From Folioceros fuciformis (Eukaryota), in NCBI GenBank assembly GCA_049999805.1, contig JBNGIO010006373.1:18201-58230 (forward strand): 40,030 nt of DNA, written 5' to 3'. A program made the translations under genes and the position numbers. The notes under the pieces were generated by a model. The model was not told the DNA's origin. It made no database searches and was given only the letters and a program-made list of their open reading frames with translations. Shown piece after piece: positions 1 to 40,030 of this stretch. The number at the start of each line of letters is the position of its first letter. Position 1 is the first letter of the stretch.

Positions 1-999
1 GCCCGTTCTGCCCATGCTGCCCGATCGCTGCCCCGCTGCCCGGAAAGCTGCCCGTCCTGCCTCCCTCCCCTTTTTCCCATTTCCTTTATTATTATTATTA
101 TTATTGCTATTTTCTGAGAGATAATTCTACAAAGCATGAACCTTTCCAACCTCACTTGGTCGACAATTTGAACTGTCCCGGGACCCCAGGATCAATTTTC
201 CATGGCCGAGGAACAATTTTGGCTGGAAGCCGATTCTGCTGATCTCACTTCTTCCGAGCTCTTGCCTATCTTCTCCCACTGCTCATACTCCTCCCGTGGA
301 GACAGGCTCAGCCACTCAGGGGGAACAGTTGCAGGGGAAGGCTTTGCGGGCAGCCATCCAGTAAGGAAGAGACGGCGTTTGCAAGAACTTTGAAGATTAG
401 GCATCCTTCAAAGTCTCAGGGTAGTTTAAGAGGTGGTAGAGGTCAGCAGGTTGTAGGGCCAGCTCATTGGCGGCAAGATGTGCTAGGAAAGTCTAAATAA
501 GTGGCTGGTGACAGCCGGCTAGGCTAGTGGTCCTATTAAAATAATATTTGTCAAGTTAGAGAGAGGTGAAGTCAGAGAGAGAGAGGCTCCTATAAGATCA
601 GGTGAGCCTGTAGGAGGCACGTTGTCACTTTGCGAGCTCTCTCAGACCGTCCCTGCTTGGATACAGCAGTGTGTGTGCCGGCTGTGCATGTGTCCAGCGT
701 CTGGTAAAGCTTTGAGAAGTGGTGGCCAGGGTTAAGGGTAGGGTCCCTTTTAATTCTTGATCGTGCTCTCCGTGTCGTGTCCCCATGATCTATCATTTTC
801 GTTTCCTCGCAGGACTGGAATGAGTGCCGACCATGCTTGCATGGTGTCTGGTAGGATCGTGGGTGGCGGCATGCTTTTCTTTGCGGTTAGTCTAGTGACT
901 CTTGCCAGGTAGGGGGAGTCAATAGGAAAGCGTTGAAAATGTAGGTTTTTTCAAACCTTCAAGCGATTCCTGCACCACTCCTTGCGCGTTCGGGAGAGC

Positions 1000-2330
1000 A
1001 GGAATGCGCGACCTGTGCTAGTTAGCAACCACCTTATCGAAAAAGAATTTAGACGGACTGTCCCCTTCCTTTTACGGACGGACTTACCCATTTAACCTTC
1101 GCCCGTTTAAACCACCCTCTGGCTCTATCTTCTTCCAATTTGGCCAAGGTGCACTGCACCTTTGTATTTCGGGCTTCTTCTTCGATTGTGAAGTCCCGCT
1201 CCTCACAACTCCTTTGTAGCCAGCTTAGTTCCTCTCTCCAAAAACATTCTTGCTAGCGCAATTCCTTCGCCCTTTGGACCCTCTGTTTCCTCAAATACCT
1301 AGTCGCGACATTGTTAGCACATATCAATTTGGACACAGTAGGCTCTTTGCCCTGCCAGATGTTTTTGACCTCCTCAAACACTCCTTTTTCCTTAAGTAAG
1401 GACGTGTTCATCCGAAAGTTTTGCATATGCCTCCCCTGCCTCTCCGAGGTAGGGGCAAGCCTCAAGTGCAAGCCAATAGGGTGATGATCCGACAGGACTG
1501 TACCAGCAAGGATACTGTACGACCGCACAAGGGATAACCAACCAGACGGAACATAGAATCTGTCCAATTTGCACGCTCCCAAATTCTGCTGCTATTGGTT
1601 AGTTCAGCTGAACTTCAAGGATTGCAGCTGATGGTGTGCTAGGAGGGCCAACCACGGATCCTAAACAGCCAAGACATTATCTCTCAGTTCCTGCCAAGAC
1701 ATGGGTACCGACCGAATATCTAGTGGGCTCTCTCCTCGGATATCTTCTTGTCTTTCAACAAAGTTGAAATCCCTAGCCAACATCCATGGTATCTGCACAT
1801 CCAGATGTTCCCCCAGCCTACCCCAGAGACTACTCTTGTCAGAGGCAGCATTGGGGGCATAAATATTACAGATGCCGAGTGGGCCTTGAGGTGTTTGTAG
1901 CACCAGCCACACAAACCTACCACCCTCATCTTGACCCGACTCCAAGATATTGTGAGTGTGTTCTGGGTGAACAGTTATGGACACCCCCCCNNNNNNNNNN
2001 NNNNNNNNNNNNNNNNNNNNNNNNNNNNNNNNNNNNNNNNNNNNNNNNNNNNNNNNNNNNNNNNNNNNNNNNNNNNNNNNNNNNNNNNNNGTCGGATAAT
2101 CCCCTCCGCTTGCTTCCTCTACTCTAGCTGCCACCCATTCAGTTCTACTTGGAAGGAAGAGCTTCTTCACTTTTTGAATATGCTCCATAGAGAGCTTATG
2201 CTCTTGCAGGCAAACAACATCCCAAGTGACCTTCTCTTCTAATAGGTGCTTCAGCCTACTACACTTTGAAGCCGTCTCTGACCATCCCCTTAAACCCCTC
2301 ACATTCCATGAAATGATCGATTGTTGTCAT
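1000..2330 (-). mobile_element. Degenerate L1/Tx1-like LINE ORF2 fragment (apurinic endonuclease domain and linker), truncated and interrupted by an assembly gap
   Basis: Minus-strand translation gives the APE motifs in order: IISWNVRGL (from ~2317), DVVCLQEHK, GGVSITV, GRFVWL, ICNIYAPN, ARDFNFV, KLDRFYV, SDHHPI, then RAKVKW...EGDSPSKFFF (~1030-1105). Stops and frameshifts lie between them. No RT domain was recognised downstream. Confidence 0.88.
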
Positions 2331-3057
2331 TGTAATACAAGTCTGTGAATGCCTCAATGTTTTCCTTAAAACTTGCACTCGCAAGCTCAGATTATCAGCT
2401 GAAGTTCAGCACGTCGAAGGCTAGTATGTAGAGCCACATCGGAGCGGATCACGTGGCACTGTGGGATTGAGCAGCAGCACCATTAACACTCCATTCAAAG
2501 CACCAGTAATGCATGAATATGTTTGCCTAGTAGGTCCATGGGCTTTGGGTTGCTGGCTTGCAGCAGGTCAGTTCCCAAATTATGCTACATACACGCTCTC
2601 GAGATGAGGTCGAGAGAAAGTGGTCGCAATCCACAGGCCTCTATGGCAAAGCTTCAGATCGTGCAGAGCTCTAGGTAACCCAAGCTTGAATTATTTCAGA
2701 GTTTGCTAGCAATGGCTTTTGAAAGCTTGCTTTTATCCATATCGACCCAACCTTGAATTGTTTTAGAGTCTCCCAATAGTTGGGAGAGGCTTCTGATGCT
2801 TTCTTTTAACCAGATAGACCTAAGAGTGAATTATTTTACAGCCAAGGCTGCCTTTCGGCCCATCAGGCGCAGCACATAGGAACACCCAGTGAAGAGGAGG
2901 GAGCCGCAATATTTCCTGGTATCCCAACCGAAAGAGGAGAAAACCTAGAGGATCGCCTCGAATATTGATTCCAACAAAATTTAAGGATGACATGTGCTAG
3001 AAAATTCTATTAATTAATGATTCAAGCCAAAGGCAAAAAGGGGCAAAAGCTCCTTCC

Positions 3058-3385
3058 AATATCATTCTCAAAAACTACCTATTGCTCCCAAAGTGTCATG
3101 ATGTGGAATAACAAAAGGCCTACTTACCACCGGTGCTGAAGAAGCCGCTTGACCTGTGCTTGTTGCTGTTCTAAAAACCGTATTGGCCAATGCTTGTTGC
3201 AAAACAATGGATACGCATTGTGGAAAGAAGGGCACCACATAGAAAAGAAGAAGAACACCATTCCTATTGCTCTGTTAAACCTTGGCACACTCCTTTATAA
3301 ACCTTGAAAAGTCCTTGCTCATAGCCCCATGAGTCTCAGAAGTAAGGGGGATGAAAGTATGCCCGTCTTGTAAGGGAGAATACTC
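3058..3385 (-). mobile_element. 3' fragment of a CRE-like (restriction-like endonuclease) non-LTR retrotransposon, copy 1
   Basis: Minus strand reads YSPLQDGHTFIPLTSETHGAMSKDFSRFIKECAKV*...PFFPQCVSIVLQQALANTVF. This fits the Y...F.P.A.ET.G......F....A...Q..SI.LQ...A C-terminus typical of CRE-clade RLE elements. The DNA is clearly homologous to 26886-27275. Confidence 0.6.
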
Positions 3386-3559
3386 CTACATACTGTATTT
3401 CATCCACCATATTACAGGAGAATACTATATTTCTTTCGTAGTACAGTAGAAAAAAATACATGACATACATAGGCAAGTTGACATGTGTCCGAGTATGGTG
3501 AACAAAACGGCTCCTGCTATCCTACAAATGATTTTCCAAGAGCATTTCCAAAGGCGGTC

Positions 3560-4620
3560 CCCAGGAAAAGGCTATACGCAACTTGAACGCAAGTAGCGCC
3601 AATCATCAACACCGTAAAGAGGTGTTAAATGTGGTAGCCGTGTACAAAGGGATAGGAGTATGGACTTCATGCATAAGAGATCCAAAGATGATCGATAGTT
3701 ACATGGACGATAGGGTACGTGCAACCATTCATGGATTGAGCGATTTCTTGTGGCCAGAGTCATGAAGACAATGCCACACCACATTTGCGGAAAACTCTAG
3801 AATCTGGCATTGCGGTGCATGTTGGTTGAACGGGAAGGAGGGGGTAGACGCAATAATCATATCAAGTCTACATACATACTTGAATGCAATCATGGGTGCA
3901 AGATCCAATGCACAACAAGTGATCTGTGAACAACTTGGCTTGTACAGAACCGAAAGCGGATTATTTGGATCAAGCCATGGATCAAGCCATGCGCAATATG
4001 ATAGGGCAACAGAGTCTATGAACCCTACCCTGTGGTAAGAGAATTATGGGGCATCAACACCTCAACTCCAAAGGCTTGCCATCCGCATCTTGTCTTAGCC
4101 TTCTAGCTCTTTTGCTTGTGAAAGGGCCTGGAGCACATACGAACTCATTCATTCAAAGAAAAGGAATAGGCTGATACCTCAACGAGATGAGAAGTTGGTG
4201 TATATCCATACAAATCTGAGACTACTAGCAAAGGTGAAGGCAATGTCACAATACCTTGTTGAAGATTGCCTTGAAGGACATGAGGAGGAGGATGGGGAGG
4301 AAAAACTTGATCCCAACTCTGAGCATGATGGTGAAAACTTGGATCTCGAGCTTGAACGGTAGGTTATTCTTGCTGGAAATGATGCTCGGTGCCTTTCATT
4401 GTGATTTTGAGTATTATCTTTTCATGCTGATATATCTATTATTTATTAAGTATTTTACTACCCATACTTTATAGTCCATATTCCTTATTTATTAAGTATT
4501 TTAGCACCCATACTTTATAGTCCGTTTTAGCATAACAATGTATTGAGAATAAATATAATCGTAAAATTCGTGGTACCATACTTCGCACGTTCCACGAATT
4601 TTACATACCGGGTAACTATG
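3560..4620 (+). mobile_element. Degenerate hAT DNA transposon 3' half (C-terminal dimerization domain, subterminal repeats, probable 3' TIR)
   Basis: 4021-4230 translates NPTLW*ENYGASTPQLQRLAIRILS*PSSSFACERAWSTYELIHSKKRNRLIPQRDEKLVYIHTNLRLL, the hAT dimerization-domain signature with in-frame stops. An acidic tail follows, then a duplicated ATTTATTAAGTATTTTA..ACCCATACTTTATAGTCC (4441-4523). The element ends in CCGGGTAACTATG (to 4620; reverse complement CATAGTTACCCGG), a hAT-like terminus. Confidence 0.85.
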
Positions 4621-5685
4621 GGTGAGGTATGCTTAGTAAATAAGCTTGCCAGCCTGCACCTTGTCAGCATCCTACCGTCAGCAACGTGGGTGTCCCAAGT
4701 GCCGGAGTCTCTCCTGGAGTCGAAATTTATGTAGTAAATACAGTGCCACTAGCCTAAATTTACACCGACCTATTAGCCTAAATTTCCTGTGTCACCAATG
4801 GTCTGCATCCTTACTCCAACTCAGATGAGAAGTTTGCAACTTGCAGACTACCTCGCTTTCTGGAGCTGGACAGTCCTTGAACTTCCCAAACAACAGCTAA
4901 CACAGTTGCGAAGAATACTTCTAGTCCACAAGAAAGGGCCGCTACCCTTTACAACTCTAAGTTGCCAGCTATAGGTAACCCCCAAACACGAATTCTGTCA
5001 GAGTTAGTGAAAGTCTCGTGTAATCTGACGCAACGGAATAATATCGGGTGCATAGGGATGGCCTTCGCCGACAACATACGGCAGAGATATTTTAGTACCG
5101 TTGCTACTTTCACATTCAGGTAGACAGAGTACATTTTTTGCGACTTGTGTTTCGATGAAGTCTCCGTCCTCCCATACGGGAGAGGGGAGCCAGGCATTGC
5201 TCTTTGCTTGCCCTTCCAACCATTTGTACCTTCCTCAAGGTTCATTCGTTCCCCTTCCAATCCTCCATATCTAACACAGCTTTTCTACATTGATTTAGTC
5301 TCCACAACGCTGTGGCTTCATGGAGATGGACTTTGATAATTATAACCTATGAAGGGAAACATCTTTGAAAGCGATATGCAGTGCCTTCGACAAGATCCCA
5401 CAAGTGATGCCAACAAAGACAAATTCTCACGACAATGTGGCTAGACATCACCTAGTAAGCCATTTACCCAATAAATCTGTGGCCAGGAACTCGGTTCCTG
5501 ATCTTGCTTTTATGAGGACCCTGTTCAAGCAGATACAAGTAAGCACATCATTGGTTTCACTCGGCGAACATGAGAGGGAGAGGGAGAGAGTTGCATGATC
5601 TCGTACCTTAAACGTAAGGATCCAATCTGTTCGAGGTGCAGGCTTCAAGCTGAGTCACATGCCTTCTATGACACACCACCCCATT

Positions 5686-6440
5686 CTACTTTCTCTTGAA
5701 GCTCCGTGGTTGCCGCTGATTCCTCTTCTCTGCCGTCGCTAGCTTGGTGAGACTAGGCCTGTAAAGCAAAACGGTGCCGCCGATCCTTTCTACAACTTGA
5801 GCCTCTGTTCGCTGCTCAAGCTGAGCCTGCATCTCCTCCAGCTCTTCCGGGCAGTTGGACAGTATCCTGACCTGCACGCCAACGAGTGCATGATTCAGCC
5901 CTGTGCAAGAAAGTGCACGAACAGACTGTCGCACAGACAGTGCAGTTAACGGCTGGCATGCCTTCATTAGCTCGTGGGCCTCTAAAGCGTCGCTGAGATT
6001 CTTCACCACCGAAGGAGTTATTCCCAGTTTCCCCACCTGCAAAGGCAGAGAGGAAGGTGAGATGGACCAGCCCCTGGAGACGGAAAGTGCAGGTGGTGTC
6101 GGGAACTCACATGCTGGATCACAATGTCCTTCTTCCGCTGGTGTGCGAATGCTCGCAGCTCCTTCATCTCCTTCTTGTCCAGCAGCCGGAAAACCCTTCT
6201 AACAGGCCCACCGTCAGGCCCAGCCTGCGGCACTGCGCTCGGCTCAACGAGTCCGACAGCGGCCCCATTCCTAGTTGGAGTTGTGGTGGAGGCGGCGCAG
6301 AGCCGGACGAGCGGAGCTCGCGCGAAATCCACTTGCCAGCCACTGCGAGCTCCAGATCGCCAGGAGGAGCCTGATCCCGCCAGAGAGTAGCGGCATCTGC
6401 TTGCACTTGCACAAGGCTGGATTTGCCTGAGAGCCATCAT
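5686..6440 (-). CDS. CRM (CRS1/YhbY) domain RNA-binding protein, probably organelle-targeted; 3 exons
   Basis: Exons are 6440-6111, 6036-5962 and 5871-5686. Intron 1 is GTGAGT..TGCAG (74 nt) and intron 2 is GCATGC..TGCAG (90 nt). The spliced product LDKKEMKELRAFAH..VIQHVGKLGIT..ALEAHELMKVRIL..VERIGGTVLLYRPS matches YhbY/CRM. The Ser/Arg/Ala-rich N-terminus resembles a transit peptide. Confidence 0.9.
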
Positions 6441-6697
6441 GGCTCCACTCTCAGATCACACGAAGGCCTCAACTCTTCCACATTCACAATGCCTTCACAT
6501 CAGAAAGTGTCTCAGAAGATGTCCTGCTGACCATAAATCACGATGTCGTCCCTGCTTAGGGCTCTCGTCCAAGGACCAAAGTTGCCTCATCTTCTTAAAA
6601 CCGAACACTAAGAGAGGTTAGCGAAACCGGGGGTACTGGGGCCCTGGCGTGATGGGCCAATGGATGAGCGACGCTGTCTTCGTCCTGCTTGGGTGCC
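6441..6697. promoter_or_regulatory. Putative bidirectional promoter between the CRM and DUF309 genes
   Basis: Only 257 nt separate two divergent start codons. The interval contains site-II-like GGGCC motifs (~6639-6658) and an overlapping CCAAT. Confidence 0.5.
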
Positions 6698-7531
6698 ATG
6701 AGCAGGATGGTGTGCGGCGAAGCGTCAACCAAGTTGGCCTGCGGCTGGTGTCATGGGGTTGCGAGTAGGAAGATTTTCAGTCATGATGCCCAAGAGAAGG
6801 GTTTGGGTTACCCTTGGAAGGAGCAAGGGGAGGTCTCTCATCTTCAAGCATGGCTGCCCACTGGCCGCCGTATTTCTCTCGAACGAGGCAAACGTTTTCG
6901 AACGAGAAGGTCTCGTCACCGTACCATTGCGAATGGGTACCGGTGGGACGACGACGAAGTAGATGAGGCGATGTCCTCGTCATTCAGTTTTGCAGATGGA
7001 GTGCGGCTGTTCAACTCTGGAGACTACTACTCCTGCCACGATGTCCTGGAGGGCTTGTGGAATGATGCGAGGGAGCCTCAGCGCAGCATATTGCATGGCA
7101 TTTTGCAGTGTGCTGTGGCCCTTTACCATCTTCTGAACCAGAATCACCGAGGGGCCATGGTGGAGCTCGGGGAAGGGTTGAACAAGCTTCGAAAAATGCG
7201 GTTCAAGGAGGGCCCGCTGCAAGAATTCGAGCAAGACTTTTCAGCAGTGCTGGAGTTTCTATACAGCACACAGTTGGAGAATGCTGCCTGCGGGGATGAA
7301 AGTTGTGCCACCATGGATGGGTCTGAGATGTCTTATCGTCTCCTTGGCAACTTCGCTGCCGGGAGTCCACTGTACAGTTTGCAACTTGACCAAGATGGCA
7401 CTCCTCTCAACATCCTGTTCGTGCCCGAAAGGCTTGCAGATGATGGTGAAGACATTGTTGCCGCTGCTGCAATTAGGGTGAAGCTGCCACGGTTATCTGC
7501 ATCCGAGGAAGACCTTTACAGATATTTCTAA
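6698..7531 (+). CDS. DUF309 domain-containing protein, intronless, with an N-terminal transit-peptide-like extension
   Basis: The first ATG is at 6698. The motif FADGVRLFNSGDYYSCHDVLEGLW....EPQRSILHGILQCAVALYHL.NQNHRGA is the DUF309 signature. Confidence 0.9.
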   Translation: MSRMVCGEASTKLACGWCHGVASRKIFSHDAQEKGLGYPWKEQGEVSHLQAWLPTGRRISLERGKRFRTRRSRHRTIANGYRWDDDEVDEAMSSSFSFADGVRLFNSGDYYSCHDVLEGLWNDAREPQRSILHGILQCAVALYHLLNQNHRGAMVELGEGLNKLRKMRFKEGPLQEFEQDFSAVLEFLYSTQLENAACGDESCATMDGSEMSYRLLGNFAAGSPLYSLQLDQDGTPLNILFVPERLADDGEDIVAAAAIRVKLPRLSASEEDLYRYF

Positions 7532-8147
7532 TGCGGGCCGGCAGATACCGATCACAAAGCATCTTCTGTCGTAGGAGAGCTTTAGTGTGGCTTCTTCTGA
7601 GTGAAGAAGATCATCACAGTAATATCGCGTAAGGTTGAAATGATAGTTATAAGGATGCAACGGTGCTTTCTGCCAACGAACAAGCGTTACCCTGCTCCCT
7701 AGCAAGCAAACAGCAGCTGGTGACGATTGCCAAGTCCAGATCCGAGCATTAACTGTCATGGCATTCGTCCGAACCAACATAAGGAAATTGGAACGTGTGG
7801 TGTAAATGCCAAGTTTTGAATAAAAGTATTTGAATACATAATTACGTGGCAAATTTGTAGCTAACAGCATGCAATAGTAGGTGAAATTCAACTAGGATCG
7901 GACACCAAAGGAGCAGACGTCTTGGATTGATTGTAGGAACATTTATCTGACAATGATGTTATCCAGGTTTGGCTATCCCTGAGAGAATTTCAGAACGCTG
8001 GCACATTCTCTTGAACAAATTCAAGCTAAGTCTCAACGTTGCAACCCAGTCCCCCCCTCGAGGATAAAGAGACTGGTGAATGGCGAGAGCTTAATGATAA
8101 TGTACAAGCTGAGAGCTGCGACTGGGAATGAGAGTAAAGCTACGCGT

Positions 8148-11100
8148 CTACTTGCTACCCTTAGGACTGGGACTTCGATCCCTCTCCCTTTCTCTACTTC
8201 TCTCTCGGTTTCTTTCAATGCTTTTCTCCTTGCTCCTTTCTCTACTTCTCTCCCGGCTCCGCCCCCTACTTCTGCTGCGAGACCTGTCTCTTTCGCGCTC
8301 TCTCCCACGACTGTCTTTGTCCTTTTGTCGGGAACCACCGTCCCTATGTCTCTCCTTGCTCCGACTGCGACCACGATCCCTGCTTCGACTGCGCTCCCTA
8401 CTCCTGCCCCTGCTTCTGCCACGGTCTCTACTCCTGCTGCGGTCCCTTCGAATTTTTCTGGGATCTCTACTCCTGGTTGAGTTGGCACTGTAAGGATCAC
8501 CTGACCGACCAGGATATGCATCCCTTGCATTCAAAATCTCTCTCTGCCTCAGAGCTGCAGCAGTGTCCTTGATCTCTACAGGCTTCCGGGTTGGATATAG
8601 AGTCCTCTGATACTGGTTGGGATGCTGCCACTTCGCCATACCTACCCCTCCTACACCAGCGCCCACAGCAGCACCCACAGGCCCTCCCGTTTGCGTAGCA
8701 GCAGGAGCGGCTCTGTTTGCAGCACCTGCATCTGGAAGCAGCTGCTGGGGAGCTGGGCCCCGCACCCATGATGTTGGATCACCGGGCATAGCTGCACGAG
8801 CCCTGTCAACAGCAGCAAACCTTTGCTGTTGAGCTGCAAAGACTCCAGGAGTGGTAGTGTTCAACATAGACATTGCTGGCCGAGGAGCCTGGAAGTTGGT
8901 TGCTCCTGCTGGCATTGGAGCCCTCCATTCTGGCATAGCATTACTCCTCAACTGCTGATCCATCACTCCACCCCTGGCTGCAAACTGCTGCTGCAAAGAA
9001 GAAAGAGCAGCACCAGGAGCACCGAACGACTGCCCTTGCACACTGGAGATATGGGTGGCACCCCTTGACATGAGAGTATCTGACTCCACCTGGCCACCAG
9101 GATAATCCCTGCGCCCACCAGCAGTGAGAAAGGCCACATCCTGTGGCATGGGCAAGGAGGGCAGATTGTTGACAGTGGGCTGCGGCTGGTTCCCCATGTA
9201 ACGTGGATCCATGACAGGAAGCACCCTCTGCTGTTGCTGCTGTGAGTAGGCAGCAACAGGTGGTACGCCAGGTGCTTGCTGCAAGTTGTAAGCGGGAGCA
9301 GCAGCAGGCGTGGAAGCTGAAAAGTCTGGAGCGTTGTGCATATCACTGTAGTATCGAGCAGCAGCAGCAGAAGGGTGAGGATATACCGGTACACCACCAG
9401 AATTCATCAAAGTCTGCTCTTTAGGCAGCTCAACACCGAAATGACCCTGGCCTGACTCGGGATTGAGACTTCCGGAGCTCTTGATCGCAAGGTCACTTGC
9501 TCCAGACGCCACCTGGTGACCCATTGTTGTTGCCCTTTGAGTAGCGCTGCCAAAATCAAACTCTGGAAGATCATCTTCGTCCGTTGGGGAAGGCGGCCTC
9601 TGCGCTAGGGGACCTCTGGGCCAAAAGCCTGGAGGTGCCTCCATCATCTGCTCTTTCTTGGTCGTCAGAAGCTGCGAAGCAACTCGGGGATCTGCATGGG
9701 CGGATAGTTTGGACATAGGAGATGGAAGAGCAGAAGAAAGTGCAACTCCCGCGCCGGACCCTGATTGACCTCTGCTTGCAGCATCAGGAGCAAACGGAAA
9801 TGCAGGTGAGGGTCCTGGGAAGAAGCCTGGAGGAACATCTGCAAGATCGTGATCCTCATTCGCCCCCCGAGAGGGCAAATTCGTCTGTTGGCGAGGCGCC
9901 AAGGAGCTCTCTTTGCTCAACCCTGCAACAGACCTTTCCTCGGCGCCTTGCACTCCTCCAAGGGGAGCAACAGGCTGCTGCTGATAATTTACAGAATTCG
10001 TGACAGACGGCGATTGCCGGAAGGAGTCTCTAACAGGAGTTCTTGTGGAGGGATCACTTTCAACATGCTTTTGCATTGATAATCCATGAGTGGATACATG
10101 AGCCGAAGATGAAGCAGATCCTTTTCTGGAAGATGTCATACCCGACTTTGCAGCCTCAGCTTGACTAGGGGACACGGTGGACTTTCCTGAAAATCCAACT
10201 CGCTTATTGTTCTGGTTAGGACCCCTACTCGGCACACTAGACTGCATCTGGTTTTTGCGCCACACGACCACACCCATGAGCAACTCTTCCCCCTCACCGA
10301 TGACGGAACTACTGTTCTGAGGATGCCCATGCTCAGCCAAAAGCTTAGTAGTATCATTTCCAGGAGGTAGCAGATATAACTCAAAGCCAGGCGAAGGCTC
10401 AGCATATCCTACTCTCTCTCCTGAGCGATACTGTTCTGCAACCTGCAGATGCCATGTAGAGTGTGTTATCAGACACACTTCTGCTAACCCTTCCCTCTCC
10501 ACGTCTTATAAGTTTCATGTGCCCCCCACCACATTATCACAACACTATTGTTCCTCAGGGACATTCTCGACATGTTCCACATTCACAGCAGCTGGGCGAA
10601 AGATAGCCTACCTCGGTCAGAAGATTAGCAGGCCCACCCTCTTGTTCCTCCTGCTTGCAAATTGAGAGAACCTGAGAAAAATAAATATCGACTCCGAACT
10701 GTTATTAATGCTTTTATGGAAAACCTGCGAAGGAGATAAAGCCACCATGGACTCTGCACACTACACCTCTAGACCTTCACTCACTGCTAATTGTACATCC
10801 TATTCAAGAGACATCCATTCCACAAAAAAGATGGATAACTGTAGCATCCAAAGAACATAAATAAAGCCGACGAAAACAAGCCCACTCACAGGATGAAGGC
10901 TTCAACCTTCAAGTCAGTACTACATAATTCCAGTACTTCTTGTGACTGTGCAGCTAAAGGCATCGGGCCATGAGGAGGCCAAAAGCTGGAAGACTTCTTT
11001 CCAGGGAACTCAGTATCACAAAGACCACGCTTGCCTGTACGAAACTCAGAAAGCGAACTTGTTTCCGATCAACGGTTCAGGAAGCCACACCCGTTCATGG

Positions 11101-13583
11101 CAGCTGAGACGAGGAGAGTCAAAAGAAAGGGAGGAGGGGCAAACCAGGATTCACATCACAGACATCTCAAGGACACATGGAGCACGAGTTCAGGACGACT
11201 GAAAAGAATCAACTTACCATGACTGACCTAGACCGAGAACTTTGAAGCTCCTGCAAAAACTTCGTCAAAGCTCCAAGCCTCACCCTTCCCTTGACCTCAA
11301 TCACTTTTGACCACTCATTCAAATCCGCCTTGTCTCCACTGCAGAGCCATATGAACGCGAAAAATGGTCAGCCACCCGGGCTACCAACCAGCAAGCCTGT
11401 ACTGAGCTAAAATAAATCACAATTAAACAAAGAGCCAAAACTAGAGTGTTACCTTCGGAAGAATATTCTCACTGGTGTCAATTTGGAATTGTTCGTCTGC
11501 AAGTTCCCCTCCCAAACCATTACGCATGGTGCAGGAGAAGGTGATGCCTCCACCTCTTGCTTACCTGCTTTTTCTGCTGCTGCCTTCTCTTCCACTACTG
11601 CATCTCGAGACTCCTGAAAATCATCCATTGACGGGATAGCCGGCAAATTGGGGTCCAGGGTGGTTTCTGTTGCCAACTCGACGTCTGGCATGTCTGTGTC
11701 CAGATCATTCCTGTCGGCATCAGCATCCGTCACAGGTGGTGGAGATGCTGCATTCCTTGCCACCTCTGTCAGTACCAGATCCTCTGTTTCGTTCTTCACA
11801 TCTATCTCTTCTTTTGTAACATTCTTGGAGGGGCTTTGATGAATCGCAGTCACCTCGACACTAGGAAGGACATCCTGGACATCCTTCTCCTCATAAATCT
11901 GGAACTCCCCTTTATGAGTCTTTTTCACAATGAACCGTGGGTCCACATCTGCATCTGTCAATACCACCATGTGTGCGAGCTCCTCAGCTTTGGCAGTCCT
12001 CCACTCCGACAGTTCCTTGGAGGCCAGTTCTTCTGCTGTCATGTTGCACAAAGTCTCTGGGGTTATTTCCCCAGAAAAGACCCGAGCCCGCAGCTCCGGA
12101 TTATTCTTATCCTTGAGATTGAAAAGCAGGGACCGTGCCTTCTCTTTGTACTTTTTGTTCACTCCTCCAAAAACTACGAACAACTGAGACTCGATACTGA
12201 CGGCAACTTTCCTAGCTTGCTCCACCACACGCTGCTGTAGCAGCTCAACTTCAGCCATGATATTCTCGCTGTGGCCATCCTTCATCTCAGTGTCAGGCTC
12301 CTTAGCGGCAGTCTCAATCGACTCCATCGCGGACAAATCATCCTCAACTTTCAGCTCGCCATCTGCCACGAAAAATTGCCGCCCACCAGTCCCTTCGACT
12401 TCAATGCAGGGGACATCCCCAGCCACATCATCACGGGATGTTTCTTCAAGCCCTACCATATCAACGTCCACCTTGTCTCCTTTCGTCACGTTGTTGGGCT
12501 CATTGGCACGAGTGTTCCCATCCCCACCCACGTCCGCTTTAGGTTCCGACTCTGCATTCCCGATCTGGGAACTGTCGACAATTTGCAAGGCCGAAGTCAA
12601 CGAATCGCGCAGTTTCAGTCTCGTCGACTCCACCTGCGGAGCAGAAACGGCGGTTTTCGGCGAGGTAGACTCGAGCATCACCACCTTGTTATCGAGCTCT
12701 TGTTTCTGCCGTTGCTTGTCATGCCACCCAATCATCTGCTTCAATGAGACATCATCCACGGGAGACGCAGATGCCACACCTTGCTCCGGCCGATGGCGTT
12801 GCTTCGTTCTGGAAATGGCCTCAAGCTTCTTCAGCGGAGCTTTATCCCCAACAACATGAGGAATGTTTACTTCAGCGCCAAAGGGAACTTCATGTGCATA
12901 CGTGCTCTTTGTTTCAAAACCATAAAGAGAGTTTGACACATAATTGTATGGTGGCAATGTATCCACAAAAGCAAAGGGATCATTCGGCGGCTCGAACCAC
13001 GGAAAAAGAGTCATCCGTTGTGGCGCTGCTGGTCCACTCGTCCACTGCGAATGTGCCTTCAAATCCTCCTCCGCAGGAATCTGAAAGGTCTTGATACCCT
13101 GCTGCGCATCGTGATCCACCACCTGCTACCACAACGGGCACCACAAAAGGCATGTAGATCAGCGCCCCTCGCACACAAGAAAGAACAAAGACCAGCTCCT
13201 CCCAAGTCAGAAACCCGTCACGATCTTCTCTCACACACAGAAGCTAAACTCCAGGCTAGCAATAAATGATAGCGGCACACATCACGCAACATACACGGCA
13301 TGTCCCAGCCATCAGCTCCCAACAACAAGGAAGGCCCCCGCAAAACTCTTCAAGCTCCACCACACAAACCCCAGAGCCTGGACCAGCCCGCACCGGGGAT
13401 GAGAGGAGGGCACCAAACAACCAAGGCCGGCGAACGGCAACAGAAGCAGCAAAGAAATCAAGGACACAGATCTTGGTCAGGAAACTGGCACAACAAGTAT
13501 GGCACCAGCCGTGGCACCGACGGAGGGGTAAGGAGAGTCACCTCAGAAACGCCACCACCAAATCTCATCTCTGAAGTCCCCAT
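8148..13583 (-). CDS. TFIIS central domain + SPOC domain protein (BORDER/PHF3/DIDO-like transcription elongation regulator); 5 exons
   Basis: Phase-consistent GT-AG exons: 13583-13542 (tentative), 13122-11453, 11338-11218, 10671-10612 and 10442-8148. TFIIS_M motif: IESQLF..FGGVNKKYKEKARSLLFNLKDKNNPELR..LCNMTAEELASKEL. SPOC motif: VWEG..RSGDK..EW..IEVKGRVRL..FLQELQSSRSRSVM..ERVGYAEP..GFELYLLPP. A conserved DEDDLPEFDF motif and an RS/RE-rich C-terminus follow. Confidence 0.9.
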
Positions 13584-14419
13584 GGGCCCAGCTCATCGCT
13601 CAGCTCTATCCTCCGGGTGATACCGGTCGGGTTGCCAGGTCCCAGCGGAGGCGGCAAAGAAACCAAACCGATCCCGCTTCCGCTCTCTCAAGACGTGACC
13701 TAGAGCGCAACTGAACCTCACCCCTTGAAAGTTACACACGCTTTATGCACCCGAGGGAATTAAGTTAGGTCACATGCATTAGAGTGCTGGCAGCAGGCTC
13801 CATCCCGAGATGCACATGAGTGACGGGCAAACTATGGAAATCGAGACAGCACAAAAAGCTGGAAGGAATCTGTTTCATTCAGAATAACGCAATAACGTCC
13901 TCCAACACGTACATTCCTTTCCGTTCCCTTCTGTATTCTATAGAGGTTGTGACGGGCCATCCAATATAGAATTTCATGAACCATCCTTCCTTGATTAGGA
14001 TGGTTAACATTCATTCTCATATTCTTTTGACTCATATTTATTTATTTATTTTATTTTACTATAATTATAAGTAGAGAGTTTATTAGAATTAAGAAATAAT
14101 AAAACTCATTTATCTTGAAGGCAAAGTACATGTCCCAGGGATGTCTTGACGAGTATGAGAACGGAAATTGACGTTTTCCACACTCACATTATCACTCTTG
14201 AATTGTTCTAGACACAATCTCTAGTTTACTTGAGAAAAACAAGATGAGAAACCCATCTCCTCCACAAGAGGGGGACAAAACCACCAAAGGTGATTGGGTC
14301 ATCACGAGAGAGCTGGTGAGCCTAAATACTACCAACAACACCCCCAGATACTATGGTCCGGAGGAATAAGGTTCTACCTACCTACCTTTGGTCTCATTTG
14401 ATGTTGCCTCCTCTGCTAC

Positions 14420-14900
14420 TTTCGTGGTCTTCATGGCAAGGGGGATAAAGGTGTGTAATCCTTGCAAAGGGGTGTACTTGTGAATCTTGGCCAATGCACT
14501 CTCCTCATCCATCCAACCTCAAGAGTTGAGGACAACATGCTCATAGACTGACTCAACCTATCGTAGACCCTATTATCGTTGCTCGTAGACCAACTTCAGT
14601 CCATGACAAGCACATCTACAACAAATTTCTATTCTCCTTGATGAAGGAGAAGGAGAGTCAAGAGAGAAACGCTGTTGAGCGAAGTACATGAGCCCACGCT
14701 GTTGAGCAAAGTACATGAGCCCTTCTTGAAGGACAGAAAATTGGCCTTTGTGNNNNNNNNNNGCAAAGTACATGAGCCCTTCTTGAAGGACAGAAAATTG
14801 GCCTTTGTGGTCAATGAAACGTGACATGCTTTGCATTTGTGCTTAGTGATGTGTTGTTCCCAACACAGTAATGGACATTATGTGTTCTAAAGTTGTCCAG
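14420..14900 (-). mobile_element. Highly decayed CRE-like RLE retrotransposon fragment, copy 2
   Basis: Minus strand ~14495-14428 reads AKIHKYTPLQGLHTFIPLAMKT, matching the K..KY...HTFIPLA.ET motif of copies 1 and 3. The upstream sequence is frameshifted and spans a 10-N gap. Confidence 0.45.
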
Positions 14901-15364
14901 TGGTAGTTGTAGGAGAAGAAAGAGTAAGACAAAGGCTAGACTAAACCAAAGTAAAACCTCATCACATTAGAGAATGTGGCTAAGTCGAAGCAAGGATTGA
15001 AAACCTGGATTCTTGAAACCTGGATTCTTTCCGCCAAGGGATAGAAGTTGAAGTTAATCTTGAGAAGAAGATTGAGCTACATTTGCTCATATTCCATTTC
15101 AAGAAGCTTAGAGCCCTCAGGTGCCCATCAAGGCATAAGAGCCTTTGCCACACAAGAAAGAGAGTCCCCATCGAGGAGGCATAGTAGCCTTTGGCCACAT
15201 AAGAGAGTCCCTAGCCGTTCTATGAAGGAACCAACAAACTCGAAGAAAAGGATCAACGAAAATGAGGGTCTTGTTCTATAGGTTGGGTCGTATATGGGAG
15301 TAGAGCCCAGAACCATGTACGTAGACCACCTACGGATTCGTACACCTGTGCTTATCGGCGCTGT

Positions 15365-16163
15365 CTACTTGGTAGCGAGCCTGAGAGCAGGCTGCTCACC
15401 GGCCTCGTGCTGTAGGATGGATGGGAACTCGGTAGTCTTGGAGTCTAGTCCAGAGGACCATGACCAAGTGATCTCAAAGTTCACATACGTGCACGCCAGC
15501 ACGTTTCCGGCAACATCCAGAATTTGCAGCTTGATTTTGTAGGAGCCCTGCCCACAGTTGGCAACACAACGCAGCCTTTTGTCAGACAAAGGCATCCCCT
15601 GAGGAAGGGACCTTACAACACCAAGCCAACGGGGAACGGCCAGAGAACACACCGGGGGAGTGATCTTCGGAAGGACTTCAGAATTGCTCAATGTGAATTC
15701 ACCAGGCTGGATAGGGCACGGCGTCTTGGAGCACAAGTCGTCCTTTTCGCTGTGCACAGGGATGTTGTGGAAGTATACGGTGATGGATACTGTCCCGCCC
15801 GTGATCTCCTGATCTGAACACAGGCACGCATACACAAAGCGTGAATCCCCAGACCGCACGGACATGACGGAATATTGTGGCAAACCTGCACCGGACAGCA
15901 CGTACCAGTGGTCGCTGGCACTAGGAACTCAGCGACATCTCCGCTCACGACAGGGTCTGGATTCACCGTCACACCCTGCACGGTGATAGGATATGCCCTC
16001 GAGTCTGCAATGCGACCACAAGGTGAGAAGCCCGGCAAACCCCTGCGATATCCGACCTTGAAGGAAGAAGAAACCAACCGCAAACGCTCCACGATGATGT
16101 TGCTAATGTTGGAGGAATTACAGCTCCCAACGCCAGCACCAAGACTAGGGCGAGGAACCCCAT
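15365..16163 (-). CDS. ML (MD-2-related lipid recognition)/NPC2-like PG/PI transfer protein; 4 exons
   Basis: Phase-consistent GT-AG exons: 16163-16079, 16004-15906, 15813-15653 and 15547-15365. The product has a signal peptide MGFLALVLVLALGAV, then WSVCD..YPITVQGVTVNPDPVVSG..GG.V.I.V....PVHSEKDDLC..T.CPI.PG.F....LP..TPPGSY..K.......LAC..F.I. Confidence 0.92.
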
Positions 16164-17515
16164 CGCAATCGTGGTATGCGCGCGTCCTCCTGTCGCGATG
16201 GGAATAGGTGCCCTGGCAGCGGGACTCGAGGACTAAGAAGGCTCTTTTTGTTGCTCGATAGGGTTTGTGGTGGGGCATATGCCGTGGTGGTACACCCAGA
16301 AGGTTCATCTCGCACAATGGTGGAATTCAGAGAGGACATCGTGGCCACCATGGGGAGCTCAACCCTGGAGAGGCTCGACATGTTTCAGGCTGCAGGTTAC
16401 GGCAGGAACAGTAGTCCAGTAGTCGAATTTGCCTTTGGCTGCGGATCTGCAGTACATCGATCCAAGCTCAATTTTGGAGATGGAAATGGTGTGTCCCAGT
16501 TCCTCATTTCCGTAGTGCACATTACGTAGTTGCGTGTTCTCACGCTCGGTTATCGAAGTCCTCTGGAAATCTGGACGATGAGCTCACCGGATCACATTAA
16601 CAAACATTCACTAGGATTACTTTCTAAATGCTAAGCCATCGCGCACCCACCGTTCATCACAATCCCTGCAATTTCCGGCACGCTCTCTCTGCTGCTTCGG
16701 GAGGCACTCCTGAAATGCAATTGCGGGCAGGCTCGGTGCTTTGCTGCTGTGGAGCCATAGTCTGAAAAGTTTGAACTGGTGCTCAGTTTGTCAGGAACTC
16801 GTGCCGATGTGATGTCAGGAACTGGAAAATCCTTTGTGTGTGAGTTACTAGGATGTGAGGGGTATTCAGAAGACTGAAGGTTCTTGGAGAATCCTTGAGT
16901 TAGTTCCAAGTAACTGCTCTGAATGACAACTGAGAATCACAAAGCCTCTGCTCGATTTGCAACCCGGCTGCAGCTGCACGTCTGCCATCTCTCTCGGCAC
17001 AGCCCGTGTCTCTCCTGCGACGGTCGAGAGCTCGAGAACCAGCGGCCCCTCGCGGCAACGGCGCACTGCGTCAAGAAGGTATAGGCTACGGAACATGGTA
17101 CGCTAGACAACTGGAAGGGACAGACGCGGGAGGGAGACAGAAATGAACCCTGGTTGCCCCAAGCCTGACCGATAACGCTGAGAACACCTGGTACACAGTA
17201 TTGATCTCCGTTTAGTGGATAAGTCGCCTAAAGAAACTTCTCTCCTCGGAGTTTATTCGAAGTAGAGTACTACCTATACGTGCAACTGACCTGCATACAT
17301 ATGTAGTAGGTGGTGGCTTTGCACTCGGACCCGACCGTAGCTGGCTGCCCTAATTTTTCAAAGCTCAGCGGGAGGCAAAGTTGGACGGCACCTGAGAGTC
17401 CCGGCAGTGCGCCCAATCGTTCTCGTGTAGGACGGTGCGGGTGGAGGGATCTCAAGGGTTTCCAGCAAGCTGTCTGTCCAGGTTTTGATTTTTATCCTAC
17501 CTTGAAGGCAGAGAC

Positions 17516-20046
17516 ATGGGGAAGAAAAAGAAGAAGACCCTCAAGGTTTGGTGCTTCTACTGCGAGCGCGAGTTTGAGGATGAGAAGATTCTCATTCAGC
17601 ACCAGAAGGCCAAACATTTCAAGTGCCATGTTTGCCACAAGAAGCTATCCACGGCTGGAGGAATGGTGGTGCACGTTCTCCAAGTGCACAAAGAGTCTAT
17701 CACAAAGTAGGTTCTCAGACCTTGCGAGCGGCTTGACCGCTGGAAGGGCTGATAATTGAGCTTTCTGACGGAGTGCACCTCTAGAGCATCACTCTCTGGG
17801 TGACTGTTGGCATTCTTGGACGATGCTTACCTTAATCGAGCTTATGCGTGCAGAGTCCCAAACGCGAAGCCTGACAGAGAGTCTACTGAGCTGGAGATTT
17901 TTGGAATGGAGGGCATTCCCCTGGAAATTTTAGCCGCCCACGATGGAAGTGAGCTTGTAGACGGTATTCACCTCTGCCTTGAACCTGTGTATTGAGATTG
18001 GTGCTCATGTTTGTGTGTGAAGAGCATGCCCATATTTTCAAGTGCGTGAATGGATTCCTATTCTCTCTGTGGAACTCTCCACCGATTCCTCTTCAAGATC
18101 TAGGGTGCTGAGGAAATTGCGGCTCCACTGCCGTACAATTTTTTTGTGTGATCCGTGTGTTTTTGACGGAGTCTGGTCTTCTTGGTTGGCCTGTAGCCAT
18201 GCCTGTGCTGCTCGTATGGTGGTGGCCCTGGGATTTTCTCTGTTTTGTTGATTGGGAAACTTTTGTGACCTGGTGAATTGGAAAGGGATCAGTACATTTG
18301 ATGCTCGTGGTAAAGTTGATTCGTCACGGGTCATCTTAAGGAACACGTATGGTGTTTAAGGTCAGAAGAGTATCTCCTTTGTGATTCCTGGTAACCATTG
18401 CATGTCCAAGCATGTAGGGTTGGTTTGAGTGTATCATGTTTTTATTTCAAAGGTTCAATAATAACTTTTTATGGGAGCTTCGTGTTACACAGAAGAAGAA
18501 AGGCCATCGAAGGTTGTGAGGGTGGAGATCCCCCCACCTTCTGCATATGGAGGAATAGTTATGGGATCGTCCGCACTGGGTATGGCCCCCCAACCGCTGT
18601 ATACTGCAATTCCGCCTGTGTAAGTATCTCTTCCCTACCTTACACTTGGTGCCTTTCTGTGTGCCAGGTGTTGGATGCATGATTTCCATCAAGGTGCGTA
18701 GGACATTTCTTTTGGTGTAGGGAAATCTTTTGCTTCTTGAGCTTAGTGATGTGATGGGAAACCATGATTCATGTAGCTGTTCAGACATGTTGTCCAGACA
18801 TGCCCACGTTGTGTTCGATCTAGGGGGCCTTGACAGCAAGCCTGATAGATCAGATAAGTGCTGGACATGAAAGGGATTGGGAACCGCTCATGTTGGCTTG
18901 CTGGGTTCTGTATGATGGTTAGCGAAGTAGTAGTCTGTGTGTGACTGACTACGATGAAGATCTCTAACTCTTGCTAATATTTCGATTTGCTGTGATCCTC
19001 CAGGTACGTTCCTCCTCCTCCAGGTGCACCTCGACCACCGTCTTGGCCACAACAGCCGCCTATGAACCAGCCTTGGTCATCTATGCCTATGCCAGGACAA
19101 GGTTTGATGCCCTCCCGACCTCCTCAACCACCCCAACCTCTGTTTCCCATCCAAAATGTGCGTCCTTCTCCGGCTAATCCAAGTCCTGGAGTACCTGGCT
19201 TGTCGCAACCCCTGTTTCCCATCCGACCACCTTCAGCCTCGTCTCCTCCTCCTCCTTCTGCGCAGCCCTTGTTTCCTCTTGGAGCTCCTGCTAATGGGAT
19301 TCCGAGTGGCCACTTGTCGCCTACTTTGCCTCCACCTCCTGGTTTGACATCAAGCCCATTGGCACCGAGGCCACCTGGAGACGAAGGACAGAGTCTAGTG
19401 AGCAACTTAACAGCTTCTTCGCCCATGTCATCCGCAAGGCCACCGGTGCCACCGCCCCATCTGTATGGAGGTAAGTCTACTTCCCAGTCGGTATTGCTAG
19501 TTTCGTTCCGGTCACTGTGACTTTACAATGAGGAGGACTGACGGAAACGATAACAGGCATGCCTCTCATACCACCACCCATCAGCCACATGTATGCGTCG
19601 GGACCAAACACCGGCGGTCCATCCATTGGACCACCTCCAGTGATATCAAACAAGCCACCAGTCCCTCCAGGCACAGTGACTGAAGTTTACCTGGTTTGGG
19701 ATGACGAGTTAATGTCCATGGTATTTTCTCTCTCCATACTCGCATGGTTTATGCAAATCCATTGTCTCTTGCTTAATGAATCGGCTCTCGCTGACCCATC
19801 TCATTCTTCTTTCACAGGAAGAAAGACGGGCAGCATTACCCCAATATCAAGTCCAGGAGGATGAAGTGCAGGTAAACTGAAGGATTTGATCTAAAATGGC
19901 CGCCACCTGACATGACAATCCTCCATCTGCAGCTGGACGTGTTTCTGAACCATGGCCTGCGTCTATTTCAGATGAACACAGTAGATGCTGCTATTGATAG
20001 AAGAATTTTGGAAAGCAGTTTGCGGATGGAATTCGAAGTAGCGTAG
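17516..20046 (+). CDS. SUF4: SUPPRESSOR OF FRI 4 / ZNF207 (BuGZ) C2H2 zinc-finger, proline-rich protein; 7 exons
   Basis: Phase-consistent GT-AG exons: 17516-17706, 17854-17948, 18493-18619, 19004-19470, 19557-19720, 19818-19871 and 19972-20046. N-terminus: [76 protein letters not shown]-terminus: [52 protein letters not shown]. Confidence 0.95.
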
Positions 20047-20544
20047 ATTACTGTAGGTGTAACCTTTAAATCTTGCTCTTTGAACGTGTTCTGCTTGGGC
20101 GTCTATGCCCTTGCTGTTGAGCAAAAAATTGTCTTTCATTGCGAGTTGCACCTCCCTCTGCTCGAAAATGTGCACGCAAATCTTTTCTTCCGCCATTTGC
20201 CCTTGCCCGGGCACGAGCTTTTACGACTAGATCCGTTTAGCAGCTTCCATCATCTCAGCAATTACTGGATACACTCCACACTCTAGCAGGAAATTGGACT
20301 TTGAAATTACAATTACAGTAGTTCGTAACATCGAAAGGCGAAGCCGAAGAGAGAGAAAGGACAACAGACTCCTGGACCTTTGGGTTCCGGAATACCCAGA
20401 CTTCAATGCATCATCCGTGCTCAACCCTGGTTAAACCAATCAGGGTTTGTGAAGTGGTTGACAAAGGCGTTAGCGCCAGGACGGTGTTGATCGTGCCAAT
20501 TGGCAAAAAATGTGTCTAGTAGGATCCCGATCCTACTATTGACC

Positions 20545-20607
20545 CTTCTCCAGTCTTCTGGAACTGTGTCTCCGGTAGGGTCTGGGCCCTCTCTGCGTCG
20601 ATATAAT
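20545..20607 (+). promoter_or_regulatory. Heat-shock element (gap-type nTTCn-(5 nt)-nTTCnnGAAn) and TATA-like box of HSP101
   Basis: cTTCtccagtcTTCtgGAAc at 20545-20564 has TTC/TTC/GAA units in the correct 5-nt phase. TATAAT lies at 20602-20607, upstream of an HSP101 gene. Confidence 0.65.
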
Positions 20608-20859
20608 GGGCTCTCACGCAGTCAGATCAGCAGATCTCTCGTCGATCATCCATAGCTACACATTCAGTGGTGCGTGGGAGAGTGAAGAATACGCAAGAAT
20701 TCGCGATTTGGATAAGCGGATCACGACTCGCAGCGGAGGGGAAGGAGGAAGAGGAAGCGGAAGAGAAGGAGGAGCAGCAGCAGAAGAAGAAGAGGCCAAT
20801 CTTGAAGAAGAAGAGGCCAAGCTTGGAGACGAAGCCGAACATTTGCTGGTGTTGCGTCC

Positions 20860-23765
20860 ATGAGCGGAGGAACCATGAATCCGGCGAACTTCACCAACAA
20901 GACGAATGAGGCCCTGGCAGCGGGCCACGAACTGGCCCTCAACGCGGGGCATGCGCAGTACACTCCCTTGCATCTGATTCAGGCCTTCCTAGAGGACAGA
21001 GAGGGCCTGCTCCGTCAGGCCCTTACTACAGCTGGCACGGAGGAGGCTGTGGCCTCGGTGGAGAGGGTGGTGGATAGGGCCGTGAAGAAGCTGCCCTCGC
21101 AAACGCCTGCGCCGGACGAGGTTCCTGCCAACAGCGCTCTTGTGAAGGCCATTCGGAAGGGGCAGAATTTACAGAAGAAGAGAGGGGACACGCACCTTGC
21201 CGTGGATCAGCTGCTCTTGGGGCTGCTGGAGGATTCTCAGGTGCTGGAGTTGTTTCGGGAGGCTGGAGTGTCCATGGCGGCTCTCAAGCGGGCCCTGGAG
21301 GGCATCCGTGGAGATAGCAAGAAGGTGGAGGGAGCGACCGGGGACACCAATTACCAGGCCTTGAAGAAGTATGGCAGAGACCTTGTGGAGGACGCGCCGA
21401 AGTTGGATCCTGTCATCGGGAGGGATGAGGAGATCCGAAGAGTGGTGCGGATTCTGTCGCGGCGGACCAAGAACAACCCGGTGCTCATCGGGGAGCCTGG
21501 AGTGGGGAAGACGGCAGTGGTGGAGGGGTTGGCTCAGCGGATTGTGCGAGGGGATGTGCCGAGCAATTTGGTGGATGTGCGGGTGGTTGCGTTAGACATG
21601 GGAGCGCTGATTGCTGGAGCTAAGTACAGGGGAGAATTCGAGGAGCGGCTCAAGGCCGTGCTGAAGGAGGTGGAAGAGGCGGCGGGGAAGGTGATTCTCT
21701 TCATCGATGAAGTGCACCTTGTGCTTGGGGCTGGGAGGACCGAGGGGTCCATGGATGCTGCCAATTTGTTCAAGCCTATGCTGGCCCGGGGGCAGTTGCG
21801 GTGCATCGGAGCGACAACGTTGGAGGAGTATAGGAAGTATGTAGAGAAGGATGCGGCTTTCGAGAGGAGGTTCCAGCAGGTCCTTGTGAAGGAGCCGAGC
21901 CCGGAGGACACCATCACTATTTTGAGAGGGTTGAAGGAGAAATACGAGACGCACCATGGCGTGCGCATTTTGGACCGGGCCTTGGTTATTGCTGCTCAGC
22001 TGTCGGCGAGGTACATCACCGGGAGGTTTCTGCCGGACAAGGCAATTGACTTGGTGGACGAGGCTTGTGCGAATGTGCGGGTGCAGCTGGACAGCCAGCC
22101 CGAGGTTATTGACCAGTTGGAGCGGCGGAGGATTCAACTCGAGGTGGAGCTGCATGCTCTGGAGAAGGAAACTGATAAGGCCAGCAAGGCTCGGCTAGCC
22201 GAGGTGAAGAAGGAGCTGGAGAACTTGAAGGAGAAGCTGCAGCCGCTGGCTATGAGGTATCAGAGGGAGAAGAAGAGGCTTGATGAGTTGAGGCGTCTGA
22301 AGCAGAAAAGGGAGGAGACGACGCGCAGCATCCAGGAGGCGGAGAGGCGCATGGATCTCGCGAGAGTGGCGGATTTGAAGTACGGTGCTCTCCAAGAGAT
22401 TGAGAACACCATTTTGCGACTTGAGGAGGAGCTCGGAGAGAACTCCATGTTGACTGAGACTGTCCATCCAGAGCATATTGCAGAGGTTGTTAGTCGATGG
22501 ACGGGCATCCCTGTCACGAGACTTGGTGAAGATGAAAAAGAGAAGCTCATGGGGTTAGCGCAGCGGCTGCACGAGCGTGTTGTGGGGCAGGACGAGGCTG
22601 TGGAAGCTGTGGCTGATGCCATTCTGAGGTCCAGGGCTGGACTTGGTAGACCGCAGCAGCCTATGGGGTCCTTCCTCTTCCTTGGACCCACTGGCGTCGG
22701 GAAAACTGAACTTGCCAAGGCATTGGCAGAGCAGCTCTTCGATGATGAGAAACAGCTGATCCGTATTGACATGTCGGAGTTTCAGGAGCAGCATGCTGTT
22801 GCTAGGTTGGTGGGTGCACCTCCAGGGTATGTGGGGTATGATGAAGGGGGCCAGTTGACGGAAGCGGTTCGAAGGAAGCCCTACAGTGTAGTTCTTTTTG
22901 ACGAGGTGGAGAAGGCCCACTCCTCCGTTTTCAACATCCTCTTGCAGATCCTGGATGATGGAAGGCTGACTGATGGACATGGAAGGACAGTGGACTTCAC
23001 TAACACAATTGTCATCCTTACTTCTAACCTCGGTGCCGAGCACCTCCTTGCTGGCCTGTCAGGGGAAATATCCCTGGAGCAGGCTAAGGCAAGAGTCCTG
23101 GACACGGTATGTTCAGAAACCAAAACTGTCCGTCTTGAGGCCACGTAGGACTTTGTGGGTTCCTGTGTTCTGACATTTATGTCCGCCTCTTGCAGGTTAA
23201 GTTTCACTTCAAACCAGAATTTCTGAACAGACTGGACGACATCGTTGTCTTCAAACCATTGTCTCGAGAGCAGCTCCGAAAGATTGCACGGTTGCAACTG
23301 AAGGACATAGCAAGGAGGCTTGCAGAGAGGGGCATTGCTCTAGCAGTGACAGACCAAGCGATTGACCTTGTGTTGGGAGAGGCATATGATCCGGTGTACG
23401 GTGCCCGCCCTCTCCGCCGTTGGTTGGAGAAAAAGGTGGTAACACAGTTGTCCCGGATGTTGGTAAATGGTGAGATCGACGAAAACTCGACCGTCATCAT
23501 CGATTCCAATCTACTACAGAAGCTGCTGTCGTACCGCGTGGAGAAGGGCGGTATGATTGACGCAAAAACGGGCAAATTGAATGAGCTTCTCATTCTTGTG
23601 CCTCCTCGGCCTAAGGATGAAGACAACCACGCCTTCAAGAAGGTTAAGATAACTGACCTCGACGAGGATGACGAGATGGCCGATCAAGATGGCTTTGAGA
23701 ATATGGACGGCTGGAGAGCTGAAGATGAGAAACCAGGGAATGGCCTTCGAGGCAGAGGATTGTAG
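20860..23765 (+). CDS. HSP101: Cytosolic chaperone ClpB1/HSP101; 2 exons
   Basis: Exons are 20860(or 20875)-23106 and 23196-23765, with an 89-nt GTATGT..TGCAG intron. The N-terminus is [14 protein letters not shown] with no transit peptide. There are two AAA+ modules ([16 protein letters not shown]), a ClpB coiled-coil M-domain, YGARPLRRW and an acidic tail. Confidence 0.97.
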
Positions 23766-23935
23766 ACAGTTTTTTTCGAGGCAGAGGATTGTAGGCAGGT
23801 CTTGCGACGCAGAAGATTGGAGGCAGTCTTTTGCGAGACAGCATTGTAGACGGAGGTTTGCGAGGCATGGGATTGTAGACCTTTATCGCAACGCGGAAGG
23901 TGGTAGGAACATTTTTTCGGGGTAGAGGATCTTTT
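23746..23935 (+). repeat. Degenerate ~28-29 nt minisatellite (~7 units) spanning the HSP101 stop codon
   Basis: Units include TTCGAGGCAGAGGATTGTAGACAG, TTCGAGGCAGAGGATTGTAGGCAG, TGCGACGCAGAAGATTGGAGGCAG, TGCGAGACAGCATTGTAGACGG and TGCGAGGCATGGGATTGTAGAC, then more degenerate copies. Confidence 0.8.
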
Positions 23936-24151
23936 GCCAGCTAAAAGATTTTGTAGCCACTTGTAGGGACACACCGCCCCGCCACCAGTAGTGTATCAAA
24001 AAAATTGTACAAAACATTTTTTTTCCTTGCTGAAACAAGCTGGAGGGGTTTCACATACTCGATAATTTAACTGTGGAAACCGCTTTCTCTCCTTTCCCAT
24101 TTCCAGATGACTTATAGATTGCTTGTATAAAGAAAAATCTTTCCTAACTAC

Positions 24152-25057
24152 CTATCTCCTCCTCCTTGCTTCCTTTCTACTATCCTCGACGTACTTGCTC
24201 ATATTACGTTTGTGCCACAATCTTCTGATGGTAAGATTGTCCCTAGCTGCACCACCCATCCCAGCCCAGATGGCAGTGTTGATGCGAAGACTGCGTCTGG
24301 TAAGGAGGGCAGCATCCTCCCAGGTATAGGGTTGTCGTCTCACCCAGTACCTCCAAATCCAGCAAAGTCTCCACAAAATAAGTTTGGACAGCGTGAAGGG
24401 CAAAAGCGCTGCTCGAATTCCCACCAATTCCCAAACACATGGTTTGTCTGCCCCTTGGATCTGCAGGTCCAGCTCCTTACTCAGCTCCTGAGAATCGAGC
24501 TTGCTACTCTTCGGCTTGGAAGCCTTCTTCCTGTTGTTGCTCCCTCCGTTACGCTCCAGTTCCAAAGCTTTCAGCTTATTCTTGTAGGCGGGGGTCTGCT
24601 TCACCAAGTTCACCATCTGACGGTGGCGTGTCCACTGGATGAGATACTGAAAGCCTGAGAGAATCACAAGCAGGCCCACCACCACTGACAAGGGATCTGC
24701 CTGATGCCCGTAGTAGCCCTGGTAGTAGCGAGCGGTGTTCCACAGGTAGTACTCCGGATGCTCCAGAGCGTAGTCGTAGTCATTCCGCCGGTCCTCATCT
24801 CGCAGGATCTCGTACGCATTCACAAGCTTTAGAAAGAACTGGTTGGCTTCGGGATCGGGATTCTTGTCGGGATGGTACTTAACGGAGAGCCGCCTGTAGG
24901 CCTGCTTCACCTCCTGCAAGGTGGCATCCTGAGTGATGCCCAGCAGATCGTAGCAGTTGTGCTCATCGCAATAGATGGCTTGCACTCCCACGGGTACCAG
25001 GGCCAGGGCAAGGCCGAAGAGCAACGCTACAACCGGCGTCACCCCACGACCCGTCAT
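24152..25057 (-). CDS. ER-membrane J-domain protein (DNAJC25 / plant DnaJ50-like), intronless
   Basis: A signal peptide is followed by AIYCDEHNCYDLLG..AYRRLSVKYHPDKNPD (HPD motif)..AYEIL.D...R..YDYAL.HPE. Hydrophobic segments follow, then WRYWV...PY.WEDA..LTRR.L and a basic C-terminus. Confidence 0.93.
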   Translation of the reverse strand: MTGRGVTPVVALLFGLALALVPVGVQAIYCDEHNCYDLLGITQDATLQEVKQAYRRLSVKYHPDKNPDPEANQFFLKLVNAYEILRDEDRRNDYDYALEHPEYYLWNTARYYQGYYGHQADPLSVVVGLLVILSGFQYLIQWTRHRQMVNLVKQTPAYKNKLKALELERNGGSNNRKKASKPKSSKLDSQELSKELDLQIQGADKPCVWELVGIRAALLPFTLSKLILWRLCWIWRYWVRRQPYTWEDAALLTRRSLRINTAIWAGMGGAARDNLTIRRLWHKRNMSKYVEDSRKEARRRR

Positions 25058-25108
25058 TGCTCTTCTTCTTCACGCACAGCACTGCACCAGGTCACCAAAG
25101 CTCACATC

Positions 25109-25117
25109 AAACCCTAA
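25109..25117. promoter_or_regulatory. Telo-box (AAACCCTAA) just upstream of the DnaJ start codon
   Basis: An exact AAACCCTAA lies ~50 nt upstream of the minus-strand ATG, followed by an inverted TTAGGG. TATATA is at ~25198-25203. Confidence 0.4.
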
Positions 25118-26014
25118 TCATTTAGGGATACAAGAACATCACTGAGATCCTCAAGGTCGCAAAATCGTGCTACGCCGCTACGGAACCAGCTTTTCACTAT
25201 ATAAGCTAGCAACAACTATTATATCAACTTCGAGTCCCATACACCTACTGCCAGGTGTGTAGACCAGCCGCTCTTCGTGGCTGTAGCTGGTTATTATCTG
25301 GACTCAAAGTTGCAGAGAAACCAAGCACGGTCCATACTTCTGAGGCCATTGGCCGAGAATCAAGCCATCCATTTTGCATGATGCTTGTCATCCAAATGGA
25401 TCAAAAACCGATTCAACTCCGGCAACAGGTTACATAGTTAGTGACTATAATTTTTGAAGACCTTCAAGTCATCTCCAACAAGCTCTAAGCTTGCTCTTAC
25501 AACCGGGTATGGAAGTATGGACATCGCGTAGGAAGAAAATAACCCATATTGGTAGGGAGTCCGTGAGCGGCAAGGATATCAGATATAAACGTACTAAGTA
25601 AGCCAAATTATACACTTTCTTGGGCGGGGCCTATCGGCGATCTCGAAGGTTGACGACCTAAGGCCACCTTAGCCATTGCACTACGGCTGGGATGCCCTTA
25701 TTGTCTACCTACAGGTGGAATAGACGTCATAATTTGTGGCAGCGGAGGCACGCATCTTGCGGTACCCACCCCAGTTGAAATTGAAAAAGGACAGACAAGA
25801 CATCTTGCGGTACTGGTAGGCTATCCGAGCTCGGTCACAGTTAACCGATGCCNNNNNNNNNNNNNNNNNNNNNNNNNNNNNNNNNNNNNNNNNNNNNNNN
25901 NNNNNNNNNNNNNNNNNNNNNNNNNNNNNNNNNNNNNNNNNNNNNNNNNNNNCAGTTAACCGATGCCCCTGCGCTTCTTCCTTCTTCAAACCAGGTGTCC
26001 TCTTCCCCCGTCAC

Positions 26015-26127
26015 CTTAAACACTCTGGTTGAGGAGCTACTTTAAACACCCTCATTGAGACGCTACTTTAATCACCCGCATTGAGGTTCTACTTTAAACA
26101 CCCTTGAGGTGCTACTTTACACCCCCT
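26015..26127 (+). repeat. ~26 nt tandem repeat, ~4.5 units
   Basis: A consensus near CTACTTTAAACACCCTCATTGAGGTG is repeated head-to-tail. Confidence 0.8.
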
Positions 26128-26159
26128 TTGTAAGAAGCACAAAGACATCATTGAGCATG

Positions 26160-26400
26160 TCTCCACTCGCCTGGACCTTGCTCATTTTGATCAAGAGTAC
26201 CATGAAATTTGAGACCTTGACAAAGCAAGGACCCACCAAAGTACTATGAAATTTGGGATCTGCACAGAAGAAGGGGACAAAGGGGACAAACCCACTAAAG
26301 ATCTTACCACCTTGATCTCGACCTTCCTCATTTTGAACAAGAGTACTTCAAAATTTTGGATTAAATTTGCTTATTTGACCAAAGTACATACTTCAAAAAT
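26160..26400 (+). repeat. Dispersed internally repetitive element, related to 27870-28000 and 38190-38480
   Basis: The motifs CAAGGACCCACCAAAGTA, GACCTTGCTCATTT and CCATGCTCACC(A/G)AAGT are each shared between two or three of the loci, in the same orientation. Confidence 0.6.
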
Positions 26401-26885
26401 TTTGATATAGATTTAAAAAAATAAAAACTTACAACATTTACAACCTATCAACGTAGAGTTGAACCCGAGTTTGCACTATAATGGGATACAATTTTGTCAA
26501 TGGGTGAGTGCTATTTACAAGCAGACTTATAGATGGTGTATTTTCTACTAGTAGACTTATTGTATATAGTGTGGCAACATATTGTTTTACCATGGTAGTG
26601 GGGTTCCACTAGACCACTCAAGCTTCAAAATATCACTATTTTATAATTAACTATATAATATAGTTTTAACAGCATGACAAGAACTTGTTTGTACGGAACT
26701 TGTTTGTCTTCAAATGGGAAGATGGAGAAGCAAAGATAGAGTAGCAAACGAAAATTGATAGTAGTCAAGACGAAAGAGATTTATTTTCTATTATGAAAAA
26801 GAGATGGAAAGTTCCATCTACTCCAAAGATTGGGGGAACAACTCGACCAAGGGCAAAGGCTGAAAGGGGGTACTAGCCCCTTCGA

Positions 26886-27435
26886 ACATCATTCTCAAAA
26901 ATTACCTATTGGTCCCAACATGTCATGATGTGGAATAACAAAAGGCCTATCCACCACCACTACCGAGGAAGCCACTTAACCTGTGCTTATTGCTGCTATA
27001 AAAATTGCGATGGCCAATGCTCTTTACAAAGCAATAGATCCATGATGCGATGGCCAATGCTCTTTACAAAGCAATAGATCCATGATGTCGAAAGAAAGCA
27101 ACCACAGAGTTGTCAAAAGAAGACCACTACAAAAGAAAGAGGAAGAACACCACTCCTATTACTCTAATAAAACTTTGTGCACTCCTTGATGAACCTTGAA
27201 AAGTCCTTGTCCATGGCTCTGTGAGTCTCAAGAGCATATGGGATGAAAATATGCCCATCTTGTACAAGAAAATACTAGAGGGCATTGGCGCTTGCACAAC
27301 CCACATAGGAAAATACTAAAGAGCATGGCACTTGCACAACCCACCGCCGTCCATCCAAAGGGCTTGATGATGATGTGCTTGCAAATCGAATACCTAGTAG
27401 GACACCCATAACAACCACATCAGCGACACAAACCT
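26886..27435 (-). mobile_element. 3' fragment of a CRE-like RLE non-LTR retrotransposon, copy 3
   Basis: It is colinear with 3058-3385 (e.g. ATCATTCTCAAAAA.TACCTATTG.TCCCAA..TGTCATGATGTGGAATAACAAAAGGCCTA). It reads VQDGHIFIPYALETHRAMDKDFSRFIKEC, with VCVADVVV upstream, and has an internal 40-nt tandem duplication at ~27007-27087. Confidence 0.6.
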
Positions 27436-28479
27436 ATTCCCCCAGGGAAAAAAAAGGTAGGCTCCCAAAAGATCGGGAATGGAACTATGTGACAATGATT
27501 GGGTAGATGTTTTTGACATCATAAAAAGTAATGTATGTCAAGAAAGAAGACATGTAGTGTCTTCTAGGGAATGATGGCAATTTTTTTAGAGGAAAGTGAG
27601 CAACTTTGTGCATATATCCTTTAAATGGATTTGAATGGCAAACAAAATGCCTCCCTAAGAGCAAAAGGCATCAAAGATATTAAGTGTTCCCTATCAAGAG
27701 TACCCAGTCATTACTTTATGGTAATCAACCTACTACATGCTACTTACATTATTGTATCATTTTGTAGAGGTAATACAATTTGAATTGCATCATTTTATAA
27801 GAATTATATGGAATTTAGGGCTAAGAGGCTATTAATGTATGAAGGGCATCATTTTATCATGACACAACAACCCCCAACCTTATTCACCAAATTTGAAGTA
27901 TCCTAATACAGTCCCCTAGACCTTGCTCATTTGTTAAAGCCTAACACCATGCTCACCAAAGTTTCTACCACACTCACCTTGACCTTTGTTCATTAACAGT
28001 GTTGTCTACTTAGGGTCTGATTACACTTGAAGGGTGTTTTGCCAATGTTAGACACAAAGGGGTATGGAACATTGGGCATGAATTTGGTGGTTTAGAGGTG
28101 TTTGTGAAAAAAGAAGGGTTAAAATAACAATGTTTGTGAGCAAAATGCGAGTCACCTGTGCCCATGGTGGTCACCACCATGATATGTTGTGTAATGGTCT
28201 TCCTAGAATTATGAGTATGATGCCCATGTGTAGTGCAACTTGTGAAAAAGTGTACAGGCACAAAAATGTTGTAAATAAAACAATACAATACTAAACATAG
28301 TAAGGACATTGCCCATACACTATCATCTACACCTTAGCGCAAAGACCTATTCTTTGAATAACCCTGCCACACAAAAAGTTTGCGACTCCGGCAAGGGCTG
28401 CTGGCCATACTTGCGGCCAGAGGGCTCTAGCAGGAAATGAAGAAGGGTGCCAACATGCCAATGTCCTCCTATTGCACAA

Positions 28480-30451
28480 GGGGACTATGCACATGCTAGT
28501 GGCGTCAGCTCTAAATGGGTGAAGCTTGAAGTTACCCTTTTCTGCAATAATAAACCACCACCTACCTTGTAGCTAAAAGAATGCTTACAGTTGTTGGCAC
28601 CATTTGTCTGGCAGTGAGTTTAGAATAGGGTGTGTTTGTTGCTGTGACATAGTCATGAAGACATTTGCTATATCTACAGCCCCTCGTCTTCCTCGTCTTC
28701 CTCGTCCTTCTACACATATGGAACTACACATGAACCACATGCTCATCGTTGGAGTTGATGCTGTTAGTCTCTCCTTTATGGCTTTTTTGTCAATAACATA
28801 CAAGTGTTTTTCCCTTGTTAGGTGGAAGTCGTAGAACAACATGACAATTTTGTTGACATATAACTTTTGTACATTCGGGGCCTTCATTGTTTTCCCTTCT
28901 CTCTCTCCAGACGATCTCTCCACTTTGGACAATGTCTTCTCCAATATAGAGGCCCTCGAATGCATTTGTGTGTTCTGCCACCAGCAAAAATTGATTGGCA
29001 GCTCCTAGGTTTGTCCACAAGACCTTTGCTACCTAGAATGCTCAGATATGGGTGTCTCCCTCACTAGGAGTTACCATAAACATACCCTTCTGTATTTTTG
29101 AAATATTGTCGTTCATGCGTTCAATTTTCTCCTCCCTTCTCTCCACACTTTGATATGCACCCAAGTACATCTTACACGGTGCAACATCTCGAATGAGTGC
29201 TTCCTCCAGAATGGCTTCCTCCAGCAGCTGCATGGGCACTATTGTGACAGCTGCTAACTTCCTATCATACCACTTCCAGGGCTCCATAAGCATAAGCCTG
29301 ATGTTGTGGTCAACAATGTTTGCTATCTCCCCCTACTCAGCCCAAAAGTCCTCCCACCACTCAGCTTCCTCGGTGCTCAAATACAATGGTAGCTTCTGCA
29401 ACCCTTTCTTCAAGTGCACGAGATCTTCGCCCCCTATTATGCCTTCCTCCATCCCCTTCTTGTCCTTTGCTATTAAAGGGAGGAGGGTGGTCGGCCTAAT
29501 CTAGGTGTTTGGCACAAACATTAAGAACTCTAGGCCATCCTCCGACTCCCACAACGCAGACATGGAGAATTGCAAAATCCTTATCACGATGACTTTGCCT
29601 CGTCCAAGCTTTTCCTCTGTGATTTTGAACTAGCGTTGAAATGACAAGTTGTTGAGTTTCTTCACAGCGCTATCATATGGTTGACCCCTTTTTGTCTTCA
29701 TGACAGGCCAAACAAAGCAGCGAAAGTTGGCCACTTCTGTAACAAGCTTCACCTTTAGTGCTGGCGTGTACATGCCTTCTAAAATGTTGCTAAGCACACA
29801 CATCGTCGCGTCTTTGTGCTTCAAAGGCATTGAGAACCTTGAGAACATTTATTAACTTGATCATGCTTGTGCCCAACTAGAAGAAAGCCAACCTTAACTT
29901 TCTTAAAAACCTCAAGCTCCACAAGCATATTCAAACATGCGAACAACGATTGGCTTTTATTCTTCCTGCTCATGTTGTCAAGCTGCAAATACAAAATTGT
30001 CTGCAAATACAAAATTGTCTGCAACAACCGTTGTAGGTATGAATCACATCTTGCACGATAAAGATTGTTAGGTTGGCATCATTGCGGATATTTCCATAAT
30101 GTAGATATGGCCTCGCCTTCACCAAATGGTTATGGATCATGCAACCGACAACATGTACAGTTATACGACAATCTTCTTTCAGCTCTTTCAGCCATTTTAG
30201 CATGTGCGGTAGCGTCGTTTTTTTGCTCTTTGCCATCATTGCATATCACCAAATACTTATGTGGCTCCGCGTATGCTTTGGTACGGTGTTTGTATAGTTT
30301 TTGCCACTCCTCCATTAGTCGTTGTTGGTGCTTGTTAAGGGCTGCTTGATACTCACTTGTCGACATAAACAACATCCAAGGTTTGAGGACATGTCTAGTG
30401 ACCTCATTGAGAACTACGACCGCTCCATCGCGAAACCCTTCTCCAATGCCA
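28480..30451 (-). mobile_element. Degenerate DDD-type DNA transposase (Sola1-like; family call tentative), interrupted by the Copia insertion
   Basis: Frameshifted fragments occur in order: HRTKAYAEPHKYLVICNDG(KEQ)K-KTTLPH, NIRNDANLTI, LYLQLDNMSRKNKSQSLFACLNMLVELEVFKKVKVGFLLVGHKHDQVN, MFSRFS. These resemble the DGMDQ / LQLDN..ENKN / VGHTHEDIDQ.FS catalytic motifs. Confidence 0.75.
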
Positions 30452-30654
30452 TAATGGGATAAGTGCTGGAAATTACCTAAGGCACGTCTGGTTAAATAGG
30501 GTTAAAACCCACGCACCCATTCGTTTGGGTTACGATGTTTCATAGGCAACGTTTCAGTTAGTTCTTGTTGTTCATAAGATAAACTCATGTATATACTTTT
30601 TTCAGAATGTAATTATTTATTTTTATTTTTACATACATTTTCAATACTTTGAAA
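30452..30654 (+). repeat. 5' LTR
   Basis: TAATGGGATAAGTGCTGG...CAATACTTTGAAA is a direct repeat of 37230-37432 and is immediately followed by the PBS. Confidence 0.92.
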
Positions 30655-30666
30655 TGGTATGAGAGC
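30655..30666 (+). promoter_or_regulatory. Primer-binding site (tRNA-iMet-like, one mismatch)
   Basis: TGGTATGAGAGC versus the canonical TGGTATCAGAGC, directly after the 5' LTR. Confidence 0.8.
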
Positions 30667-31014
30667 AGTATGTAGATTTGATGTTTGCTGTTTATAAATA
30701 AAATACATTGAAAAAGATGCATTCTGAATATAGTTTTGTTGTTTTTTATTTAGAAAAAGTGTTTTCTTGATCAAGAAAACAAAACTTTCAAGAATGTATT
30801 TTTTTTGTGTTGTTTCTTTGTATAATCGTTGATGCAATCCCTGGCAAATTAAGGGAGTGATCCTGGTGCATCTTTCCTGAGATTGCTATTAAGCAATCTC
30901 AGGAGACATGCGCTAGGACAACTACCTAAATCTGCAAATAGATTGTCAAAATAATTTATATAAAATACAATGTTAAATAGAAAACATTTGACAACACAAG
31001 ATTTGGCCTCATGA

Positions 31015-31746
31015 ATGGCCAACCGACTGGACGGGCACCAATGGCAGCCTCGCCCTGCTGAGCGCATCCCACAACATCAGAATCTCCATAGGAGGCAGGG
31101 GGCACAAGTTGTGAGAGACGTAATTGCAGAGCAACTTCATCAATTAGTTACAGAATGGATTGCTCATGCACAAAATCAACCTGTGCTATCTCTGGAAGTA
31201 AGAGAGTCTTTTAATACCTTGATTGAAGTTCTCTTTCCAGATCAGGGCCATTTGGCCATTGCCCTCCCACCAAGGAATCCTGAAAATCTCCCTGAGATTC
31301 GTGTTCAGAGAGCTTTTGATGGTAATGGTGTACAAAGAGGTTTTCTAACAACACATGTAGCACCTGCCACAAGTGTTACTCAATTAGTACATAGAATTGA
31401 GGCACATCAAGAACATGTAGATACGCGTTTCAGCAATATACTACAAAAGGTCTCAGCAACTAGTGTAGATGTTAGAGACTTGCAGGAACAAATTTCACAT
31501 TTAGATTTTAAACTCCTTACCTTGTTGAAGCCTGTTTTACTCGCTAATCCTGTACATAGAGAAGCAGCCTGTAAACATGCCAAGAAAACAAGTAAGAAAC
31601 ATATGTTTGGTGCTCCTAACTCTTGTCCTTCCTTCTCAGTATATGCATTCAATAAATGGGAGATTAGAAATCACAAAATAGCAAACAGAACTAGAGAGCA
31701 AGAGTCTGTCTATAACAGACCTGCTAATGCTGTCAACATTCTTTGA
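31015..31746 (+). CDS. Unknown 243-aa extra ORF upstream of gag inside the Copia element (coiled-coil-like segment)
   Basis: An uninterrupted ATG-initiated ORF lies between the PBS and gag. It has a heptad-like segment VTQLVHRIEAHQEHVDTRFSNILQKVSATSVDVRDLQEQISHLDFKL. No domain was recognised. Confidence 0.6.
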   Translation: MANRLDGHQWQPRPAERIPQHQNLHRRQGAQVVRDVIAEQLHQLVTEWIAHAQNQPVLSLEVRESFNTLIEVLFPDQGHLAIALPPRNPENLPEIRVQRAFDGNGVQRGFLTTHVAPATSVTQLVHRIEAHQEHVDTRFSNILQKVSATSVDVRDLQEQISHLDFKLLTLLKPVLLANPVHREAACKHAKKTSKKHMFGAPNSCPSFSVYAFNKWEIRNHKIANRTREQESVYNRPANAVNIL

Positions 31747-31862
31747 TTTTGCTTACCTGATAAGCATATGTCTGAAGTTTTGATATAATAAACCCCTGTA
31801 AAAGCCACTTTGGAATCTTAGTGTCTTGGGAGTAGCTAACCCAAAGCACAAAAGGAAGAAAA

Positions 31863-34800
31863 ATAGCAGATGCCTCATCTAGCCTAGGTGGGGAAGGGTT
31901 TAGAGAAAAAGACAGATTTGGTGGTCAGGATTACGATATTTGGGTAATCCGAATGAAGGGAGCCTTATAGAACAAGAAGCTCTGGAAGGTTGCTATTGGA
32001 GTAGATACTGCTCCAACAGTTTCAAATCCACCCACAGCAGCTGAAAACAAATCATTGGAAGCATGGGATGCAAAAGATGAAGCAGCCATGTTCCTAATCC
32101 GGAGTGGTCTTACCTCAGAGATGCTGAGACAGACATCCGGATGTGCCACTTCAGCTGAGATTTGGTTCAGACTTCAGGACCTGTATGCAGGAAGCAATCA
32201 AACTAGTCAGATGACAGCCCTGCGAAACTTACAGCTTTGTAAGATGAAGGATGGTGAATCAATTGAGAAACACCTTGGACATTTCAGAACACTTGTCTCA
32301 AAATTTAAAAGTGCTTCAAATGAGGTTCTGCAGGATGATATGCTTGCTTTGTATTTCCTTATATCACTTCCGGAATCTTGGTCACATTTCGTTACTTCCT
32401 TCAATGCTTCAAGGCTCCAAACTGAAAAGCTTGCAAAAGCTTCAAATGTGACTATGCCAGAAACCACATTTGCAAAATTAGTGGGAGCATTATTACAAGA
32501 AGAAGCTACAAGGCAAATTCATAGAAGGACAGGCAAGCAACAAGCACTCTACACATCTAATAGAGGACGTGGTGGAGGCAGACCTTATAACAGAGATGGA
32601 GGCAGCTCTTCAAGGGGTGGTGGCTCACAAGGACGTGGATCCGGAGCCAGCCAAAGAAAACCAAAAAGGACAGGCAACTACAACTGGTGCAAGTTACCTG
32701 GTCATTGGGAGCGTGAGTGTCGTAAAAAGCAAGCTGGTATTCCTCGCAAGGAGGGTTCAACCAGTGCTGAAATTCATGTGGTTGTGAAGAAACAACCAAC
32801 CCCTTCAGCCCTCACAGTAGGTACAATTGTGTTTGCAACAAGTTCATTCTTGTATCCTGCCAGCCTGTCAGCAAACACAAAAGCAAGGCCAGTGTCAGAT
32901 TGGTATCTTGACACAGGGGCTACAGCCCACATCTGCTTTGATAAAGGGTCATTCCAAACGTACAAAACATATAAGGATCAGTATGTGTACCTAGGTGATG
33001 ATAGATCCCTAGTGTCTCCTAGTCGTGGAACCATAGACTTGTCAGTTCCATCAGGGCACTTGTTAACACTGTATGATGTTTACTATGTCCCTGACATGAC
33101 TCGGAATTTGATTTCAGTCAGAAAACTCAATTTTGACAATCACTATCACATTTTATTTACACATACAGAATGTCAAGTACTGGATGCTTTCAATCATAAT
33201 AAAGTACTTGCCTATGGGTCTTCAGACAGAGATTTGTTTCTTCTTCACACAGACAGTATTGCACCAACTTCAAATTTAACACATGATGCCAGTGCTGTAT
33301 CTACACAACAAATAGAAAAGGTTAAGTTGTGGCATAAGAGATTAGGTCACCCACGTTCAGCAAAACTTCAGAAACTTGCTGTAAGTGATTTTTACCAGGA
33401 TGGTCCTATTGGGCAGTTGGCATCTCTTCCCTTGTGTGAGTCTTGTGTTATTTCCAAAAGGCATCAAGCAGCCTTTAGAAATAAAGCTCCACATAGAGCC
33501 TCTGAGGTTCTAGAACTAGTACACACTGATCTGTGTGGACCTCTATCTCAAGAATCCATAGGAGGTGGCAGATACTTCCTAACCTTCACTGATGATAAGA
33601 CTAGGTTTGTCACCACCTACATATTGAAACAGAAAAGTGAGTGTTTCAATCACTTCAGAAACTACATCAAGTATGCTGAAAGATGGACTGGAAAACAACT
33701 CAAAACATTACGATCAGACAACGGGGGAGAGTTTACCTCCCATGAATTCCAGGCATACTGTACAGCTGAGGGAATTGGTCGCCAGCTGACAGTGGTTTAC
33801 ACACCTCAGCAAAATGGTGTTGCTGAGCGTCTTAACCTTACTCTGCAAGAAATGACATCTTCCTTATTACATCAAGCGCAGCTTCCATTGCCATACTGGG
33901 CAGAAGCTATAATTACTGCAACTTACCTTAAAAACAGGTTGCCAACTACTTCTGTCGTAGGCCAGACACCTTTTGAAGCCTTCACAAGGCATAAGCCTTC
34001 TATTCTTCACTTGCGCACATTTGGATGTGTAGCATACGCTTTTATACCTAAAGAGAAAAGAAAAAAGCTGTCAGACAAGGCCAGAAAGCTACTTATGCTA
34101 GGCTACACAGAAGGAATTAAAGCTTATAAACTCTATGATGTACCTAAGAACAAAGTCATTTATGCAAGAAGTGTTACCTTTAATGAAGACCTTAATTGGG
34201 TATCAGTGGGAGCTGTTCAGAATGAGGACGTTGATCCCACTGATGATGATGCTTCCTTTGATCAATCTGATCACAGTACTCAACTTGTTCCAATGGAGGA
34301 CATTGCTCCTGCACGTGGGGAAGATCCAGCAGCTGGTTTTGAGCTCCTTGATGTTGAGGACATATCAGCTGTAGAACCTGCACGTTTCGATACTGAACAT
34401 CCTACTGAGCAGCTGGATTTACAGGAGCAATATCCTCCTGAACACGTTGTACAAGACAATGTTAATCCAGTTGATCCTGTTGAGCAAGCTGATCATGAGC
34501 ATGTACCTGACCTTCAGCAAGATCATCCAGTCTTACCTGCAGAACCAGTCCGGCGGTATCCAACTCGTCATAGGCAGCCTCCAAACTTTTACCAAGCTCC
34601 AGACTTCAGGAATCCTTCTTCTCATGTGGCAGTTCATGCTGATAATTTTTCACTTGATCCCTTTGAACCTCAGTCCTATGAGGAGGCACTTAGTCGACCT
34701 GATCATAAAGAGTGGGAGAAGGCTATTCAATCAGAATATAACTCACTGATGGAAAATGGAACATGGGAGCTTATAGACTTACCTCCAGGCAGAAAGATGG

Positions 34801-36257
34801 TGACTTGTAAGTGGGTCTTCAAGTTGAAAGTAAAAGCAGATGGTACCTTTGATAGGTACAAAGCCCGTTTGGTAGCAAGGGGCTTTACCCAAATTCCTGG
34901 ATTGGATTATCTCGAAACTTTTTCTCTAGTGGTCAAGCTTTCAACTCTCAGAATTATCCTGGCCATATCAACACACTTTGATTATGAGCTGTAGATGTAT
35001 GATGTGAAAACAGCTTTTCTGTATGGAAAGTTAGACATTGAAATCTACATGCAGCAGCCACTAGGATATGTGGTTAAAGGAAAGGAGCATCAAGCATGCA
35101 GACTAGTCAAATGCTTATACGGCTTGAAACAGTCAGCCATGAAGTGGAATGCAGCCCTAGAAACAGAATTGCTAGAGCTAGGTTTCACAAAGAGCCAAGC
35201 AGATAGTAGTTTATACATTTACCTCAAAGGGAATGTCATATGTTACTTGGCAGTCTACGTGGATGACCTGATTTTGTCAAGCAATAGTCAGGTCTTCATT
35301 ACACGTATAACAGATGTGTTAGCAACCAAATTCAGAATGAATTGCCTAGGACCTTTACAGAGCTATCTAGGAATTCATGTACAGAGAAACAGGCAAACTC
35401 GAGTCATGACATTGACGCAACCTCGTTACCTCTTAGACTGTGCTGAGCAGTTGGGTCTTAAGGATGCAAAACCTGTTTCTACACCCATGCCGTTTGGTCA
35501 GAAACTCAGCAAGCTGATGTCACCTTCAACTCAAGAAGACAAGGAGCAAATGAAAGGAATACCTTACAGGCAGGGAGTAGGCAAGCTGATATATGCAAGT
35601 AACACCACAAAACTGGAAGTTGCATATACTACCAGCGTGCTTTCTCAGTTTTTGGAAAATCCCGGAAAAGAACATTGGACAAACTTGAAACGAGCCTTCC
35701 GTTACCTGAAAGGCACAGCAAAGATAGGCATAGCCTATAAGCATCAAGAAAGAAAGCCACTTGACCTTGAAGTGTTTACGGATTCAGACTATGCAGGAGA
35801 CATCGATAGTAGGAAATCAGTTTCAGGCTATGTTATTTCAGTTGCTGGAGGGCCTGTGTGCTGGTCTAGCAAGAAGCAACCAACAGTTGCTCTTTCTTCA
35901 ACAGAGGCTGAATACAGGGTCCTGACAGCAGCAGCCAAAGAAATAGTGTGGTGTAAGCTCTTGTTCAAGGAACTAGGTATACAGATACCAACTTGCACAA
36001 CTATCCATATTGACAATCAGGGTTCAATGGCATTAGCAAGAAATCCAGTATTCCATGCACGTGCAAAGCATGTGGAGGTGGAATACCACTACATAAGAGG
36101 ACTTTTGACTGAAGAGAAAGTGGAGCTGCAGTATGTTCCGACACAGGATAACCCAGCAGATATACTTACCAAAGCTTTGAGCAAAGAAGCTCATTATAAG
36201 CACATGCAGCGTTTAGGGATGGGAGAGGCAGAAGCTCTCTTGTCCAACCTAAAATAA
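31863..36257 (+). pseudogene. Copia gag-pol polyprotein, single frame with premature stops
   Basis: Gag begins RFGGQDYDIWVIRMKGAL*NKKLW, with a probable start mutated to ATA at 31863 and a TAG at 31968. Then come a damaged zinc knuckle YNWCKLPGHWEREC, protease WYLDTGAT and GAG-pre-integrase WHKRLGH..CESC. Integrase reads VHTDLCGP/LRSDNGGEF/PQQNGVAER. RT reads YKARLVARGF, with a TAG at 34992, then DVKTAFL and YVDDL. RNase H reads FTDSDYAG..SSTEAEY..DNPADILTK. Confidence 0.93.
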
Positions 36258-37097
36258 CACAGAGTTCCTCTAAAGGCCCGAAGAGTTAGAGCTATCTGAA
36301 TCTTCTCTATCTCAACTCCTGACTGCAAGGTTTCGTAGATGGACTCATCTTCAGTTTCAGAACTTGAGCAGTTGACGGGCGACAGACGGTCTTGATTAGA
36401 CTTCACAACTTTCCCTTTACTTTCCAGCCCTCTTTCTTCTTTTAACTTCTTAGTAGACTCTGCACAACAAGAGGGAGATATCAGAAAATATCAAGAACAA
36501 CAAGAAATAGCAGCAGCAGTGAGAGCAACAAAGAAAGACTGTAAAGGACTTACTGTACACACTGACGACGTGCCCAGGGAAGCAACTGCAACGAAGAACT
36601 CTCACTCGCTTCATTATCAGTTGGTCCAGACCAATCCAGACCCTGTACCAGACAGGAGAACAAGGAACAGCGCGCGTGCTACAGGTCACAAGCTTGGTTA
36701 CTTCATCGTAGCTGGAGGGCCTTGGCAGCTTCACAGGGATACGGCCCTTGAAGCTGGTGTTGTAGTAGGAGACGTCCAAGTTCAGAACCCTGATGTGGGG
36801 CGTGACCTCTCCTCCTTCCGCTGGTTCTTCATGCCCTGGACTAGCTTCCGGCCTTGAGTCTTTGGTAGTTGTCCTTGGCGCAAAGCGACCTAGAGAGTCA
36901 CGATAGCGGCGCACCTTGGAAGAGCGTTCAGGTGACGAGGAATACATGGCGGCGGTAGCAGTATCCAGAAGGTAAGCGATATTCTGGCTGAGCACCTCAC
37001 AGAGCATCCTTGATGCAAGAAACAAGGCTGCTATAGACGCGGCAAACTGGAGCTTCACTGCCATCATGCTGAGGTAAGTACGCTTCACGATCTCCAT
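36194..37097 (-). CDS. Putative two-exon antisense gene (269 aa, unknown function) inside the Copia element
   Basis: Exon 1 is 37097-36554. The intron is 36553-36460 (94 nt; GTAAGT donor, CTGAT branch-like motif, pyrimidine tract, TGCAG acceptor). Exon 2 is 36459-36194. Splicing is phase-matched and joins two otherwise separate ORFs with no stop. Confidence 0.62.
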
Positions 37098-37220
37098 GTG
37101 GCGGCACAGTCCAGAGAGGCCGCAGCTGGAACGTAATCGAGTGTCTTGCGCCCCAACTTACTCACGAGGTGTGAACGTGGAAGGGGTATTAAACGGAATA
37201 TTCCCTACGTAATTACCAGC

Positions 37221-37229
37221 AAGTGGGAG
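37221..37229 (+). other. Polypurine tract
   Basis: AAGTGGGAG lies immediately before the 3' LTR. Confidence 0.7.
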
Positions 37230-37432
37230 TAATGGGATAAGTGCTGGAAATTACTTAAGGCACGTTTGGTTAAATATGGTTAAAACCCACGCACCCATTC
37301 GTTTGGGTTACGATGTTTCATAGGCAACGTTTCAGTTAGTTCTTGATGTTCATAAGATAAACTCATGTATATACTTTTTTAAGAATGTAATTATTTATTT
37401 TTATTTTTACATACATTTTCAATACTTTGAAA
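37230..37432 (+). repeat. 3' LTR
   Basis: It is a direct repeat of 30452-30654 and is followed by the TGCCA TSD. Confidence 0.92.
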
Positions 37433-38739
37433 TGCCATTCTCTAAGTTTCCTCAAAGGTCAAGACGAGAGCATGTAGGGGCGCTTCCCCTTTATCCTCTC
37501 ATTTCTTCCCAAGGGGAGGGGGAGGATGACAGCATGCTGGTGCCTTCCCCTCTCCTTTCCTCCCACCCTTCCACCAATATCTCTCGTGAGGGTTGCCCAT
37601 CCGTGAAGCTTCTACCTTACCTTTCACTCCATATGCAAATCGCATGATCTGCTGTTATACAAATCATTGGCAAGGGATCTCCCCTTCTCACCAATGATAA
37701 CTTCCCAGATGCCCTCCCTCAACCTTCCATGCCCTGCCCTGCCCTCTGCCCGCCTAAAACATTGCACAATTGCTACTTCAGCAAACGACATGCGATTGAT
37801 AGCGCTGACCAGCTAGTACCCTCCCATTGCCTCCTTTAAACCCTCCTTGCATGCCATTTCCCTTACTAGTAGGTAAGGTGTGGGCGCTGGCATGACCTTC
37901 CCTCCCATAAACCCTACGTGCATTCCCTATTGTTCATTGTCAACGAGGGTGGAGGCTTCAACATGCTAGTGCCTCACCTCTACATGACAATAAGCAAACC
38001 CTACACACAGAGCTCCAACATACCCTTGCCTGCGCTCCCTTTCCATCCCCTTTCCTTCCCTTTCTCCCCATTTTCCCCAAGGTGTACCATAGATCTTTGT
38101 ATAATAAACCTACGCTAGACCTTTGTATCCTAGAAGTAGTCTAGACCTTTTTATCCTAGATGAACCAAATCATTCTGTTCACGTTGTAGAGGTACCATGC
38201 TCACCGAAGTATTATAACACACACTCACCTAAACTGTAGGTATTGTGTTCACCAAAGTAATAATCCTAATACACTCACCTGCACCAAAGCATTCTCACAC
38301 ATTCACCAAGACCTTGCAAATTTCGACAAAAGAAGGACCCACCAAAGTATCCTACATGTACCTTGCTCTTACAAGTCTAGGCAAAACAAGGATCCACCAA
38401 AGTATCTTGGAGATTAAAAAACCCCGCTGCTCTTGCAGATCTCGACAAACAAGGACCCACTTGAAGTGGGCCTAACCTTGCTTTAGATACAAAAGAACCC
38501 CCAAGATTTATGGTTAATCAACTAGCCCATAATCAAACTTAGGTTTGTACCACATTAAGATATTAATCTAGATTAGAAAAAAAAACGTTGCATGAGTGAT
38601 TTTTTTTAATAATTATCAAGACTAGAGACAAGAAAATAGAAAATGTGGCTTCAGTGATCGGGTAATTTTTTTCCATAGCATAAAGAGTCGCTAGTGACAA
38701 TATGGGAAGATACAAGAATGATCAAAGCAGACATCTGCC

Positions 38740-39742
38740 CCCGCCGAAGTTATGACATCATATCGCTCCTGTACGAGAATGATAGCAGAGAACGCATGTC
38801 CTGGCCCCGCCTCTACAATTGTTTAACCCCCTCAAGCTCTAAGGTAATAGATCCATCTAAAACTTCCATAATCTACTCACAAGCCCATCCTAAGGAATAA
38901 ATCTACCACTCACAAGCCCGTCCTAAGGGATAAATCTATCACTCACAAGCCCGTCCTAAGGGATAAATCTATCACTCACAAGCCCGTCCTAAGGNNNNNN
39001 NNNNNNNNNNNNNNNNNNNNNNNNNNNNNNNNNNNNNNNNNNNNNNNNNNNNNNNNNNNNNNNNNNNNNNNNNNNNNNNNNNNNNNNNNNNNNNAGCCTA
39101 TCCTAAGGGACAAAAATACTACTCACAAGCCTGTCCTAAGAGATAGATCCATCTAAAACTTCCATAGTCCACTCACAAGCTCACCCTCGCTCGAGTTATG
39201 ACATCATATCACCCCTACAACCGTTCAACCTCTTCAAGGCCTAAGGGATAGACCCTTTTACAACTTACATAGTCCACTCACATGCCAGTTCAGATATGAG
39301 ATAAACACTAGCTTGGCCACATCGACCTCCATCCTCCTCAGGCCCAATCACTAGCTTGGCCACATCGATCTCCATCCTCCTCAGGCCCAATCAATCACTA
39401 GCTTAGCATATCGATCTCCATCCTCCTTGGGCCCTATCACTAGCTCGGCAGCACAGACCTCTATCCTCCTCAAGCCCAATCACTAGCTTGGCCACATTGA
39501 CCTCCATCCTCCCCATTTAAAACTTGCGTAGGGATAGACCCATTTAAAACTTTGTAGGGATAGACCCATTAAAAACTTTCATAGGGATAGACCCATTTAA
39601 AACTTTTGTAGGGATAGACCCATTTAAAATTTTCATAGGCTAGTTCTGATATGAGACCATCACTAGCTTAGCCAAATGGACCTCCATCCACTCATATGTC
39701 AGTTATGAGACCATCACTAGCTTGGCCACATCGACCTCCATC
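38740..39742 (+). repeat. Composite tandem-repeat block (33-nt, ~43-nt and ~28-nt units)
   Basis: TCTA(C/T)CACTCACAAGCCCGTCCTAAGGGATAAA occurs at least 4 times and runs into a gap. ATCACTAGCTTGGCCACATCGACCTCCATCCTCCTCAGGCCCA occurs ~5 times (39306-39512), with partial copies at 39659-39742. TAGGGATAGACCCATTTAAAACTTT occurs ~4-5 times (39513-39640). Confidence 0.88.
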
Positions 39743-40030
39743 CCACGAGGCTGGAGCAATATCCGTCCGCCAAGATGTGTCAAATCCGACCATGTATAAT
39801 AGCGTATACTATACAGATGCAAGAGAATACTACGACTATGAAGGCGGGCTAACTTATACTTAAACTATGATACTAAATGTGTGTATGTATGTCGTTTATG
39901 AACATACGATTCCACCGGCTCGAGCCCCATCCAGCCGTGAAGTTACAACCAAAAACTCAACCAAATACTTTACACGCGGCATTGGTATTTGCCACCAGAG
40001 TACAACCTGCATGTCAGCGCCGACTGGCAG

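Follow-up and report, generated by a model that had tools for sequence, protein, structure and literature searches.

The window analyzed here, 40,030 nucleotides (nt) of contig JBNGIO010006373.1 from Folioceros fuciformis, contains a Ty1/Copia element of 6,980 bp (30452 to 37431) with long terminal repeats (LTRs) of about 202 bp. In the interval from pol to the 3′ LTR, and oriented opposite to gag-pol, is an additional open reading frame (ORF) with a putative spliceosomal-type intron. The following features were assigned:

30446 to 30451, left copy of the target-site duplication, ATGCCA, read from the sequence
30452 to 30653, plus strand, 5′ LTR of about 202 nt, from repeat comparison
30655 to 30666, plus strand, primer-binding-site-like TGGTATGAGAGC, one base past the 5′ LTR
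31015 to 31746, plus strand, extra sense ORF of 243 amino acids (aa), between primer site and gag
32055 to 36257, plus strand, Copia-type gag-pol, from ORFs and Pfam, with an in-frame TAG at 34992 to 34994
36194 to 36459, minus strand, antisense exon 2: 2 bases, 87 codons and TAA
36460 to 36553, minus strand, predicted antisense intron of 94 nt, GTAAGT...CTGAT...CAG, GC 0.39, T 0.49
36554 to 37097, minus strand, antisense exon 1, ATG at 37097: 544 nt (181 codons plus 1 base), a GC-rich block
37221 to 37229, plus strand, purine-rich AAGTGGGAG, polypurine-tract-like, abutting the 3′ LTR
37230 to 37431, plus strand, 3′ LTR, from repeat comparison (repeat as detected to 37434)
37432 to 37437, right copy of the target-site duplication, ATGCCA, the same 6 nt after the right LTR

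A defective Copia element carries the antisense ORF

The element was assigned to Ty1/Copia by its direct LTR pair and target-site duplication. Since ATGCCA stands on both sides, 30452 to 37431 was inserted as a single unit; Copia duplications usually measure 5 bp, and one base of the 6-nt duplication is therefore ambiguous. The 5′ repeat as detected extends to 30656, its final 3 nt being the start of the right-side duplication. Comparison of the two LTRs gave 5 differences in 205 aligned positions, and their termini deviate from the usual TG...CA. TGGTATGAGAGC may resemble the primer site for initiator-Met tRNA found in Copia elements, and AAGTGGGAG may act as the polypurine tract; both were judged against typical motifs. 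Pfam identified Retrotran_gag_2 (residues 2 to 153), Pol_BBD, gag_pre-integrs, rve (residues 487 to 584), SH3_retrovirus and RVT_2 in gag-pol, the last matching residues 901 to 974 and continuing in the next ORF. Integrase thus precedes reverse transcriptase, as Copia-type pol requires. The original prediction that the antisense ORF resides inside a real Copia element is borne out by the LTR pair, the 6-nt duplication and these domains.

The gag-pol frame of the window copy is interrupted. The TAG at 34992 to 34994 falls in the reverse transcriptase, and the gag-like frame, which reaches upstream to about position 31900, contains a further in-frame TAG at 31968 to 31970 and lacks an ATG ahead of the conserved N-terminal motif. 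The window copy is a member of its family, yet a defective one. The 243-aa ORF upstream of gag has an element-like GC content at third codon positions (GC3) of 0.305, and an ORF of equal length did not arise in any of 5,000 block shuffles; both a Pfam scan and a homologue search with it were blank. Rfam returned no matches over 30000 to 38000.

Structure of the two-exon antisense ORF

The minus strand downstream of pol contains ORFs of 215 aa (36450 to 37097) and 70 aa (36194 to 36406). The original prediction had connected them by an intron, and we reproduced its coordinates for the ORFs, the intron and the junction as well as the 269-aa product. The two exons join in phase without a stop codon, giving the junction ...HVVSVY-K-STKKLKEERG..., and intron sequence read as protein accounts for the Cys/Leu/Phe tail of the 215-aa ORF, as proposed. 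CTGAT is located about 20 nt upstream of the acceptor; the 15 bases preceding CAG include 12 pyrimidines. The sole host intron modeled in the window, in the ClpB gene, measures 89 nt versus 94 nt for the antisense intron. A tiny leader intron (GTGAGTAAGT...CCAG, about 40 nt) was also considered and dismissed as too short, as the minimum intron size exceeds this length.

The antisense ATG, with the sequence context CCGCCACATGG, lies 133 nt from the start of the 3′ LTR at 37230, as had been proposed, which leaves a leader of 132 nt. A palindromic TATATA within the 3′ LTR (37368 to 37373), situated 271 to 276 nt upstream of this ATG on the minus strand, is a candidate antisense promoter element. 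At the other end, exon 2 of the window copy overlaps the last 64 nt of pol, which ends at 36257. The hydrophobic N-terminus of the original prediction is present; with a maximum Kyte-Doolittle mean of 1.75 over 19 residues, it is only borderline as a membrane helix. A Lys-rich stretch, KSTKKLKEERGLESKGKVVK, follows downstream of the splice junction. In an expressed protein, the helix at the N-terminus would point to membrane or secretory targeting and the Lys-rich stretch to the nucleus. On the opposite strand, about 150 codons across 36400 to 36860 are free of stops, and a plus-strand ORF at 36519 to 36857 (112 aa) gave a blank Pfam scan. Comparison of the spacer with the remainder of the window yielded a single match of 14 nt, which is at chance level.

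ORF length and intron quality exceed chance expectation

We compared the antisense ORF with randomized sequences. In 36194 to 37229, none of 5,000 Markov-1 randomizations produced an M-started ORF of 215 aa or longer (maximum, 211 aa), and shuffling within 60-nt blocks, which preserves local composition, did so in 7 of 10,000 cases. A strict intron, defined by GTAAGT within the last 150 nt of the ORF, 11 or more pyrimidines in 15 bases, YAG and a gain of 60 or more codons in phase, occurred in 7 of 20,000 randomized tails; when the gain had to reach 85 codons, it occurred in 1 of 20,000. A relaxed intron (any GT, weak tract) was obtained in about 20% of the randomized tails, and the weight therefore rests on the quality of the splice signals, not on the joining of a GT to an AG. 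The antisense ORF and its intron are beyond chance.

Homology, domain and fold searches

For the large sequence searches, exon 1 (181 aa) served as the query, and exon 2 (87 aa) was searched against Pfam alone. Pfam contained no family at an E value of 1 or below for exon 1, exon 2 or the 215-aa ORF, and the TRP28 (PF04195) and SMC domains of known antisense ORFs were absent from all three in these scans. Exon 1 had no hits at an E value of 0.001 or below among 1.84 billion representatives; a word-indexed search returned 72 word-sharing candidates, none of them scoring; metagenome contigs gave 276 pattern matches, of which none was confirmed; and the ESM Atlas provided nothing usable. The best PDB match to exon 1, an antibody chain with an E value of 0.058, was taken as noise. 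A single-sequence AlphaFold2 model of exon 1 reached a mean pLDDT of 56 and a pTM of 0.29 and was confident only at a helix of residues 2 to 53, with 111 of 181 residues below 50. The rest of the antisense protein is probably disordered or without an assigned fold.

These blank searches weigh little because the lineage is poorly sampled: the pol of the element was likewise without a close relative in the databases searched for exon 1, its best matches being 46% identical (full length) and 67% identical (60% of the length). Four distant Copia relatives (33 to 36% pol identity) with at least 2.5 kb beyond pol were inspected, and antisense ORFs of 100 aa or more were absent downstream of pol in all four.

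Composition, codon usage and copy number of the antisense stretch

Exon 1 has a GC content of 0.54 and a GC3 of 0.60, compared to a GC3 of 0.36 for pol and of 0.46 to 0.69 for five host ORFs in the window. Along the element, GC changes from 0.41 to 0.44 (pol, exon 2 and intron) to 0.53 to 0.57 over approximately 36550 to 37200. Exon 2 and the intron are thus element-like in composition, and the host-like composition of a transduced fragment is found in exon 1 and the leader only. Among the six frames, the annotated one scored highest for each exon, whether the host codon table or the element table was used. For exon 1, the log likelihood per codon was −4.146 with the host table, which was derived from just five ORFs of the window, versus −4.280 with the element table.

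Copy number was estimated from contig depths, a crude measure with one contig per run over the stretch. Depths relative to unique flanking sequence were 29.8 versus 12.6 (run X1) and 20 versus 10 (run X2), corresponding to about two copies; by this crude estimate, the stretch has the low copy number of a transduced fragment. A contig of run X2 bridges the pol end, the spacer and the start of the LTR (36011 to 37259), and a further contig bridges the LTR and flank (37230 to 37900). Because a contig at about twice the flank depth connects the end of pol through the spacer to the beginning of the LTR, the stretch travels with the element. The adjoining RNase H part reaches a depth of 650 owing to many other Copia families, which do not extend into the antisense stretch. 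Extra contig depth was seen in bins 36553 to 36633 and 36715 to 36957.

The contigs of the three DNA runs, which derive from one sample, differed from the window by 10 to 14 substitutions per kilobase-scale contig, and all three runs contained an extra A behind 36298. No separate contig for the window copy was present among the matches listed. With the extra base, 9 residues would take the place of the last 34 and the frame would stop at 36272 to 36270, so that the predicted protein has 244 or 269 aa depending on the copy. The last 34 residues and the 64-nt pol overlap described in the original prediction are therefore peculiar to the window copy and are lost where the extra A is present. Run X4, guessed to be RNA, provided two contigs, both less than 90% alike and ending at 36239, which were uninformative on expression.

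Origin of the antisense ORF

The original prediction had offered two origins, an accessory gene encoded by the element or a captured host gene. Capture fits better, given the composition and the copy number of about two. We therefore tentatively favor, at somewhat short of an even chance, that a low-copy Copia element captured host-like genic DNA in antisense orientation and now carries it as a passenger two-exon ORF, with the intron kept by its orientation. The stretch of approximately 36550 to 37200 (exon 1 and leader), possibly plus the intron, would be the host-like genic DNA, and a transduction-type capture would have placed it, in reverse orientation, downstream of pol and ahead of the polypurine tract. 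The element would then be copied via its sense RNA, in which the intron would be present as its reverse complement (CT...AC). Because the sense RNA carries this reverse complement, the spliceosome would leave the intron in place and new copies would inherit it. The logic of the original prediction on this point is sound, since antisense introns persist through reverse transcription. The outcome would be a passenger two-exon ORF with an N-terminal hydrophobic helix. If transcribed, it may start in the 132-nt leader or within the 3′ LTR read in the antisense direction, and the antisense RNA would be complementary to the 3′ end of the genomic RNA of the element. Transcription, splicing, translation and function of the ORF are predictions, and the host origin of the stretch is suggested by its composition.

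Several observations argue against capture. A parental gene or homologue was not found in the searched databases, and the element-like exon 2 and intron mean that perhaps exon 1 alone is foreign. The GC step may just mirror exon versus intron and low-complexity sequence; in addition, the host codon table comes from five ORFs and the copy number from crude depths. Moreover, transduced sequences are mostly sense oriented according to section 6 of PMC7264820, as far as that text was available.

It appears unlikely, although more than a formality, that the ORF is instead a long-standing accessory gene, with an antisense promoter in or near the 3′ LTR and a spliced transcript whose protein would regulate silencing or the life cycle of the element. 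Its place and orientation are exactly those of the Grande, RIRE2 and Retand class, and those extra ORFs share the lack of database homologues (both from the accessible part of PMC7264820). The length of the ORF and its intron beyond chance, the same stretch in a second copy, the ATG context CCGCCACATGG and the TATATA on the LTR minus strand also agree with a gene, as does the intact antisense ORF in a copy whose gag and pol bear stops. Against this stand the presence of just about two copies, the frameshift between copies over the last 34 codons, a host-like composition unlike that of pol or of the 5′ extra ORF, the absence of TRP28, SMC and other Pfam domains, and the lack of an antisense ORF after pol in all four distant relatives. 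With neither homologue, domain nor fold, a C-terminus frameshifted between copies and a defective carrier, the accessory-gene half of the original prediction, including its antisense LTR promoter activity, is unsupported. We consider it rather improbable that this is a Copia lineage of a poorly sampled plant-like host in which a true spliced antisense accessory gene, its intron kept by orientation, and the 5′ ORF at 31015 to 31746 form a layout like that of complex retroviruses. On that reading, the very short 3′ LTR would drive the gene in the antisense direction, and the product would be an orphan protein combining a hydrophobic helix at its N-terminus with a Lys-rich region.

A fortuitous ORF, that is, a GC-richer noncoding spacer whose minus strand is free of stops by chance and is extended by a chance GT-AG pair, is very unlikely. 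Homologue, domain and confident fold were all unfound, the opposite strand is also stop-free for about 150 codons (36400 to 36860), relaxed GT-AG joins arise in about 20% of random tails, and some long ORF is expected when 40 kb are scanned. However, at least 215 aa was reached in 7 of 10,000 composition-keeping shuffles and a strict intron in 7 of 20,000 tails, and no other of the six frames scores as well as the annotated one for either exon with either table. The intron is also T rich (0.49) between GC-richer exons, as are introns of plant-like genes.

That the stretch lies outside the mobile unit, as a recombinant or assembly join of a 3′-truncated element, host DNA and an unrelated LTR, is extremely improbable: the window contains 310 N, and the DNA-run contigs differ from it at 36298 and by 10 to 14 substitutions, with the window copy unseen among the matches listed, but 30446 to 37437 is free of N in the stretches read, identical 6 nt stand beside both LTRs, the LTRs differ at just 5 of 205 positions, and independent contigs bridge 36011 to 37259 (X2) and 37230 to 37900.

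Relation to known antisense ORFs and captured fragments

By its position between pol and the 3′ LTR, the antisense ORF falls into a class already described, that of additional antisense ORFs or transduced fragments; within this class, it looks more like picked-up host-like DNA than a proven element gene. Antisense additional ORFs at this position are described for maize Grande (gene23), rice RIRE2, Silene Retand and Phaseolus PvRetro13, likewise without database homologues, and extra ORFs in one or few copies are attributed to transduction (PMC7264820, in the part available). The ORF described here resembles these four in place, antisense orientation and lack of database homologues, and an own or antisense promoter is possible. 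Its Lys-rich KSTKKLKEERGLESKGKVVK, known from sequence alone, is comparable with the reported nuclear localization of the Grande protein. It differs from them in lacking a TRP28 or SMC domain and in occurring in about two copies, versus all or most copies for Grande-type ORFs. Furthermore, it is carried by a Copia element whose spacer measures 972 nt, unlike the named Gypsy-type examples, whose spacers span several kilobases in the accessible text (2.9 to 6.6 kb for Retand [PMC11963269]). A spliceosomal-type intron is present here and is not mentioned for Grande-type ORFs in the portions of PMC7264820 and PMC11963269 at hand, neither of which contains the word "intron."

The original prediction had assigned 3′ antisense ORFs mainly to Ty3/Gypsy elements of the Tat type. 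The named examples in the available text of PMC7264820 agree with this view; however, its implied rarity in Copia was overstated, because almost 4,000 additional ORFs have been catalogued in Copia as well as Gypsy elements, as stated in the part of PMC11728184 available. We found no intron-containing antisense ORF in Copia in the literature searched, and the catalogue of about 4,000 ORFs cited in PMC11728184 may hold such cases.

Like transduced host fragments, the stretch combines foreign, host-like composition with very low copy number and a defective carrier. RNA-mediated captures are usually without introns, and the intron is retained here. The antisense orientation also departs from that of usual transduced fragments, which are sense in the accessible text of PMC7264820. 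A further parallel is HBZ of HTLV-1, an antisense gene of a complex retrovirus with its promoter in the 3′ LTR. For HBZ, an antisense promoter and nuclear localization are described (PMC7264820 and PMC11963269, parts available). The ORF described here likewise runs backwards beside the 3′ LTR and would need an antisense promoter there, and a spliced mRNA is predicted. HBZ has a spliced form. Unlike HBZ, the antisense protein has no bZIP or other Pfam family and no sequence likeness to it, and its first exon, deduced from genomic DNA, is located in the element body and not in the LTR.

If the stretch is a captured fragment, it would be a natural illustration of how orientation shields an intron through retrotransposition and would show exon shuffling by retrotransposons, which is not surprising; for annotation, it would mean that such ORFs should not be called host genes. 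Should the ORF prove to be both expressed and conserved, it would exemplify a spliced antisense gene carried by a Copia element, and the class of antisense extra ORFs would then include Copia.

A two-exon antisense ORF in a defective Copia element

The minus-strand layout of 36194-37097 described in the original prediction was reproduced from the sequence, and this antisense ORF was placed within a Copia retrotransposon.

Features of the element and of the antisense ORF
30446-30451 and 37432-37437: flanking 6-nt repeat ATGCCA, identical at both ends
30452-30656 and 37230-37434, plus strand: LTR pair with 5 differences in 205 positions
31015-31746, plus strand: second extra ORF, sense, 243 aa, between the primer site and gag
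37097, minus strand: ATG opening a 215-aa ORF, context CCGCCACATGG (sequence reading)
from 36553, minus strand: putative intron donor GTAAGT (sequence reading)
ending 36460, minus strand: putative intron acceptor CAG (sequence reading)

The ATG at 37097 is the first possible start, since an in-frame stop lies 14 codons upstream. Exon 1 comprises 544 nt (181 codons plus one base) and, as had been claimed, joins in phase to 36459 (…HVVSVY-K-STKKLKEERG…) to give 269 aa without a stop, the joined frame closing with TAA at 36196-36194. A CTGAT lies about 20 nt upstream of the acceptor, and 12 of the 15 bases preceding the CAG are pyrimidines. T content of the intron is 0.49 and its GC is 0.39, compared to GC values of 0.54 and 0.44 in the flanking exons. 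The sole host intron modelled in the window, in the ClpB gene (23107-23195), measures 89 nt.

The Pfam domains of the carrier follow the Copia-type order (gag, beta-barrel, integrase, SH3-like, RVT_2). Its LTRs, at about 202 nt each (30452-30653 and 37230-37431), are notably short and AT-rich (GC 0.28 to 0.31 across 37275-37499), with ends that differ from the usual TG...CA. A primer-site-like TGGTATGAGAGC comes after the 5′ LTR, and a purine run resembling a polypurine tract lies ahead of the 3′ LTR. In-frame TAGs interrupt the RT (34992-34994) and the N-terminal region of gag (31968-31970), and the conserved motif at the gag N terminus has no ATG ahead of it. This copy of the element is defective; in contrast to its gag and RT, the antisense ORF is unbroken.

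The length of the second extra ORF (31015-31746) was reached in none of 5,000 block shuffles, and its GC3 of 0.305 is element-like. It yielded no Pfam family and no homologue, and the ESM Atlas returned weak leads only (0.86, viral fusion-glycoprotein-like clusters), with recognition below the usual level. Just past the element, 38842-39743 holds short repeats, tandem or interspersed, that fall into several families (spacings of 33, 43, and 27 nt), and an N run near 39088. Another N run breaks a 221-codon open frame at 1661-2326 (minus strand), a candidate non-LTR retrotransposon endonuclease domain judging by its likeness.

Splice signals and codon usage

ORFs of 215 aa or longer arose within 36194-37229 in 0 of 5,000 Markov-1 randomizations (longest, 211) and in 7 of 10,000 shuffles inside 60-nt blocks, which preserve the local GC step. 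For the intron, nucleotides 1 to 500 of the ORF were fixed and the remainder was randomized. Under strict criteria (GTAAGT no more than 150 nt from the ORF end, a tract with ≥11 of 15 pyrimidines, YAG, and ≥60 further codons in phase), 7 of 20,000 trials succeeded, falling to 1 of 20,000 for extensions of at least 85 codons. Any GT combined with a weak tract sufficed in about 20% of trials. The evidential weight is carried by the quality of the splice signals, not by the bare presence of a joining GT-AG.

Codon tables were built from pol and from five host ORFs of the window; the host comparison genes encoded a ClpB-type chaperone, a DnaJ protein, a TFIIS-domain protein, and a DUF309 protein. 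Under both tables, the annotated frame was the best of six for exon 1 and exon 2 alike. Exon 1 fitted the host table better than the element table (log-likelihood per codon of −4.146 versus −4.280), and its GC3 of 0.60 (GC, 0.54) compares with 0.46 to 0.69 in host ORFs and 0.36 in pol. In a 150-nt profile, a block of GC 0.53 to 0.57 occupies approximately 36550-37200, while pol, exon 2, and the intron range from 0.41 to 0.44; the step falls at the donor site. It may mark exon 1 and its leader as foreign to the element, or it may reflect mere exon-versus-intron contrast and low-complexity sequence. We tentatively read the antisense ORF as a true coding sequence, or one that coded until recently, with a host-like origin.

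Homology and fold

Searches with exon 1 returned no Pfam family, no match among 72 word-sharing candidates, none at an E value of ≤0.001 among 1.84 billion representatives, no ESM Atlas match, no metagenome locus, and only noise against the PDB. For calibration, the RT-RNase H of the element was searched as well; the closest matches showed 46% identity at full-length coverage or 67% at 60% coverage, and relatives in metagenome contigs reached only 33 to 44%. Close relatives are thus missing from the databases and the lineage is unsampled; therefore, the blank searches weigh little on within-family conservation. Of seven relatives examined, four extend at least 2.5 kb beyond pol, and in none of these four does that part contain an antisense ORF of ≥100 aa. 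In a single-sequence AlphaFold2 model of exon 1, only a helix at residues 2 to 53 was confident (mean pLDDT, 56). The predicted hydrophobic N terminus was recovered (best 19-residue hydropathy of 1.75, residues 9 to 36); as a membrane or signal segment it is borderline.

Copies of the antisense ORF

Logan contigs from three DNA runs of one sample (X1, X2, and X3) were compared with the window. A single contig per run covered 36250-37200, at depths of 29.8 (X1) and 20 (X2) versus 12.6 and 10 in the unique flank; by this crude measure, the stretch is therefore present in about two copies. The X2 contig spans 36011-37259 and links the pol end, the spacer, and the LTR start, so the stretch belongs to a repeated unit. 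Relative to the window, these contigs showed 10 substitutions over 1,027 nt and 14 over 1,250 nt. Extra depth over parts of exon 1 in X1 (84 at 36553-36633 and 40 to 60 at 36715-36957, versus 30 for the main contig) could come from branching variants of these two copies or from a further related locus.

Contigs of all three runs carried, at full depth, one additional A behind 36298. Read via the window's alternative frame, residues 236 to 269 would become nine residues followed by a stop (36272-36270), and the product would be 244 aa without pol overlap. The 64-nt pol overlap and the Cys-rich end are thus either particular to the window copy or the outcome of misassembly at a short run of A.

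Over the RNase H part of pol (35800-36200), many diverged contigs reached a summed depth of up to 650 versus 12.6 in the unique flank, and none of them extended into the spacer at a likeness of at least 80%. Therefore, the genome holds many other Copia families that share the RNase H part with this element and lack the spacer. Differences of X3 over 35500-37900 were mostly C>T (105) and G>A (134). X3 thus resembles a bisulfite-converted library from the one sample and, if so, may yield the methylation of the element.

Origin and relation to known extra ORFs

On this reading, the element took up a host-like sequence in reverse orientation, between pol and the polypurine tract, and has since been copied with it at least once. 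Since the replicative sense-strand RNA would hold the intron only as its complement, the intron would persist; this orientation logic is well established, and PMC12786077 describes it in intron-bearing reporter cassettes. In the portion of the review PMC7264820 used here, few-copy extra ORFs are attributed to transduction. The alternative, that the antisense ORF is a true accessory gene of the Copia element, is unlikely; it stays alive because the same portion describes transduced pieces as mostly sense-oriented, unlike the ORF here, and conserved antisense ORFs as lacking host counterparts. A palindromic TATATA in the 3′ LTR (37368-37373), 271 to 276 nt upstream of the antisense ATG, is only a candidate promoter element.

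According to the same review, plant elements relatively often carry antisense extra ORFs in the interval from pol to the 3′ LTR, e.g., Grande, RIRE2, Retand, and PvRetro13. Those of Retand occupy spacers of 2.9 to 6.6 kb, most with a TRP28 domain (passages of PMC11963269), and almost 4,000 extra ORFs are reportedly catalogued in Copia and Gypsy alike (per the citing paper PMC11728184). The present ORF differs in its Copia carrier with a spacer of 972 nt, its lack of a known domain, its very low copy number, and its spliceosomal-type intron. Neither PMC7264820 nor PMC11963269 uses the word "intron," and no intron-containing antisense ORF in Copia appeared in the literature searched; the catalogue of almost 4,000 extra ORFs may hold such cases. 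We place the antisense ORF in the known class of antisense extra ORFs or transduced fragments lying between pol and the 3′ LTR; its significance would exceed the modest if expression and conservation were demonstrated.
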